From contig JBKBRF010000044.1 of assembly GCA_046292385.1 (NCBI GenBank), forward strand, positions 1 through 58,554: a stretch of 58,554 nt of DNA, in the 5' to 3' direction. Origin of the DNA: Armatimonadota bacterium. Lineage in GTDB: Bacteria; Armatimonadota; SYMT01. Below are positions 1-58,554 of the stretch, piece by piece (position 1 is the stretch's first letter; the number at the start of each line of letters is the position of its first letter). The notes under the pieces are model-generated. The model did not search any database, was not told the origin of the DNA, and saw only the letters and a program-made list of their open reading frames with translations. Made by a program: the position numbers and the translations under genes.

Positions 1-182
1 GGGCAATGCGGCGGCAGCCATGCCTGTAACTCGGTGGAGACCTCGTAGCGCAACCGCCAGTCAGGCACGAAAAAAGGTGGTGGCAGTAATCTGCCACCAC
101 CAACTGCGGAACTTGGGTTAGGCTGAGGCTCTCATTTGAAGTTGTACAGCCCGGCCCACACTCCTCCGCCAGAAACGAGGAA

Positions 183-211
183 GGGAGCGGCCCCGCGATG
201 GAGCCGCTCCC
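183..211. terminator. GC-rich hairpin downstream of gndA
   Basis: GGGAGCGGC...GCCGCTCCC inverted repeat ~150 nt past the gndA stop; no clear U-tract. Confidence 0.4.
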
Positions 212-261
212 CACGGATCGCTTCCTTCTCGTCCAGCTCACGGAAGCACGCCGGAGCCCAA

Positions 262-363
262 GGTCGCCAGCGAGCAGGAGCAAGAGTAAGAGTAAGAGCA
301 GGAGCAGGAGCTTCCGCTTACGGAGGGTTCGGATTCATCCCCCATCCCCCATCCTTCATCCCT
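262..363. repeat. Partial inverted copy of the ~200-nt intergenic element (see 23873, 32392)
   Basis: GAGCAG/GAGTAA hexamer run plus GGAGGGTTCGGATTCATCCC is approximately the reverse complement of 23901-23990. Confidence 0.65.
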
Positions 364-1773
364 TTAGCTCGCCCACTCCGTATGGAAGGTGCCTTCCTTA
401 TCGACCCGCTGGTAGGTGTGCGCGCCGAAATAGTCCCGCTGGGCCTGGATCAGGTTCGCGGGCAGGCGGGCGGTGCGGTACATGTCGTAGTAGCCGAGGG
501 CGCTGCTGAGGCCCATCACCGGGATGCCGAGGCGGCTACCGAGGGCGACCACCTCCCGCCATGCCTCCTGGCTGCTCTCGATGTCGCCGCGGAAGCCTTC
601 GTCCAGCAGCAGGTTCGGGAGCGAGGGGTTGCGGCGGTAGGCCTGGCTGATCCGGTCGAGGAGCAGCGCGCGGATGATGCAGCCGCCCTTCCAGATGCGC
701 GCCATCTCGGCGAGGTCGAGGTTGTAGCCGTACTCTTCGCTCGCCTGGCGGAGCAGCGCCATCCCCTGCGCGTACGAGCAGATCTTGGCGGCGTAGAGCG
801 CCTGCCGCACCAGGTCGATCAGCGTCTGCTTGTCGAACGGCGCGGTCTGCGCGGCGGGACCGGCGAGCACGCTGGAGGCCGCCTCGCGCTCCTGCTTGAG
901 GGAGGAGAGGATGCGCGCCTCGACCGCCGCGTTGATGGTAGGGATCGCCGCGCCGATGTCGAACGCGTTCTGGCTGGTCCACTTGCCGGTGCCCTTCTGG
1001 CCGGCCGTGTCCAGGATCACGTCGACCAGCGGCTGGCCCGTCTCCGGGTCGTTCCGCGCGAAGATGTCGCGGGTGATCTCGATCAGGTAGCTCTGCAGCT
1101 CGCCCTGGTTCCAGTCCGCGAAGACCTCGTGCAGCTCCGCGGCGGAGAGGCCGCCGACCCGCCGGAGGAGGTCGTACGCCTCCGCGATGAGCTGCATGTC
1201 GGCATACTCGATGCCGTTGTGGACCATCTTCACGTAGTGGCCGGAGCCGCCGGGGCCGACGTATGCCACGCAGGGGCCGTCGTCCACCTGGGCCGCCACC
1301 TTCGTCAGGATCGGCTCGAGGGCGTCGTAGGCCTCCTTGCTCCCGCCCGGCATCATGCTCGGGCCGCGGCGCGCGCCCTCTTCCCCGCCGGAGACGCCCA
1401 TGCCGACGAACTGGAGCCCGTGCTCCGCGTACTCCTTCGTGCGCCGCTCCGTGTCGAGGAACCAGGAGTTGCCGGCGTCGATGAACATGTCGCCCGGCTC
1501 CAGGTGGGGCCGGAGCAGCTCCATCTGCTGGTCGACCGCCGGTCCCGCCTTCACCATCACGATGATCCGCCGCGGCCGCTCCACCGCCTGGACCAGCTCC
1601 TCGATCGAGTGGCAGCCCACCAGGTCCGGCCGGGGGTTGCGGGCGAGGAACTCGTCCACCTTGGAGGTGGTGCGGTTGAAGACCGCAATGGGGAAGCCCT
1701 TGTCCGCGATGTTGAGAGCCAGGTTCTCTCCCATCACCGCCAATCCGATCAACCCGACCTGTGCCCGACTCAT
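364..1773 (-). CDS. gndA: NADP-dependent 6-phosphogluconate dehydrogenase (decarboxylating)
   Basis: GLIGLAVMGENLALN, MVHNGIEYADMQ, GQKGTGKWT, QAQRDYFGAHTY motifs; start moved to ATG 1773 (469 aa). Confidence 0.97.
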   Translation of the reverse strand: MSRAQVGLIGLAVMGENLALNIADKGFPIAVFNRTTSKVDEFLARNPRPDLVGCHSIEELVQAVERPRRIIVMVKAGPAVDQQMELLRPHLEPGDMFIDAGNSWFLDTERRTKEYAEHGLQFVGMGVSGGEEGARRGPSMMPGGSKEAYDALEPILTKVAAQVDDGPCVAYVGPGGSGHYVKMVHNGIEYADMQLIAEAYDLLRRVGGLSAAELHEVFADWNQGELQSYLIEITRDIFARNDPETGQPLVDVILDTAGQKGTGKWTSQNAFDIGAAIPTINAAVEARILSSLKQEREAASSVLAGPAAQTAPFDKQTLIDLVRQALYAAKICSYAQGMALLRQASEEYGYNLDLAEMARIWKGGCIIRALLLDRISQAYRRNPSLPNLLLDEGFRGDIESSQEAWREVVALGSRLGIPVMGLSSALGYYDMYRTARLPANLIQAQRDYFGAHTYQRVDKEGTFHTEWAS

Positions 1774-1859
1774 GCCACTGCTCTCCCTCGTCCGCGCTCT
1801 AATCCGGAACGCGGAATTGTAGCGTACATCGGCGGCAGTGCATTCCGGACTGACGCGCC

Positions 1860-2450
1860 CGCCCGTACGGGGGGTAAAAAGGCGCGAAGGAAGGGAAGGA
1901 CGCGAAGGGACCCGTCGGAAAGACACGCCTCGCGAAGACTGCCGCAGTGACGCGCTGGCGGATACTGTTGGCGAAATCGGGAAGCTTCTCCGGGGCCCCG
2001 CTGGCGCGGGGCGCGAAAGCAAGCATTCGCACTCCACAGGCTAGCCCGGATGAGATTCCCTCTCGTCGAGAGGGAGACTGCCTCGGTGCAGTCTGTGGAG
2101 TGCGGTGGCTTGCCACCGTTTCCCCGCCAGGGAATCTCGCCGGAGTGCTTGGCCGCCGGTGATTTTCCTGCCCCGCTGATTTCGCCAACAGTATCCTGGC
2201 GCGGCCCTTCTCCCGGGGCGAAGTCGCAAGCGTCAGAAGGCGGCGCTCACACGAGGGCGGGGGTGAGCTCGCCGGCCCGCGCGCGAGTGAACTCGGCGCT
2301 ACTCAGAGCGAAGCCCGCCTTCGCGGGCTGGGAGTCAGGCTGGTCGTGTCCTCGAAGGGAGCGTCAGGAAAGCCAATCCCCCAAAGACTGCCGGAGTGAC
2401 GCGCTCGCGCGGCCCTTCTCCCGGGGTGAAGTCGCAAGCGTCAGAAGGCG
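1860..2450. repeat. Mosaic of palindromic repeats
   Basis: GGATACTGTTGGCGAAATC (~1960) inverted at ~2177-2197; GCGCGGCCCTTCTCCCGGGG.GAAGTCGCAAGCGTCAGAAGGCG at ~2199 and ~2407; AAGACTGCCG.AGTGACGCGCT at ~1935 and ~2384; GTCTGTGGAGTGCGGTGGCTTGCCACCG (2091) inverted at 14156-14183. Confidence 0.85.
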
Positions 2451-2872
2451 ATGCGGATACGGCGGAATCTCGGCGTGGTGAACTGGACACCCTCATTCGC
2501 GACTCGCAGCTCCGGGTCGTCCAGGCCGGTCTTAGGTTCGCAGCCGATATCCACCCCCGAGGGCTCGTACTTTCGGCACATCGCGAAGCGACTGAAGTAG
2601 GTGAAGTCAAGCTGGCTGGTCGAGAGCACCACCCCCACGTTCCGGACCAGCACGTACTCTTCGATCCTCCCACCGTCACGGATGCGCATCAGGAGATCGC
2701 CGTTCGACTTCCGGTACACACCCGCGGACGGGACCGGCCGGCCATCCATGGTGACCCGCGCTTGCACTCGCAGCCAGAGCAGCGGCTGCAGGAGAACCAG
2801 AGCAGCCGCAGCACACACCACCGCCGCGACCAGCAGCTCCCGCATCCGCCGTCCCGGCATCTTCCTGTTCAC
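2441..2872 (-). CDS. Hypothetical membrane-anchored protein
   Basis: 143 aa, GGAGG RBS before GTG, N-terminal hydrophobic helix. Confidence 0.6.
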   Translation of the reverse strand: MNRKMPGRRMRELLVAAVVCAAAALVLLQPLLWLRVQARVTMDGRPVPSAGVYRKSNGDLLMRIRDGGRIEEYVLVRNVGVVLSTSQLDFTYFSRFAMCRKYEPSGVDIGCEPKTGLDDPELRVANEGVQFTTPRFRRIRIAF

Positions 2873-2976
2873 ACCACCCTCCGCCCGGCGTCCCGCCCCT
2901 ACCTCTTGAATGCGCCGGGAGCTGGACAGGCAGTGCGATTCGAGCGGACGCAGAGGCGCGCACAGGGTAGCCGCGA

Positions 2977-3110
2977 CTCGCCGGCCCGCGCGCGAGTAAA
3001 CTCGGCGCTACTCAGAGCGTAGCCCCGAAAACTTTCGGGGCTACGAACCAGGCTCGTCTTGTCCGCCTCATCCCCCTTCGCGTTCTTCCTTCCCTTCGCG
3101 CCTTCGCGTT
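2977..3110. repeat. REP-like repeats
   Basis: CTCGCCGGCCCGCGCGCGAGT.AACTCGGCGCTACTCAGAGCG also at ~2268-2310; CCCTTCGCG...CCTTCCCTTCGCGCC inverted at ~1881-1909. Confidence 0.8.
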
Positions 3111-3132
3111 CGTTCGAAAGCGACGATCCGAG

Positions 3133-3996
3133 CTACTCCACCTGCCCGCGGATCTTCCGCAGCCCGTCCAGGTTCAGGCGCAGCGCCTCTTCGGCGTCGA
3201 GCTCCTCGCGGTGGCCGAGGATCCCGATCGGGCCGGTGTAGCCGCTCTTCTTCACGATGCGGAGCAGCTCTACGTCCCGGTCGCCCTGGCCGATCGGCAA
3301 GATCTTCGGGCCGTCCTTGCGCATGCCGTTCAGGTTCAGCGCCAGGAGGTGCGGCTTCATCTTCGGCATCAGCTCGGCGAAGCGGTCCACGTGCGGGTGG
3401 CCGTGGTGGAAGTTGTAGACGATGCCGACGTTCGGCCGCTGCAGCCGCTCGATGATGGCGATCTGGTTCTCCGGCTCGCCGTACCAGCCGCCGTGGTTGT
3501 AGAGCGCCACCTTGCAGCCCAGCTTCTCCGCTTCGGCCGCCACCCAGCCGATCGGCCGCGCGGCGAGCTCGATCCGCTGGGCCTGGCTCGCTTCGGCCTC
3601 GGCAACACCGGTGGAGAGCCAGAGCTGGGGCTTCGCGCCCCGGCGACGGAGGAAGTCGAGGATCGTCCGGACGTGCTCCTCCTTCTCCGGCTCCGCGCCG
3701 AACGGGAACCAGAAGGCGTCGAGTGCGACCTGGTGCTTCTGGAGCGCGTCCAGCTCCCGGTCGAGCTGGGGCAGGTGCTCCGCGCGCCAGTCATAGGCGT
3801 AATGGCGGAAGCCGAGCCGCGCCATCATCTCCGCGCGCTCTTCCGGGCCGCGCTTTTTGGCGTCGAACGGGACGATACACCAGGCCATCAGGTTGTCGTC
3901 CGCGAAGAGCTTTCGGCCCTCCTGGGCCGCGTAGCCCGGGAGCGACAGCGCGGCCGCGGAGCCGCCGAGCAGCGCGAGCATCTCTCTACGTTTCAT
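3133..3996 (-). CDS. Tat-exported sugar phosphate isomerase/epimerase-like TIM-barrel protein
   Basis: MKRREML signal; LYNHGGW, VYNFHHGH, YTGPIGILGH motifs; ATGA overlap with upstream gene. Confidence 0.8.
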   Translation of the reverse strand: MKRREMLALLGGSAAALSLPGYAAQEGRKLFADDNLMAWCIVPFDAKKRGPEERAEMMARLGFRHYAYDWRAEHLPQLDRELDALQKHQVALDAFWFPFGAEPEKEEHVRTILDFLRRRGAKPQLWLSTGVAEAEASQAQRIELAARPIGWVAAEAEKLGCKVALYNHGGWYGEPENQIAIIERLQRPNVGIVYNFHHGHPHVDRFAELMPKMKPHLLALNLNGMRKDGPKILPIGQGDRDVELLRIVKKSGYTGPIGILGHREELDAEEALRLNLDGLRKIRGQVE

Positions 3997-6197
3997 CGGG
4001 AGTCCTTCTGTTTGGAACGATTCGGCAGGGCGAAAGCCACGTAGGCGTCTCCCAGCTCTCCCCCCAGCTTGCCGCCGCCGGTGGCGGGGATCACCACGTA
4101 CTGGCGGCCGTTCACCTCATAACTTGCGGGCGGCGCGTAGCCCCCGAACGGCAGCTTACGCGCCCAGAGCTCCCGCCCCGTGGCGGAGTCGAAGGCGCGG
4201 ATCTTGAGGTCTTTCGTGCCGGCGCAGAAGACCAGGCCGCCCGCCGTGGAGAGCGCGCCGCCGAAGTTTTCGGTGCCGGTCTTCGGGATGCCACGCCGGG
4301 TCAGCTCCTCGTGCTCTCCGAGCGGGACTTTCCACGCGATCTTGCCGGTGTTCAGGTCAATCGCGTTCAGCGTGCCCCACGGCGGCTTGCTGCCGGGATA
4401 GCCCTGCTCGTCCAGCAGCCGGTGGAAGCCGAGGAAGGTGTACTCCGGGCGGGAGCCGGGCGGGAGCGCCGGGAGCGGCCGGTCGCGGTCGAAGAGGTAG
4501 TCGAGCAGCGACTTCTCCGCGGCGGGCGCCAGCTCGATCTTCGGGTGCGTGCCGCTGCGGCCGGTCTGCAGCAGCCGGCTCACGTCGGCGTCTTTCATCC
4601 GGTAGTCGAGCGCCAGCAGCGGGGGCGCTACGCCAACCCCCTCCCGCGCCTCGCCGTGGCAGCCGACGCACGACTGCCGGTAGACCGTCTCCCCCGGCGT
4701 GGGCGGCCGGTTCGGGTCGCGCTGCACGGTGCGGGTCTGCGGCACCACCGTGATGATCCACGGCACCTCGTTGGAGCTGACGAAGAGATAGCCGCTGGTC
4801 GGGTCGAACGAGGCGCCGGTCCACTCGCCGCCACCGTGGACGCCGTAGAAGACGGTCGGCCGTCCCGCCTCGAACGGCTCGAACCAGCCGAAGCGGGCGG
4901 TGCGCAGTCTGCTGCTGATGTACTTCCGCGCCTCCGGGGAGAGGTTGGTGACGTCTTCCTTCCGGAACTCCTGGCGGGCGAACGGCTGCGGCAGCTCCAC
5001 GTCCGGCTGGTAGGGCGATGTCCGCTCGCCGGGGAGCTTCGAGGTCGGCGCGCGGCGCAGGCGGAACGGGAAGAGCGGCTTGCCGGTCACGCGGTCGAGC
5101 AGCAGCGTGTTCCCGATCTTGGTGACGGTGGCGACGGCGTCGACTTTCTTCCCGTTCCGCTCCACGCTCACCAGCACCGGCGGCGCGGGGATGTCGAGGT
5201 CCCAGATGTCGTGCCGGATCTCCTGGAAGTGCCAGAGCCGCTTCCCGGTTTCGGCGTTCAGCGCGAGCACGCAGTTGGAGAAGAGGTTGTCACCCCAGTG
5301 GCCGGCGCCGTCGAAGTTCGGCTTCGGAGGGCTGGTGGCGACGTAGACGATGCCCCGCTTCCCGTCGAGGGCGATGCCGCCCCAGCAGTTCGTGCCCTCT
5401 TCCGGCTGATCCCAGGTGTCGTAGCCGAATTCTCCCGGCTTCGGGATCGTGTTGAAGGTCCACAGGTGCTTGCCGGTGTGGAGATCGTAGCCGAAGACGT
5501 CCCGGTGGAAGCCGGCGAAGACGATCACGCTGCGGTAGACCGCCGGCGCCACGCGGAAGTGGCCCGTCCGCGCCTTCCCGCCGCTGCCGAAGCTCTCGAT
5601 CGGCTTTCCGGTCTTCGCATCGAGCGCCCAGAGGTCGTCGCCGGCGTTGAACAGAATCCGGCTCGGGTGTCCGCCCTCACCCCGCCAGTAGGTGAGGCCG
5701 CGGAACGCCGGCTGCCCGCCCGGCTTGAAGCGCCAGAGCTCCTTGCCGGTCTCCGCGTTGACGGCGACCACGTGCTCGCCGACCGTCGGCGCGTACATCA
5801 CGCCGTCGACGATCACCGGGTTGCACTGGATGTTCCCGGCGCCGTCCCCGGAGCGGTAGACCCAGGCGACTTCCAGCTCTTTCACGTTCTCCCGCGTGAT
5901 CTGCGCCAGCGTGGAGTAGCGCGTGCCGGCGTCGCCGCCGTGGGAGCGGGTCCAGTCCTTGCCATTGCGGAGGTCGGACCCATCCCCGGCCGGGGTCAGC
6001 TCGTGCGGCTCCGCGGCGGGGATGACGCGGTACTTCGGCAGGGCGGCGCGCGCGGCGGCGTCCTCCACCTGCTGGTACTCCGCGGCGGAAGGCCCGCTCG
6101 CCCCTTCCGCGGGGCGCTCCCCGCCCTGCAGCCCCGCGCAGACCGCGGCCGTGGCAGCGAGCGGACCGATCAGCTTGAGTCCGAGCCGGTCTTTCAC
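3993..6197 (-). CDS. PQQ-dependent (quinoprotein glucose-type) dehydrogenase with inserted cytochrome c domain
   Basis: PQQ propeller motifs (RYSTLAQI, WHFQEIRHDIWDLD, PPWGTLNAIDLNTG, YEVNGRQYVV); CVGCH heme motif; true start GTG 6197 overlapping the upstream stop (GTGA). Confidence 0.9.
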   Translation of the reverse strand: MKDRLGLKLIGPLAATAAVCAGLQGGERPAEGASGPSAAEYQQVEDAAARAALPKYRVIPAAEPHELTPAGDGSDLRNGKDWTRSHGGDAGTRYSTLAQITRENVKELEVAWVYRSGDGAGNIQCNPVIVDGVMYAPTVGEHVVAVNAETGKELWRFKPGGQPAFRGLTYWRGEGGHPSRILFNAGDDLWALDAKTGKPIESFGSGGKARTGHFRVAPAVYRSVIVFAGFHRDVFGYDLHTGKHLWTFNTIPKPGEFGYDTWDQPEEGTNCWGGIALDGKRGIVYVATSPPKPNFDGAGHWGDNLFSNCVLALNAETGKRLWHFQEIRHDIWDLDIPAPPVLVSVERNGKKVDAVATVTKIGNTLLLDRVTGKPLFPFRLRRAPTSKLPGERTSPYQPDVELPQPFARQEFRKEDVTNLSPEARKYISSRLRTARFGWFEPFEAGRPTVFYGVHGGGEWTGASFDPTSGYLFVSSNEVPWIITVVPQTRTVQRDPNRPPTPGETVYRQSCVGCHGEAREGVGVAPPLLALDYRMKDADVSRLLQTGRSGTHPKIELAPAAEKSLLDYLFDRDRPLPALPPGSRPEYTFLGFHRLLDEQGYPGSKPPWGTLNAIDLNTGKIAWKVPLGEHEELTRRGIPKTGTENFGGALSTAGGLVFCAGTKDLKIRAFDSATGRELWARKLPFGGYAPPASYEVNGRQYVVIPATGGGKLGGELGDAYVAFALPNRSKQKDSR

Positions 6198-7486
6198 GCG
6201 AGGGCTCCCGTTCCGGCCGGGGCCGCCATCCGGCCCGCCTTGATCTCGCCGCCCTGGATCACCGCGAGGAAGCGCGAGCGGTCCTCCAGGATGCTGATCT
6301 CCGCGAGCGGGTCGCCGTCGACCAGCAGCACGTCGGCGAGCTTGCCCGGCTCCAGCGTGCCGAGCTCGTCCGCGCGGTCCATGATCTCCGCGCCGGTCTT
6401 CGTGGCGCAGGTGATCACCTCCAGCGGGGAAAAGCCGACGTGCTGGACGAAGAAGGTCAGCTCCTTCGCGTAGGTGCCGTGCGGGTTCCAGGCGAAGCCG
6501 TAGTCGCCGCCCATCCCCAGGCGCCCGCCCGCCTTCAGAATCTTCCGGGCGCTCTCCGCGCCGCCTTCCAGCGTCTCCTGGTGGCCGTCGATCACCGCCT
6601 GCGGCATCCCGACTTCCGGCCCGTGGACCACGCTGGCGTACTCGAACTGGAGCGCCGGCACCACCGGCACGTCCCGCTGCAGCAGCAGGTCGAGCGCCTC
6701 GTCGTCCATAAACGTGCCGTGCTCCAGGGTGTCGTACCCCGCCCGCAGCGCGTTCTTGATCCCCTCCGTGGCGCGGCAGTGGCCGGTCACCTTCATCCGG
6801 TGGTTGTGGGCGGTGCGGACCACCGCGTGCATCTCCTCGAACGTCATGCAGAGCGTGTGGTGGTCGTTCGTGTCCGGGGCGGCGGCATCGCCGGTCGGGT
6901 AGGTCTTCACCCACTCCACGCCGTCCTTCACCAGCTTGCGCACCGCGGCCCGCGCCTCGTCCGGGCCGTTCACCAGGAGCACCAGGCCCTCCATGCCGAT
7001 CTTGCGAAAGTCCGGGTTCCAGTCCATGAGCCCGCCGACGCCGCAGATCTCGCGACCGCTCGCCGAGAGGCGCGGGCCGAGCGTGACCCCTTCGTCGATC
7101 CCCTTCTTCAGCCAGACGTCGATGTTGAACAGGCTCCCGCCGCTCCGCGCCGCCGTGTAGCCGCACTCCAGCGCCAGGCGGGCGTTGTTGGCGGCGAGGA
7201 GCGTGACGTACTCCACCGGGTACTTGATGTCGAGGTCTTCCAGCGCCGCCACGTTGAAGTAGGTCGGGTGGAAGTGCGCCTCCACCAATCCGGGCATGAT
7301 CGTGCCGCCGCGGACGTCGATCTGCCGCGCGCCCGCCGGCAACTCCGGACACCCCGCCGCGGGGCCCGCGTACTCGATGCGGCCGTCCCGGATCACGAGC
7401 GCCGCATCCGGCACCGGCGGGGCGCCGGTCCCGTCCACGAGCTGACCGTTGGAGATCAGCGTCACCCCCGTCGCAGTCTTCATCAC
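6194..7486 (-). CDS. Metal-dependent amidohydrolase (prolidase-like)
   Basis: PGLVEAHFH, WVK, GHC, LEHG, GGD metal motifs; GTLEPGKLADVLLVDGDP. Confidence 0.9.
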   Translation of the reverse strand: MMKTATGVTLISNGQLVDGTGAPPVPDAALVIRDGRIEYAGPAAGCPELPAGARQIDVRGGTIMPGLVEAHFHPTYFNVAALEDLDIKYPVEYVTLLAANNARLALECGYTAARSGGSLFNIDVWLKKGIDEGVTLGPRLSASGREICGVGGLMDWNPDFRKIGMEGLVLLVNGPDEARAAVRKLVKDGVEWVKTYPTGDAAAPDTNDHHTLCMTFEEMHAVVRTAHNHRMKVTGHCRATEGIKNALRAGYDTLEHGTFMDDEALDLLLQRDVPVVPALQFEYASVVHGPEVGMPQAVIDGHQETLEGGAESARKILKAGGRLGMGGDYGFAWNPHGTYAKELTFFVQHVGFSPLEVITCATKTGAEIMDRADELGTLEPGKLADVLLVDGDPLAEISILEDRSRFLAVIQGGEIKAGRMAAPAGTGALA

Positions 7487-7632
7487 TCGTCTCCTTCAGG
7501 CAGCGCAGGGACCAGGTGCCAGGGATCAGGGGCCATTCCTGAACCCCTTCGTTCGACACGCCACCCTGTAACCCTTCAGCCTTCGAACCTGCAGCAGCAA
7601 CTTCGCACCAGACCGTATTCGCACTCTCCGGC

Positions 7633-7725
7633 CGCCCTGGAGGGGCGGCAGACGATAGCCGGGGGTAAAGCGGAGCGCAACCCCCGGATTCAAGTCTCGC
7701 CATCTCCTCCGCCCTGGAGGGGCGG
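7633..7725. repeat. REP-doublet-like element
   Basis: CGCCCTGGAGGGGCGG x2 flanking a CCGGGGG...CCCCCGG hairpin; inverted copy at 11354-11446. Confidence 0.8.
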
Positions 7726-7747
7726 GAGGACCCTCCACCTCCACCAT

Positions 7748-8617
7748 CTATGCCCCAATCGGCTCCAGCGACTCGAGAAACGGCAGCACCTGCAGCAGGA
7801 GCCGCTCCGGCTGCGACCAGTGGATCAGGTGCCCCACTCCCGGAAACTCCACCCGCACGCAGTCCGCCGCCAGCTCCACCAGGCGGTCGGAATCGAAGCT
7901 GGAAAGCATCCCCCCGGCATCGGGGTCGCCCGCCAGCAGCAGCGAGGGGCAGCGCAGCCCGCGCATCACCGTCTCCACCTCGTAGCCGTCCAGCCAGCGG
8001 CTCTCCACGATCGGGTCGAGCACGGCGGGATCGAGCCGCTGCAGGCAGCGTGCGGAGAACCGGAGCTGGGGAGCGTCCCGCAGGTCGCCCAGCCGCACCG
8101 TCCCGCCGCCCGGGCGCGGAAGGCGGATCTCCGCCAGCTCCGCCGCGAGCTCCCGCACCGGCCGCGGACCCCGCGCCAGCGCCCGGCGCATTCCCATGAA
8201 CTGCGCCAGGAACGGCGTGTACTGGATGCGGCTGCCCATCGTCTCGAACGGGGGGTCCTCCAGCACCACGGCGCGGACCCGCTCCGGCACCGAAGCGGCG
8301 GCGGCGCACGCCACCATCGCCCCGAGCGAGTGGCCGTAGATCACCGCCGGCTCCTCCACGGGGCCGCGGAGCAGCGCCACCACGTCCTGGACGTAGTCGG
8401 CCACCCGGTACGCCGCCCCGGCGCGATCGGAAGCGCCGTGGCCGCGGAAATCGAGCGCGTAGATCCGCCACCGGGCCGCCAGCGCGGGCAGGATCGGCAG
8501 GAAGTCCTGCCAGCCGCGGACGACTCCATGCAGGAGCACCAGGGGTGGTCCGGAAGGGGCGCCGGCGGCGTAGGAGAGCGTCAGCTCGCCGGAATGGAAA
8601 CTCTGCTCGGTAAACAC
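7748..8617 (-). CDS. Alpha/beta-fold hydrolase
   Basis: LVLLHG, DFRGHG, GHSLG nucleophile, GVGHLIH. Confidence 0.9.
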   Translation of the reverse strand: MFTEQSFHSGELTLSYAAGAPSGPPLVLLHGVVRGWQDFLPILPALAARWRIYALDFRGHGASDRAGAAYRVADYVQDVVALLRGPVEEPAVIYGHSLGAMVACAAAASVPERVRAVVLEDPPFETMGSRIQYTPFLAQFMGMRRALARGPRPVRELAAELAEIRLPRPGGGTVRLGDLRDAPQLRFSARCLQRLDPAVLDPIVESRWLDGYEVETVMRGLRCPSLLLAGDPDAGGMLSSFDSDRLVELAADCVRVEFPGVGHLIHWSQPERLLLQVLPFLESLEPIGA

Positions 8618-8795
8618 GGACCCTCCCCCTACCGGGGTGCTTTCAGCGCTAGCTGCAAGCCATATCCGGCAAGTAGGCCCGTGTATCCTGCCCCGTTGTC
8701 GCCACCGGCCGCTCCGCTCGTACGCGACGACGGGGAGAGAAGCCCTGTTACCGGCTCCCCTCCCCGTCAGCCATTCCGTTACGCCGGCGGCGCGC

Positions 8796-9401
8796 TTACA
8801 TGTGGAAGCGGCCGTTGTAGCGGCGGAAGGCGTCGGTCACCGACTCGCGGCTCAGCGCGGTCTGCGACAGGTCGACGCCGACGTACACGCCGCCGCGCTC
8901 CACCTCACCCGCGTAGTAGTGGGCCTCGTCCTCGCTCAGACCCCACGCGGAGAACGCGCCCGCCAGGGCGCCGGAGGTGGCGCCCACGATAGCGCCCGCG
9001 GCGGCCATACCGCCCGCGGCACCCAGCGTTTCCGCCAGGGCACCCGCGGCGACGAAGGGGGCGAGACCCGGGATGGCAAATGCGGCGAGGCCGAAGAGCG
9101 CGCCCACGCCGGCGCCCACACCCGCGCCGATCAGCGTTCCCTTTCCGGTATCCTTCGCGGTATCCTCGCCATCAGCGTGCTCGGCCATGTCGCCGGTGGC
9201 GGCATACTGGTCGCCTCGGCGGGAGACGACGGAGATCGCCCGCTCCGGCACGCCGTTGTCCCGCAGCCAGTCGACGGCGCGGTTCGCATCGTCGCTATCG
9301 TTGAAGACCGCCGACACGATGTCGAACGAGGTGCTCCGTGTCTCGTCGTAGTCCGTCGTATCGTAAGCCTGCGTCCGCGACGCGTAATTCAGGTCAGACA
9401 T
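8796..9401 (-). CDS. General stress protein-like membrane protein (glycine-zipper helices)
   Basis: AVDWLRDNGV..ISVV, GAGVGAGVGALFG, GLSEDEAHYY..VERGG; strong AGGAGG RBS. Confidence 0.75.
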   Translation of the reverse strand: MSDLNYASRTQAYDTTDYDETRSTSFDIVSAVFNDSDDANRAVDWLRDNGVPERAISVVSRRGDQYAATGDMAEHADGEDTAKDTGKGTLIGAGVGAGVGALFGLAAFAIPGLAPFVAAGALAETLGAAGGMAAAGAIVGATSGALAGAFSAWGLSEDEAHYYAGEVERGGVYVGVDLSQTALSRESVTDAFRRYNGRFHM

Positions 9402-9632
9402 CCTTCTCCTCCTCCTGGGCTGTCTCGCCCATCTGCGGCGCGTCGAGTCATCTGCGCGCCAGCAGACCGGTGCGATTCTTCCCGGCGGACAGGGCCGAGA
9501 AACCCAGAGGAGAAGGCGCCCGCAGGCTAACGGCCTTGAACGGCTACAGGCCGGCAGGCAGTGGCCGTGTCCGGATGGCGGACCTGCCAGGCACAGACCT
9601 ACACCCTACCCCCTAAACGCTACACCCTGCGA

Positions 9633-11105
9633 TCAGGCCAGCACTTCTTTGATCACGTGGCCGTGAACGTCGGTGAGGCGCATGTCGCGGCCGCCGTAGT
9701 GGTAGGTCAGCTTCTCGTGGTTGAGGCCGAGGAGGTGGAGGATCGTGGCGTTGAGATCGTAGACGGTCTGCGGGTGCTCGGCGACCCTGTAGCCGATCTC
9801 GTCCGACGCGCCGAAGATCGTGCCGCCCTTCACCCCCGCGCCGGCCAGCCAGACGGCGAAGGCGTGCGGGTTGTGGTCGCGGCCGGTGCTGCCCTCGGTG
9901 AACGGCATGCGGCCGAACTCGGTGTGGAAGACGACCAGCGTGTCGTCCATCAGGCCGCGCTGCTTCAGGTCCTTCAGCAAGGCCGCGACCGGCTGGTCCA
10001 CTTCTTTCGAGTGCATCTCGTGGTTCTTCACGATGCCGTTGTGCGCGTCCCAGTTCTGGTCGAACACCCCGCCCCCGCTGAAGATCTGCACCATCCGCAC
10101 GCCGCGCTCCACCAGGCGGCGCGCCAGGAGGCACTGCCGCCCCACGATCTCCGTCTCCGGCTTGTCGAGGCCGTACATCGACTTCGTGGTCTCGGTCTCC
10201 TGGTTGAGGTCGACCGCCTCGGTCGCCTCGGACTGCATGCGGTAGGCGAGCTCGTAGGCGCGGATGCGCGCCGCCAGCTCATCCTCGCCCGGGTTCTCGC
10301 GGAGGAACTCCTCGTTCAGCTTGCCGAGCAGGTCGAGCTGCAGCCGCTGCCGCTGCGGGGAGATGCCGGCCGGCGGCTTGAGGTTCAGCACCGGCAGGCC
10401 GCCGCTGCGGAACTGCACCCCCTGGTAGTTGGACGGCAGGAAGCCGCTGCTCCAGTTGGAGGCCCCGCCGCCGACCAGCGCGCGGGGATCGGTCATCACC
10501 ACGAACGCCGGAAGGTCCTGGTTCTCCGTCCCGAGCCCGTAGGTGACCCACGAGCCGAGCCCCGGCCGGCCGCTGAAGGTGGCGCCGGTGAGCATGTGGT
10601 AGAGCGCCGGGACGTGGTTGTTGCTCTCCGACTTCATGGAGCGGATGAGCGCCAGGTCGTCCACGCAGCCCGCGATGTGCGGGAACAGCTCCGAGACCGG
10701 CATCCCGCACTGGCCGTACTGCTGGAACTTCCACGGCGACTTCATCAGCTTCCCGGGCGCGCTGCGGCCCATCGTGTCGAAGCCGGGCCGTCCCGCCACG
10801 GAGACGCCGTCCTGCCGGTCCAGCTCCGCCTTCGGATCGAAGCTGTCGATGTGGCTCAGGCCGCCGAAGAGGAAGACCGAGATCACCCGCTTCGCCCGCG
10901 GCATGAAGTGCGGCGCCTTCGGGGCGAGCGGGTTCACCGCTTTCGCCGCCGCGGCCGGGGCCGGAGCGGCGTGTGCCAGCCGGCTGTCCGCCGCGAGCAG
11001 CGACGCCAGCGCCAGCCCGCCAATCCCGCCGCCCGCCTGCGACAGGAACTGCCGCCGCGCCATGTACCGCCCGCCCTTGCTGTAGTGGTCTTCGGATCGC
11101 ATCAC
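9633..11105 (-). CDS. DUF1501 domain protein
   Basis: RRQFL Tat-like motif, GGLSHIDSFDPK, LARRLVERGVR, WDAH, EFGRMP, RDHNP; start may be ~14 codons later. Confidence 0.92.
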   Translation of the reverse strand: MMRSEDHYSKGGRYMARRQFLSQAGGGIGGLALASLLAADSRLAHAAPAPAAAAKAVNPLAPKAPHFMPRAKRVISVFLFGGLSHIDSFDPKAELDRQDGVSVAGRPGFDTMGRSAPGKLMKSPWKFQQYGQCGMPVSELFPHIAGCVDDLALIRSMKSESNNHVPALYHMLTGATFSGRPGLGSWVTYGLGTENQDLPAFVVMTDPRALVGGGASNWSSGFLPSNYQGVQFRSGGLPVLNLKPPAGISPQRQRLQLDLLGKLNEEFLRENPGEDELAARIRAYELAYRMQSEATEAVDLNQETETTKSMYGLDKPETEIVGRQCLLARRLVERGVRMVQIFSGGGVFDQNWDAHNGIVKNHEMHSKEVDQPVAALLKDLKQRGLMDDTLVVFHTEFGRMPFTEGSTGRDHNPHAFAVWLAGAGVKGGTIFGASDEIGYRVAEHPQTVYDLNATILHLLGLNHEKLTYHYGGRDMRLTDVHGHVIKEVLA

Positions 11106-11149
11106 TCGTTCTCGATCACGGAATTCAGTGAGCCGGCTTGCTCGCGGGG

Positions 11150-11497
11150 CCTAACCCCCCAGAGTCCAGACCTGCTCCCCTTCGACAGCTCCCCTCTCCC
11201 CGCGGGAGAGGGGCCGGGGGTGAGGCCGCACCGAAGTGCCGACCTCTCGCCCCGCTGAAATCCCGGCCCTGGATCGCCGGCAGTTGACTGCCGGCGGAAC
11301 CAACCCGCGGAGTTCACTCCGCACCGCAGTGTCTCCCGTTCCGCAGCGTTCCGCCGCCCCTCCAGGGCGGATCTATTGGGCCGGCCTGAGTCCGGGGGCT
11401 GCGCTGCGCTTGCACCCCGGCTAACTTCCAGCGCCCCTCCGGGGCGCGCCGGCGTCGCGCACTCGCCCACTCGCCCACTCGCCCATTCGCCCACTCG
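11150..11497. repeat. Stack of four repeat families between PSD1 and DUF1501 genes
   Basis: CCCCTCTCCCCGCGGGAGAGGGG hairpin; GATCGCCGG.AGTTGACT unit (also 47019-47174); REP doublet (also 7633); (CACTCGCC)n octamers. Confidence 0.8.
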
Positions 11498-11502
11498 GTC
11501 CC

Positions 11503-13902
11503 CTACGGCGTGTAGACGAACTCGTTCAGGTTCAGGACCGCATGGCAGAAGTCGTGGAGACCGTTCTCCGGCTGCTGCTTCAGGAACTGTACCGCCAGGC
11601 TCTGCTCTCGCGCCGTCGGCTTGCGGCCGACCGCCAGCCGGTAGGCGCGCTCCACCTGCTTCACCGGGTCCGCTCCCGCCTCTTTCCGGATCCGCTCCGC
11701 GAACATGCCGGCCTGGCGGTGGACCAGCGGATCGTTCAGCAGCGTCAGCGCCTGGATCGGCGTGGTGGTGACGTTCCGCTTGGCGACCGAGGCGGAGACG
11801 TCCGGGCAGTCGAACACTTCGAGCTGCGGGAACGGCAGGGAGCGCTTCACCTTGATGTAGACGCTGCGCCGCCACGTCTTGGGACTGTCTTCCCCTTCCG
11901 GCCAGTTGATCCCCTGGAAGGTGTCGGCGCGCAGGCTCGGGTCGACCGGCGGGTAGACCGGCGGTCCGCCCATCTCCCGGTTCAGGCTGCCGGCCACCGC
12001 CAGGATGCTGTCCCGCACTACTTCCGCGTCGAGGCGCCGCACTTCCATCCGCCAGAGGTACCGGTTATGCCCGTCCTTCGCTTCCATGTCGGGACGGGCT
12101 TTCGTCCCCTGCCGGTAGGTGGAAGAGAGCATGATCAACCGGTGGATCGGCTTCAGCCGGTAGCCGCCGGAAATGAACTTGCGCGCGAGCCAGTCGAGCA
12201 GCTCCGGATGCGTAGGCAGGTCGCCGTTGATGCCGAAGTTGCTGGGGCTCTCCACGATGCCCCGTCCGAAGTGGTGCCGCCAGACGCGGCTCATCCAGAC
12301 GCGGTAGGTGAGCGGGTTCTTCGGGCTCGCCAGCCACTCGGCCAGCGCGCGCCGGCGGCCGGTGGTGGTGGCGGTCGCCGCCTCGGGCCCGATCACCGTC
12401 TTTCCGTCCGGCAGCGAGTGGAGGAAGCCCGGCTCCACCACCGGCCCCAGCACGTTTGCGTCGCCGCGGACGTGCAGCTTGACCGGCTCGAACTCGCGCT
12501 TCGCGTCGGTGACGGTCATCGCCTTCGGAAGCTGCGGGCGCTTGCCGTCGATCTCCTTGATCGACGCGTTCAGGCGGGTCAGCTCGGCGCGCTCCGCCTC
12601 GGGGAGCGCAGCGAGGATCTGCTCGTCGTTCGGGTTCGCGTGCCCCGCCGCTTTCGCCGCCTCGGCGCCCTTTGCCCGCAGCGGCTCCGCCTGCGCCTTC
12701 AGCGGCGCCAGCTCCCGGTCGAGCTCGGCGTTGCGGGCGTCGGCCGCGCGCTTCTCCTCCGGGGTGGGGATCTCCACCTCGCGTCGCTCCGTCGGCGCGA
12801 AGACGGCGTAGAGCCGGAAGTAGTCCGCCTGCGAGACCGGGTCGTACTTGTGGTCGTGACAGCGGGCACACCCGATCGTGAGGCCGAGCACCGCGGAGCC
12901 GGTGGTGGAGACCAGGTCGTCCACCTCGTCCGCCCGCGTCTGCGGCAGCTTCACCATCGCGAAGTCTTCCTGGCCCAGGCCAAGGTAGCCGGTGGCGACC
13001 AGCGCCGCCGGGTCTCCCGGCTTCACCTCGTCTCCGGCCAGCTGCTCCCGGATGAACTCGGGATACGGCTTGTCCTCATTGAAGCTCTGGATCACGTAGT
13101 CGCGGTAGCGCCACGCCAGCGGGCGGTCTTTGTCCCCCTCGAAGCCGGAGCTCTCGGAGAAGCGCGCCACGTCGAGCCAGTGCCGCCCCCACCGCTCCCC
13201 GTAGTGCGGGGAGGCGAGGAGGCGGTCGACTACCTTCTCGTAGGCGTCCGGCGCGGTGTCGGCAACGAAGGCGTCGACTTCCTCCGGTGTCGGCGGAATG
13301 CCAATCAGGTCGAGGTAGGCGCGGCGGATCAGCGCCGGGCGCGTGGCTGGCGGCGAGGGCGAGAGGCCGTTCGCCTTCAACTTCGCCAGCACGAAGGCGT
13401 CGATCGGGTTCTTCACCCACGGAGAGTTGAGCTTCGGAACCACCGGGATGCTCAGCGGCCGGAACGACCACCAGACCTGCTCCGCCGCCGTCTTTACCGC
13501 CTCTCCGTCCCACGGAGCGCCGCCATCGATCCACTGCTTCAGGACGGCGATCTCCGCCGCGGGAAGCTTGCCGCCGGGCGGCATCAGGGGCGTGCGCTCG
13601 CCGGTCACCAGGTGGTAGAGCAGGCTATCCGCGGACTTGCCCGGCACCAGCGAGGCGCCGCGGGTACCCCCCTTCAGCGCCGCCTCGCGGGAGCGAAGAT
13701 CGAGCTTGCCGAGCGTCGTCCCCACCCCGTGGCAGCCGAGACACCGCTTCTCCAGCACGGGGCGCACCTCGCGCTCGAAGAAGCCGGCCCCGAGCTTGTC
13801 CGCACCCGCCGCTTCCTGCGCGTGCAGCGCCGCCGCCCCCAGGCACGGGACCAGGAGCATCAGGGCGGCGAGCAGGTGGCGTCGGATCGGCACGTGGATC
13901 AT
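11503..13902 (-). CDS. PSD1/planctomycete cytochrome c domain protein (DUF1549+DUF1553)
   Basis: CLGCH and CARCHDHKYDP; NPIDAFV, YGERWGRHWLDVAR, PTHPELLDWLA, RRSVY; start set at ATG 13902 with signal peptide. Confidence 0.93.
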   Translation of the reverse strand: MIHVPIRRHLLAALMLLVPCLGAAALHAQEAAGADKLGAGFFEREVRPVLEKRCLGCHGVGTTLGKLDLRSREAALKGGTRGASLVPGKSADSLLYHLVTGERTPLMPPGGKLPAAEIAVLKQWIDGGAPWDGEAVKTAAEQVWWSFRPLSIPVVPKLNSPWVKNPIDAFVLAKLKANGLSPSPPATRPALIRRAYLDLIGIPPTPEEVDAFVADTAPDAYEKVVDRLLASPHYGERWGRHWLDVARFSESSGFEGDKDRPLAWRYRDYVIQSFNEDKPYPEFIREQLAGDEVKPGDPAALVATGYLGLGQEDFAMVKLPQTRADEVDDLVSTTGSAVLGLTIGCARCHDHKYDPVSQADYFRLYAVFAPTERREVEIPTPEEKRAADARNAELDRELAPLKAQAEPLRAKGAEAAKAAGHANPNDEQILAALPEAERAELTRLNASIKEIDGKRPQLPKAMTVTDAKREFEPVKLHVRGDANVLGPVVEPGFLHSLPDGKTVIGPEAATATTTGRRRALAEWLASPKNPLTYRVWMSRVWRHHFGRGIVESPSNFGINGDLPTHPELLDWLARKFISGGYRLKPIHRLIMLSSTYRQGTKARPDMEAKDGHNRYLWRMEVRRLDAEVVRDSILAVAGSLNREMGGPPVYPPVDPSLRADTFQGINWPEGEDSPKTWRRSVYIKVKRSLPFPQLEVFDCPDVSASVAKRNVTTTPIQALTLLNDPLVHRQAGMFAERIRKEAGADPVKQVERAYRLAVGRKPTAREQSLAVQFLKQQPENGLHDFCHAVLNLNEFVYTP

Positions 13903-14234
13903 CAGAACTTCGGCTCTCTCGGGACTATCGGTGGGAAGGCGCGAAAACAAGGCTACCGCTGCACGCGGTAGAACACGTCCTCTTTGAGACTCAGGAGGTG
14001 CCCGGGTTGCAGCTCGTCCGCCAGAAGCGGCTCTTCTCTCGGAAACCCAATACGGTTGTTGAGACGGCGCCAGCGGGGCATCGGGAGACGCGGCAGACTC
14101 GGCCGGCAATTCCGCTTTGCGAGGGTCCCGGGAGGTCACCAGAAGCCCTACCAAGCGGTGGCAAGCCACCGCACTCCACAGACTTTCCCGCTGCCGGCTC
14201 CCGCTCTCCGAAGAGAATTCCGCACAGAGACGGC

Positions 14235-14270
14235 GAGAGCCGGGGGAGGCTCTCCGCTCCCCGGCTCTCC
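14235..14270 (-). terminator. Hairpin after the ABC/DUF4340 operon
   Basis: GAGAGCCGGGG...CCCCGGCTCTC inverted repeat ~25 nt after the stop. Confidence 0.5.
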
Positions 14271-14295
14271 CGTTCGATCTTTCGCCCTCCGCGCC

Positions 14296-15672
14296 CTACT
14301 TCTTCTTGAGGGCGTCCGGTTTCACGTTCAGGTCGGTGTAGACGAACTCCTGGACTTCGAAGACGGCGTTCGGCACGCCGGCCGCGTAGTAGCCGCCGTC
14401 CGGCGTCTTCTTGCCGAGCTTGAAGACCTGCGAGCTCGGCTTGCCGGGGTTCAGCGTGACCGTGATCTCCGGCTCCGTGAGGCCGTACTTCGAGAGGTCC
14501 GCGGGCGCCTCCGCCACGTGCCGGTGGGCCGCGGCGCGGACGCTGTCGATCACCGTCTGCACGGTGGCGGTGTCCGCGGGGGTCCGGCTGGTGCCGTCTA
14601 CCCGACTCCAGTCTTCACCGGAGCGCTCCAGGCGGAGGGTGCCGTGCCGGTTCTTTAGCTCCAGGGCAGTCACGTCGTCGAGCCCGAGGGTGATCAGCTC
14701 TTTGTCGCGGAGGTCGGCCACCTGCTGGTCGAGGCCGGAGAAGGTGGTCTTCGCGACCCGCATCACCTCGCGCTCACCCTCGCGGACCGCGTAGACCTTG
14801 TCCCCTGCTTCCAGCCCGAAGTGGACCGCGTGCTGCCCGCCCTTGTCGCTCACCTGCACGGTGAGACGGGGCTGGTCCAGCCCGTACTTCGCCAGGTCGG
14901 CGGCGTTGTCGTCCGCGAAGTCGGCGGCGGAGGCGCTGCGGAGGGAGCCGAGGAACGAGCTCACGCGCACCTCGTCCGCCTTCGCCTGGAACGGCTGTGC
15001 GAGCTGCCAGTCCTCACCCTGGCGCTTCAGCTCCACGTTGCCCTGCGGGCGGCTGAGGGTGATCGATTGGATCTCGTCCTCCTCGCCCAAGGCGAGGAGC
15101 CGCTTGTCCCGCAGCGAGTCGACGGTCTTCCCCTTCAGGTCGTTCACCTGGGTGGAGGAGAGCATGAAGACCCGGCCGTTCTCCGCCGTGCGCGCGTAGA
15201 AGTTCTCGCCCGCGGCCCCCGGCGCGGTCGGCAGGTCTTTGCCGATCTGGAGCGTGCGGGTCTTGCCGTCCTTCGCCGTGAGCACCACCTCCGCCGCCGG
15301 CTTGTCGAGGCCGTAGAGGGAGAGGTCGGACGACGCGCCTTCCACCTGCTGACTCACGCTCGCGTCTTCCAGCAGGCCCTTGAGCCAGCTCTCCACCGCC
15401 TCGCCGTCGGCGCGATAGGTCGCCGGCGCCTCGAAGCGCCACCCGCCGTCCGCCTTCACCAGGGTGAACGGGCTCTCCGGGCGCTTCACTTCCACGCGCG
15501 TCACGTCGGCGGAGGTGAGGCCGGCGTAGTCGGAGACCGGGGGCGGAGCGTCCGGGTCGCGGACGGGCGCCTTCTCGTTCCAGAAGAGCGCCACACCCGC
15601 GAGCACGATCACCGCAGCGGCGATCAGGCCGCCCTTGCCCTTCAGCGGCTTGTTCTTCTTCGCCTGCGACAT
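14296..15672 (-). CDS. DUF4340 domain protein
   Basis: N-terminal TM; three repeats with DL..YGL..P and W....P...AD motifs. Confidence 0.88.
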   Translation of the reverse strand: MSQAKKNKPLKGKGGLIAAAVIVLAGVALFWNEKAPVRDPDAPPPVSDYAGLTSADVTRVEVKRPESPFTLVKADGGWRFEAPATYRADGEAVESWLKGLLEDASVSQQVEGASSDLSLYGLDKPAAEVVLTAKDGKTRTLQIGKDLPTAPGAAGENFYARTAENGRVFMLSSTQVNDLKGKTVDSLRDKRLLALGEEDEIQSITLSRPQGNVELKRQGEDWQLAQPFQAKADEVRVSSFLGSLRSASAADFADDNAADLAKYGLDQPRLTVQVSDKGGQHAVHFGLEAGDKVYAVREGEREVMRVAKTTFSGLDQQVADLRDKELITLGLDDVTALELKNRHGTLRLERSGEDWSRVDGTSRTPADTATVQTVIDSVRAAAHRHVAEAPADLSKYGLTEPEITVTLNPGKPSSQVFKLGKKTPDGGYYAAGVPNAVFEVQEFVYTDLNVKPDALKKK

Positions 15673-15681
15673 CGGTCTCCG

Positions 15682-17268
15682 TTACCTCCGCTTCAGGTAG
15701 ACGCCGATCGCCAGGAGCAGCGCGAGCAGCGGGAAGTCGAGGTAGTGGAGCAGCCGGATCATCCGGAGCTGGCCGGCGTCGACGAAGACCTGCTCCGTGT
15801 TCTCGTCCTTCGGCGGGATCGAGACGAGCGCGTCTTCCTCGCCCAGGTAGTTCACCAGCCCCGCCGCCAGGTCGCGGTTGGAGGCGCCGAGCATCTGCAC
15901 GCCCTGGTCCGTGGTGAAGGTAGTATCTCCCACCACCACCAGGCGGCCGGTCTTCGCGTCATCCCCGGTGCCGAGCTTCTTCTCCGCCACCGCGGCGACG
16001 GAGACCGCCTTCTGCGGCGCGTTCTGGATCGCCTGCTGCAGGTTCGTTTTCCCGGCCTCGAAGCTCTCCACGTGAATGGCGGTCGGCTCCGTGCGGATCA
16101 GCTCCGTCACCGTCACGCCTTCCGGCGCGGGGGTGGCCGCCTGGACACTGCGCATGGAGAGGAAGATCGCCCGCGCGCTGGCCGGGAGCGCCGCGTGCGG
16201 GCTCTGGCCGGTGTCATGCACGATGGCGCCGGTGGCGGGATCGACCACCAGGTCGTTCTGCGTCCGGATCCCCCACGGCTTCAGGAACTCCTGCAGGCTG
16301 GGTCCGCGCACGCTCAGGAAGAGCAGCACGCGGCCGCCCTTGTTCAGGTAGTCGTTCAGCCGCTTCTGCTCGTCGTCGGTGAACGGCCGCTCCGGGCCGG
16401 CGATCACCAGCACGGCGTCCTTCGCCGGGTCGAGCGCGGCGGCGTCCTTTCCGTAAAGGTCGACGGTCTCCACCTGCCACTGCAGCGTCTTCAGCTCTTC
16501 GGAAAGGAGCTGGGTGCTCAGCGCGGGGTTCGACGCGCCGGCATCCGGCGGCAGCGCCTCGCCGTGTCCCTTCAGGAAGACGACCCGCCGGGAGCTGTCC
16601 CGCGTCATCTTCAGGATCGCGCTGGTGACGTCCCGCTCCGTAAACTCGGTAATATCCTGCCGCTTCCCGTCGAGCTGCAGCACCGCGCCGGTGAGGTCCG
16701 GTCCCAGCTTCGGCAGCGGCTGCATCGCGAGGTACTGGTCCGGCCGGGCGGTGGGGTCGACCTGCTTCCACTTGAAGTTCGGCGAGGCGTCCTCGTACTG
16801 CTTCAGCAGGTCGCGCGCGCGGTCCGCGTTGCGGGCGCCGCGCGGCAGGAAGGCGGTCACCTCCACCGGCTTCGGCAGGCTCTTCAGGATGTCGCGGGTG
16901 CGGGGCGCCAGGGTGAAGCGCTGGTTCTTGGTGAGGTCCCACCGCACTTCCACCCGCCGACGCACGATCACGTTCACCACCACCAGCGCCACGATGAGCG
17001 CCAGCGCGATGAGGAAGGTGTTCAGGCCGCCGCCGCGGGTCCAGCCGCGCAGCCGGGCCCAGATCTGCGGTCCGAAGCCCCAGATCCAGGTGACGAAGAG
17101 CGCCGCGGCTCCGATGAGCGCGTAGCGGGCCCACGGATCGATCACCCCCATCGCCACCCAGCGATGGAAGCCGAAGATGAGCAGCACCAGCGACAGCCAG
17201 CCGCTGATCAGCGTCATCCACTGGTCCGCGCGGTCGGCCCGGGTCGTTGTGGGTGTAGTGTCTGACAT
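15682..17268 (-). CDS. GldG-family ABC-type auxiliary (GIFT-domain) protein
   Basis: RWDLTKNQRFTL, FLKGHGE, LVIAGP, YLNKGGR, RLVVVGD, C-terminal TM. Confidence 0.9.
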   Translation of the reverse strand: MSDTTPTTTRADRADQWMTLISGWLSLVLLIFGFHRWVAMGVIDPWARYALIGAAALFVTWIWGFGPQIWARLRGWTRGGGLNTFLIALALIVALVVVNVIVRRRVEVRWDLTKNQRFTLAPRTRDILKSLPKPVEVTAFLPRGARNADRARDLLKQYEDASPNFKWKQVDPTARPDQYLAMQPLPKLGPDLTGAVLQLDGKRQDITEFTERDVTSAILKMTRDSSRRVVFLKGHGEALPPDAGASNPALSTQLLSEELKTLQWQVETVDLYGKDAAALDPAKDAVLVIAGPERPFTDDEQKRLNDYLNKGGRVLLFLSVRGPSLQEFLKPWGIRTQNDLVVDPATGAIVHDTGQSPHAALPASARAIFLSMRSVQAATPAPEGVTVTELIRTEPTAIHVESFEAGKTNLQQAIQNAPQKAVSVAAVAEKKLGTGDDAKTGRLVVVGDTTFTTDQGVQMLGASNRDLAAGLVNYLGEEDALVSIPPKDENTEQVFVDAGQLRMIRLLHYLDFPLLALLLAIGVYLKRR

Positions 17269-17278
17269 GGCAGGTCGC

Positions 17279-18229
17279 TTAAGCCGCGCGCGTCGTGGTC
17301 AGGCCACGGATGGAGAAGAAGAGCGCGGCGATGATGATCGAGAGGTAAAGGACGAAGTCGCGCAGGTCGAGCACGCCCTGAGCGAAGTTGTCGAGCGACG
17401 CCTGCAGGTCGAGCCCCTGCAGCACCACCAGCACGCTGTGCCAGACCCAGGCGAGCCCGTGCATCAGGATCGTGCCGATCCCCGCGTTCGCCTCCAGCTT
17501 CGGCGCGTCCCCCGCCAGGTTGCGCACGATCCAGCTCAGGAGCACCACCATCGTCAGCAGGATCGCGGCGGTGGAGACCCACGCCACGATCTGGTTGCTG
17601 GTGAGCGTGGAGGTGAGCAGTCCGATCGCCAGGAAGACGGCGCCGAGCAGGAAGAGGCCGAGGTAGCCGGTCACCGCCGGACCCCACTCGCCCATCTTGC
17701 TCGCCGAGAAGCCGGCGCAGAGGATCGTCGCCACCGCCAGGAACGCCGCCGCCCAGCCGAGCGGCCGCGACTCCCGGACTACCGCCACGGTGAGGGCGAT
17801 GAGCGTGGCCGCGGTGAGGAGCAGGCCGGTGTAGGTGGGGAAGACCGCGCTCCCGCCCTGCTGCCGCACCCACCCCAGCACGAAGACGTAGGGCAGCGTG
17901 CTGAAGAGGATGACGGCGTAGAACGCCAGCGCGCCGAAGAACTTCCCCAGCACCGCCTGCGTCTCGGTGATCGGGGAAGTCATGAGCAGCTCGATGGTGC
18001 CCTGCTTCTTCTCTTCCGCCACCAGGCGCATCGTGAGCGCCGGCAGCAGGAAGACGAGCCAGATCACCATGTTCCCCACCACGTACCGCAGGCTGGCGAC
18101 GTTCGCCTCCAGCGGCGCGATGAAGAACGACGCCGTGACCAGCAAGAAGAAAAGCATCACCACGTACCCCACCGGGGACGTGACGAAGGCGCGGAACTCG
18201 CGCTCGGCTATGGTGTAGATCGATCTCAT
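17279..18229 (-). CDS. ABC-2 permease, GldF-like
   Basis: REF..F.SPVGY, PALTMRLVAEEKKQGTIELLMTSP, LTSNQIVA; start ATG 18229. Confidence 0.9.
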   Translation of the reverse strand: MRSIYTIAEREFRAFVTSPVGYVVMLFFLLVTASFFIAPLEANVASLRYVVGNMVIWLVFLLPALTMRLVAEEKKQGTIELLMTSPITETQAVLGKFFGALAFYAVILFSTLPYVFVLGWVRQQGGSAVFPTYTGLLLTAATLIALTVAVVRESRPLGWAAAFLAVATILCAGFSASKMGEWGPAVTGYLGLFLLGAVFLAIGLLTSTLTSNQIVAWVSTAAILLTMVVLLSWIVRNLAGDAPKLEANAGIGTILMHGLAWVWHSVLVVLQGLDLQASLDNFAQGVLDLRDFVLYLSIIIAALFFSIRGLTTTRAA

Positions 18230-18242
18230 CGGTCGGTATCTC

Positions 18243-18396
18243 GCCACCGGGCGGTTGAAACCGCGGCAACAACAGCACGAAGTTTTAACCCCCGTACGGG
18301 GGTCCCCCTCCGGGGACTAACACGGCCCAGTTCGGGCGTCCGGAGGACGCGTGGCCGAAGGCCGTCCAGCGAGGGATTTCAATCCCTCGCCGCCCC
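18243..18396. repeat. ~150-nt composite REP element
   Basis: Near-identical inverted copy at 43120-43256; palindromes CGGTTGAAACCG and CGAGGGATTTCAATCCCTCG. Confidence 0.85.
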
Positions 18397-18408
18397 TGCC
18401 ACGGCACA

Positions 18409-19347
18409 TCAAGCGGCAACTGGCTCGCGCTTCGCCCCCGTGATCTGGAGGAAGATGTCCTCCAGGGTCGGCTCGATCCGGTCGAGGGCGCGGAGGCCCC
18501 AGCCGGCTTCGACCACGGTGGCGGCGAGCTGGTCACGCAGATCGACGTCCCGGTCGCTCTCCACGATGAAGCGGCCGTCGTCCAGGTGCTCCACCCGCTG
18601 CACGCCGGAGATCGCCTCCAGGCGGGCGCGCACCGCTTCGGCGGGGCCGGCCACCTCCAGCCGCAGGCGCTGCACGCTCTGCACGGTGGCGGTGAGGTTC
18701 TGCGCCGTGTCGACCGCCACCAGGCGTCCCTGGTGAATGATGACGATCCGGTCCGCCAGCATCTGCGCCTCGTGGAGGATGTGGGTGCTCAGGATGACGG
18801 TGTGGTCGCCGCGGAGGCCCTGGATCAGGTGGCGGATCTCGATGATCTGCTCCGGATCGAGGCCCTCGGTCGGCTCGTCCAGGATCAGGATCTTCGGGTT
18901 GTGGACCAGCGCCTGCGCCAGCGCCACGCGGCGGCGGAGCCCCTTGGAGAGCTTGCCGATGATCCAGTCGCGGCGCCCGGCGATGTGCACCGCCTCCATG
19001 ATCTCGCTCACCCGCTTCTCCACCGCTCCCCCCGGCACGCCGCGCAGGCGGGCGCAGAAGGCGAGATAGCCGCGCACCGTCATGTCGTCGTAGAGCGGGG
19101 CGGTCTCCGGCAGGTAGCCGATCTGGCGGCGCGCCTCCACCGAGTCCTCCCGGATGTCGGCGCCGTTGATGCGCACGGTGCCGGAGGTCGGCGCCATGAA
19201 GCCGGTCATGATGCGCATCGTCGTCGTCTTACCGGCGCCGTTCTTCCCCAGGAACGCCAGGATCTCTCCCTCGCGCGCCTCGAACGTGACGCCGTCGATG
19301 GCGAGCATGTCGCCATACCGCTTGGTGAGGTTGTCGACTTCGACCAA
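18409..19347 (-). CDS. ABC transporter ATP-binding protein, GldA-like
   Basis: Walker A GKNGAGKT, LSKG signature, ILDEPT, STH; TTG start with GAGGAG RBS. Confidence 0.93.
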   Translation of the reverse strand: MVEVDNLTKRYGDMLAIDGVTFEAREGEILAFLGKNGAGKTTTMRIMTGFMAPTSGTVRINGADIREDSVEARRQIGYLPETAPLYDDMTVRGYLAFCARLRGVPGGAVEKRVSEIMEAVHIAGRRDWIIGKLSKGLRRRVALAQALVHNPKILILDEPTEGLDPEQIIEIRHLIQGLRGDHTVILSTHILHEAQMLADRIVIIHQGRLVAVDTAQNLTATVQSVQRLRLEVAGPAEAVRARLEAISGVQRVEHLDDGRFIVESDRDVDLRDQLAATVVEAGWGLRALDRIEPTLEDIFLQITGAKREPVAA

Positions 19348-19665
19348 TACGGATCTCCTCGCGGCCGGGCGCCGGCAGCCGGCGCGCGTGGACCGCCCAA
19401 TCAGAGAAGCAAACCGCCAGCGTGGGCGGCGAAGGGACCCGCGGTGCGGGGGACATCGGCGGCCGAGGACTGCGGCCCGCGCGGAAATGTCCACGTAATC
19501 TTACGCCGATCGCGCTTCCACGGTTCCGAGCGGCGGCCAGGCACCCGGACGGTCTCCGAGCAGCTCACCAGAAAATGATGGAACCTGCCTGTCGCCGTGG
19601 GGTTCTTCTCGCCAGGACAACGATTTCCCCGCTCCCGGCGAGGGATGGAGATAGTGAGGACCACG

Positions 19666-19983
19666 ATGAACATGAAGCGGCTCTACTCCAGCGCCCTGGC
19701 GGCCGTGATGGCCATAGGAATTCTCTTCGCGGGCGCCGCCCCGGCCGCCGCCGATCATAACAAGGCGAGCAGCAAGGAGAAGGCCTACCGGCTCGGCACC
19801 TACGCGCTCGGCGGCCTGACCGCCTACGGCTTGGTGAAGAAGAAGGGCACGCTCGCCCTCGTCGGCGCCGCCGGCACCTACCTGGCCTACCGCGGCTGGA
19901 AGAACGAAGTGAACGAGCGCCACGAGCGCCGCCGCGACGGCCGCAACTACCGCCGGCACGACCGCCGCGCCCGCCGCCGGTAA
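19666..19983 (+). CDS. Small secreted/membrane hypothetical protein
   Basis: Signal peptide ending AAA-D, two Gly/Ala-rich segments, Arg-rich tail; host-like codon use. Confidence 0.75.
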   Translation: MNMKRLYSSALAAVMAIGILFAGAAPAAADHNKASSKEKAYRLGTYALGGLTAYGLVKKKGTLALVGAAGTYLAYRGWKNEVNERHERRRDGRNYRRHDRRARRR

Positions 19984-20180
19984 GCTTCTATTCCGTATCG
20001 CGTATTGCGTAGCGGTACGCTTTCACCGCTGAACCTCAGATCGTGCCGGGCGAGGAGCTTTGATCGCCTCTCGTCCGGCACGATCGCGTTTCTGGCGCAG
20101 CGACCCGCCCGGCAGGACGCACTGTAGCAAGGGGCCAGCTAGCCGCTACGGAATACGCGAGACGGAATACGCCCCTCCCG

Positions 20181-20945
20181 TCACGAGGCAGCGCCTTCCG
20201 AGTGTACGAGGCATCCCCGCACGAAGCGCAGGTTGTGCCGGGCGCTTTCCCGGGCGTCTTCGCCGGGGGCGGTCTCCAGCACGATCCAGCCCTGGTAGCC
20301 CTGCTCCCGCAGCACCGCCAGGCACGCTCGCAGGTCCACTCCCGGCGCGTCGAGCGGCTGCTTGTTCAGGTTCTTGGCGTGGACCTGGTAGACCAGCCCC
20401 TCCAGCTCCCGCAGCTCCGCGGCGGGGTCGGCTCCCCGCCTGGCGCCGTTGGCGAAGTCGTAGTAGCAGCGGAATGCGGGGGAGTCGAGCCACTCCAGCA
20501 CGGTGCGGGTCGACGCCGCGTCGAGCGCGTTCTCCCAGCCGATCGTGACGCCCTGTTCTTCCGCCAGCGGCAGGCAGGCGCGCACGTCGTCGCCGAACCG
20601 CTGTACGCGCGCGGTGTCGGACAGGTCGGTCAGCGAGAACTCCGGGAGCATGATCCCTCGCGCGCCGAGCGACGCCGTCTCCCGGACCGCCTCCTCCAGC
20701 CGCGCCCGCGCGATGAGCCGCTGCTCCGTCTCCTCGCTCCCCAGCCCGTCGCCGTCGCAGATCAGGCTGCAGACCGGCACCCCCGCCTCCTCGCTGCGGG
20801 CTCGGACCCGCTCCAGCGGCTCCCGCAGCTCCAGCTCCACGCCGTCGAAGCCGAGGTCGCGCGCCGTGCGGAACAGCTCTTCCCGCGGCACCCGCAGCAC
20901 CTTCTCCATCACGCCGACTCGGATCATCGCACTCCCCGTCTCCAT
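20181..20945 (-). CDS. Sugar phosphate isomerase/epimerase (TIM barrel)
   Basis: LGFDGVEL, IGWEN, YYDFAN, VHAK, GYQGWIVLE. Confidence 0.85.
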   Translation of the reverse strand: METGSAMIRVGVMEKVLRVPREELFRTARDLGFDGVELELREPLERVRARSEEAGVPVCSLICDGDGLGSEETEQRLIARARLEEAVRETASLGARGIMLPEFSLTDLSDTARVQRFGDDVRACLPLAEEQGVTIGWENALDAASTRTVLEWLDSPAFRCYYDFANGARRGADPAAELRELEGLVYQVHAKNLNKQPLDAPGVDLRACLAVLREQGYQGWIVLETAPGEDARESARHNLRFVRGCLVHSEGAAS

Positions 20946-20949
20946 CCCT

Positions 20950-21411
20950 TCATAGAGGCTGGCCGGTCGCCCCGCTCCAGATGACCCAACCGTAGGCTGC
21001 GGCCACGACCGCCGCTCCCAGGATGCGGGTGGCCGGGAGCAGGATCGCGCCCAGGCGCCCTGGCTCCCTTACGTGCGGCTCCGCCCGGCTCCGCCGCAGC
21101 GTCAGCAGCTCCGCCGCCGAGCTCCGGACGACCATCACCGCGAAAACGAAGGGGCTCAGGCCGACTGCCACCGCCCCGAAGAACCCGACCGAGAACAAGA
21201 CCACCGGAATCAGCGGCACCCCGAGCAGCAGGAACAGCGCCCCCAGTCCCCAACGCAGCCAGCGGCCCCGCAAAGGGAAGAGCCACTGCAGCCTCTCGAG
21301 GAGGGGGCCGTCCTCCCGCGCCAGCAGCAGGCACACTCCCGATCTCAGCAGCGCGACTCCGACTGCGCCAAGGGCGAACAGCACCAGGTAGAGCAGAAAC
21401 CACGGTTCCAC
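20950..21411 (-). CDS. Hypothetical membrane protein
   Basis: 153 aa with about four hydrophobic segments, co-oriented in the gene run. Confidence 0.55.
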   Translation of the reverse strand: MEPWFLLYLVLFALGAVGVALLRSGVCLLLAREDGPLLERLQWLFPLRGRWLRWGLGALFLLLGVPLIPVVLFSVGFFGAVAVGLSPFVFAVMVVRSSAAELLTLRRSRAEPHVREPGRLGAILLPATRILGAAVVAAAYGWVIWSGATGQPL

Positions 21412-21474
21412 ATTAGCAGAATGCCTCTCGGACCGAGCTGGTTGGCCCCCCTGTTGGAGACGCTCGGCGCACGC

Positions 21475-22728
21475 TTATTCCAGGATCGCGTGTTCCGTGC
21501 TGGTGACGGCGCCGTGGAGGTCCCGGAGGGTGAGGAAGTAGACGCACGGGCGCTCTTTCGGCAGCTCCGCTTCCACACCGTCCAGGCCCAGGGTGCGGGC
21601 GCGGGCGCTCTTCCAGTCTCGCTGCTGCCACGGCTTGTCGAGGTCGGTGGTCCAGTGGATCTGCCCGTCGCGGATGGTGGCGCCGCCGACCAGCTCCGTG
21701 TAGACCTTCTCGCCGCGGATCACCGGAGGGCTGGCCGGGGAGACGGTAAACGGCAGCGTCTTGGGGCGGAGGTGCATGTCGGCGAACATGCCGATCTCCG
21801 GGCGTGCCCAGCCGTCGGGGTGGCTGTGCGGCATCTTCACGGTGACGCAGAGCCACCGGGGACCGCGGACCGCCCGGTAGCTCTTCTGGTAGCTGTCGAG
21901 CGGGTAGGCGAAGTCGTTCGTCCCGTTCATCCAGAGGACCGGCGTCTTGCAGCGCGGCAGGTAACTGCCGGGGTCGAAATTCGCGATCCAGGTCCGCCGC
22001 TCGTCCTCCGGCAGCGCGTTCAGGATCGGCACCCAGACGCTGTTCTCGTGGAGGTAGCCGCAGCCGTAGACCGGCACCGCCGCCTTCAGGCGGTCGTCCA
22101 GGCTCATGACGATGCTCGTCAGGTAGCCGCCCCAGGAGATGCCGGTAATGCCGATGCGGCTGCGGTCGACCTCCGGCCGCGCGCGCAGGAGCGAGACGCC
22201 GCGGATCACGGCAGCGACCGCCTGGTACGGCCACGCGTTCTGAACCCCGTCCTTCAGCCGCTGGAACTTCCACTCGTCGGTCTGGTCCGGGCCGCCGTCC
22301 GGAAGCGGCTTGCCGTCCGGGCCCTTCCCCGCCAGGTCCATCGCCAGCGCCGCGTAGCCGCGGGCCGCCCAGAGCCGCGCCCACTCCGCGAAGGCGGTGC
22401 CCCCGCCGCCGTGGACCAGCACCATCGCGGGGAGCTTCTTCTCCTCCGGCTCGGCCGGCCGCGCGTAGTACGCGAAGACCCGGGTCGGACGCCCCCGCCA
22501 CGGCTCCCCGGCGTAGTAGACCTCCGAAATCGAGAGGAGCGTCTCGGTGCCGTCGCCGTTCTTCACCGTCTCCTGGCGGGTGCGGATCTCCTCGTGGGCC
22601 GGCGCCTTGCGCAGCGTCTTCAGGTCCCACGGGCCGGTGCCCGGCGTCTCCGCGGCGAGCCCCGCGCCGGTCAGCCCGGCGAGCAGCACCCCGAGCAGCA
22701 GCAGCCAGCGCAGTCGCATCCGGATCAC
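21475..22728 (-). CDS. Secreted alpha/beta hydrolase (acetylxylan esterase/dienelactone hydrolase-like)
   Basis: Signal peptide, VLVHGGGG, GISWGG nucleophile, NGTND, PHSH. Confidence 0.85.
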   Translation of the reverse strand: MIRMRLRWLLLLGVLLAGLTGAGLAAETPGTGPWDLKTLRKAPAHEEIRTRQETVKNGDGTETLLSISEVYYAGEPWRGRPTRVFAYYARPAEPEEKKLPAMVLVHGGGGTAFAEWARLWAARGYAALAMDLAGKGPDGKPLPDGGPDQTDEWKFQRLKDGVQNAWPYQAVAAVIRGVSLLRARPEVDRSRIGITGISWGGYLTSIVMSLDDRLKAAVPVYGCGYLHENSVWVPILNALPEDERRTWIANFDPGSYLPRCKTPVLWMNGTNDFAYPLDSYQKSYRAVRGPRWLCVTVKMPHSHPDGWARPEIGMFADMHLRPKTLPFTVSPASPPVIRGEKVYTELVGGATIRDGQIHWTTDLDKPWQQRDWKSARARTLGLDGVEAELPKERPCVYFLTLRDLHGAVTSTEHAILE

Positions 22729-22815
22729 CTCACTTCCTCAGGGGTCAGGGGCCAGGTTGCGGGCTAACGGACCTGCCAACGCGGGATAGGATCCCAAACC
22801 TGTAACAAGAGCTAG

Positions 22816-23682
22816 CTACTTCAAGTTCAGCAGGACCACGGCCGCCACTGCCAGGACGATCCCGAGCCACGCCGCCGGCGAGGGCCGCTCCCGCCAGACG
22901 AGCATGGAAGCGAGCACGTTGACCGCCACCCCGAGCGACGCGGAGACCGGGAAGACGATCACCGCCGGCAGCTCTCTCAAGGCGAGCAGCAGGAAGAGGA
23001 GCTGCGCCACGTTGACCAGTCCCAACACGGTGCCGAGGACCCCTTCGCTCAGCAGCACCCCGCCTTCCTGCACCGGCTCGGTGCGCCCGGTGTCCCGCGT
23101 GGCTGCCATCCAGAGCAGCGTGAAGAGAGTCGCCGCCAGGAAGAGCGCGGTGGAGAAGAGCGGGCGGTCCACCTCCGGCCGGGTGGCGGCGAACTCCTTC
23201 ATCAGGATCTGCGAGCCGCTGGCACTGACGAAGAGCACCAGCACGAGCGGGCTGAGCCGGATCCGCCCCGCCCCGCCGACCGCCGTCGAAGCGCTGAGGA
23301 TCGGCAGTGCGATCAGCGTGAGCAGGATCCCGACCGCCTGGTAGCTGTTCGGGACCTCCGCGAACCGCCAGATGGAGTACGGCACCGGCGCCATGAGCGA
23401 GAGCTGCAGGATCGCGCCGGTGACGGAGACGCCGCTCGCGCGCATCGCGGGGAGCATGAGAACCAGCGAGCTCACATAGGTGAACCCCGCCAGCGATCCG
23501 AGCAGCAGCGTCTGCGGATGCGCGCCCCGCCCGGCCAGCCAGAGCCAGGCCCCACACCCGGCCGCCGCGACCGCGTAGTTCAGCGCCGCCGCCGCCATCG
23601 GGCTGCGCGTGCGGGCCTGCGAAAGCCGCATCAGGTGCGCGAACGAGACGGTAGCGAGGATCCGCAGGACGAGGTAGAGCAT
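22816..23682 (-). CDS. DMT/EamA-family transporter
   Basis: About 10 TM helices in two repeats (FAE.P, WRERP); start ATG 23682. Confidence 0.8.
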   Translation of the reverse strand: MLYLVLRILATVSFAHLMRLSQARTRSPMAAAALNYAVAAAGCGAWLWLAGRGAHPQTLLLGSLAGFTYVSSLVLMLPAMRASGVSVTGAILQLSLMAPVPYSIWRFAEVPNSYQAVGILLTLIALPILSASTAVGGAGRIRLSPLVLVLFVSASGSQILMKEFAATRPEVDRPLFSTALFLAATLFTLLWMAATRDTGRTEPVQEGGVLLSEGVLGTVLGLVNVAQLLFLLLALRELPAVIVFPVSASLGVAVNVLASMLVWRERPSPAAWLGIVLAVAAVVLLNLK

Positions 23683-23872
23683 GCGGGGGCAGGACCGCCA
23701 GGCGCAGGCTCTGACGGGGGCTTGCGCGGGAGTAAGTGTGCCGGTCCCAGCCCGGAGGCCGCCGGTAGGCAAGTTACAGGTTGGCAGGTTTCCGGACCCG
23801 CTTCACGGCGAGATTACTGGAACCCCGCCAACCTGCCAACTAGCGGTGTGTCCAGGTACCGCTGATGTGTTG

Positions 23873-24072
23873 GAGTGGGCGCAAGGGAGAGTGGGGAGGG
23901 AGAGGGATGAACGATGCAGGATTAGGGATGAATCCGGAACCTCCCGGTACGGGCACTCCTACTCCTTCTCGTTCTCCTTCTCTTTCTCGAAAGCTCGCCG
24001 GGCCGCCGCTGCTTCGGCCAAAAGAGCAACGCTCCCGTAGGCGCTTTCTCCCACCCTCCCTTGCGCCCACTC
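23873..24072. repeat. ~200-nt MITE-like element
   Basis: Perfect 17-bp terminal inverted repeat GAGTGGGCGCAAGGGAG; second copy at 32392-32573. Confidence 0.8.
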
Positions 24073-24091
24073 TCCCTCTCGGTCCGGGCGG

Positions 24092-24517
24092 TTACTTCTT
24101 GTGCGCTACGTGGCACGCGCCGCACGACTTGGTCACGCCGGCATAGGCCGCCTGCGCCGCGGCGAGGTCGCGCGCTTCCAGCTTGGCAACCACTTCCTGC
24201 GCGCTCTTCTCCATCAGCTTGCAGGCGTTCGCCCAGGTTTCGTCCGGGCATCGGTCGTCCGCCATCATCACGTGCGCGGACTCGTTCAGCAGCGCCGCCT
24301 CGGTGATGGCGGCTTCCCAGGCCTTGTCATCGGCCGGAGTGGTCTTCAAGGCCTCTCCGAGGGCGGTGGTCCTCGGCTTGACTAGCGAGTTCATGAGCTG
24401 CTTGGTGGTCAGCGGCCGGGTCTTCCCCTTCTTAACCTGCGCGGACGACTGGACGGCAAACCCGACCAGCCCCGCCACCGCCAGTACGGCGCAGATGGTT
24501 GCGCGGCGTGCGTTCAC
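24092..24517 (-). CDS. Class II (c'-type) cytochrome c
   Basis: Signal peptide, helical body, C-terminal CGACH. Confidence 0.85.
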   Translation of the reverse strand: MNARRATICAVLAVAGLVGFAVQSSAQVKKGKTRPLTTKQLMNSLVKPRTTALGEALKTTPADDKAWEAAITEAALLNESAHVMMADDRCPDETWANACKLMEKSAQEVVAKLEARDLAAAQAAYAGVTKSCGACHVAHKK

Positions 24518-24610
24518 TACGATCTCCTGCGGGCCGAGCTCCCTCCACGGCCGCCCGCCGGGCCCGAAGGGCGGAAGGCCGTTCTATCGTACCACGAGCG
24601 GGCAGTTTTC

Positions 24611-24780
24611 GGGAGGGTTTAGGGTCTAGGGTTTAGGGTGTAGGCGACCGGGCGGTCGCGCTACCCGATCAGGAGCGCAGTCGAATGTCCGGGAGGTCCC
24701 AGCAGCGGCGGGGTAGGAGTAGTCGCGCACGCACGGCGCGATCAGCCCGGCACAGACTGATACCCTAGACCCTAGACCCT
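24611..24780. repeat. Inverted pair of heptamer arrays (AGGGTNT / ACCCTAG)
   Basis: AGGGTTT-AGGGTCT-AGGGTTT-AGGGTGT at 24614-24641; ACCCTAG x2.7 at 24762-24780. Confidence 0.75.
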
Positions 24781-24787
24781 GTCCCCG

Positions 24788-25279
24788 TCAGAGGCGGAAG
24801 CCCAGGACTCGATCCACTTCCTCGTACGCGGCCGCTTCGATGAGGGCGCCGTCCGGGTCGTGGAAGTAGACCAGCCGCTTGCGGCCGAGGCTGCCGACCT
24901 GGAACGGGACGTCGCACGGCTCGCTCAGCGGCTCCACGCCGGCGGAGCGGAGCCGCTGGACCAGCGCCTCCAGGCTGTCGACCACGAACGCGAGGTGGCG
25001 CAGTCCCGGGGTGTGCGGCAGACTGGCGGCGGGGATCGGCTCCCCCGTGGGGGTGAGGTACTGGAGCAGCTCCAGGCGCGCGCCGCCCTCGTCGGACTCC
25101 ATGAAGAGGCACTGCGCGCGGGCGCCGGGCAGGCGGGTCAAGCGCTCCAGCCACTCCCCTTCCAGCACCCGGCCGAAGCCGCGCCGGAGCCCCAGCACCT
25201 GCTCGTAGAAGCGGGCGGCGCGCTCCAGGTCCGCCACCACGATGTTCACGTGATCCACTCGGCTCATTGCGGCAATCAT
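24788..25279 (-). CDS. VOC/glyoxalase family protein
   Basis: DHVNIVVADL..FY, LELLQY, GLRHLAFVVD, YFHDPDG..IE. Confidence 0.9.
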   Translation of the reverse strand: MIAAMSRVDHVNIVVADLERAARFYEQVLGLRRGFGRVLEGEWLERLTRLPGARAQCLFMESDEGGARLELLQYLTPTGEPIPAASLPHTPGLRHLAFVVDSLEALVQRLRSAGVEPLSEPCDVPFQVGSLGRKRLVYFHDPDGALIEAAAYEEVDRVLGFRL

Positions 25280-25337
25280 ATCGCGGCCCCCCGCGGAGAG
25301 CGTGCAGGTTCGGGGGTTCCGCCCGGAGTAGGCCGTG

Positions 25338-25346
25338 TGCTATAAC
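25338..25346 (+). promoter_or_regulatory. Extended -10 promoter element for sulP
   Basis: TG-C-TATAAC in the divergent intergenic region. Confidence 0.6.
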
Positions 25347-25354
25347 AGGTCCGC

Positions 25355-25475
25355 CTGGTGTGGTGGACGAGCTGAGGGTTTGCCTGGCTCTGGTAGAGCA
25401 GCCGGCGAATCCGATGATGTTCCTGCCCCCGCCATTCAGCGCCGCGAGCGCTGATCCGATCTGGGCCGTCCCGGC
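25355..25475 (+). ncRNA. Candidate cis-regulatory structured leader RNA
   Basis: GGACG/CGTCC closing stem enclosing GGGTTTGCC/GGCGAATCC and TCAGCGC/GCGCTGA hairpins, directly after the -10 element. Confidence 0.45.
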
Positions 25476-25670
25476 GAGCGCGCGCTCCCTCCCTCTGCGC
25501 GCCGCACGTCGGCGGCCCACGCCAACCTAGCGTCGACCCTCACCGGGTCCCTGGCGCTTCCCCTCTTCTCACGCGCTGCGTCGCTCCGCCGGCCGCGTCC
25601 GGCCCGCTCTCGCGCGCGTCTGTTACCCACCGGCTCCGCCGTTCTCCGCGGCGGCCAGAGAGACACTCGT

Positions 25671-27164
25671 TTGAACGTATCCGTATTGCTCCGCACTCTC
25701 CGTACGGAGTGGCTTTCCAACGTCCGGCCCGACATCCTCTCCGGCATCGTCGTCGCCCTCGCGCTCATTCCGGAGGCGATCGCCTTCTCCATCATCGCCG
25801 GGGTCGACCCCAAGGTCGGGCTCTACGCCGCCTTCTGCATTGCGGTCACCACCTCGTTCGTGGGAGGCCGCCCGGGAATGATCTCCGCCGCGACAGGTGC
25901 GATGGCCCTGCTGATGATCACCCTGGTGAAGCAGCACGGGCTGCAGTATCTCTTCGCGGCGACTATCCTCTGCGGCGTCCTGCAGATCCTGTTCGGCTGG
26001 CAGAAGCTGGGGCGCTACATGAAGTTCGTGCCGAAGGCGGTGATGACCGGCTTCGTCAACGCACTGGCGATCCTGATCTTCATGGCGCAGTTCCCGCAGT
26101 TCACCGGCGCCACCTGGCCGATGTACGCCATGGTCGCCGCGGGCCTCGCCATCATCTACCTGCTGCCGCGCCTCACGACCGCGGTCCCGTCTCCGCTGGT
26201 GGCGATCATCGTCCTCACGGCGGTGGCGATCTACCTGCGGCTCGACGTGCGCACCGTGGGAGACATGGGCACGCTGCCGACGGCGCTCCCTGCCTTCGGC
26301 CTGCCCCAGGTGCCGCTGAACTGGGAGACGCTCTCGATCATCTTCCCGTACGCCGTCACGCTCGCGATGGTCGGCCTCCTGGAGTCGCTGCTCACCGCCA
26401 CGCTGGTAGACGACCTGACCGACACCCCCAGCGATAAGAACCGGGAGTCGCGCGGGCAGGGCATCGCCAACATCGTCGCCGGCCTCTTCGGCGGCATGGC
26501 GGGCTGCGCCATGATCGGCCAGTCGGTGATCAACGTGAAATCCGGCGGGCGTACGCGGCTCTCGTCGCTCTGCGCGGGCGTGCTGCTCCTCTTCTTCATC
26601 GTGGTGCTCGGCGACTGGGTGCGCCGGATCCCGATGGGCGCCCTGGTGGCGGTGATGTTCATGGTCTCGATCGGCACCTTCGACTGGAGCTCGCTCAAGA
26701 ACATCCGCACCGTCCCGCGGGGCGAGACGATCGTGATGGTGGCGACGGTCGTCACGGTGGTCCAGACGCACGACCTCGCCAGGGGCGTGCTCGTGGGCGT
26801 GCTGCTCAGCGCGGTGATGTTCGCGCGGAAGCTGGCGAAGATGATGTCGATCGGCAGCACGCTGAGCGCGGACGGCACCTGCCGGACTTACCGCGTGGCG
26901 GGACAGCTCTTCTTCGTCACCGTGCAGGACTTCCTGCAGGCGTTCGACTTCGCGGAGCGCGTGCCGGTGGTCGAGATCGACCTCACCCACGCGCACATCT
27001 GGGACGGCTCCGTCGTCGCGGCGATCGACAAGGTAGTCCTGAAGCTGCGGGCCAACGGAGCGACGGTCCACCTGACCGGGCTCAACGAGGCCAGTGCCAG
27101 CCTGATCGACCGGCTGGCGATTCACGACAAGCCGGAGGCCTACGAGAGCGCCGCCAGCCACTAA
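25671..27164 (+). CDS. SulP-family inorganic anion transporter with STAS domain
   Basis: [44 protein letters not shown]. Confidence 0.95.
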
Positions 27165-27187
27165 CGCGCCCGTACCTGGCTCGCTAG

Positions 27188-27226
27188 CGGCCGTGCCCTC
27201 CCCAAAATCCAGAGGGCACGGCCGTT
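27188..27226 (+). terminator. Intrinsic terminator-like hairpin after sulP
   Basis: 13-bp CGGCCGTGCCCTC/GAGGGCACGGCCG stem followed by TTT. Confidence 0.6.
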
Positions 27227-27463
27227 TCCGCCCCGGGGCGCTGGCAGATCTTCCGGTTCGCCGAGTCTGCGGACGGGTAATCTTGTTTGCCGATTTTGCG
27301 TAGCCCGGCCGGCCATGTGGGTATGGTAGCCGCAGCAGGGAACCGAGCGATCGGACTCCGCCCAAGTACCGGGCGACGCCTGGCGGACTCACCTCTCCGC
27401 CGTCCCCTCGTGCGAGCGTCTCGCGTGCCCTGCGCTAGGACTCGGTCGGGAGCGAAAACCCTG

Positions 27464-29206
27464 ATGCCCAGAACTCTTCTTCGTTTCTTCCTCCTGCTCG
27501 GCACCCTAGCTGCGCTGCTCGGCGGCTCTCCCGCGTGGGCGGGGAGCATCGCCGACGACCTCCTGAAAACGATTCAGGAGGCGCCGAATGCCCCCACGCT
27601 CCAGCGCGTGATCGTGCAGTTCAGCGAGCCGGGGGTGAACGGCCACACCCTGGCGGCGCTCTACGGCGGCTCGCTGCTTACGGAGCTGCCGCTCATCAAC
27701 GGCGCCGCTCTCCAGATCCCGCTGGCGAACCTGGACGTCCTCGCGGGGGATGCCCTGGTGCGGCACGTTTCGCCGGACCGGCCGATCTACAAGCAGTGGG
27801 ACTTCGATACGCAGACCACCGGCGCCAGCCAGGTCTGGGCCAGCCCCGGCTACCGCGGCGGCGGCGTGCGGGTGGCGGTGCTCGATACCGGCGTCTACGG
27901 CGGCTCGCACGAGTGGAATACCTTCGGCGGCGCCGGGAGCCGGATCGCCGCGTGGAAGGACTTCGTCAACGGTGAGCCGGCTCCGTACGACGACCACGGT
28001 CACGGCACCCACGTTGCCGGCATCGTGCTGGGGAGCGGGAGCGGCTCCCGCGGCTTCGTCTCCGGCGCGGCGCCGGACGCGGAGCTGGTGGCGGTCAAGG
28101 TGCTCGACAGCCAGGGCAGCGGCTACGCCAGCACCATCATCCAGGGGCTCGACTGGTGCCTGCAGAACCGCGCCTCGCTCGGGCTGCGCGTGATCAACCT
28201 CTCGCTGGGCCAGCGTCCGGGGGAGAGTTACACCACCGATCCGCTCTGCTCCGCCGTGCGGCGCGCGGTGCAGCAGGGCGTGGTCGTCGTTTGCTCCGCC
28301 GGAAACCAGGGCAAAGACGGCGACGGGAAGGTGCGCTACGGCGGCATCTCCTGCCCCGGGATCGAGCCGGCCGCGGTGACGGTCGGCGCCCTCAACACCT
28401 TCGGCACCGCGAGCCGCCGGGACGACGGCATCTGCACCTACAGCAGCCGCGGTCCGACCTTCATCGACCACGTCGCGAAGCCGGACCTGGTCGCCCCGGG
28501 GAACCGCATCGTCTCCGTGCGCGCGCCCGGCTCCACGATGGACGTCGCCTATCCGGGCAACCGGCTCGACTTCGACCCGAGCACGCCGGCGACGGTCGAC
28601 TACTACGTCCTCTCCGGCACCAGTATGGCCGCCCCGCAGGTCGCGGCCACCGCCGCGCTGGTGCTCCAGGCAAATCCGGCACTTGCTCCCAACGCGGTAA
28701 AGGGCATCTTGATGTACACCGCCGAGGAGCTTTCCCTCCGGGATCCCTCCGGCCGCAAGCTGAAGGGCGGGCTCTCCCTGGTGACGCAGGGGGCGGGTGC
28801 GCTGAACGCGCTCGGCGCGGTGGAGATGGCGCTGCAGATCGACGCCTCCGCGCCGGTCGGAGAGCGCTGGGTCGACAAGTCGCTCGACAAGCAGTCCCGC
28901 ATCGGTAAGCAGGTGGTGCAGTGGCGGCGCGAGATCTTCTGGGGCGGCCGGCGCTACTTCGGACGCAAGACCTTCGAGTACCACCAGCTCGCCTGGACGG
29001 AGCAGACCACCTGGGGAGATGACGAGGCGTTCGCGATTGACCAGACCACCTGGTCCGACGACGAGGTAAAGACCACCCAGCCGACCTGGAGCGACGACTC
29101 GGTCTGGGGCGATCAACGGATCTGGGGCGACCAGACGACCTGGTCCGACGATGAGCCGAAGGTGATCGGCGATCCCGGAGACTCGGCAACGGCACCGGGG
29201 CCCTGA
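27464..29206 (+). CDS. Secreted S8 subtilase (AprX-like) with C-terminal Trp/Asp peptide repeats
   Basis: Signal peptide, prodomain, triad VAVLDTG / HGHGTHVAG / SGTSMAAP; start ATG 27464. Confidence 0.93.
   Translation: MPRTLLRFFLLLGTLAALLGGSPAWAGSIADDLLKTIQEAPNAPTLQRVIVQFSEPGVNGHTLAALYGGSLLTELPLINGAALQIPLANLDVLAGDALVRHVSPDRPIYKQWDFDTQTTGASQVWASPGYRGGGVRVAVLDTGVYGGSHEWNTFGGAGSRIAAWKDFVNGEPAPYDDHGHGTHVAGIVLGSGSGSRGFVSGAAPDAELVAVKVLDSQGSGYASTIIQGLDWCLQNRASLGLRVINLSLGQRPGESYTTDPLCSAVRRAVQQGVVVVCSAGNQGKDGDGKVRYGGISCPGIEPAAVTVGALNTFGTASRRDDGICTYSSRGPTFIDHVAKPDLVAPGNRIVSVRAPGSTMDVAYPGNRLDFDPSTPATVDYYVLSGTSMAAPQVAATAALVLQANPALAPNAVKGILMYTAEELSLRDPSGRKLKGGLSLVTQGAGALNALGAVEMALQIDASAPVGERWVDKSLDKQSRIGKQVVQWRREIFWGGRRYFGRKTFEYHQLAWTEQTTWGDDEAFAIDQTTWSDDEVKTTQPTWSDDSVWGDQRIWGDQTTWSDDEPKVIGDPGDSATAPGP
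29003..29152 (+). repeat. Coding repeats QTTW(G/S)DD and xxWGD
   Basis: QTTWGDD, QTTWSDD, QPTWSDD, SVWGD, RIWGD, QTTWSDD. Confidence 0.9.
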
Positions 29207-29224
29207 TCGCCGTGTGCTGACAGT

Positions 29225-31150
29225 ATGGCACCGCAACCGCTCTCCAACCGCCTGCGGGCGTACATCGCGATCCACGTGGGGGCGCTGGCTCCCGCGTGGA
29301 TCGCCGTGTTCACGCTGCTGCCCCCGCCGGACCAGCCGGCTCTGGCGGCAGCGCTGGTGGTGGTGGCTGCCGCGGCGGGCACCTGGCGGATCCAGCTCAC
29401 CACGGAGGGAGGGCGGCAGAGCCTCGCCTTCGCGGTGATCAGCCTGGCGCTGCTGCTGCAGGGCGTCCAGGTGGCGGTGCTGGCCGCCGTGGTGGGGGCG
29501 CTCGCCTCCGACGTGCTGCGGCGGCAGGGCCGCTGGCGCTGGAGCCTCGTGTTCTCCCCGCTCTACCGCCGCGTCTTCAACCTGGCGCACTGCGGCCTGG
29601 TCAGCGCCGTGGCGGGGCTGGTGTGGACCGCGGCGGTCGGGACGTCGGTCCAGGGACCGGCGGAGAAGCTGGCGGGGCTGGTGATCTTCACCACGGTCTA
29701 TTTCCTGCTGAATACGCTCGGGGTCGCCACGGCGATCGGGCTCGACCGGCAGGTGTCCCCACTCGTCGTGTGGCGGGAGCACGTTTTCTGGACCGGCGCC
29801 GCGTACCTCCTCTCCGCCGGAGCGGCGGCGTTGATCTGGGGCGCCTACCAGGCGGTCGGTCCGCTCTCACTGGCGCTCCTGCCGTGCCTCTACCTGGTCT
29901 ACCGGGCCCACTTCGCCTACATCGAGGCGCTCAAGGCGCAGCGGGAGCTGGCGGACCAGGTGCAGCAGCTCCTGCGCCAGGAAGAGGACGCCAACCGCCG
30001 CAAGGACGAGTTCCTCGCCACGCTCGCCCACGAGCTCCGCAACCCGCTCGCGGCGATCTCGAACGCGCACTACGTGCTGGAGCAGCCGGGGGGGCTGACC
30101 GGCGCGCCGCGCTACCTGGACGTGATCGGGCGGCAGAGCCGCCATCTCTGCCGGCTCGTGGAAGACCTGCTCGACGTGTCCCGCATCACGCGCGGGGTGG
30201 TGGAGCTGCGGCCGGAGACGATCGACCTGCGGGACCCCCTCCGCGCGGCGCTCGAGGCGGCGCAGCCGGCGATCCGGGACCGCCGCCACCTCCTGAACCT
30301 GTGCGTCTCCGACCGGCCACTCCCGGCGCGGGTGGATGCGGACCGCGTGGAGCAGGTCTTCGCCAACCTGCTCGGGAACGCGGCGAAGTACACCGACCCG
30401 GAGGGACGAATCGACGTCACCCTGGAGGCCGAGGGGGAAGCGGCGGTGCTCCGGGTACGCGACACGGGAATCGGCATCGACCCGGAGACGCTTCCGAAGG
30501 TTTTCGACCTCTTCGTCCAGGCCGACCGCTCTCTCGCGCACAGCTCCGGAGGCCTGGGGATCGGCCTCACCCTGGTCCGGCAGCTCGTGGAGCTCCACGG
30601 CGGCACCATCTCTGCGCGGAGCGAAGGCCGCGGCCAGGGAAGCGAGTTTACCGTGCGGCTGCCGCTGCTGCCGGCCGGCACGCCGGTCCGCCAGCGCGGC
30701 GCGTCTCCGCCAGGCGCGGCTGCCGCTCCCGCCGCGGCTCGCCCGCCCGGGCGGCCCAAGGTGCTGCTGGTGGAGGACAACGCGGACGCGGCGGAGACGC
30801 TCGCCGAGATGCTGGAGCTCTGGGGCTACGACGTGGCGCTGGCGCTGAACGGCCCGGCGGCGCTGGAGCTCTATCCCGCCGAGCTTCCGGACGTCGCCAT
30901 TCTCGACGTCGGCCTTCCGGAGATGGACGGCTACGAAGTCGCTCGCCGGCTCCGGGGAATGGGCGCGCGCCTGCCGCTCATCGCCCTCACCGGCTACGGC
31001 CGCAGCGAGGAGCGCGAGACCGCCCTTGGCTCCGGCTTCGATCACCACCTGGTGAAGCCCGCCGACCCGGACCAGCTCCGCGCCCTGCTCCGGAGCCTGC
31101 TCTCGCAGACCGCCTCCGCCCGGGAAGTCTCTACCGCCGGACGCGCCTGA
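29225..31150 (+). CDS. Hybrid sensor histidine kinase/response regulator with multi-TM sensor domain
   Basis: About 7 TM N-terminus with RRVFN motif; HELRNPL, NLLGNAAKY, DTGIGI, GLGIGL; REC domain LLVEDN/ILDVGLP/VKP. Confidence 0.95.
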   Translation: MAPQPLSNRLRAYIAIHVGALAPAWIAVFTLLPPPDQPALAAALVVVAAAAGTWRIQLTTEGGRQSLAFAVISLALLLQGVQVAVLAAVVGALASDVLRRQGRWRWSLVFSPLYRRVFNLAHCGLVSAVAGLVWTAAVGTSVQGPAEKLAGLVIFTTVYFLLNTLGVATAIGLDRQVSPLVVWREHVFWTGAAYLLSAGAAALIWGAYQAVGPLSLALLPCLYLVYRAHFAYIEALKAQRELADQVQQLLRQEEDANRRKDEFLATLAHELRNPLAAISNAHYVLEQPGGLTGAPRYLDVIGRQSRHLCRLVEDLLDVSRITRGVVELRPETIDLRDPLRAALEAAQPAIRDRRHLLNLCVSDRPLPARVDADRVEQVFANLLGNAAKYTDPEGRIDVTLEAEGEAAVLRVRDTGIGIDPETLPKVFDLFVQADRSLAHSSGGLGIGLTLVRQLVELHGGTISARSEGRGQGSEFTVRLPLLPAGTPVRQRGASPPGAAAAPAAARPPGRPKVLLVEDNADAAETLAEMLELWGYDVALALNGPAALELYPAELPDVAILDVGLPEMDGYEVARRLRGMGARLPLIALTGYGRSEERETALGSGFDHHLVKPADPDQLRALLRSLLSQTASAREVSTAGRA

Positions 31151-31330
31151 GCCGGCCGCGAAGCGCCGCGGACGGAAGCGTGACGCGAGACACGGCGCCA
31201 GTGTAGTCGGGCGCACCGGAGCGGGCAAACTAACGGGGGCATGCTACCGCGCTTACCCTCTCCGCGCAGGCCTCCGCCCGAAAGCGGTGGAAGCTCTAAG
31301 GCGTGGCCGCCAGGGAAGAGCGTAACGTGT

Positions 31331-32284
31331 ATGAGTGAGCAGGCAAGCGGGCAGTCCGCGGAGACGCCGGAGCAGAGCCCGGACCGCTGGACCGCGCCGC
31401 GTAAGATCGCGCGGCAGGTCGTTCAGGTGCTCTATTACTCCGTCAAGGACCTGGCGACCGACAACGGTCCCCACTGGGCCGCCGCCCTCTCCTACTACGC
31501 GCTGCTCTCGATCTTCCCCATGCTCCTGGCGATCGTGTCGATCGCCAGCTACTTCGTCGATCCGCAGTGGGCGGTAGGGCAGGCCACCGGCCTACTGGGG
31601 GAGTTCCTGCCGGAGGGACGGGAGCTGGTGGAAGAGACGGTCCGCGCCCTGATGGAGGACCGCGGCCCGGCCAGCATCCTCTCGATCCTGGCGCTGCTCT
31701 GGACCGGAAGCCGCGTCTTCCGCGCGCTGACCCTGGCGCTCAACATCGCCTACGACACGGAGGAGACCTACGGGTTCGGCAAGCGGATCCTGATGGAGCT
31801 GGCGATGATGCTCACGCTCGGCGTCCTCTTCGTGCTCGCCCTCGCGTCCGGACCGCTCCTGCGACTGCTCGGACGGGCCCTGGGCGCGCTCCCGGGGGAG
31901 CGTGGATTCGCCTTCGGCTTAATAACGGCCGCCGTCCCCGCCGTGCTGCTCCTGGCCGCGCTCTTCCTGATCTACCGGTTCGTTCCGCGGACCCGGACGG
32001 AGTGGAAGTCGGCCCTCACCGGCGCGCTCGCCGCCACCGGGCTCTTCATGCTGGCGCGGCCGCTCTTCGGCTACTACGTCCAGGAATTCGCCGGGTACAG
32101 CCTGGTCTACGGCTCCCTCTCGATCGTGATCGTGCTGCTGGTCTGGGCGTGGCTCGGCGCGATGATCGTGATCCTGGGTGGCGAGATCGCCTCCCACGTG
32201 CAGATGATCGTCATCGAGGGGAAGAGCCCGGAGGAGGTGAAGCGCCGCCACGAGGCGCGCTCTCCGGAGCGCCGTCCCGGCTAG
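31331..32284 (+). CDS. YihY/virulence factor BrkB family membrane protein
   Basis: AAALSYYALLSIFP, ALNIAY, YSLVYGSL..VIVLLVW; start ATG 31331. Confidence 0.92.
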   Translation: MSEQASGQSAETPEQSPDRWTAPRKIARQVVQVLYYSVKDLATDNGPHWAAALSYYALLSIFPMLLAIVSIASYFVDPQWAVGQATGLLGEFLPEGRELVEETVRALMEDRGPASILSILALLWTGSRVFRALTLALNIAYDTEETYGFGKRILMELAMMLTLGVLFVLALASGPLLRLLGRALGALPGERGFAFGLITAAVPAVLLLAALFLIYRFVPRTRTEWKSALTGALAATGLFMLARPLFGYYVQEFAGYSLVYGSLSIVIVLLVWAWLGAMIVILGGEIASHVQMIVIEGKSPEEVKRRHEARSPERRPG

Positions 32285-32292
32285 CCGGAGGT

Positions 32293-32573
32293 GGGTTGGC
32301 AGGTTGCAGGTTAGCAGGTTGCAAGTTGGGTCCGCCGCGCGGAAGCCAACCTGCTAACCTGCCAGCCTGGAAGTGGGCGGGGCTTGGAACTGAGTGGGCG
32401 CAAGGGAGAGTGGGTGAGTGGGAGATCCGAACCTCCGGGTACGGGCACTCCTACTCCTACTCGTTCTCCTACTCTTACTCGAAGGTTCGCCGGGACGGCC
32501 GCTGCTTCGGCCAAGAGAGCAACGCTCGCGTAGGCGCTTGCTCCCACTCCCCCTTGCTCCCACTCCCCCACTC
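32293..32573. repeat. CAGGTT(G/A) heptamer inverted array plus second copy of the ~200-nt element
   Basis: Matches the module at 23766-24072; lies between convergent genes. Confidence 0.8.
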
Positions 32574-32583
32574 AGTCGAGGTA

Positions 32584-33231
32584 CTACGCGGCCCGGTGCA
32601 TGTAGCCGCCGGTCGCCTCCGTGCCGTAGACGCCGACGTTGCTGGCGCCGTACTTGTCCAGCACGCCTCGGACCGTCTCCTCGGAGACGTCGCCGGACGG
32701 GGTGCGGATGCCGATCAGCACGCCGCCCTGCTCCAGGGTGCGGTGATACTCCATCGCCGCGTGCTCCGGCACGCCCTGGTCCTTGAGGTAACCGGTCACG
32801 CCGCCCGCCACCGCGCCGGCGGCCGTGGTGCCGGCCGCCAGACCGGTCGCCCAGGCGATCGCCGCCGGCCCGGCCACGAGCCCGGCGCCCGGAACGAAGA
32901 GCGCGCCGAGCGCCGCCAGCACGCCGACCCCGAGGCCGATCCCGGCCCCCTTCGCCGCACCGGAGGCGGCGTCCGCGCCGGTAGTGGTGCTGATGCCGCC
33001 CTTGGCATCCGATACCGGGTTGCCGTCGTGGTCGCGGTCACGCCGGTGGATCCGGATGTGACCGCTGTCATTCATCTCGTGGTCCGAGTAGGTCTCCGCC
33101 CAGGTCCGCCCGTGCGACTCACCGGAGACCAGGCTGATGTCTTCGTCGCGGACACCATAGTCCAGTAGCGCCCCGACCGCCTTCTCGGCGTGGTCGTAGT
33201 CTGCGAAGGACGCGTAGAGAGTTCCGGCCAT
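32584..33231 (-). CDS. General stress protein-like membrane protein (paralog of 8796-9401)
   Basis: AEKAV.ALLDYGV..EDISLV, GAGIGLGVG, QGVPE..A..Y...LEQGG; AAAGGA RBS. Confidence 0.75.
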   Translation of the reverse strand: MAGTLYASFADYDHAEKAVGALLDYGVRDEDISLVSGESHGRTWAETYSDHEMNDSGHIRIHRRDRDHDGNPVSDAKGGISTTTGADAASGAAKGAGIGLGVGVLAALGALFVPGAGLVAGPAAIAWATGLAAGTTAAGAVAGGVTGYLKDQGVPEHAAMEYHRTLEQGGVLIGIRTPSGDVSEETVRGVLDKYGASNVGVYGTEATGGYMHRAA

Positions 33232-33334
33232 TGCTGTTCCTTTCGCGCCTGACACTTGCCGTCATCTCACGCAGGCGCAGCCGGAATTACCCGTCCCTGT
33301 TCGGGTGCCAAACACTACCCAGGCTGGTAGACCG

Positions 33335-33760
33335 TCAGGCGGCGTCCCCGGTGTCGTCCACAGCCGCGGAGAGCTCCCCCGGACGGACCACCGGCGTCGC
33401 GATCCGCTCGCGTGCCTGAAGGAGATGGGAGTCCATCGTCACCAGCACGGCGCCGCTCGCCTCCGCCAGCGCCGCGAACTTGCGGTCGTCCGGATCCGGG
33501 ACGAAGTCGAAGCGCGCCGGGTCGGTCTCCCCCGCCCAGCGGTCCTCCTCCCGGAAGACGCCCTCCAGCACCGCGTGGGAGAGCGGCGGGATCTTCCGCA
33601 CGATCTTCTCGATCTCCCGCCGGGTCTGCTCGTTCCAGACCATGCGCCGCCGCCCCGCGCGCACCTCCTCCAGCACTCGCGCGGAGTCGCTCCGCGGGTT
33701 GAATCCCGCGGCCACGAAGACGTTCGTATCGAGGACCAGCGGGGGGTCGAAGCCGCGCAT
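33335..33760 (-). CDS. PIN-domain protein
   Basis: LVLDTNVFVAA, E, DPDDRKF..LA, LVTMD.HLL. Confidence 0.85.
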   Translation of the reverse strand: MRGFDPPLVLDTNVFVAAGFNPRSDSARVLEEVRAGRRRMVWNEQTRREIEKIVRKIPPLSHAVLEGVFREEDRWAGETDPARFDFVPDPDDRKFAALAEASGAVLVTMDSHLLQARERIATPVVRPGELSAAVDDTGDAA

Positions 33761-33837
33761 CGGGGCTTACGCCAGAAGGTGAAGGGGGCGGGGAGCGCGG
33801 CCGCAACCGCGCTCACCGCGAGACGCCGCCGAGCGAC

Positions 33838-35196
<1,359 letters not shown>

Positions 35197-35640
35197 CTAG
35201 AAAAGCTGGTTTACGCTCTGGCGGGGCCGGGCGTCCAGAAGACCCGGGTCTTACCGGATCGCCATGGCCCGCGGCGTAAGGGTGGCGGGCCAGCACCGGC
35301 TCGCCTGTCCGCGGCGGCGGAGCCTTGCCGCCAAATATACCTTTCTATCCAAAAGAGCGGCGAAAGCGTGGCGCGGCGCCGGGGATCGCTCTTTTAGAGT
35401 TTAGTACCCTACCCCCGGCGAGCGGATGCCTTCGCCTCTCCGGCCGGAATCACTTCTGCCCGGAGAATCTCAGGCGAGATCCCACGAGAGCCCGGCCCGA
35501 GGTCGCGGACCGCGGACCGGAGGGTCAGCCGCAAGGAATTGGGTGGTGAGCCGCCGCAGCCCGGACGACAATCCAACCGGACACACCATCCGCCTCGCAC
35601 TCGCTGGGACACCCAGCGTCGGAAGACTGGGGACCCGTCA

Positions 35641-36129
35641 ATGCATTGGAGTGAATGGGCGGCGCTGATCCTGTTGATCATCATCGCGATTCCGCTGCTG
35701 GTCCTGGTGGTCTACTGCTGCGTGCTCGGCTGGGGAATGGTGTCTGCCTTTCGGGAGCACCGCAAGCCCAGGCAGACCGTCCGGACCCCACTCGGCGAAT
35801 TCGTCAAGAGCTCTGAGATCTGGTCGGGGGAGGTCACTGCGAAAGGGAGTGAGCTGCAGGTGCTGGCGCGGGACGTGGCCGGCCAGCCCAATCCCGAGCT
35901 GCTCCAGCGTCTCCCCGGCGTCCTCCAGCACCTCGACGAGCTGGAGAGGACCGCGCGCCAGCAGGTGAGCGACCTCACCGTACTCCACCAACTCGCTTCC
36001 ATCTCGGATGGAGCGGCGGAGGCGGTGGACTTCGAGCTGGGATTCGACGACGAGTACACTTGCGAGTCCGTCATGGTGCAGTTCCGGGCCGGCGAGGTCG
36101 TAGGCTCCTACCTCGCCGAGCTGCATTGA
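35641..36129 (+). CDS. Hypothetical membrane-anchored protein
   Basis: ATG 35641 followed by a long hydrophobic helix and a globular acidic domain. Confidence 0.6.
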   Translation: MHWSEWAALILLIIIAIPLLVLVVYCCVLGWGMVSAFREHRKPRQTVRTPLGEFVKSSEIWSGEVTAKGSELQVLARDVAGQPNPELLQRLPGVLQHLDELERTARQQVSDLTVLHQLASISDGAAEAVDFELGFDDEYTCESVMVQFRAGEVVGSYLAELH

Positions 36130-36180
36130 GCTCGCCGCGGACCAGCGGACGGGCACGACCTCCGGTATGGCTCACCCTCG

Positions 36181-36696
36181 ATGTGGAGTAGACGGACTCT
36201 CCTCTTCGCAGTCGTGATGGTCTGCGCTCTGTCTCTCGTGTGGCTGCTTCGCGCCACAAGGAGTCCCCTTGCGCTCGTCCTCTCGACGGTTTCGCCTGGC
36301 GACGGAATCCTCAACGCCGTGCATGATGGAGACGCCGCGACCGTCCGCATCCTGCTCGAGCGTGGGGTGAGTGTGGAGACTCGCGATCGGCACGGCAGCG
36401 GAACGCTGCTGATCCACGCCGCGCGGTTAGGACACACCGACGTCGTGCGACTCCTGCTCGACGAAGGCGCCGACCTCGAAGCAGAGAACGCCTTCGGGAA
36501 CAGCGCCCTCCTGCTGGCCGCAGAGTTTCAGCACTCCGAGGTGGTGGCGCTGCTGGTATCCCGCGGCGCAGACCCTCTTCACCAAAGCAAGAGAGGGAAC
36601 ACCCCCCTTTCCTGCGCGAGGCGGCGAGGCAATCCCGGGATCGTGCGGGTACTCGAGGCTGCGTCCCGGGGCGAAGGTGGTCGCCGCGGTCCCTAA
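36181..36696 (+). CDS. Ankyrin-repeat protein with N-terminal signal/TM
   Basis: TLLIHAARLGHTDVVRLLLDEGAD, SALLLAA, GNTPL. Confidence 0.85.
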   Translation: MWSRRTLLFAVVMVCALSLVWLLRATRSPLALVLSTVSPGDGILNAVHDGDAATVRILLERGVSVETRDRHGSGTLLIHAARLGHTDVVRLLLDEGADLEAENAFGNSALLLAAEFQHSEVVALLVSRGADPLHQSKRGNTPLSCARRRGNPGIVRVLEAASRGEGGRRGP

Positions 36697-36784
36697 CCAC
36701 CCCCGCCGAAGTGAGGCGAAACCCGGCCGAGTTTGCCGCATCCATATCTCCGGTCGAATTACGGAGCAGGGAGCAGGAGCGGGG

Positions 36785-38143
36785 ATGATCCGGATCTCGG
36801 GATCGGGGAGCGCGCACTGCGACGGGCTGACGCGGCGCAGCTTCGTGCAGGCGGGGACGCTGGGAGTCGGCGGATTGCTGCTGCCGGACTTCCTGCGGGC
36901 GCGGGCGGCCCAGGCGGCTCCGGCGGGCGCGCGCGACACCGCGGTGATCCTGCTGTGGCTCTCCGGCGGGCCCGGCCACCACGAGACGTGGGACCCCAAG
37001 CCCGAGGCGCCGGCGGAGTACCGGGGCCCGTTCGGGGCGATCGGGACGAAGGTCGACGGGATCCAGTTCAGCGAGCTGATGCCGGAGCAGGCGCGGATCG
37101 CGGACCGCCTGGCGGTGGTGCGGACCGTTCACCACGGAACGGGCGACCACACCAAGGGCAACCACTGGATGCTGACCGGGTTCGAGGGACCGAACTTCAA
37201 CGACGTCAGCCTCGCGCAGCGGAACCCATCCATGGGAAGCGTCACCGCCCGCCTGCGAGGCACCAACCGGCCGGGAATGCCGCCGTACGTCGCCGTCCCC
37301 CACCTCCGCGGCGGGACCGATAACTTCTTCCACTACCACGCCTACGCGGGCGGCGCCTACAACCCGTTCATCGTCAACTCCGACCCGAACGACAAGTCAT
37401 ACTCCGTCCGCGACCTGGCGCTGCCGCGGGGGCTCTCGCTGGGGCGGCTGGAGAGCCGGCGCGCGCTGCTGGAGACGTTCGACCGCTTCCGGATCGAGAA
37501 CGATCCGGCGGTCGGCGAGCGGGACGGCGCCTACCAGCGGGCGTTCGAGATGGTCGCCGGCCCGGAGGCGCGGACGGCGTTCGACATCTCCCGGGAGCCG
37601 GAGGCGCTGCGGGACCGGTACGGGCGGCACACCTTCGGGCAGAGCGCCCTGGTGGCACGCCGCCTGGTGGAGGCGGGAGTCACCTTCGTCACCGTCAACT
37701 GCGTCCCGTGGGACCACCACGGCACCCCGCCGCAGCTCAAGACGGAGGAGGGCGGCAAACAGCTCATCCCGCCGCTCGACCGCGCCCTCGCCGCCCTGGT
37801 GGAAGACCTCATCGACCGCGGGCTCTCCGAGAAGGTGCTCGTGGTCGCGATGGGCGAGTTCGGCCGCACCCCCAAGATCAACCGCGACGCAGGGCGCGAC
37901 CACTGGGGCGATACGTTCAGCGTGCTCTTCGCGGGCGGCCGGATGAAGATGGGCCAGGCAATCGGCACCAGCAGCAAGCGGGGCGAGTACCCGGTCGACA
38001 AAGGCTTCACCCCGCAGGACGTGCTCGCCACCGTTTACCACCACCTCGGCATCGATCCCCACGCCCACACCTTCGTCGACCGCACCGGCCGGCCGGTCTA
38101 CCTCCTGGATGGCGGCGCGCCGATCCGCGAGCTGGTGGGATAG
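36785..38143 (+). CDS. DUF1501 domain protein
   Basis: CDGLTRRSF, LSGGPGHHETWDPKP, ARRLVEAGV, WDHH, GEFGRTPKIN, GRDHW. Confidence 0.93.
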   Translation: MIRISGSGSAHCDGLTRRSFVQAGTLGVGGLLLPDFLRARAAQAAPAGARDTAVILLWLSGGPGHHETWDPKPEAPAEYRGPFGAIGTKVDGIQFSELMPEQARIADRLAVVRTVHHGTGDHTKGNHWMLTGFEGPNFNDVSLAQRNPSMGSVTARLRGTNRPGMPPYVAVPHLRGGTDNFFHYHAYAGGAYNPFIVNSDPNDKSYSVRDLALPRGLSLGRLESRRALLETFDRFRIENDPAVGERDGAYQRAFEMVAGPEARTAFDISREPEALRDRYGRHTFGQSALVARRLVEAGVTFVTVNCVPWDHHGTPPQLKTEEGGKQLIPPLDRALAALVEDLIDRGLSEKVLVVAMGEFGRTPKINRDAGRDHWGDTFSVLFAGGRMKMGQAIGTSSKRGEYPVDKGFTPQDVLATVYHHLGIDPHAHTFVDRTGRPVYLLDGGAPIRELVG

Positions 38144-38290
38144 CCGCCGAGCCGCGAGCAGGAAGCGCCGCGTACGGAATCCAATAAAAGCCGGGACGGC
38201 CCTAAAGGAGCCGTCCCGACACTGGTCCGCCGCTCCCCGGCTCTCTCCCCGCCACACCCTCGTTCCTCTCCGCCCCGAGTGAGGTCACCC

Positions 38291-40426
38291 TTGAAACGAC
38301 TCCCTGCCGGCATCCCGGCGCTTGCCTTCCTGGCGCTCGTCACGGCGCTCGTCACGGCCGCCGCGGCGCGCCCCTCGTGGACGCAGCCGCGCCCCGTCCG
38401 CCCCGCTTCCACCACCCCGGTGCGCTATCTCGCGAGCTTCGTGGGACAGAGCCACAACAACTTCGAGCCGGTCCGGATGAACAACCACGGACACTTCGCC
38501 GGCATCCTCTCGACCCAAAACGGCGAGCGGGTGGCGGTGCAGAAGGGCCTAGCCACCGACACCCGCATCGCGCTCCCGATGGCCGGTACCGTCGGCGGCT
38601 TCAACGACGCCGGCACGGTGGTCGGCTCCTACGCCGGAGCGCTAGAGCCGGACGGCGACGCGCTCGGCGCTTTCGCCTGGAACGATGCCAACTCCAACGA
38701 CACCGCGGAGCCGTCCGAAGTGGTGGGGCTGGGGGTCAATAACGGTGCCACGGACGTGAGTACGGCCGGGGTGATCGTAGGCTGGGCGGGAAGCCTGGCG
38801 GCGCGCTGGGACGGGCAGCTCGACTTCTTTTCGGGGATGGACCCCTCCGCGGCCGATTCGGTCAGTGAGAACGGCCGGATCCTGTTCAAGAGCTGGGACG
38901 CTTTCGCGGGCACCACCGACTACTTGCTGTGGACCGAAGGTGTGTCGACGCCGATCGGCACCTCGAGCGATGCCGGTCGGTTGAGCCTGTATGAGGTCAA
39001 CAGCTCGGGCCGGGTAGTCGGAGCCGGCCCCACCCACCCGGTCATCTGGGATGCCCAACAGGGGATGCGCACCCTCGATGAGCTGGGCGAAGGCAGCGCG
39101 TTCGAGATCAACGACCCCGGCGTGGTGGTAGGTTGGTACTTCAATCCCAACTTCGGCATGCGCCCCTTCGCCTGGTACGACCTGAACCAGAACGGCGACT
39201 CCGATCCGGGCGAGATGGTCGACCTGAACCAGGCGGTTGTCAACGGGGGGAACCTCTCCGGAGTTTCCGATATCAACGACAACGGGCAGATCCTGGCCTG
39301 GGGACGCGGCGGACAGCTGGCGGACGGCACGCCGGTCTATGACTATTACCGCCTCGACCCGGTCACGGAGAAAGATCTCTCCGTCACGCTGACCGACAGC
39401 CCGGACCCGGTCACCGTCGGCGCGGACCTCACCTACACCGTTACCGTGCGGAACCACAGCGACCACACGGCGACCGGTGTGCTGGTGGAGGGCGGAGTTC
39501 CGTTCGGGCTGACCGCGAAGTCCCGGACTACGAGCCACGGGAGCTTCGATGGCGCGGACTGGCACGTCGGGAACCTGGCGGCCGGCGCCTCCGCCACCGC
39601 CACGATCGTGGTGACGCCGACGAGCAGCACGTCCGGCCTCGCAAACAGCGTCACCGTCTCGCTGGACACCGGGGCGGGGCAGTACGATTCCGTGCTGGAG
39701 AACAACACCGCGGAGACGCGCACGGTCGTCAATGCCCCCGCTGACCCGCCGATCCTCTTCAGCGTCTCACCCAGTTCGGCGGCGCAGGGCGAGACGCTGG
39801 AGGTGCAGATCACCGCCGGAGATGTCCAGCAGAATGCGACCGTCAGCTTTGGCGAGGGAATCACCACCGACAGCCTCGTCGTGAACGGCTCACCCGGCAC
39901 CGTGAGCCAGACGCTGGTGGCGAATATCACCGTGGCCGCGGATGCGGCGCCCGGCACCCGCAGCGTGACGCTCTCGAATCCCGACGGTCAGACCGCCACT
40001 CTGGCCAACTCGTTCACCGTGACCGGCGGCACCGCCCCCGGCAAGCCGGACCTCACCGGAGCCTGGACCAGGAACCCCAGCTACAAGTACCAGGCGGGAT
40101 CCCGCCCGGGCAAGGGGACCTTCTACCTGAGCGGAACCTTCCAGGTGAGCAACACCGGCGCGGAGAAGGCGCGGAAGTACTCCGTCGTCTTCTTCCTCTC
40201 CACCACGCAGGGCATCGAGGGCGCGCTGCCGCTGGGGAAGGCGTTCAGCTTCAAAAAGGGGCTCAAAGCGGGCGGAGCCACCACCATCAAGCTGAAGAAG
40301 GTGGCCCTCAAGGAGAAGCGCGGCAACCCGAGCGCGAAGTACGTGATCGCCGTGCTCGACCCGGCCGGCACGGTCGACGAGTCGGACGAAGCGGACAACA
40401 CGATCGCCTTCGGTCCGCTCCCGTAG
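38291..40426 (+). CDS. Secreted multidomain surface protein (HAF-like repeats, DUF11, Ig-like, CARDB-like)
   Basis: Signal peptide; INDxGxxVG repeats; DLSVTLTDSPDPVTVGADLTYTVTVRN; VDESDEADN; start TTG 38291 or GTG 38279. Confidence 0.8.
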   Translation: MKRLPAGIPALAFLALVTALVTAAAARPSWTQPRPVRPASTTPVRYLASFVGQSHNNFEPVRMNNHGHFAGILSTQNGERVAVQKGLATDTRIALPMAGTVGGFNDAGTVVGSYAGALEPDGDALGAFAWNDANSNDTAEPSEVVGLGVNNGATDVSTAGVIVGWAGSLAARWDGQLDFFSGMDPSAADSVSENGRILFKSWDAFAGTTDYLLWTEGVSTPIGTSSDAGRLSLYEVNSSGRVVGAGPTHPVIWDAQQGMRTLDELGEGSAFEINDPGVVVGWYFNPNFGMRPFAWYDLNQNGDSDPGEMVDLNQAVVNGGNLSGVSDINDNGQILAWGRGGQLADGTPVYDYYRLDPVTEKDLSVTLTDSPDPVTVGADLTYTVTVRNHSDHTATGVLVEGGVPFGLTAKSRTTSHGSFDGADWHVGNLAAGASATATIVVTPTSSTSGLANSVTVSLDTGAGQYDSVLENNTAETRTVVNAPADPPILFSVSPSSAAQGETLEVQITAGDVQQNATVSFGEGITTDSLVVNGSPGTVSQTLVANITVAADAAPGTRSVTLSNPDGQTATLANSFTVTGGTAPGKPDLTGAWTRNPSYKYQAGSRPGKGTFYLSGTFQVSNTGAEKARKYSVVFFLSTTQGIEGALPLGKAFSFKKGLKAGGATTIKLKKVALKEKRGNPSAKYVIAVLDPAGTVDESDEADNTIAFGPLP

Positions 40427-40449
40427 GCGATCCGCGGGGCTACAGACGA

Positions 40450-40481
40450 CGAGGCCCGGAGGACGGCTCCTCCGGGCCTCG
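40450..40481. terminator. Hairpin between convergent genes
   Basis: 13-bp CGAGGCCCGGAGG/CCTCCGGGCCTCG stem. Confidence 0.6.
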
Positions 40482-40505
40482 CGTCGTTTCCGCACCGAAA
40501 ACTCG

Positions 40506-40817
40506 TTAGAGCCGATCCGAGCGCAGCATTCGCGCGTCGGCCGGCTGCGGCGCGTCGGAGGCCCGGCGCTGCAGGGTGAAGCCGCGGGGCGCGCCGACCC
40601 GGGCGAACGCGGAGTGGCGGCGCGCCCGGTGGTACAAGGCGCGGAAGAGGGCCGGCGTCCAGCGCGACTGCCCGTCCGCGTCCATCCAGGCCAGCTCGGC
40701 GATGCAGTGCTTCACGTCGGCCAGCCCCAGGCGGCCTGCGTCTCCCAGCCGCACCACGCGGGCCGCGGCGCGCACCGTGATCGGATCGAAGCGGTAGTAG
40801 CGACTCTCCTGCTGCAT
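40506..40817 (-). CDS. Small hypothetical protein
   Basis: 103 aa, AGGA RBS, host-like codon use. Confidence 0.55.
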   Translation of the reverse strand: MQQESRYYRFDPITVRAAARVVRLGDAGRLGLADVKHCIAELAWMDADGQSRWTPALFRALYHRARRHSAFARVGAPRGFTLQRRASDAPQPADARMLRSDRL

Positions 40818-40831
40818 ACGGTCCTGCTTTC

Positions 40832-41060
40832 ACTCCCGGGGAGAACCCCCGCGCTCTCGGCGGCTCGCCCGGCGCTCCCGGCCGGAGCGAGCCCATTCGT
40901 TAGAGACATCCCGGCACCCGGGCGATAGCCCGGCGGGCACCTGACTTCGCAGCTCCTCGCGCTCCCGCGGAGCACACCTCATTAGACGCGACCCGCGGCC
41001 GCCTGTCTTGTGGATCAGCTCACACCGGCACTCCCTGGACGAGGCAAGCTCCCCGGGGGT
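40832..41060 (-). ncRNA. Candidate rod-like structured RNA or leader
   Basis: 12-bp end-to-end stem, nested internal stems, TATGGT -10-like hexamer just upstream. Confidence 0.35.
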
Positions 41061-41183
41061 TACACCATAGACGCAGTGCCGCGCGCCTTCCCTGCAGCCG
41101 GTTCGCGTCGGCGGTGCTGAGTTTTCGTGTTTCGGCCGGCGGGGAATGTCCATTCGGTGAACCATGAGCGACGGAAGACACGC

Positions 41184-41189
41184 TATAAT
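41184..41189 (+). promoter_or_regulatory. -10 element for the LCP gene
   Basis: Perfect TATAAT in GC-rich DNA; no good -35. Confidence 0.5.
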
Positions 41190-41403
41190 GGGCGGCGGCC
41201 TGAAAGCCACCGAACTGAGCGGCGACAAACGGGCACCAAACCGTGGATGCTGTCCCGGTTCGGGACCGAATCGCGTTGAAGCAGCGGCGCGGAGAGCGCC
41301 GAAGATAGAAGGGGTTAGGGCCGGTCAGGGGCGGAACGCCCTTTCGGCTCGTCACTCCGTGGGACTGCCCGCGGGGGACTGCCCGGAGAGGAATACACCA
41401 CCG

Positions 41404-43080
41404 GTGCGCGGAGCACAAACCACCAACCGGCCGCAGGCCACCGCAGCACCGCCGCAGCGATCGCGGTGGCGGCTCGCGTTCAAAATCACTGCCGTCCTCT
41501 TCCTGCTCCTGGCGTGTGCCGGGGCGGGGGCGGGGCTGGCGGTGCTGGCGCAGTTCAAAGAGCAGAAGAACCCGTTCGAAGTCCTGTTCGACCTGCCGAA
41601 CACGGCGTTCACGCTGATGGACCCCCGGCGGGAGTTCCCCGGACAGGACCGGATCGTGGTGCTCTGCATGGGGCTCGACCGGAACATCGTCCGCAGCAAG
41701 AACATCCGGCACAACGGGATGCCCTCCACGAAGAACGCCCGCACCGACGTGATGATGGTGGCCACGCTCGACCTGGCGAGCCAGACGGCGAGCATCCTCT
41801 CCATCCCGCGCGACACCCGCGTGATCCTGCCGGGCAAGCGCTACCACGACAAGATCAACTCCGCCCACATGATCGGCGGGATCCCGTACACGCGCGAGGC
41901 GGTGGAAGAGTTCCTCGGGATCAAGGTCGACTACCACGTGGTGATCAAGCAGGAGGCGATCGAGCAGGTCGTCGACGCGCTGGGCGGGGTCGACGTGAAC
42001 GTCGAGGGCGCGCTGAACGGACGCGGCGAGCGCGTGCCAATGTTCTACGAGGACACCTGGGGCAAGCTCTTCATCGACCTTAAACCGGGTCCGCAGCGCC
42101 TCACCGGCGAGCAGCTCGTCGGCTACATGCGCTTCCGCAAGGACGTGGAGGGCGACTTCGGCCGCATCCGCCGCCAGCAGCAGGCGATCCAGTGCCTCAA
42201 GGCGGAGCTGAAGAGCCCCGCGGTGCTGGCGAAGGCGAGCGGCCTGATCGGCGCGGTCAAGAAGTTCGTGAAGACCGATCTCACCCCGTCGCAGCAGATG
42301 GCGCTCGCCACGCTCTTCTACAAGCTCGACACCCAGAACATGGTGACCGCGCAGCTTCCGGTCGCCGACACCCCCACCATCGACGGCATCTCCTACGTGG
42401 TGCCGGACGAAGAGAAGACCGAGGCGATGGTCGACTGGCTGGTGCGCGGCAACCAGGAGGCGATGAACCAGCTCGTGCGCGTGGAGCTGAAGAACGCCAG
42501 CGGCGACCCGGAGCTCTATCAGCAGATGTACCGCATCCTGCGCCACCAGGGCTTCCAGGTCTGGCGCGGCGGCCGCGCGGACGGGGAGCCGATTGCCCGA
42601 ACGCGGGCCGTGCAGCGGACCAACCTGCAGGGCGCCGCGCGCCGCGTGCTGGCAACGCTCGGGATAAACGGGCACGTGGAGAAGGCAGACGAGCGCGGCT
42701 CTGATGTGACGATCTACGTCGGCCAGGACCTCGCCGCCAGTCCGCTGCGGGAAGTAGCCCAGAACCTGGAGGACATGCCGGACGCCCGGATCCGCCGCGT
42801 GGCCTACGCCGGCGACTCCCGGCGCTCTCGCCGCGGCCGGCGCTCCTCGGAGAGCCCGGTGCGCGTCCGCGTCTCCGAGTCGGAAGAGACCTCCACGGAC
42901 GAGCCGCTGGAGGGTGAAGAGACGATCGAGGCCCCCGACGCCGGCGCCGTGGGCGAGGGCGGCGAAGCGGTACCGCCTCCGCCGGATCAACCCGGCACCC
43001 CGAGCGAGCCGTGCAGCAGCCCCCAGCTGGATGAGCCGTCCGAGCCGTCCGACGAGACGCAGGAACTGCTGGAGAGGTAA
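41404..43080 (+). CDS. LCP (LytR-CpsA-Psr) family protein with LytR_C domain and acidic tail
   Basis: TM, RTDVMMV, LSIPRDT, KINSA, YMRFR..GDFGRIRRQQ, VELKNASG; start uncertain (GTG 41404 after GAGGA). Confidence 0.9.
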   Translation: MRGAQTTNRPQATAAPPQRSRWRLAFKITAVLFLLLACAGAGAGLAVLAQFKEQKNPFEVLFDLPNTAFTLMDPRREFPGQDRIVVLCMGLDRNIVRSKNIRHNGMPSTKNARTDVMMVATLDLASQTASILSIPRDTRVILPGKRYHDKINSAHMIGGIPYTREAVEEFLGIKVDYHVVIKQEAIEQVVDALGGVDVNVEGALNGRGERVPMFYEDTWGKLFIDLKPGPQRLTGEQLVGYMRFRKDVEGDFGRIRRQQQAIQCLKAELKSPAVLAKASGLIGAVKKFVKTDLTPSQQMALATLFYKLDTQNMVTAQLPVADTPTIDGISYVVPDEEKTEAMVDWLVRGNQEAMNQLVRVELKNASGDPELYQQMYRILRHQGFQVWRGGRADGEPIARTRAVQRTNLQGAARRVLATLGINGHVEKADERGSDVTIYVGQDLAASPLREVAQNLEDMPDARIRRVAYAGDSRRSRRGRRSSESPVRVRVSESEETSTDEPLEGEETIEAPDAGAVGEGGEAVPPPPDQPGTPSEPCSSPQLDEPSEPSDETQELLER

Positions 43081-43119
43081 TGAAGGTTTACCGGATAGCT
43101 GGTAGCCGGCGGAGCATCC

Positions 43120-43256
43120 GTAGGGCCGCGAGGCATTGAAATACCTCGCTAGAAGGCCTCCGGCCACGCGTCCTCTGGACGCCCGAACCAGGCCCTTCTC
43201 AGTCCCCGCAGGGGGACTTCGTGCCGTGGTTGCCGCGGTTTCAACCGCCCGGTGGC
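43120..43256. repeat. Composite REP element (inverted copy of 18243-18396)
   Basis: Starts with GTAG; two TTGAAA-loop palindromes. Confidence 0.85.
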
Positions 43257-43444
43257 TATCAGACTGATCGGTAAACGCTCACAACCGCTCTCCCGGACCT
43301 CCACTCACCAGAACGAGCCCGCCGCCGCGCGGGCTCGTTCTGCGTTTTGCTTGTCTTTCTCCTCGCCGCCCGCTTCCCGGCAGGCCTCGACGCAGATAGC
43401 GGTGTAGAAGAGCAGTGACGCCGCCGTGACGATCCGGAGACCCG

Positions 43445-46400
43445 ATGCGTATCCGTCCCCTGCCCTTCGCGCTGCTCGCCGCCGCCGTGCTTCTCACCGC
43501 CGCCGCCCGCGCCGCGGACCCGACCGAAGGGATGGTCCTGGTCCCGGCCGGGCCGTTCCGGATCGGCTCTGAGAGCGGAAGCCCGGACGAGAAGCCGGTC
43601 CGCACCGTCACCCTGCCCGCGTTCTACATCGACCGCACCGAAGTGACGGTGGAGGAGTACGCGCGGTTCATCCGCGCGACGCGCCATCCGGCGCCGCCGG
43701 ACTGGCCCGGCGGGAAGCCGGACCCGAAGCGGCTGCAGCACCCGGTGGTGAACGTCTCCTGGTACGACGCGAACGCCTACGCCCGCTGGGCCGGGAAGCG
43801 GCTGCCGACGGAGGCGGAGTGGGAGAAGGCGGCGCGCGGCGCGGACGGGCGGCTCTTTCCGTGGGGCAGCGAGTGGTCGGACGCCCTGGCCAACGTGGAG
43901 GGCGACCGGGGCGAGCAGCCGCTGCGACCGGTTGGCAGCTACCCCGGCGGCGCGAGCCCGTGCGGAGCGCTCGACATGGTGGGGAACGCCTGGGAGTGGA
44001 CCGCGGACTGGTACCAGCCCTACCCCGGAAACCCGGTCCCTTCGATCCACTACGGCGAGAAGTACCGCGCCATCCGCGGCAGCGGGGCGGTCTATTTCTA
44101 CAACAGCCCGCCGGTCCGGATGCGGGAGGCTTCCATCCGCGCCCGCGTGCAGCCGTTCGGGCGCTACGACTCCCTCGGCTTCCGCTGCGCGGCCGACGCT
44201 GCCGAGCCGCGGCGAATCGCCCCGGCGGTGAAGGGTCCCTCCGAGAGAGAGAAGCCGGTCCCGCCGAAGGTGGAGTCCCCGGCGGAGGTCGCCGCCCGCT
44301 ACGCGAAGGGGGTCCCGATCCGGATCTCGGACACGCGGGGCACCGCCCGCAGCGGGGTCGCCACCTTCGGGGTCCCGCTCCCGGAAGGGATCGTAAAGGA
44401 CGCAGGCGCGCTCCGCACCGGCACCCCGCTGCAGGCGCGTCCGCTCGCCCGGTGGCGCGACGGCAGCCTGCGCTGGGTGCTCCTCGACGTGCCGGCAACG
44501 GTGGCCGCGAACGGTTCCGCGTCGGTGATGCTCCGCTGGGATGGGCGCGGGGAGCGCCCGCAGCCCGCCTCTCCGGTCCGCGTCACCCGCGACGGGAGCA
44601 ACGTGCAGATCGACACCGGCGCCGCAAAGGTGTCGATCGACACGGGGAGCACCCGCTGGCTCCGCCTGGAGAGCGCCGGTGAGGTACTCGATGGGCCGCT
44701 GGAGCAGGTGGCCGCTACGGATGAGAAGGGCGCCGAGATCCCGCTCACGATGCAGCCGCCCTCGAAGGTGAATGTCGAGGTCGAGGGGCCGCTCCGGGCG
44801 CGGGTGCGCGTGGAGGGCTGGCTGGTCGACGCCGAGCAGAAGCCGGTGCTCCGCTACCGCTGCCGGGTGGATGCCCGGGCGGGTGAGAAGACGGTTGGGC
44901 TGGTCCACACCTTCACGCACCTGAGCCCCCGCAAGATGCTTCACCTTCGCCGGTATGCCCTCGAGTTCGGTCCCGAGCGACGGGAGCGCCAGACGGTGGA
45001 GATGGGCGGCGACCGGCAGATCCACTCGGCACAGGTGACGTGGGAATCGAGCAGTATCACGCTAGCCCAGATGACCTCGGAAGCCTACACCTGGGGGCGG
45101 GGCGGGGTGACCATTCAGACCCGGGCCAAGGGGTGGATGAGCTTCGGCAACGAGCGCAAGTCGCTGATCGCCCTGCGGCACTTCTGGGAGCAGTTTCCCA
45201 CCTCCCTCTCCTGCTCCGGCATGCGCGCGCAGGTCGGCCTCTGGGAAGTGAGCGAGCCGTTCGAGGCGGACCAGGGGCTCTCCAAGACCCATGAGCTGCT
45301 GCTCGGCGCGGGTCTCACCGCCGCCGAGCGGGCGGAGGCGCTCGCCGGGCTGGAGGAGCCGCTCTTCGGCATCGCGCCGGCCGACTGGTACTGTGCCACT
45401 CGCGGCCTCGGCGTGCTGGCGCCGTATAGCCTCTCCGACTACCCGCAGTTCGAGACGGAGCTGGAGGCGGCGGCGGACCTGATGCACCGGAGCCGCCCCT
45501 ACGGGATGCGCCACTTCGGCGACAACTACTTCGGGGGGCCGCACAAAGGGGAGAACGCCTACCAGAACCTGGAATACGATGTCCCGTACAACCACCTGAT
45601 GCAGTTCGCTCGCACCGGGGCCCGCAAGTACCTCGATACGGCGTTGGTCCAGGCGCGCCACCAGGGCGACATCGACATGAAGCACGACCAGGGCCCGCAG
45701 TGGAAGCACAGCCCGCGTCACACCACGACCGAGGCGGAGCTGGGGCACGTCTTCCTGCGCGGGCTGGTCGCCTCCACCTGGCTTACCGGCGACCCGGAGG
45801 GGCTGGAGAACGCCCGCATCCTGGGCGACTGGCTGATCCAGGTGGTCTCCAATCCCCGCTCTCAGGGCAACGAGCGGCAGATCGGGTGGGGGCTCTACGC
45901 GCTGACCGGGATCTACGAGGCGACCTGGGACGATCGCTACCTCCAGGCGATGAAGGCGAACGTCGACCGTCTCCTCGCGGGGCAGGACTCCCTCGGCCGC
46001 TTCGACATCCGCTACGACAACCGGATCAGCTTCTTCTACGGCGTCACCCTCTCCGGCTTCGTGAAGTACTACGAGGTGACCGGGGACGAGCGGATCGCGG
46101 AGAGCGTCCGGCGCATCGTCGACCGGATCCACGGCTTCTACCCGGAGTACGGCGGCCGCACGCTGGAGGGGCTGGCGTGGCTCTACACCCGCACCGGCGA
46201 CCCGGAAGTGCGCCTCACCGCCCAGCGCACCTGGGAGAGCACCCTGGACTGGCGCGCGCTCGACATCGGCGGCACCAGCATCTTCACCACCCGCTTCCTG
46301 CCGAACGTGCGGATGCTCGGGCTGGCGCCGCCCCCGGAGTGGAAGATCCCGGCCACCGGTCCGGTGGAAGACGGGATGCACCGGCACTACTACCGGGCGC

Positions 46401-47002
46401 CGAGCAGCACGCTCTACCTGCAGGCGGTCGACGCGAAAAGGCCGCTGGAGCTGGTCGTGCTGCGGCACACCGGCCGCACCCCCGGGTCGGTGCGCGTGCT
46501 CGACCGGGGTGGAAAGGAGCTCGCCGCGAAGAGCCTCCCCGCCACCGGCGAGCCGCTCCAGTACGCGCGGCTGCGCCTTCCGGCCGGCGGTCCGTTCCGC
46601 GTCGAGCTGAAGAGCGAGGAGAGCCGCGCCTGGAGCCTAATCACCGCGGAGCCGACGCGGCGCGTCTTCCACATGCCGGACTGGAAGCACGTCGAGGCGC
46701 TCACCCCGCGGGCCTACTTCCAGCTGCCGGCGGGGACGAGGCGGATCACCCTGACGCTCGACGCGCAGGAAGAGGGCTTCAAGGGGGCGGTCGTCTACGA
46801 CCCCCAGGGGAACGTGGCCGGAGTCCTCTCCCGGTTCATCGACCTGGGGGATACGAAGAAATACCAGTACACCCTGGAAGTGCCGGTGCGCGGCGCCTCG
46901 ACGGGGCTCTGGAGCCTGGACCTCCAGAACGTGTCGATCGCCCAGGCGACGGGGATCTCCCCCTACATCGCCACCAACCCCGAGGCGCACTTCACACCCT
47001 GA
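43445..47002 (+). CDS. Secreted fusion: FGE/SUMF1-like domain plus exo-rhamnogalacturonan lyase (PcRGLX/YetA)-like region
   Basis: RLPTEAEWEKAARG, DMVGNAWEW, GFRC; then FGVPLPEG, WRDGSLRW, YGMRHFGD, NLEYD, ARHQGDID. Confidence 0.8.
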   Translation: MRIRPLPFALLAAAVLLTAAARAADPTEGMVLVPAGPFRIGSESGSPDEKPVRTVTLPAFYIDRTEVTVEEYARFIRATRHPAPPDWPGGKPDPKRLQHPVVNVSWYDANAYARWAGKRLPTEAEWEKAARGADGRLFPWGSEWSDALANVEGDRGEQPLRPVGSYPGGASPCGALDMVGNAWEWTADWYQPYPGNPVPSIHYGEKYRAIRGSGAVYFYNSPPVRMREASIRARVQPFGRYDSLGFRCAADAAEPRRIAPAVKGPSEREKPVPPKVESPAEVAARYAKGVPIRISDTRGTARSGVATFGVPLPEGIVKDAGALRTGTPLQARPLARWRDGSLRWVLLDVPATVAANGSASVMLRWDGRGERPQPASPVRVTRDGSNVQIDTGAAKVSIDTGSTRWLRLESAGEVLDGPLEQVAATDEKGAEIPLTMQPPSKVNVEVEGPLRARVRVEGWLVDAEQKPVLRYRCRVDARAGEKTVGLVHTFTHLSPRKMLHLRRYALEFGPERRERQTVEMGGDRQIHSAQVTWESSSITLAQMTSEAYTWGRGGVTIQTRAKGWMSFGNERKSLIALRHFWEQFPTSLSCSGMRAQVGLWEVSEPFEADQGLSKTHELLLGAGLTAAERAEALAGLEEPLFGIAPADWYCATRGLGVLAPYSLSDYPQFETELEAAADLMHRSRPYGMRHFGDNYFGGPHKGENAYQNLEYDVPYNHLMQFARTGARKYLDTALVQARHQGDIDMKHDQGPQWKHSPRHTTTEAELGHVFLRGLVASTWLTGDPEGLENARILGDWLIQVVSNPRSQGNERQIGWGLYALTGIYEATWDDRYLQAMKANVDRLLAGQDSLGRFDIRYDNRISFFYGVTLSGFVKYYEVTGDERIAESVRRIVDRIHGFYPEYGGRTLEGLAWLYTRTGDPEVRLTAQRTWESTLDWRALDIGGTSIFTTRFLPNVRMLGLAPPPEWKIPATGPVEDGMHRHYYRAPSSTLYLQAVDAKRPLELVVLRHTGRTPGSVRVLDRGGKELAAKSLPATGEPLQYARLRLPAGGPFRVELKSEESRAWSLITAEPTRRVFHMPDWKHVEALTPRAYFQLPAGTRRITLTLDAQEEGFKGAVVYDPQGNVAGVLSRFIDLGDTKKYQYTLEVPVRGASTGLWSLDLQNVSIAQATGISPYIATNPEAHFTP

Positions 47003-47018
47003 GCGTGATCGGGCGGTT

Positions 47019-47174
47019 GAAAGATCGCCGGGAGTTGATTCCCGGGGCTCGAGTGAAAGATCGCCGGGAGTTGACTCCCGGCGGAACCAACATGCGCAGT
47101 TCACTGCGCTCCACCAGCGGAGCGGGCAGTCAACTGGCCGCGTTCGGCGCTCCGGGAGTCAACTCCCGGAGATC
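47019..47174. repeat. REP-like palindrome cluster between convergent genes
   Basis: GAAAGATCGCCGGGAGTTGAYTCCCGG x2 direct plus one inverted; relative at 11272. Confidence 0.85.
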
Positions 47175-47200
47175 AACGGACCGCCCCGGAGATCAGCGCG

Positions 47201-48295
47201 TCAGGGCTTCGGCACGAGGCGGCGGATCGCGGCCAGGCGCTCCGCCAACACCTCCGCGCTGCCGGCGGTGAGGGTGACGTGCCCCAGCTTGCGGCCAGGC
47301 CGCGGCTCTTTACCGTAGAGGTGCACCGCCGCGCCCGGCACGCCGAGCAGCGCCGCAAGCGGGGGTGCTTCGCCGACCAGGTTCACCATCGCCGCGCTCC
47401 CGCGCAGCCCGGTGGAGCCGAGGGGCAGGCCGGCAATTGCCCGCAGGTGGTTCTCGAACTGGCTCGTCTCCGCGCCCTCGATCGTCCAATGCCCGGAGTT
47501 GTGGACGCGCGGCGCGATCTCGTTCAGCACCAGCCGGCCGTCGACGTCGAAGAGCTCGATCGTCATGGTGCCGACGTAGTCGAGCGCTTCCATCAGCGCC
47601 CGCGCGCACCGCTCGGCTTCCCGCTGCAGCGCGGGCGATACTCCCGGCGCGGGGGCCAGTGAGCAGGCGAGGATACCGTTCGAATGCTCGTTCTCCACCA
47701 GCGGGTAGAAGACCATCTCCCCGTCGCGGTCGCGGACCGAGATGAGCGACAGCTCGCGGCCGAACGGCACAAAGCCCTCCAGGATCAATCGTCCTGCTTC
47801 CAGCATCGGCCGCGCCTCGTCCAGGTCGCCGGGCCGGCGCAGCACCTGCTGTCCCTTGCCGTCGTAGCCGCCGTAGCAGGTCTTGAGGATCGCCGGCAGC
47901 CCGATGGCGCGGACCGCGCTCTCCAGGCTCGCCGCGTCCGTGACCGGCGCGAACGGCGCGGTGGGGATGCCGAGCCGCTGGGCGAACTGCTTCTCCCGCA
48001 GCCGGTCCTGGGCCACTTCCAGCGCGCGGAGCGACGGCGCCACCGGCAGCCGCTCGGCCAGGCGGGCGGCCGTCTCCACCGGGAGCTGCTCCAGCTCGTA
48101 GGTGACCAGGTCGAGCCCGTCCGCGAAGCGGTCGACCGCTGCCGGATCATCGAGCTCCCCCACCGCCAGCGGCGCCAGCATCCCGGCCGGGGCCTCGGGG
48201 TTCGGATCGAGAAAGCGGAGCCGGAGCCCCAGCCGGTAGCCGGCCATCGCCAGCATCCAGCCGAGCTGCCCCCCGCCGAGCACGCCGATCCTCAT
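47201..48295 (-). CDS. purK: N5-carboxyaminoimidazole ribonucleotide synthase
   Basis: [50 protein letters not shown]. Confidence 0.97.
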
Positions 48296-48804
48296 TCCGT
48301 GACCCTCGGGTCCGGGTGCTCCAGGACGGTGCGGGTCTGCGTCTCCCGGTAGCTCCGCAGCGCTTCCCGAATCTCCGGGTACTTGTTCGCCAGCATCGCC
48401 GCAGCGAGCAGCGCCGCGTTGACCGCGCCCGCGCGGCCGATGGCGAGGGTGCCGACCGGAATCCCCGCCGGCATCTGCGCGATGGAGAGGAGCGAGTCGA
48501 GCCCCTTGAGCGCGTGCGACTCCACCGGCACGCCGAGCACCGGGAGGATGGTCTTGGCGGCGGCCATGCCGGGCAGGTGCGCGGCGCCGCCGGCCCCCGC
48601 GATGATCACTTCCAGGCCGCGCTCCTCGGCGCGGCCGGCGTACTCGAAGAGGAGGTCCGGGGTGCGGTGCGCGGAGACGACCCGCACCTCGTGCGGAACG
48701 CCGAGCTTCTCCAGGGTGGCGGCGGCATGCTCCATCGTCGCCCAGTCGGAGCGGGAGCCCATGATCACGCCGACCAGCGGCCGGCCTTCGGTTTCAGCGC
48801 TCAT
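48292..48804 (-). CDS. purE: N5-CAIR mutase
   Basis: [37 protein letters not shown] overlap with purK. Confidence 0.97.
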
Positions 48805-48904
48805 GTAGTTCAGGAATTCGGGGTGGGTGCGCAGCCCGGCTGCGCATGGAACGGTAACGCTTCCGCCGGGCCGTTGTCAGGAAGCAGCCCCTCGACGGAC
48901 CCGC

Positions 48905-49270
48905 TCAGGCGCGGCGGACCTCGTCCGGCCAGAGGGTCTTCACCCGCTCCACCGCGGAGCGGAACTCCTCGTAGGGGACCGGGCTGCTCCCGATGAACTC
49001 CACGCCCGCTACCAGCCAGGCCGCCAGCTCCGGCTGCCGGAGCCGGTAGTAGACGTGGCGTCCTTCCCGCCGCTCCACCACCACCCGGTGGGCGCGCAGC
49101 AGCCCCAGGTGCTGCGAGACGCCGGAGTGACTGATCCCCAGGATCTGCTGCAGGGAGTTCACGTCCAGCTCCCCCTCCCGCAGCTCCTCGATGATCCGGA
49201 CCCGATGCGGATGGGACAGCACGCCCAGCAGCGAGGCAAGCTCCTTACTGACCAACAATCGCTCAGGCAT
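48905..49270 (-). CDS. ArsR/SmtB-family transcriptional regulator
   Basis: LSHPHRVRII..L, VSQHLGLLR, RREGRHVYYRL. Confidence 0.92.
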   Translation of the reverse strand: MPERLLVSKELASLLGVLSHPHRVRIIEELREGELDVNSLQQILGISHSGVSQHLGLLRAHRVVVERREGRHVYYRLRQPELAAWLVAGVEFIGSSPVPYEEFRSAVERVKTLWPDEVRRA

Positions 49271-49293
49271 TTGGCAGCTACTTTCTACGGCTT

Positions 49294-49349
49294 ACATTAG
49301 AACATTTGAATGTGTTCGGTAGTCTACTGGAGTTCTCCGCGGCTGTAAA
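49294..49349 (-). promoter_or_regulatory. Sigma70 promoter and palindromic operator of the ArsR gene
   Basis: Minus strand TTTACA (49349-49344), 17-nt spacer, TAGACT (49326-49321); imperfect palindrome ACATTAGAACATTTGAATGT at 49294-49313. Confidence 0.7.
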
Positions 49350-49409
49350 GACCGCGTACCCGCAGGCCGCTTTGGCCCGGCCACTCCTCACGCCCTCTCG
49401 CAAACCGGG

Positions 49410-49892
49410 TTACGGATTCAGGAGGAGATCGTACCGCTCCTCGGTCCGCACCGCCCCCCACAGCGCGTGGGTCCGCGTCTGCGTCCGCTGGAAGCCGGCT
49501 TCCCGGTAGAGGCTGGCCGCCACCGTCAGCTCGCTGAGGGTCCAGAGGAACACCGACCGTGCCCCCGACTGGCGGCAGAACGCAAGGGCCTCCCGCAGCA
49601 GGCGGCGGCCGAGGCCCTTCCCCCGCGCCGCCGGATCGACCAGGAACCAGCGGAGCTGCGCCGCTCCGCCCGGATGCCCGACGACCGCCACCGAGCCGAC
49701 CACCCGGCCGCCGGTCTCCGCCAGCCACAGCCGGTCCCGCTCCGAATGATAGGCCTGCGCGAGCTTTCCCAACTCCGCCGCCACGTAGCCCTCGAAGGTG
49801 GTGTCGAGACCATACTCCGCGGTGTAGACCGTGCCATGCAGCGCGACGATCAGCCCGAGATCTCCCGGCCGAAGGGTGGTGCGAAGCTGCAT
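49410..49892 (-). CDS. GNAT-family N-acetyltransferase
   Basis: AQLRWFLVDPAARGKGLGRRL, A..LYREAGF. Confidence 0.92.
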   Translation of the reverse strand: MQLRTTLRPGDLGLIVALHGTVYTAEYGLDTTFEGYVAAELGKLAQAYHSERDRLWLAETGGRVVGSVAVVGHPGGAAQLRWFLVDPAARGKGLGRRLLREALAFCRQSGARSVFLWTLSELTVAASLYREAGFQRTQTRTHALWGAVRTEERYDLLLNP

Positions 49893-49934
49893 GGGAGGGA
49901 TGCGCGAAGTGGACGGCGCGCCGAAGCCGACCTG

Positions 49935-51089
49935 CTACCGGAGGTCTGGTGAAGGTGGGCGCAGCGTGGCCCGCATCAGCATCACGTTGTACGGGTTCCA
50001 GGTGGAGAGGACGAAGTAGATCGTCGCTTCCTTCTCGTCACCCTTGAAGAAGCGAGGGATGAGGTAGGGGCCGTAGGGGCCGCCGGTCACCCGCTCTCGA
50101 CCGGGGTCGTGCAGCGAGCTCGGGGCCGCGCCGGGCTGGGCGTCGTGGATGAACTTGCCGTAGGCGTCCTGCCACGGATCGAGGAGCGTCCGCGCCTCCG
50201 ACCACGGACCGGCGGGGCGCTCCGCGGTGCGAATGACCACCCCACGCGGATGCTCGAGGTTGTAGAGCATCAGCCAGCGCTTGAGCGGCGCGCACCACGC
50301 CACGCTGAGCTCTCCGATCATCGGGTGGTAGAAAAGCGGGCGCGCCTCCCCTTCCAGCGCGCTCCAGCGCTCGCCGCCGGTCCAGTAGCGGATCGCCGAC
50401 CGGTCCTCTACCTTCTCCAGCGGCACGAAGGCGAGGTACGGATCGCTGCGGCGGTATTCCTTCCCCGCCGCCCACATCAGCAGCCCCTTCCCCTCCTTCA
50501 CCGGGAGACCGGGCACCTCCGCGGCGTCGACCACCGCCGGCGAGACGTTGATGAAGCGGTCGGTGGAGAGGGTGTAGACCAGCTCCCACTGCTTCGCGTC
50601 TTTGCTGCGGAGGAGCACGGAGCGGCCCATGATCTTGCCGCGCGGGCTATCCTGCGCGTCGGTGGTGAAGAACGCATACATGAAGCCGTTGTGGCTGAAG
50701 CCGCCGTTCGGAACCTCGAACCCCTTCAGCGAGACGCCGGGCACGCTCACCGCCAGGTACTTGCCGTCCGGCGCGGTGACGAAGTCGAGCTCCAGCCCGT
50801 CGTCCGGGTTCGTATCGGTGCTGAACGCCACGGAGTCGCCGTCGTACGGGCGGTCCGGCGTGTTCGGCCCGCTCGGGTGCGTATCCCCGAACAGGAAGAC
50901 GAGCTTCCCCTCGTGCTCGAACGAGGCGCCGAGATCGGTGGCGGCGAGCCCGAAGCGGGAGGCGGTGCGGCTGGGAGTAGGGCGATTGAGCTGGCGGTCG
51001 TGCTCTCCCGTAAGCTGGGAGACCTTCTGCACGCTGCCCGGCACCACCACCGGCGTTGCGGCCAGGAGGGCGAGAAAGAGAGTGATCAT
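49935..51089 (-). CDS. Secreted DUF4185-domain protein
   Basis: TDLG......LVFLFGDT, GELSV.W, GPWSE, YGPY, STWNPYNV. Confidence 0.8.
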   Translation of the reverse strand: MITLFLALLAATPVVVPGSVQKVSQLTGEHDRQLNRPTPSRTASRFGLAATDLGASFEHEGKLVFLFGDTHPSGPNTPDRPYDGDSVAFSTDTNPDDGLELDFVTAPDGKYLAVSVPGVSLKGFEVPNGGFSHNGFMYAFFTTDAQDSPRGKIMGRSVLLRSKDAKQWELVYTLSTDRFINVSPAVVDAAEVPGLPVKEGKGLLMWAAGKEYRRSDPYLAFVPLEKVEDRSAIRYWTGGERWSALEGEARPLFYHPMIGELSVAWCAPLKRWLMLYNLEHPRGVVIRTAERPAGPWSEARTLLDPWQDAYGKFIHDAQPGAAPSSLHDPGRERVTGGPYGPYLIPRFFKGDEKEATIYFVLSTWNPYNVMLMRATLRPPSPDLR

Positions 51090-51126
51090 GGTCGGTGGGT
51101 AGAGCGCTCCCTAAGTTTCACTGTTT

Positions 51127-51232
51127 CAGGTTAGCAGGTTTGGGGTTCCAGGTTTCAGGTTGCAGGTTCCAGGTTGGCTGCACCGACGGCGGGGTTTGGA
51201 ACCTGCAACTTGCCAAGCTGCAACCTGCCAAC
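51127..51232. repeat. CAGGTT(N) heptamer inverted array
   Basis: About six CAGGTTN units followed by inverted AACCTGC units directly after a stop codon. Confidence 0.8.
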
Positions 51233-51237
51233 AACCC

Positions 51238-52026
51238 TTAGCTGCTGGCGCTGGAGTAGCTCCGGAGCGCGAAGCGCCAGAAGGCGACCGCCAGCGCGAA
51301 GAGCCCGACCGCGAACCCGGCGGCCACCGCGAGCCACGGCAGCGGCAGCTCCCCCACCAGCGCCCGGGCGGGGAAGCTGGCGACGAAGGCCAGCGGGATG
51401 ACGTAGATGAAGAGGCTCCGGACCCAGTCGCGGAAGATATCGATCGGGTAGCGCGCCACCTGGAACACCACGTCTGCCAGGACCCAGAGGTTCTCGATCC
51501 GGATGAACCAGAAGGCGAGCGTCATGAGCAGGGTGTAGACGGAGAAGTAGATCACCAGCGCGCAGAGGCAGAGGAAGAGGTAGGCGAGCACGGTCCCGGG
51601 CGTAATCCGCGCCGCCAGCGACCCGGTGCTGTAGAGGAGGAGCAGCAGCGAGCCGACGGTGGTGCCGATCCCCTCCAGCCGGACGTAGCGCGTGGCGACG
51701 AAGAAGAGCGAATCGACCGGCCGCGTGACGACGAAGTCGAACGTCCCGAGCCGGATCTGCTCCGGCAGGCGGCTGAGGTTCTGGTAGGCAACCACCCCGA
51801 AGACCCCGTGGATCAGCCCGAAGGTGCCGGTGAGGGAGAGCATCTCCGCCTCCGTCCACCCCGCCACCGCCTCCGTATTGCGGAAGAGGATCTTGATCAG
51901 CAGGACGAAGAAGAGCAGCCACCCCGCGTTCGCCACCAGGTTGGCCCAGAAGTTGGCGCGGAACTCCGCCTCGCGGGCCAGGCAGTTCTCCCAGAAGATC
52001 CGATAGAGGCGCAGGTAGCGGAGCAT
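51238..52026 (-). CDS. ABC-2 family permease (DUF990-type)
   Basis: FRANF, GTFDFVVTRPVD, YPIDIF, IPLAF...PA, YSSASS; start ATG 52026. Confidence 0.88.
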   Translation of the reverse strand: MLRYLRLYRIFWENCLAREAEFRANFWANLVANAGWLLFFVLLIKILFRNTEAVAGWTEAEMLSLTGTFGLIHGVFGVVAYQNLSRLPEQIRLGTFDFVVTRPVDSLFFVATRYVRLEGIGTTVGSLLLLLYSTGSLAARITPGTVLAYLFLCLCALVIYFSVYTLLMTLAFWFIRIENLWVLADVVFQVARYPIDIFRDWVRSLFIYVIPLAFVASFPARALVGELPLPWLAVAAGFAVGLFALAVAFWRFALRSYSSASS

Positions 52027-52133
52027 CAGGCACAGCGCGGCGCCCCCGACCCGGCGCCGGGAGCCCAACCGGGTAAGTGTGGCCCACTCCGGCACGGGCG
52101 TCCACCCGCCCGGCGCGCCCCCCCCCGCGGTGC

Positions 52134-52162
52134 TTGACACCGAACCCGGCGAACGCTACAAT
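52134..52162 (+). promoter_or_regulatory. Sigma70 promoter of tRNA-Gly
   Basis: TTGACA, 17-nt spacer, TACAAT. Confidence 0.9.
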
Positions 52163-52173
52163 GAGCCCGTTCC

Positions 52174-52245
52174 GCGGGGGTAACTCAGTGGTAGAGTCAC
52201 TGCCTTCCAAGCAGTTGGTCGCGAGTTCGAATCTCGTCCCCCGCT
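52174..52245 (+). tRNA. tRNA-Gly(TCC), CCA not encoded
   Basis: Acceptor GCGGGGG/CCCCCGC, D arm ACTC/GAGT, anticodon stem ACTGC/GCAGT with loop CTTCCAA, T loop TTCGAAT. Confidence 0.96.
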
Positions 52246-52284
52246 TACCCGCGACGTGCCGTTTCCCATTTCAGGCACGAAATA

Positions 52285-52407
52285 GAGTCACTACCCCCTG
52301 TGCTGCCGGCTCCTTTCGACACCTTGAAGGAGCCTGTAGATGCCAAACAGAGTCACTACTTCCCGGGGCAGACGAGTCACTGCTTCCGAGGATGATAGAG
52401 TCACTAC
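52285..52407 (+). repeat. Four GAGTCACTRC direct repeats (candidate integrase arm sites)
   Basis: Cores at 52285, 52350, 52374, 52398; fifth copy inside the tRNA at 52194. Confidence 0.85.
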
Positions 52408-53404
52408 CTCTCGTCGGACGGAAGAACGCCCCTCCCGCCCCCCGTCCGACCTGCGCCGAGCAATTGCCGGCTGGCTTGCAGACGGCAAAGCCCAGGGCTG
52501 GAGTCCTCGTACCCTAGAAGACCGCCGTCTTACGATGGAACGGTTCTGCTGGTGGCTGGAGAACGAGGAGGAACCCCCTCTGGCGTTAAGCACCCTCACC
52601 CCCAACTGCATCCGCACGTTTCTGGCTTACGTTCGTGAGCCAAATCCGAACGGGCGATTCGGGTGTGAGCGGGAATCCGCCAAACGGGAAGCACGACCCG
52701 CAACCGTGAACGCGTACTTCCGCGCCCTGCGTGCCTTTGCCAATTTCTGCCGGGCAGAAGGGCTGCTGGACGAAACACCGTTGAAGAACGTCAAAGCACC
52801 TCGTGTGCCGGTTGACCAAGTACAGCCCCTCGCGCCTGATCAGCTTCAAACCCTCGTGGATGCCGCCAGGCGCACACAGGCCTCAGAGCGGAACGTCGCG
52901 CTGATTCTCCTGCTCGTGGATACCGGGATGCGCTGTTCAGAACTATGCGGTCTGCTCGTAGGCGACGCGGACCGAGGCACGGGCGAGTTAACTGTCACGG
53001 GCAAGGGCAACAAGAAGCGGCGGGTCTACATGGGCACAGCTACTCGCCGAGCCCTCTGGCGCTACCTCGAAACCGACCGGAGAGACGCATTCACGGACGA
53101 ACCCCTGTTCGTCTCCGTGGGAGGGCACGCTCGCGGAACCGGCATGACGCACACCGGTGTTCACCGGATCATTCACGAAGCCGGCAAGGCGGGTCGCATA
53201 CAAGGGGTGCGCTGCAGCCCCCACACCCTGCGCCACACCTTCGCAGTCAACTTTCTACGCGGCGGAGGCAACCTCTTTGAGCTTCAGCAGTTGATGGGAC
53301 ATACGGACCTCACAGTGCTCCGCAGGTATGTCGCTCTCGCCGACACCGACCTCGCCGAGGCGCACCGCGCCGCCAGCCCCGTCGAACGCCTGAAGCTTCG
53401 GTAG
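52340..53404 (+). CDS. Tyrosine recombinase/integrase
   Basis: DTGMRCSEL, GKGNK, HTLRHT, MGH, RRY catalytic residues; GAAGGAG RBS. Confidence 0.95.
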   Translation: MPNRVTTSRGRRVTASEDDRVTTSRRTEERPSRPPSDLRRAIAGWLADGKAQGWSPRTLEDRRLTMERFCWWLENEEEPPLALSTLTPNCIRTFLAYVREPNPNGRFGCERESAKREARPATVNAYFRALRAFANFCRAEGLLDETPLKNVKAPRVPVDQVQPLAPDQLQTLVDAARRTQASERNVALILLLVDTGMRCSELCGLLVGDADRGTGELTVTGKGNKKRRVYMGTATRRALWRYLETDRRDAFTDEPLFVSVGGHARGTGMTHTGVHRIIHEAGKAGRIQGVRCSPHTLRHTFAVNFLRGGGNLFELQQLMGHTDLTVLRRYVALADTDLAEAHRAASPVERLKLR

Positions 53405-53425
53405 ACGGGCGAAACGCCCGCTATC

Positions 53426-53458
53426 AGCTCCCGGCCTTCGAGGCCGGGGGCTTTTTTT
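53426..53458 (+). terminator. Rho-independent terminator after the integrase
   Basis: AGCTCCCGGCCT/AGGCCGGGGGCT stem followed by a T tract. Confidence 0.85.
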
Positions 53459-53530
53459 CTGACTCCGTGTAGGAAACCCCCATCAGCTCAGCCATAAGGC
53501 CGTGAAAGCAATTGCTTCAGGGGACCGACG

Positions 53531-53803
53531 TTGAGCAGAGACCGCCCGTTTGCAGCACGACGCCAGGAACTCGGCTTGTGCCTACAGCGGGCAGCGGCCA
53601 GACTCCGGATCAGTGCTAAATATCTGCGAGCACTGGAACGGGGGCAGGTACCACTCTCCTACTCACTGGCGCGACGGATGGCCGTCGAGTACAGCACCAC
53701 CGTTGATCTCCTGACGCGTACCGCTGGTAGAGACCGAGCCGGAAGCACAGGGGATGGGCTGAAAGCGAATGGGAACGCTTTCAGCCCACAGAGAAGCAGC
53801 TAG
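53531..53803 (+). CDS. XRE-family helix-turn-helix protein
   Basis: RRQELGL....AAARLRISAKYLRALERG pattern; TTG start. Confidence 0.7.
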   Translation: MSRDRPFAARRQELGLCLQRAAARLRISAKYLRALERGQVPLSYSLARRMAVEYSTTVDLLTRTAGRDRAGSTGDGLKANGNAFSPQRSS

Positions 53804-54385
53804 CCGCGCCTTCGCACCTTTCTTGCGTTATGCCGCTTGGGTTCGGCACAACGCCTCCTACCGACAGGAGAGGACGACGCCAGAGAAAGCCACTCCGGCG
53901 AGACAGCACAGACAGCCGTTCATGAAGCGGCAGAGATTCCGACAGGTAAGGCCTTCGGCTGCTGCCTCTTGAGGAGTCGCCACCGTCAGCAGCGCGAGCG
54001 CCCCTGTGCCAGCCTCTCATCCTCTCTGTCCACCCGCCGGCACTGACCCGCCGGCATCCTACTCCGGTGGAGGCTCCACACCCCCGGCTCGGTTGCCAGG
54101 ATGAGCCTTGTCCGGTGCCAGTGGCCCGCCAGCAGCGTTGCAGCTAGCCTCCGCACATCCGCGCGGCAACCCTCACCACCGTCTTCTGGAGGCACTGAAG
54201 CGGCTACCTGCCGGCCCTCGCAGCACGATCTTTCTCGGAACGAAGCGCAATCAAATGCTGCCAAACCCTAAACTCTAATCGCCCACACATACGATAGCTT
54301 AGGTGGAAGCACCCATAGACGGCTCCCAGGCAGAACCCGAGGCCATCTATGAAAACCCGCCCCTGATGAGGTAGGAGGAACAGAC

Positions 54386-54673
54386 ATGCCCGCCAAGAAA
54401 ACCCCGAGTCCGACTGAACAGGCCCTGAATGGCCTCATCCTCAAGAAGCTGGAGGGGCATCCGAATGGGCTCACCCAGACGCAGCTCATTAGCAAGTTTC
54501 GTTCCCCTGACGTGTACGGCCCGCGGTACACGTTCCATCCGAACGCTATCAAGAAAGCGGTTGCCCGACTTGCGGAGGACGGGCGGGTAGAGTTAAACCC
54601 CGACCGGACATTCACCGATCTGCGCGTTCGACTTCTGCCGGCTGTGAAGAATGAGGAGGCCGCCGATGTCTAG
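54386..54673 (+). CDS. Small winged-helix-like protein
   Basis: GGAGG RBS; ILKKL...PNGLTQTQL...IKKAVARLAEDGRV; overlaps the primase start. Confidence 0.7.
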   Translation: MPAKKTPSPTEQALNGLILKKLEGHPNGLTQTQLISKFRSPDVYGPRYTFHPNAIKKAVARLAEDGRVELNPDRTFTDLRVRLLPAVKNEEAADV

Positions 54674-56453
54674 TGCCATCCTCGAACCGCATGGCTGTGT
54701 AGCCGTGCGGCCACAGCCAGAGGATGAGGCGCGCCAATTCCTCTCCACGTTGTTTCCCGCCATGCCTCATGGTGGCAGGCTCCTTATCTGGACCCTACCT
54801 TCAAAGTGCTCGACATGGTGTACCTCGGCAGAGGGAGCCATGACGGCTGTGGAGCGCGCTCGTGCCGAGTCGGATGTCTACTTCGGCCTTGCCTTGTCTC
54901 CGGAGGGGTACGGCAACAGGCAGCGGTGCACGGCTGACGCCGTTATCGCCGTCCCCGGAGTGTGGGCTGACGTAGACCTGGGCGATGAGGGGCACAAGCA
55001 GCATAAGAAACCGAACCCGGCGAATTGGGAAGCGGTTCGAGCGGCTTTGGACGATGCGGAGGTTCCCGCTCCTACCATCGTCGTGGCGAGCGGCGGAGGG
55101 CGGCATGTCTACTGGCTGTTTCCCGAGGTTTGGCAGTTCGGTACGGATGAGGAACGCCAGCAGGGAGCTGCCCTGGCAGAGCGGTTTCAGGGCGCGCTTC
55201 GGGCTATCTTTGCCAAGCACGGTTGGAACCTGGACGCGACTGCAGACTTGTCGAGAGTTCTGCGCGTGCCAGGGACGTTTAACCGGAAGGATGCGAGCAA
55301 CCCGAAGCCCGTACAGCTCCTCACCGCTGACGGCCCCCGCTACTTGCGGGAAGACCTGGAGGCATTCTGTGAGCGGTTCGATGCGTCTTCGACACAGTAT
55401 GTCAGGCGGACTCGACAGGAGAGCGCCATAGCTGAAGTGATGGTTGCTGAAGACCTGGAGCTTGACCCGCATGCCGTCGTTGACCCAGACATGGTTCTAG
55501 CCCTCTGCGATGCCAACCCGAAATTCCGCGAGTCATGGGAGCGAAAGCGTAGTCGGAATGAGTTTCCGGATCAGAGCGGCTCCAGTTACGACATGAGTTT
55601 GGCAGTCCTTGCCGCGCAAGCGGGCTTGTCTGATCAGGACATCATCGACCTGCTCATTGCCCACAGGCGCAAACACCGCGACGACCTGAAGCTCCGGCTC
55701 GACTACTACCGGAGAACGCTGAAGAGGGCGCGCCAAACGTGCGCTAGGGGCGGGCAGACTGCCTCCTTGGACACCCTAACAGACCTGCATGCACAACTGA
55801 CGGCAAGCGGCGCAAAGCTGGAACACGAAGACCGGGCAGCTATCCTGCGGGAACTGGAGGAGCTGTTCGGCTTTAGTGCGCGCATCCTGCGCATCGTGCG
55901 CTACCCGGGGACAAACCCCACCTTCGTCCTTGAGACCGATCAGGGACGGGTACACCTTGGGGGAGTGAGAGGGCTAACCCGACAGGACCAGTTACGAGAG
56001 CATGTGCAGGCACACCTTCGGCAAACCCTCCCGCGCTTCAAGATAAAGGACTGGGAAGAACGTATCGTGCCGGCCCTTCTCGCGGTGCTGGAAGACGAAG
56101 ACCTGGGCGAAGAAGCCACGGAAGAGGGTGAGACGAGGGGCTGGCTGTGTTGCTACCTTGAGGAATACTCGCCGGAGGAGCGCCAGGCGGATGACCAGCC
56201 GTTTTGGAAGATCGCCGAGAGCCATTCAGGCGATGCGCCGTTCCTGTTGGGAGAGCACGCCCATATCTCCGTCCGGTCCTTCAAGGAGTGGGTGCAGCGC
56301 CACTACAGGGAGTACGCCCTTATCACAGAGCGCACGCTCGCTATGAGACTGGAAGGGGTGGGTTGCAAGCATGTGTCGAAGACCTACACCAAAGGAAACG
56401 GCAAACGGGGTAACCGCAAGTACTGGGTGCTTCCCTCACTCTTCGAGTGGTAG
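54666..56453 (+). CDS. RepB-type (AEP superfamily) DNA primase/replication protein
   Basis: WADVD, VVASGGGRHVYW, DLSRVLRVPGTFN; helical DQSGSSYD domain; GAGGAGG RBS before ATG 54666. Confidence 0.85.
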   Translation: MSSAILEPHGCVAVRPQPEDEARQFLSTLFPAMPHGGRLLIWTLPSKCSTWCTSAEGAMTAVERARAESDVYFGLALSPEGYGNRQRCTADAVIAVPGVWADVDLGDEGHKQHKKPNPANWEAVRAALDDAEVPAPTIVVASGGGRHVYWLFPEVWQFGTDEERQQGAALAERFQGALRAIFAKHGWNLDATADLSRVLRVPGTFNRKDASNPKPVQLLTADGPRYLREDLEAFCERFDASSTQYVRRTRQESAIAEVMVAEDLELDPHAVVDPDMVLALCDANPKFRESWERKRSRNEFPDQSGSSYDMSLAVLAAQAGLSDQDIIDLLIAHRRKHRDDLKLRLDYYRRTLKRARQTCARGGQTASLDTLTDLHAQLTASGAKLEHEDRAAILRELEELFGFSARILRIVRYPGTNPTFVLETDQGRVHLGGVRGLTRQDQLREHVQAHLRQTLPRFKIKDWEERIVPALLAVLEDEDLGEEATEEGETRGWLCCYLEEYSPEERQADDQPFWKIAESHSGDAPFLLGEHAHISVRSFKEWVQRHYREYALITERTLAMRLEGVGCKHVSKTYTKGNGKRGNRKYWVLPSLFEW

Positions 56454-56605
56454 CGGGTAAGAGCGGGTGAAGCGGGTTAAGCCCTATTATAAGGCGAAAA
56501 GAACCACTCGCTGAATCACACGCGAACCCGCTTCACCCGCTTCACCCGCTTCACAGGCACGGGAAAAAAGCCTAACCCGCTTCACAACTCGCTTCTATCC
56601 GCTTC
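56452..56605. repeat. Iteron-like 9-mers: putative replication origin
   Basis: AGCGGGT x3 (56452, 56462, 56471), AT-rich spacer, then inverted ACCCGCTTC x4 (56526, 56535, 56544, 56575) plus two variants (56587, 56597). Confidence 0.8.
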
Positions 56606-57130
56606 AAATCCAATACGACTCATTGGCGTAAACCATGGGGGTAAGATCCACGCCCTATAGTAGGGGAGGCGAGAGAGTTGCCTCTCTCGCCGTAATGTGA
56701 GCTGAAGGCCCGGAGGCGTGCTTCGCATGTGCGTGAGACAACCTGGGGCGAAATGCGGCCCCACACCGACGAAACCGAGAACCACGGCAGCGACATCAGC
56801 ACCGATAACGCGGGAGCCAATGAAAGAGAGCTGGGGGAGGAGATCGAGCAATGCCGGTTGCCGTGCGAGACCGCAGGCGGCGGGAGGACCGCAACGCGGT
56901 GGAAACGCTGCCGGCCTGTTGGCGTGACCGTTAAAACGAGAGCCTCATGGGCTGCGAGTAATTGTTATTGCTATTCCTGCCTGGCGAGGCCGAAGCTCTG
57001 GAACGCTGCAAAAATTGGGGGAGGGGGCATCTTATCGACCCCCTCCCCCTTTCGCCGTCCGCATTACTTCGCAGATAGGTTCCAGGCGGCTCCTAGTCGG
57101 GCTGCACTTGACTTTCAAACTTGCTGGTTG

Positions 57131-58306
57131 TCACCGGCTCATCATCTCGTCAAGAACCGCAGCGGATACTTGCGCTCTGGCGTGTGCCTGTTGCGCTCTC
57201 TCCAGCGCAGCCCTATCCCCCGTCTGCAAATGGTCTCGCAGGTGCATAGCTGATTCCCGGGTGGCTTGGCCCCAAGATGTAAAGGCGGCCAGGAATTGCT
57301 GCCCTGCGGGATGGCGCGTCATAGGATCGTTCGACCTCTCTTGGAGGTATGCTTCGCCGGAAGCAATTCCCGCCTCGGTCGCTCCCACAAAGTCGTCAAC
57401 AGCAGCTTGCGCCTCGCTGTTGGAAGCTTGAGGACCTGCTGGAGCGGACATGACGATTTGGAGCATCTGCTGATAGTCGTTCTCGGCTGTCTGTGAGAAG
57501 GAGCCACCACTGCTGACGCGACTCGGCGGTGCCACCGTGGCCGCATTCGGAAGTGACTGATAATCCGCGGCATGCCCGGTCATCTGCCTGCCCGAATGGC
57601 GCTCGGCAGTTGGCTGGGCGACTGTAGCTCCGCTGATGCGCCCGTGCCGTAGCTGATAGCCGATAATCGAGTGTTCGGCCAAGATACCTCGGACCGTCAC
57701 AGACTGCCCCTTGATGAGGGAGAGTAACGTGTCCTTCTGTGAGCCATCAAGTTCGATCCTCACATCCGACCCATAGCTCTTGGGATTGCATCGAAGGCGC
57801 AGCATTCCCCCACCTTCGATGGACGCATCTCGAAGTTCACCTGTCCAAATTACTTCCGTTCCCTGTACAGACTGCCAGTAAGCCTGCTTCTGCGCGTCAG
57901 TCAGAGTTGTGCGCCGATCATCCATGACGGCATCCACGGTCATGAAGTGAGGACCGGGGTTGGCTTTATTCACTCCGAATCGCGGAAGGTCTAACGGGCC
58001 GCGCCCACGGGCAATGTTGAGCAGTGAGAGGCTGTACCACAATCCCACGCCAGCGACGACGATTATGACACAACCACAGATCACCTGAAGCGCGCTGCAC
58101 GCAAGTTGGCGTTTCACGCCTGCTATTGCCACATCCTGTAAAGGATGCACCGCAGGCGCAGGCGTCGCGCTGGGCTGACCGGGACTTCCCGCCTCACCTG
58201 CTTGGCTCTCTGAAGCCAACACGCCTCGCACACAGTAGGCGCAGAGGCTCCGCTTCGTATCCATAGGACGACCGCACTGGGGGCAGGGGCGAAGTGATTG
58301 TCCCAA
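57131..58306 (-). CDS. Membrane protein: Zn-ribbon, TM, OB-fold-like domain, helical C-terminus
   Basis: CPQC...CAYC, hydrophobic helix, GTEVIWTG..KGQSVTVRG; GAGGAGG RBS before TTG. Confidence 0.75.
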   Translation of the reverse strand: MGQSLRPCPQCGRPMDTKRSLCAYCVRGVLASESQAGEAGSPGQPSATPAPAVHPLQDVAIAGVKRQLACSALQVICGCVIIVVAGVGLWYSLSLLNIARGRGPLDLPRFGVNKANPGPHFMTVDAVMDDRRTTLTDAQKQAYWQSVQGTEVIWTGELRDASIEGGGMLRLRCNPKSYGSDVRIELDGSQKDTLLSLIKGQSVTVRGILAEHSIIGYQLRHGRISGATVAQPTAERHSGRQMTGHAADYQSLPNAATVAPPSRVSSGGSFSQTAENDYQQMLQIVMSAPAGPQASNSEAQAAVDDFVGATEAGIASGEAYLQERSNDPMTRHPAGQQFLAAFTSWGQATRESAMHLRDHLQTGDRAALERAQQAHARAQVSAAVLDEMMSR

Positions 58307-58537
58307 GGCGCAACCTCCTCTCGCTCCGATCCAAGCATCACCAGAGGCGACGCAAGTCTATTTTCGACTATTCCAACTTAAACTCTACCATTGTGGCCGG
58401 AACGCTGCCACAATGGAAAAGTCCGTCTTCACGCCGAGCTACCATCAGAAGGTGTGTAAACGGTGAAGGCGGTGAACCTTCCTTCTAGAGACTAGAAGCA
58501 GCCGAGGGCCAACTCGGCAAAGGAAGGAAACACCGCC

Positions 58538-58554
58538 ATGAAAGAGATTACCGC
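58538..58554 (+). CDS. Start of a CDS truncated by the window end
   Basis: AAGGAAGG followed by ATG AAA GAG ATT ACC. Confidence 0.4.

Follow-up and report, generated by a model that had tools for sequence, protein, structure and literature searches.

In the window, the whole stretch of 58,554 nucleotides that we analysed, a gene for an exported subtilisin-family protease is followed by a gene for a hybrid histidine kinase that has no extracytoplasmic domain. This raises the question of whether the two proteins work together in signalling and, if so, what part of the protease the kinase might perceive. We annotated the locus as follows.

27464..29206, + strand: exported S8 (subtilisin-family) protease gene, 580 amino acids plus stop (open reading frame and translation)
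27464..27541, + strand: signal peptide of the Sec type, residues 1-26, AWA-GS end (assigned by eye)
27542..27793, + strand: N-terminal propeptide, I9-like, residues ~27-110 (AlphaFold2 model and Foldseek; predicted cleavage site)
27794..28843, + strand: catalytic domain, residues ~111-460, with D141, H180, N281 and S387 (Pfam, alignment of 42 sequences)
28844..29173, + strand: C-terminal tail domain in a Trp-hexapeptide register, residues ~461-570, with a conserved I-G-D end (Trp spacing, alignment, pLDDT)
29003..29152, + strand: six W[GS]D units, residues 514-563 (sequence)
29174..29203, + strand: short nonconserved C-terminal extension, PGDSATAPGP, after the conserved G-D (alignments; pLDDT 41)
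29207..29224, + strand: spacer of 18 bases between the genes (sequence), presumably within one transcript
29225..31150, + strand: MASE9-type hybrid histidine kinase gene, 641 amino acids plus stop (open reading frame, translation, Pfam)
29225..29920, + strand: MASE9-like membrane input domain, residues 1 to ~232, 7-8 hydrophobic segments (Pfam, hydropathy, alignments)
30002..30667, + strand: HisKA (residues 260-324, H269) and HATPase_c (residues 371-481) (Pfam)
30761..31090, + strand: receiver domain, residues 513-622, D561 (Pfam)

The protease and the kinase

We placed the start of the protease at the ATG at 27464, which lies inside a longer TTG-started frame (27287-29206). The protein matched Pfam Peptidase_S8 (PF00082) over residues 132-431 with 178.7 bits against a cut-off of 21.8. 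D141 (LDTGV), H180 (HGTHV), N281 (SAGNQG) and S387 (GTSMAAP) are found in the usual motifs and do not vary across the 42-sequence alignment. Together with the signal peptide, these results confirm the proposal of the first-pass annotation that this is a secreted S8 protease with an intact D/H/S triad. The AlphaFold2 model (mean pLDDT 88.1) has a subtilisin fold and an N-terminal propeptide, in which residues 46-104 form a beta-alpha-beta unit and a hinge of low confidence follows at 107-110. Its top Foldseek match, ahead of many other subtilisins, was the propeptide-bearing form of Tk-SP from Thermococcus kodakarensis (PDB 3afg; E 4.9e-34, 31% identity), and Tk-SP (also PDB 9ues) is the best structural match for the propeptide and the catalytic domain. 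Like the window protease, Tk-SP is a subtilase that bears an extra C-terminal domain. The match spans ~455 alignment columns, so the 580-residue window model is only partly aligned, and we presumed that the tail is what remained unmatched. In Tk-SP, the C-terminal domain folds as a beta-jelly roll, in contrast to the Trp hexapeptide repeat seen here. We rejected two more specific identities for the protease, the cyanobactin PatA/PatG maturation protease (NCBIfam TIGR03895, 36.4 bits against a cut-off of 421.05) and mycosin, the type VII secretion protease (NCBIfam TIGR03921, 132.8 bits against 278.75).

The protease stop codon occupies 29204-29206 and the kinase ATG is at 29225, the 18-base distance reported at first pass. 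We matched no promoter-like or terminator-like site in this spacer, and the sequence suggests that the two genes are probably cotranscribed. Neighbouring genes in the window encode SulP, glyoxalase, YihY, PIN and GDH proteins. The kinase is a hybrid histidine kinase by its Pfam scores (HisKA, 56.2 bits; HATPase_c, 103.6 bits; Response_reg, 84.5 bits), with H269 within HELRNPL and D561 within ILDVGLP. Against Pfam MASE9 (PF20972; cut-off, 24.3 bits), the protein scored 23.0 bits, just under the cut-off, and a six-frame search of the genome gave 25.9 bits, just over it. We describe the domain as MASE9-like, the topology that we took as typical of MASE9 being about eight membrane segments with short loops and two segments as a short hairpin. 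Hydropathy placed segments at residues 12-35, 36-57, 64-100 (double), 117-143, 148-174, 190-208 and 210-229, linked by loops of only a few residues, and two alignments showed conservation of F118, N119, N163, T164, W183, W189 and T190. A Pfam search of the kinase found no PAS or GAF domain. Thus, the kinase is what had been claimed from its letters: a hybrid enzyme whose sole input is a MASE9-like domain of 7-8 hydrophobic segments, with neither PAS nor GAF nor a large outside loop.

The Trp-repeat tail

The six short units that had been noted in the protease (QTTWGDD, QTTWSDD, QPTWSDD, SVWGD, RIWGD and QTTWSDD) are present where they were first placed. A span of 56 residues holds six W[GS]D motifs, whereas 20000 whole-protein and 20000 tail-only shuffles gave at most three. 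The units are 71-86% alike in DNA and have therefore diverged; they are not a fresh expansion. Trp residues occur at 487, 493, 511, 517, 530, 542, 548, 554 and 560, at a spacing of multiples of ~6, and W487, W511 and W517 are conserved in at least 90% of the 42 homologs. The stretch ahead of the units had been described as a basic linker. This description did not hold, because Trp 487, 493 and 511 share the six-residue register of the units, and W487 and W511 are among the conserved positions.

The window tail aligns unit for unit with the hexapeptide-repeat tails of relatives, including perfect ones. Within the close clade, the number and order of the units are fixed, and a Trp-less middle unit and an h-x-G-[DE] end are conserved. 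Units within one protein are often unlike one another; a paralog in the same genome has QQAWSP, QLFWGA, STTWTG, QAAWND and others. When we inspected the alignment of relatives by eye, we saw no conserved cleavage motif flanking the units. In the full-length AlphaFold2 model, residues 461-550, which hold four of the six units, have a pLDDT of 81-94. Residues 551-570 have a pLDDT of ~57 and the C-terminal extension one of 41, so that the last two units and the end lie between 41 and 57. Residues 477-499 are modelled as four strands of 4 residues each that recur every 6-7 residues, with mixed structure further on. The regular tail of a relative, modelled in isolation, gave no fold (pLDDT 40.8). 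Because the Trp positions are conserved, the tail aligns with those of relatives unit for unit and residues 461-550 are modelled confidently, the tail looks like a selected protein domain on a six-residue Trp register and not like a string of identical peptides.

This domain matched no Pfam repeat family in the window protease, and neither Hexapep (PF00132) nor LbR_Ice_bind (PF21300) matched at an E of ≤1. The tail has a six-residue register in common with these hexapeptide and heptapeptide families of beta-helix or beta-roll repeats, which include the grass antifreeze beta-roll. However, their patterns lack the invariant Trp per unit that marks the protease tail. Only the relatives P0095 and P0073, which have very regular tails of the DNIVWGE type, matched PF21300 (49.1 and 32.2 bits against a cut-off of 30). 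A profile of the tail matched 924 cluster representatives at an E of ≤0.001, part of which were Trp-less repeat proteins, and in the Atlas clusters near the tail 10-16% of members carry PF00132.

Linkage of protease and sensor across the phylum

We surveyed 5 kb on each side of the best 60 MASE9-like matches outside the window genome, drawn from a search of 401 genomes of the phylum. A Trp-tailed S8 relative of the window protease lay within 5 kb at 34 of the 60 loci, a count that may lean to a linked subfamily because the five sensors from which the search profile was built were all protease-linked, and that is a lower bound because ~10 of the 26 unpaired loci end at contig ends. Fourteen of the 60 sensors matched Pfam MASE9 at an E of ≤1e-5 (26.9-37 bits), and 7 of these 14 were paired. 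Thirty of the 34 pairs were complete: the sensor preceded the protease in 17 and followed it in 11, and the two were on opposite strands in 2 (locus L077 was corrected by eye). The spacers across loci ranged from 26 to 1277 bases. All 30 complete protease neighbours carry Trp repeats in the tail. The 30 complete pairs share no conserved third gene, and the strongest candidate family was present in 6 loci; the pair loci have no conserved response regulator with a DNA-binding domain, and none of the 60 sensor loci has a free-standing Trp-repeat open reading frame.

The outputs of the 34 paired sensors were HD-GYP-GAF-GGDEF in 27, HD-GYP only in 2, SpoIIE/PP2C in 2 and a histidine kinase in 3. 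Among the MASE9-like relatives in general, the N-terminal domain is fused to HD-GYP, HD-GYP-GAF-GGDEF, SpoIIE, HisKA-HATPase-REC or PAS-HK-REC. Thus, outputs are swapped around a constant core of protease and MASE9-like domain. The first-pass annotation had suggested looking for tailed S8 homologs beside the same membrane domain with varied outputs, and such an enrichment, a strong one, is what we found, at 34 of 60 loci and with four output types. This argues for coupling through the membrane domain. The window genome has three protease-sensor pairs, all of them with hybrid kinases. There, three of the five MASE9-like genes adjoin such a protease, compared with 0.7% of random 10.7-kb spans that hold one; the same genome has 15 S8 matches.

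Linkage was weaker from the protease side: 15 of 46 protease matches (E ≤ 1e-60, 41 related genomes) lay within 5 kb of one of the listed MASE9-like matches. Several proteases were found in tandem arrays without a sensor. At the same threshold, 14 of the 41 genomes have such a protease, and all 14 also have a MASE9-like gene, compared with 7 of the 27 others. An Acidobacteriota genome (G401), which may be incomplete, has a protease with a DGILWG-repeat tail and no MASE9-like match at an E of ≤1e-5. Distances in the catalytic-domain tree and the MASE9-domain tree correlated with an r of 0.86, which none of 2000 permutations reached, but both this and the co-occurrence figures come from related genomes of one phylum, which are not independent, and therefore overstate the support. 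The nearest neighbour was identical in both trees for 15 of 32 pairs, and each tree places the window pair as sister to the G005:C8 pair. Thus, the protease and the sensor are inherited together. Covariation of tail and sensor, which had also been proposed as a check, was not clear: with the catalytic domain allowed for, the partial r was 0.13, and 129 of 2000 permutations reached it.

A possible role for the pair and its likeness to known systems

Because the pairing is kept across many related soil bacteria regardless of the sensor output, the pair is probably one signalling unit, and a previously undescribed one; we found no published description of a protease-MASE9 sensor pair in the literature. 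The explanation that we tentatively favour, as quite possible, is that the two genes form one signalling module in which a sensor that lacks an outside domain has the protease as its extracytoplasmic partner. The protease would leave through Sec, shed its N-terminal propeptide and act outside the cytoplasm. The kinase would rely on this coencoded partner, because the membrane-embedded MASE9 domain is its only input and it has no domain outside. The MASE9 domain would read, within the membrane, whether the protease or its Trp-rich tail at the outer face is present, engaged or processed. The reading would feed a His-Asp phosphorelay in the window organism and c-di-GMP turnover or PP2C phosphatase activity in relatives. 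Both proteins would then act together, the signal would run from outside to inside and the tail would be the part that meets the sensor. By alignment and hydropathy, MASE9 has only very short periplasmic loops with little sequence conservation, so the docking of a folded protein on this domain is harder to picture. That the tail, whole or as self-processed pieces, is itself the ligand of the membrane domain seems doubtful to us.

The first-pass annotation had proposed that the protease is both precursor and maturase, its self-cut tail giving copies of a QTTW(G/S)D-type Trp peptide as the ligand of the MASE9 kinase, for quorum sensing or as a read-out of protease activity. One part of this interpretation stood: it predicts linkage of the tailed protease to the same membrane domain across the four output types, as seen. 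Several subtilases remove their own C-terminal extensions, and the model has low confidence for the last two units and the C-terminus. Short Trp-containing amphipathic peptides partition into the membrane interface, and peptides from the tail would enter it where MASE9 is thought to bind its ligand. However, the cutting of the tail into such peptides gained no support. The units are not copies of one peptide, as the paralog illustrates, and the close clade keeps their number and order, the Trp-less middle unit and the end motif. Four of the six lie within the confident part of the model, and no conserved cleavage motif flanks them. The tail-unit profiles do not clearly follow the sensor, and the 60 sensor loci lack a free-standing Trp-repeat frame. 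We therefore consider this proposal unlikely, although the tail or parts of it might still be set free.

It is also improbable that the protease simply digests outside proteins while MASE9 detects the resulting peptides or amino acids, or an ensuing change at the membrane, with the tail only anchoring or stabilising the enzyme. The same linkage and tree data fit this explanation, as does the triad, intact here and invariant in the homologs. However, it leaves unexplained why only Trp-tailed S8 proteases adjoin MASE9 (30 of 30) when there are many other S8 genes, 15 in the window genome.

The signal might instead run in reverse, with the sensor taking a membrane cue and controlling the production, export or activity of the protease, through transcription or by holding it at the membrane in the manner of LapD-LapG; the genes would be adjacent because the protease is the target. 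The genes are indeed adjacent and probably cotranscribed, most partner sensors are c-di-GMP enzymes, and LapD-LapG is a precedent in which the gene for a membrane protein bearing c-di-GMP domains adjoins one for a periplasmic protease. In that system the protease, LapG, is a cysteine enzyme, and LapD, which has a docking domain in the periplasm, transmits its signal outward from the cytoplasm. The window-type membrane domain, in contrast, has almost no periplasmic surface, and its cytoplasmic modules are interchangeable. If the protease were the target, its gene should track the output pathway, but four unrelated outputs keep the same protease and membrane domain, and neither a DNA-binding response regulator nor any other third gene is conserved in the loci. 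We think that this direction of control is not likely. Finally, that the pair has no functional tie and travels together by descent, its adjacency being a historical accident, is very unlikely: all counts come from related, nonindependent genomes of one phylum, but the pair is kept despite both gene orders, four output types and spacers that vary from 26 to 1277 bases, and chance would give 0.7% per locus against the three of five observed in the window genome.

If the module that we favour is functional, an exported protease is added to the few accessory proteins known to supply intramembrane sensors with input, protease secretion in the Acidobacteriota, a soil phylum that is dominant but poorly studied, is linked to control by phosphorelay and c-di-GMP, and the uncatalogued Trp-hexapeptide tail gains a function. 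If the tail were the MASE9 ligand, a single gene would provide the enzyme, the precursor and the signal, and the state of a secreted protease would be read by a family of membrane sensors that includes kinases, c-di-GMP enzymes and PP2C phosphatases.

MASE9 (PF20972) was defined by Galperin and Chou (bioRxiv 10.1101/2021.11.05.467447), and the parts of that preprint available to us state that its ligand is unknown and probably bound within the membrane. Like it, the window domain is an N-terminal multipass domain whose loops are very short and to which a signalling output is joined, and the HD-GYP and HD-GYP-GAF-GGDEF architectures given there are the commonest protease partners here. The same parts of the preprint name neither the HisKA-HATPase_c-REC output of the window kinase nor the SpoIIE/PP2C output of two relatives, and they mention no protease neighbour. 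For this widespread sensor domain, described there as lacking a known signal, a conserved protease partner is a concrete experimental starting point.

The locus resembles Agr-type (AgrB/AgrD/AgrC) and, from what we could consult of the review PMC8534201, Fsr-type (FsrC-GBAP) systems in that a protease gene adjoins that of a multipass membrane kinase, for which a peptide could conceivably be the ligand. However, there is no separate small precursor gene, for which the 18-base spacer leaves no room; the protease is a soluble exported subtilase and not a membrane endopeptidase; and the tail behaves as a conserved domain. We rejected Agr/Com-type peptide quorum sensing, since neither the spacer nor the neighbouring genes include a precursor gene, the 60 related loci have no small Trp-repeat frame, and there is no AgrB-like enzyme, the only protease being the Sec-exported S8 enzyme. 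BceS-BceAB and LiaS-LiaF offer another parallel: in the same portion of PMC8534201, these kinases have no extracytoplasmic domain, and perception through a coencoded partner is proposed. The window kinase likewise has none, and the protease is its candidate accessory partner. The partners described there are transporters or membrane proteins, whereas here the putative partner is an exported serine protease, and, unlike them, it also accompanies c-di-GMP enzymes and a PP2C phosphatase.

An exported protease and its adjoining sensor kinase

The first-pass annotation had described a protease ending in six Trp-containing units, with a membrane-sensor hybrid kinase next to it. We confirmed this arrangement through the open reading frames, the Pfam domains, the catalytic residues, and the spacer. 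The features are as follows:

27464–29203, stop ending at 29206, + strand: S8 protease frame, 580 residues by translation
29003–29152, + strand: the six units named in the first-pass annotation, residues 514–563 by translation
29225 (start), + strand: hybrid kinase gene, 641 amino acids, with HisKA, HATPase_c, and receiver domains (Pfam)

The protease frame is nested within a longer open reading frame starting at TTG, and its N terminus reads, by eye, as a Sec signal peptide. Peptidase_S8 was matched at 178.7 bits over residues 132–431 (Pfam), with D141, H180, N281, and S387 in standard motifs and invariant across a 42-sequence alignment. The family is very large, as 6786 of 8000 scored candidates were at E ≤ 0.001; some sources call these homologs AprX, and where a source is named it is Acidobacteria, Vicinamibacterales, or Armatimonadetes. 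The best Foldseek match to the protease model was pro-Tk-SP (3afg; E 4.9e-34) over about 455 alignment columns, which we take to cover the modeled propeptide and catalytic domain only.

In the kinase, H269 and D561 are both in place, the first ~230 residues contain 7 to 8 hydrophobic segments, and Pfam detected no PAS or GAF domain. The match to the Pfam model of MASE9, a multi-pass membrane sensor domain, was 23.0 bits for the protein and 25.9 bits in a six-frame search (cutoff, 24.3). Judged from these domain matches, membership in the S8 and hybrid kinase families is clear, and membership in MASE9 is borderline on the Pfam model. A homolog search with the MASE9 part gave a single other match, protein P0122 at 30% identity, among the 8000 candidates sharing most words; we suspect that frequent membrane-segment words displaced genuine relatives in this word-based search.

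The 18-base spacer (stop end at 29206 to start at 29225) contained no promoter-like or terminator-like match. No riboswitch was found near the pair, and Rfam over the whole window gave a tRNA only. The RNA-library run X11 (share 0.10) yielded contigs of 170–333 bases that match portions of each gene at ~93–97% identity, and no such contig spans the protease-kinase junction; DNA contigs in runs X4 and X5 do span it. Since no X11 contig bridges the genes and DNA carry-over is possible, neither expression nor an operon is shown. SulP, glyoxalase, YihY/BrkB, PIN, and glutamate dehydrogenase genes surround the pair and bear no relation to it. Two direct copies of a ~150-base element (23937–24084 and 32429–32577; 87–90% alike), 8.49 kb apart, flank the stretch with the pair; the element is a dispersed repeat, with 93 blastn matches genome-wide to a 200-base query. 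Across 50001–58554 the G+C content drops from about 0.70 to 0.59–0.63, with a tRNA at 52174–52245, and this drop at the right end may mark an island boundary.

Linkage of tailed proteases and MASE9-type sensors

Among 24 protease relatives in related genomes, 4 were followed by a gene sharing the membrane domain of the kinase. Pairs were recorded at these places:

G000:C30 (the window's own genome): paralogous pair, hybrid kinase, 55% identity
G004:C44: pair, kinase
G001:C5: pair, membrane domain with HD-GYP, GAF, and GGDEF
G009:C26 (another family): pair, membrane domain with HD-GYP; MASE9 at 31.6 bits

We then used a sensor profile built from five membrane domains (the window's and those of four relatives), all of them protease linked. 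It matched 120 of the 401 searched genomes, all of the one phylum to which the linkage census is confined; the hits include completely sequenced Acidobacteriota isolates, such as the g54 genomes. We left out the window's own genome and took the 60 best matches, each with 5 kb of flanking DNA to either side. An S8 relative of the window's protease was present in 34, a count that the protease-linked origin of the profile may bias; of the 26 unpaired loci, about 10 are truncated by contig ends. Half of the sensors that pass Pfam MASE9 independently (7/14 at E ≤ 1e-5) are paired. Every complete neighboring protease has Trp repeats in its tail. The outputs of the paired sensors fall into four kinds: HD-GYP-GAF-GGDEF (27), HD-GYP (2), SpoIIE/PP2C (2), and histidine kinase (3). 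Thus, the proposal that tailed S8 genes adjoin the same membrane domain with varied outputs was borne out. The 30 complete pairs have gaps of 26–1277 bases and run sensor to protease in 17 cases, protease to sensor in 11, and on opposite strands in 2 (one assignment, at locus L077, was made by eye).

No third gene is conserved among the paired loci. A ~270-residue protein with a prepilin-type N terminus occurs in 5 of the 30 (L076:6285–7091, L078:4081–4893, and three others), and in two of these five its gene lies between protease and sensor. SpoIIE/PP2C is fused to a MASE9-like domain at L052:956–2491 and L060:4956–6560, each beside a Trp-tailed S8 gene; the accessible portion of the MASE9 paper (bioRxiv 10.1101/2021.11.05.467447) does not name this output for MASE9.

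The window's genome encodes four proteases with Trp tails, along with five MASE9-like genes. Each of its three hybrid kinases adjoins a protease, the further pairs lying at G000:C30:54334–57983 and G000:C38:30298–34823, and the two MASE9-like genes of ~800 amino acids do not. Among random 10.7-kb spans of this genome, 0.7% contain such a protease. The pair on C38 has an 870-base gap in which no open reading frame was seen on the genes' strand.

We also compared the trees of the two domains. Over 32 pairs, catalytic-domain and MASE9-domain distances correlated at r = 0.86, which none of 2000 permutations reached, and 15 of the 32 had the same nearest neighbor in both trees; the pair at G005:C8 is the sister of the window's pair in both. 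The agreement of the trees means that pairs were duplicated and inherited as units. As related genomes are not independent, it shows long-standing linkage and not interaction.

Some results weigh against the linkage. It was looser from the protease side: 41 related genomes gave 46 strong matches, and only 15 of these had a listed MASE9-like match no more than 5 kb away. A locus search from protein P0001 gave four loci, three of them without a Trp tail. In a cross-phylum check, the four genomes reached through loci L093–L096 had no MASE9-like match. In the first of these, an uncultured Acidobacteriota genome, the protease at L093:5701–6126 ends in ~20 DGILWG units running up to the stop. Tandem pairs of Trp-tailed S8 genes were seen at L015 (G003:C16), L021 (G002:C281), and L032 (G031:C3), on contigs for which no MASE9-like gene was listed.

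The Trp-repeat tail

The tail of the window's protease contains six W[GS]D motifs within 56 residues; the maximum in 20000 shuffles, of the whole protein or of the tail, was 3. Since the DNA copies of the units are only 71–86% alike, the repeat is old. Trp residues lie at positions 487, 493, 511, 517, 530, 542, 548, 554, and 560, at spacings of 6, 18, 6, 13, 12, 6, 6, and 6. This spacing places what had been called a basic linker within the register of the units, as its Trp residues share their six-residue period. Across 42 homologs, conservation is 90% or higher at W487, W511, and W517.

Nearly all listed homologs end in Trp repeats, such as DNIVWG, DQALWG, DTVLWG, or RAVWGS, and in most tails a hydrophobic-x-G-[D/E] motif lies at the C terminus or close to it. 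This end motif is followed by 0–2 residues in nearly all tails (proteins P0009–P0037; loci L034–L092) and is often preceded by DLSSTA; the window's clade has a short variable extension after it. In the tail alignment, the window's tail matches unit for unit the perfect hexapeptide tails of close relatives at L076 (DQMTWG), L017 and L020 (DTVLWG), and L015 (DSVLWG), with the same unit number, a conserved Trp-less middle unit (DNGVxGD), and the same end. Very regular tails of relatives matched Pfam LbR_Ice_bind (49.1 and 32.2 bits), and Hexapep is carried by 10–16% of members in atlas clusters near the tail; the window's own tail matched no Pfam repeat family. Among close homologs listed with tail variants (P0012, P0014, P0018, and L077:5770–8106 on G005:C1), some have poly-proline stretches in place of middle units, and one has a Tyr/Pro/Glu-rich YYEPY-type repeat after the tail.

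We searched a tail profile against 1.84 billion representatives; of the 150 proteins listed, 144 were inspected. A full S8 domain was present in 49 and a C-terminal S8 piece in 29. No S8 was detected in the other 66, by eye a mixture of partial genes and hexapeptide-type repeat proteins lacking Trp. Because the S8-less matches are of such mixed kind, the profile is too unspecific for a census.

AlphaFold2 on the 42-sequence alignment gave a mean pLDDT of 88.1 and a pTM of 0.81 for the full protease. Tail pLDDT was 81–94 at residues 461–550, about 57 at 551–570, and 41 at the end, with four short strands at 477–499 (period of 6–7 residues) and mixed structure after them. A relative's regular tail modeled in isolation reached a pLDDT of 40.8 with no fold assigned. 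Taken with the confident full-length model, this suggests that the tail takes up some fold in the whole-protein context.

Readings of the pairing

The protease and MASE9 form a constant core whose cytoplasmic output is interchangeable, which indicates coupling at the input side. MASE9 is nearly without periplasmic surface, and its ligand, according to the preprint that defined the domain (bioRxiv 10.1101/2021.11.05.467447), is unknown and probably bound within the membrane. We tentatively favor a reading in which the exported protease is the sensor's extracytoplasmic partner: it would probably act on the sensor through its Trp-rich tail, placed at the membrane surface. Complex prediction with MASE9 residues 1–245 and the mature protease (residues 111–580), in an uncontrolled run, scored 0.00 against a mark of 0.32, which speaks neither for binding nor against it.

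The first-pass annotation suggested that the protease may cut its own tail into QTTW(G/S)D peptides that the adjacent kinase senses. A test of whether tail and sensor co-vary found no clear signal: with the catalytic domain controlled, the partial r of tail-unit profiles against the sensor was 0.13, a value equaled or exceeded in 129 of 2000 permutations in a liberal test. We consider this model unlikely. We give a similarly low weight to MASE9 sensing the products of protease digestion, which would suit the intact catalytic residues. No better placed is the reverse arrangement, in which the sensor would govern the protease; the adjacency of the genes would suit it. By analogy, inside-out signaling resembling LapD-LapG would be a minor alternative. 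Accidental pairing is very improbable.

Our literature search, supplements of the MASE9 preprint aside, found no paper on protease-MASE9 pairing. According to a review (PMC8534201), kinases without an outside domain often depend on an accessory protein. We class the pair as a candidate accessory-protein-coupled intramembrane sensor, with the protease as the accessory.

Follow-up and report, generated by a model that had tools for sequence, protein, structure and literature searches.

Tyrosine recombinases usually act on a core site in which half-sites of about 11 bp lie beside a 7-bp spacer. In the lambda-type integrases the arms of the attachment site are read by a separate N-terminal domain, and the arm and core sequences differ from each other. 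Additional recombinase sites are also found in other systems that resemble the one described here, such as the extra IntI1 sites DR1 and DR2 of attI1 and the third Flp repeat of FRT. At the opposite end of the range, the integrase of phage Brujita reportedly uses small sites, with neither arms nor directional control.

Besides the lambda-type integrases, four described systems come closest to the locus analysed in this work. The recombinase TnpI of Tn4430 has no arm-binding domain, and its internal resolution site combines two inverted core motifs with the tandem motifs DR1 and DR2, which carry the recognition sequence of the core, bind extra recombinase subunits, shape the synapse and order strand exchange (PMC2847244). 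Brujita Int is listed as a simple, that is arm-less, phage integrase (PMC8138268). IntS of KplE1 is a negatively autoregulated, tRNA-adjacent integrase of the heterobivalent type, with distinct arm-type sites in its promoter (PMC2951348). Finally, the anticodon loop is one of the sublocations of tRNA-gene integration distinguished by Williams (2002, as cited in PMC8371274).

The DNA analysed here (the window) is the whole of contig C44 of the source genome G000, with a length of 58,554 nucleotides. As the sequence-only reading had pointed out, the decamer GAGTCACTRC is present five times on its + strand within 214 bp, starting at 52194, 52285, 52350, 52374 and 52398; only 0.19 matches were expected by chance, and none of 100 dinucleotide shuffles reached five. 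Over both strands of the 7.04-Mb genome there are 14 exact matches versus about 20 expected from base composition, five of them within these 214 bp and two more at a related junction on contig C10, and GAGTCACTRC is thus not a common word of the source genome. The copy at 52194 lies inside tRNA-Gly(TCC), where it comprises the 3′ strand of the D-stem, base 26 and the 5′ strand of the anticodon stem up to the loop. The three copies at 52350, 52374 and 52398 follow each other at the 24-bp period that had also been noticed, inside the open reading frame of the integrase gene (int), and encode the peptide repeat RVTTS/RVTAS/RVTTS. Since this frame has no alternative in-frame start ahead of Met66, these three copies are translated if Int is made at full length. 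The claimed extension of the match into the flanks holds with an offset of one base (TGCCTTCC in the tRNA versus TAC-TTCC in the repeat). The coordinates of all features are collected in Table 1.

Table 1. Features of the tRNA-Gly(TCC)/integrase locus, in positions of the window.
Feature	Position	Strand	Basis or remark
Promoter-like site of the tRNA gene, TTGACA-17-TACAAT	52134..52162	+	11/12 consensus positions
tRNA-Gly(TCC), attL of the tandem islands	52174..52245	+	ARAGORN, Rfam
Left core half-site (presumed), AGAGTCACTGC	52193..52203	+	3′ D-stem strand, base 26, 5′ anticodon-stem strand
48-bp identical block	52199..52246	+	attL = A/B junction C10:7199-7246 = attR C10:22897-22944
Anticodon loop CTTCCAA, inferred 7-bp overlap (crossover)	52204..52210	+	Dyad symmetry, start points of the partial tRNA copies
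Right core half-site (presumed), reverse complement CGACCAACTGC	52211..52221	-	Dyad
Island A, left part	52247..58554	+	~60% GC vs ~70% in host; leaves the contig in a multi-copy repeat
Arm copy P'1, AGAGTCACTAC	52284..52294	+	91 bp from left core half-site
Hairpin GGCTCCTT..AAGGAGCC pairing the int Shine-Dalgarno sequence (SD)	52308..52334	+	SD paired 5/5
int, two-domain (core-binding + catalytic) tyrosine integrase, 354 aa	52340..53404	+	Pfam, structure model
Arm copy P'2, AGAGTCACTAC	52349..52359	+	Codons 4-7; 65 bp after P'1
Arm copy P'3, CGAGTCACTGC	52373..52383	+	24 bp after P'2
Arm copy P'4, AGAGTCACTAC	52397..52407	+	24 bp after P'3
Terminator-like hairpin after int	53426..53452	+	Terminator scan

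The anticodon stem-loop of the tRNA forms a dyad, ...CACTGC CTTCCAA GCAGTTG..., of which GAGTCACTRC makes up the left half plus the flank on its outer side. Each copy outside the tRNA is one half-site, oriented like the left one, and several run on into loop-like bases (TTCC in island A, GTCT in the homologous locus L007). The integrase most likely recombines at this stem-loop; the crossover would fall in the loop, its exact point being hidden by the 48-bp block of identity.

Directly past the tRNA gene the GC content falls from the host value of about 0.70 to about 0.60, and the left part of island A carries int, a gene for an HTH regulator (53531-53803) and a primase/polymerase-like gene (54651-56453). 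On contig C10 two partial copies of the tRNA were found, one at 7194-7248, which belongs to element A and starts exactly at GAGTCACTGC, and one at 22897-22944, which starts at ACTGCC. While the 48-bp block is common to attL, the A/B junction and attR, the first two alone have a longer block in common (52194-52248); in sequencing run X1 the 48 nucleotides form a single contig of their own, with a depth of 230. A contig of metagenome run X2 follows positions 52116-52246 without differences and passes straight into C10:22944-22973, and the depth in this run is zero in all bins from 52383 to 58300; a related metagenome population therefore carries the empty site. In the source genome island A must follow tRNA-Gly and end at the first partial tRNA, behind which come island B (15.7 kb), the second partial tRNA and host DNA. 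No direct overlap between C44 and C10 was found and their join is not unique from the assembly alone; we made it because of the empty site and of the A-type copies at C10:7080-7194. The tail of C44 and the head of C10 lie in a multi-copy repeat (31-mers of the tail and of the head were each found in six other contigs), which explains the break in the assembly. A second joint seen in run X1, from 51352 to 56976, was disregarded, as its shorter side consists of only 20 letters. With int beside an intact tRNA, displaced direct repeats of this tRNA from its anticodon stem to its 3′ end, and an empty site in run X2, the locus belongs to the tRNA-integrating islands.

Several features of the islands were observed in passing. 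The multi-copy repeat at the end of the window (58436-58554), where the depth in run X1 reaches 535, and at C10:1-31 is probably an insertion sequence within island A. C10 also carries an integrase-family gene at 636-1598 and, at 1797-6731, a gene for a protein of 1644 aa with an N-terminal AAA/NACHT ATPase domain, which resembles STAND-type defence-like cargo; this stretch is probably the right part of island A. Island B (C10:7246-22896) contains an int gene, an HTH gene, a head-completion gene and a tape-measure gene, and may be a prophage remnant or a phage satellite. In run X1, which is the probable source run, the contig of island A (52219-58463) has a depth of 84.7 and the host flank (50500-52223) one of 59.7. 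The depth of the 48-nt core contig compares with about 180 expected for three chromosomal copies. Coarse as contig depths are, these values hint weakly at additional copies, which may be excised or replicating.

The catalytic domain of Int was recognised by Pfam (PF00589, E = 8.6e-32), and R184, K222, H295, R298, H321 and Y330, the R-K-H-R-H/W-Y set of the tyrosine recombinases to which the protein belongs, are invariant in 20 aligned homologs. An AlphaFold model based on 20 homologs (mean pLDDT of 86) shows a helical domain (residues 37-140) followed by the catalytic domain (165-350), while residues 1-35, which the repeats encode, have a pLDDT of about 46 and no secondary structure. The fold matches XerA, XerH, Brujita Int (5vfz), IntI4 and residues 75-356 of lambda Int; other matches in sequence or fold were XerD and the Int of Tn1549 minus its N-terminal part. 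As modelled, Int is a simple Xer-like tyrosine recombinase without an N-terminal arm-binding domain. Two other assignments were considered and rejected. The scores for the XerC/XerD chromosome-dimer resolvases lie far below the cut-offs (154.9 bits versus 335 for TIGR02224 and 142.7 versus 329.6 for TIGR02225). A housekeeping role of the XerC/XerD kind does not agree with the position of int at a tRNA in a low-GC island and with several paralogs in the genome, nor does a heterobivalent enzyme of lambda type agree with the lack of an arm-binding domain and with arm copies that equal the core half-site at 9-10 of 10 positions. The Int of island B is 68% identical to that of island A and starts 93 bp past the tRNA-derived part of the first partial copy on C10; in both islands an HTH gene follows int.

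The spacing of the copies on the right arm is nearly constant among elements. Counted from the left core half-site, they stand at +91 and then at +65, +24 and +24 bp in element A, at +91, +65 and +24 bp in element B, where the repeat sequence is AAGCAACTGC, and at the same +91, +65 and +24 bp in L007, a homolog of 54% identity at tRNA-Arg(TCG) in genome G005; the values are +89, +63 and +24 bp in L026, which lies at tRNA-Gly(CCC) in genome G006. The sequence-only reading had proposed to look for the motif at attR, and copies are indeed present on that far arm. In element A these are two A-type copies, one at C10:7080 and one at 7127, which is 66 bp ahead of the core copy at 7193. Element B has two B-type copies with a spacing of 24 bp, at C10:22800 and 22824, of which the second stands 68 bp ahead of the core copy at about 22892. 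In two further genomes, two copies 23 bp apart stand 80 bp before a 58-nt partial copy of tRNA-Arg (contig C23 of G005), and three copies 24-25 bp apart stand ahead of a partial copy of tRNA-Arg(CCT) (contig C86 of G006). The order in the family is accordingly core half-site, P'1, SD hairpin, start codon, two or three copies within the first 25 codons and, at the other end of the element, the far-end copies. This layout is kept in the 68% paralog, in a paralog of 40% identity at tRNA-Val, and in homologs at Arg, Gly(CCC), Val, Ala, Thr, Pro and Gln tRNAs.

Other small elements lie near these sites. A short hairpin, CGTGCC..GGCACG, stands just after the tRNA (52255..52279, + strand), and a GGCACGAAA box just before the first arm copy is kept in A, B and L001 (region 52255-52282 of the window, C10:7255-7283 and 60-90 in L001). 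A related box of G005, TTACGCACGAAA / TTTCGTGCGTAA, occurs as an inverted pair on the two sides of the core, and boxes of the GGCACGAAA type may be sites for a bending or directionality protein. Positions 20600-20800 of contig C86 of G006 hold a degenerate tRNA-Arg-like sequence, P'1, the SD hairpin, a start codon and P'2, with the integrase body gone, and represent a decayed copy of the module.

The expression signals of int are interlocked with these copies. A promoter search over 52050-53600 returned the tRNA promoter only, with no sigma-70-like site between the tRNA and int. The int SD, AGGAG, is located at 52328-52332, 7 nt ahead of the ATG, and is sequestered in the hairpin given in Table 1. 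Among 25 loci examined, 21 had a start preceded by an SD, and the SD was fully paired in 17 of these (mean z = -3.0); the stems differ in sequence between the homolog loci (L007-L033), and in L010 and L013 the hairpin is shaped like an intrinsic terminator and immediately precedes the start codon. Rfam, run over 51800-53800, gave the tRNA alone at gathering score, besides three weak matches on the int terminator. From this arrangement it seems that translation of int is probably masked in read-through transcripts coming from the tRNA. The arm sites overlap the start codon and the first 23 codons of int, and Int bound at P'1-P'4 would stand in the way to its own gene, a possible route to autoregulation.

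A further check named in the sequence-only reading was whether, in integrase homologs next to other tRNAs, the repeats switch to the sequence of that tRNA. We searched 61 related genomes for homologs (E at most 1e-40) and found them in 20 genomes, the source genome included. This search returned 30 loci, of which 24 have a tRNA on the same strand 50-400 bp upstream, and these 24 cover eleven isotypes, including Gly, Arg, Val, Ala, Glu, Asp, Thr, Pro, Met and Leu; of the other six, in which no tRNA was called, L025 (element B) and L006 contain a tRNA copy that is partial or cut. The 10 nt that flank the anticodon loop of a locus's own tRNA on each side served as queries, their + strand matches being counted over the stretch between the end of the tRNA and approximately residue 45 of Int, and the null was obtained by permuting the tRNAs among loci with different anticodons. 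With the window locus excluded, the remaining 23 loci gave 18 own-tRNA matches in 13 loci at up to one mismatch, versus a permuted mean of 1.48 (maximum 8), and none of 5000 permutations reached 18; the loci are related, so that these counts overstate independence and should not be taken as probabilities. At up to two mismatches there were 39 matches in 20 loci versus 8.4, again with 0/5000 permutations, while the minus strand gave only 1 and 10 matches at the two thresholds. The repeats do change with the tRNA at which the integrase lies, although 10 of these 23 loci have no copy at up to one mismatch.

A profile search through all species genomes extended the comparison. It gave 78 loci, 37 of them with an upstream tRNA on the same strand, which were reduced to 35 by removal of two that duplicate loci of the first set; the nearest hits came from named Armatimonadota (Abditibacteriaceae, Fimbriimonas, Chthonomonas), and after these came Chloroflexota, Bacillota and others. 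In this wider set, whose loci are also related, own-tRNA matches numbered 8 versus 0.99 at up to one mismatch (0/3000 permutations) and 20 versus 7.6 at up to two mismatches (1/3000). The signal came from Armatimonadota and some Chloroflexota, with L046 and L083 each showing two copies 24 bp apart. Only 12 of the 35 loci had any match at up to two mismatches, and the Bacillota loci at tRNA-Leu or tRNA-SeC did not display the pattern.

Individual loci illustrate how closely the copies follow the target. Three perfect copies of GAGCACCAGT are present in L007 at +113, +178 and +202, and L026 has copies at 110, 173 and 197. The third family member of the source genome, the 40% paralog, is encoded on contig C64 behind tRNA-Val(TAC), where AGCCACCTGT and GACCACCTGT, 65 bp apart, match the right half-site of this tRNA at 9/10 and 10/10 positions. 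The agreement is lower elsewhere. The AAGCAACTGC repeat of element B matches the right half-site (reverse complement) at 8/10 positions and the left one at 7/10, and it agrees with B's own core copy, GAGACAACTGC, at 8/11. The elements of G006 at tRNA-Arg(CCT) have repeats GAGCRACTAC versus GAGCGCCTCC in the tRNA (7-8 of 10), and these repeats resemble those of element A. The match between arm and tRNA is graded rather than exact, and part of the motif may be inherited within a subclade. The arm copies within one element are closer to each other than to the core, which fits arms kept at a preferred sequence and a core constrained by the function of the tRNA. De novo repeat finding in the 24 loci, with a strict 10-mer seed and at most one mismatch, recovered tRNA-matching repeats (up to one mismatch) in five (L005, L007, L019, L026 and L032) and in L029 at two mismatches; the copies of distant homologs are too degenerate to be recovered by this 10-mer method.

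The peptides encoded by the repeats differ fully among loci (RVTTS, KATA, EHQS, QRQ), with the motif lying in different reading frames, and the constraint therefore acts on nucleic acid and not on protein. The arrangement is a property of the whole family rather than a local curiosity.

We consider it likely that the repeats are homotypic accessory sites for the integrase, which would build an attP-specific complex on them and also repress int through them; that Int binds these copies is a prediction drawn from sequence comparison. The sequence-only reading had suggested sites derived from the target that act as arms, decoys or autoregulatory sites, and the use as arms, as autoregulatory sites or as both is the reading that best accounts for the copies on the far arm and for the co-variation with the tRNA. 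According to this model, the repeats would be extra copies of the core-type half-site of the integrase itself, the 7-nt loop serving as the overlap and the stem with its outer flanks as two inverted half-sites. To these the attachment site would add two half-sites on the far arm, at a distance of some 66-80 bp from the core, and on the right side one at 91 bp and two or three more 65 bp further on, spaced by 24 bp within codons 4-23. Extra integrase protomers would occupy the arm copies through the same DNA-binding surface that reads the core, and the resulting higher-order complex would distinguish the site of the element from the bare tRNA and steer the reaction, a role that corresponds to that of the arm sites and the arm-binding domain in lambda Int and of DR1/DR2 in TnpI. 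Occupancy of the right-arm sites probably also represses int, as they are placed downstream of the tRNA promoter, ahead of the body of int and over its first codons. The hairpin that sequesters the ribosome-binding site would act as a second brake, and the N-terminal peptide repeat would be a by-product of the DNA sites.

A related possibility is that copies bound by Int are purely operators or decoys, which repress int or titrate Int without assembling any complex. Three of the four right-arm copies do lie over the first int codons, downstream of the sole promoter-like site, that of the tRNA, and both an overlap of attL with integrase expression signals and negative autoregulation are documented for tRNA-associated integrases (PMC2951348). 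Such a restricted function appears rather unlikely, however, in view of the copies with the same spacing on the far arm, which in the integrated state is 14-16 kb or more away from int, and of the distances to the core (91 bp; 66-80 bp), which stay fixed across elements of differing sequence. Alternatively, the protein that binds the repeats might be the HTH regulator (53531-53803) or an excisionase that went unrecognised, rather than the integrase. Direct repeats in att arms are frequent targets of directionality factors, and the HTH gene stands behind int in A as well as in B; yet a second protein would have no reason to track the anticodon stem, and the repeats co-vary with it across more than ten tRNA species, so we regard this option as improbable.

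It had also been speculated that the integrase transcript contributes to target recognition. Tyrosine recombinases with two domains read DNA directly. P'2-P'4 are transcribed within the coding sequence in the same sense as the tRNA, and they are closely preceded by a conserved RNA hairpin, so that tRNA-like segments at the 5′ end of the int mRNA could in principle guide the enzyme to its target, mimic the tRNA or control translation. Nevertheless, P'1 and the far-arm copies have the same sequence and phasing and lie upstream of the coding transcript or outside it, Rfam recognised no RNA family in the region besides the tRNA, and a single protein reading both core and arms explains the co-variation; the transcript proposal found no support, and an action at the RNA level is very improbable. 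We attach equally little weight to the view that the match to the tRNA arose by chance or through shared descent only, or that the peptide repeat is what functions. The universal D-arm segment TAGAG(C/T) gives some likeness to any tRNA, and the nearest relatives (A, B and G006) have ..CAACT.C / ..CACT.C parts in common, but the permutation tests (0/5000 and 0/3000) and perfect matches of 10-13 nt at unrelated tRNAs speak against both chance and descent, as do, for the peptide, its unrelated sequences between loci and the disordered N-terminal tail.

Taking the repeats as accessory integrase sites, the closest functional likeness is to TnpI: in both cases the accessory motifs carry the sequence of the core half-site, their binding being predicted in the present case. 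TnpI resolves cointegrates at a site inside a transposon, whereas the integrase described here is aimed at a tRNA gene; moreover, its accessory half-sites lie on both arms, most of them inside the coding sequence of the recombinase, and the motif varies with the tRNA target. With the lambda-type systems the locus has in common the sites on the P and P' arms at fixed distances from the core, a 7-bp overlap (inferred here) and a target whose 3′ tRNA part is restored by the element, but it differs from them in its arms, which are copies of the core half-site, and in the modelled enzyme, which lacks an arm-binding domain. Like Brujita Int, it is a two-domain integrase of a mobile element and belongs to the "simple YR" group, unlike Brujita Int it comes with an elaborate, conserved array of accessory half-sites. 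As in KplE1 intS, the gene lies directly beside a tRNA, so that attL would extend over its expression signals, and by analogy autoregulation by bound Int may be expected; here, in contrast, the sites are core-like and largely within the coding sequence, and a hairpin that sequesters the SD is added. An identity block that spans the tRNA from anticodon stem to 3′ end, with the stem-loop dyad as core, corresponds to the anticodon-loop sublocation of Williams; that classification concerns the place of integration in the tRNA and, as far as we found, includes no accessory copies of a stem half-site. In the full-text literature, which leaves subscription journals largely outside, we found no description of core-like arm copies inside or ahead of an integrase gene that track the target tRNA. 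Accessory-site control of tyrosine recombinases and tRNA-targeting islands are both known kinds of system, and their combination here is a variant.

The broader interpretation, to which we give about even chances, is that a clade of arm-less Xer-like integrases in Armatimonadota and some Chloroflexota builds a lambda-like multi-site complex with a single DNA specificity, the arms being copies of the preferred half-site. If so, the core in the tRNA would be the nearest version of this preferred half-site that tRNA function permits, and a switch to another tRNA target would require all five or six arm copies to be rewritten together, including the first 25 codons of int. Each element would then be a readable record, in several copies, of the recognition code of its integrase, and the family as a whole would amount to a set of tRNA integrases that nature has re-targeted. 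A survey of tyrosine recombinases takes the view that the integrases of mobile elements became mobile by gaining an arm-binding domain, simple two-domain enzymes being rare on phages and ICEs (PMC8138268). The family suggests another route to a regulated attachment site, in which the core half-site is multiplied and no domain is added. It would also be a clear case of a protein whose own predicted binding sites dictate its N-terminal coding sequence. With dozens of natural pairs of integrase and half-site, in which the half-site is present four to six times per element and at least ten tRNA species are represented, it would provide the type of data needed for decoding, and perhaps re-programming, the specificity of tyrosine recombinases.
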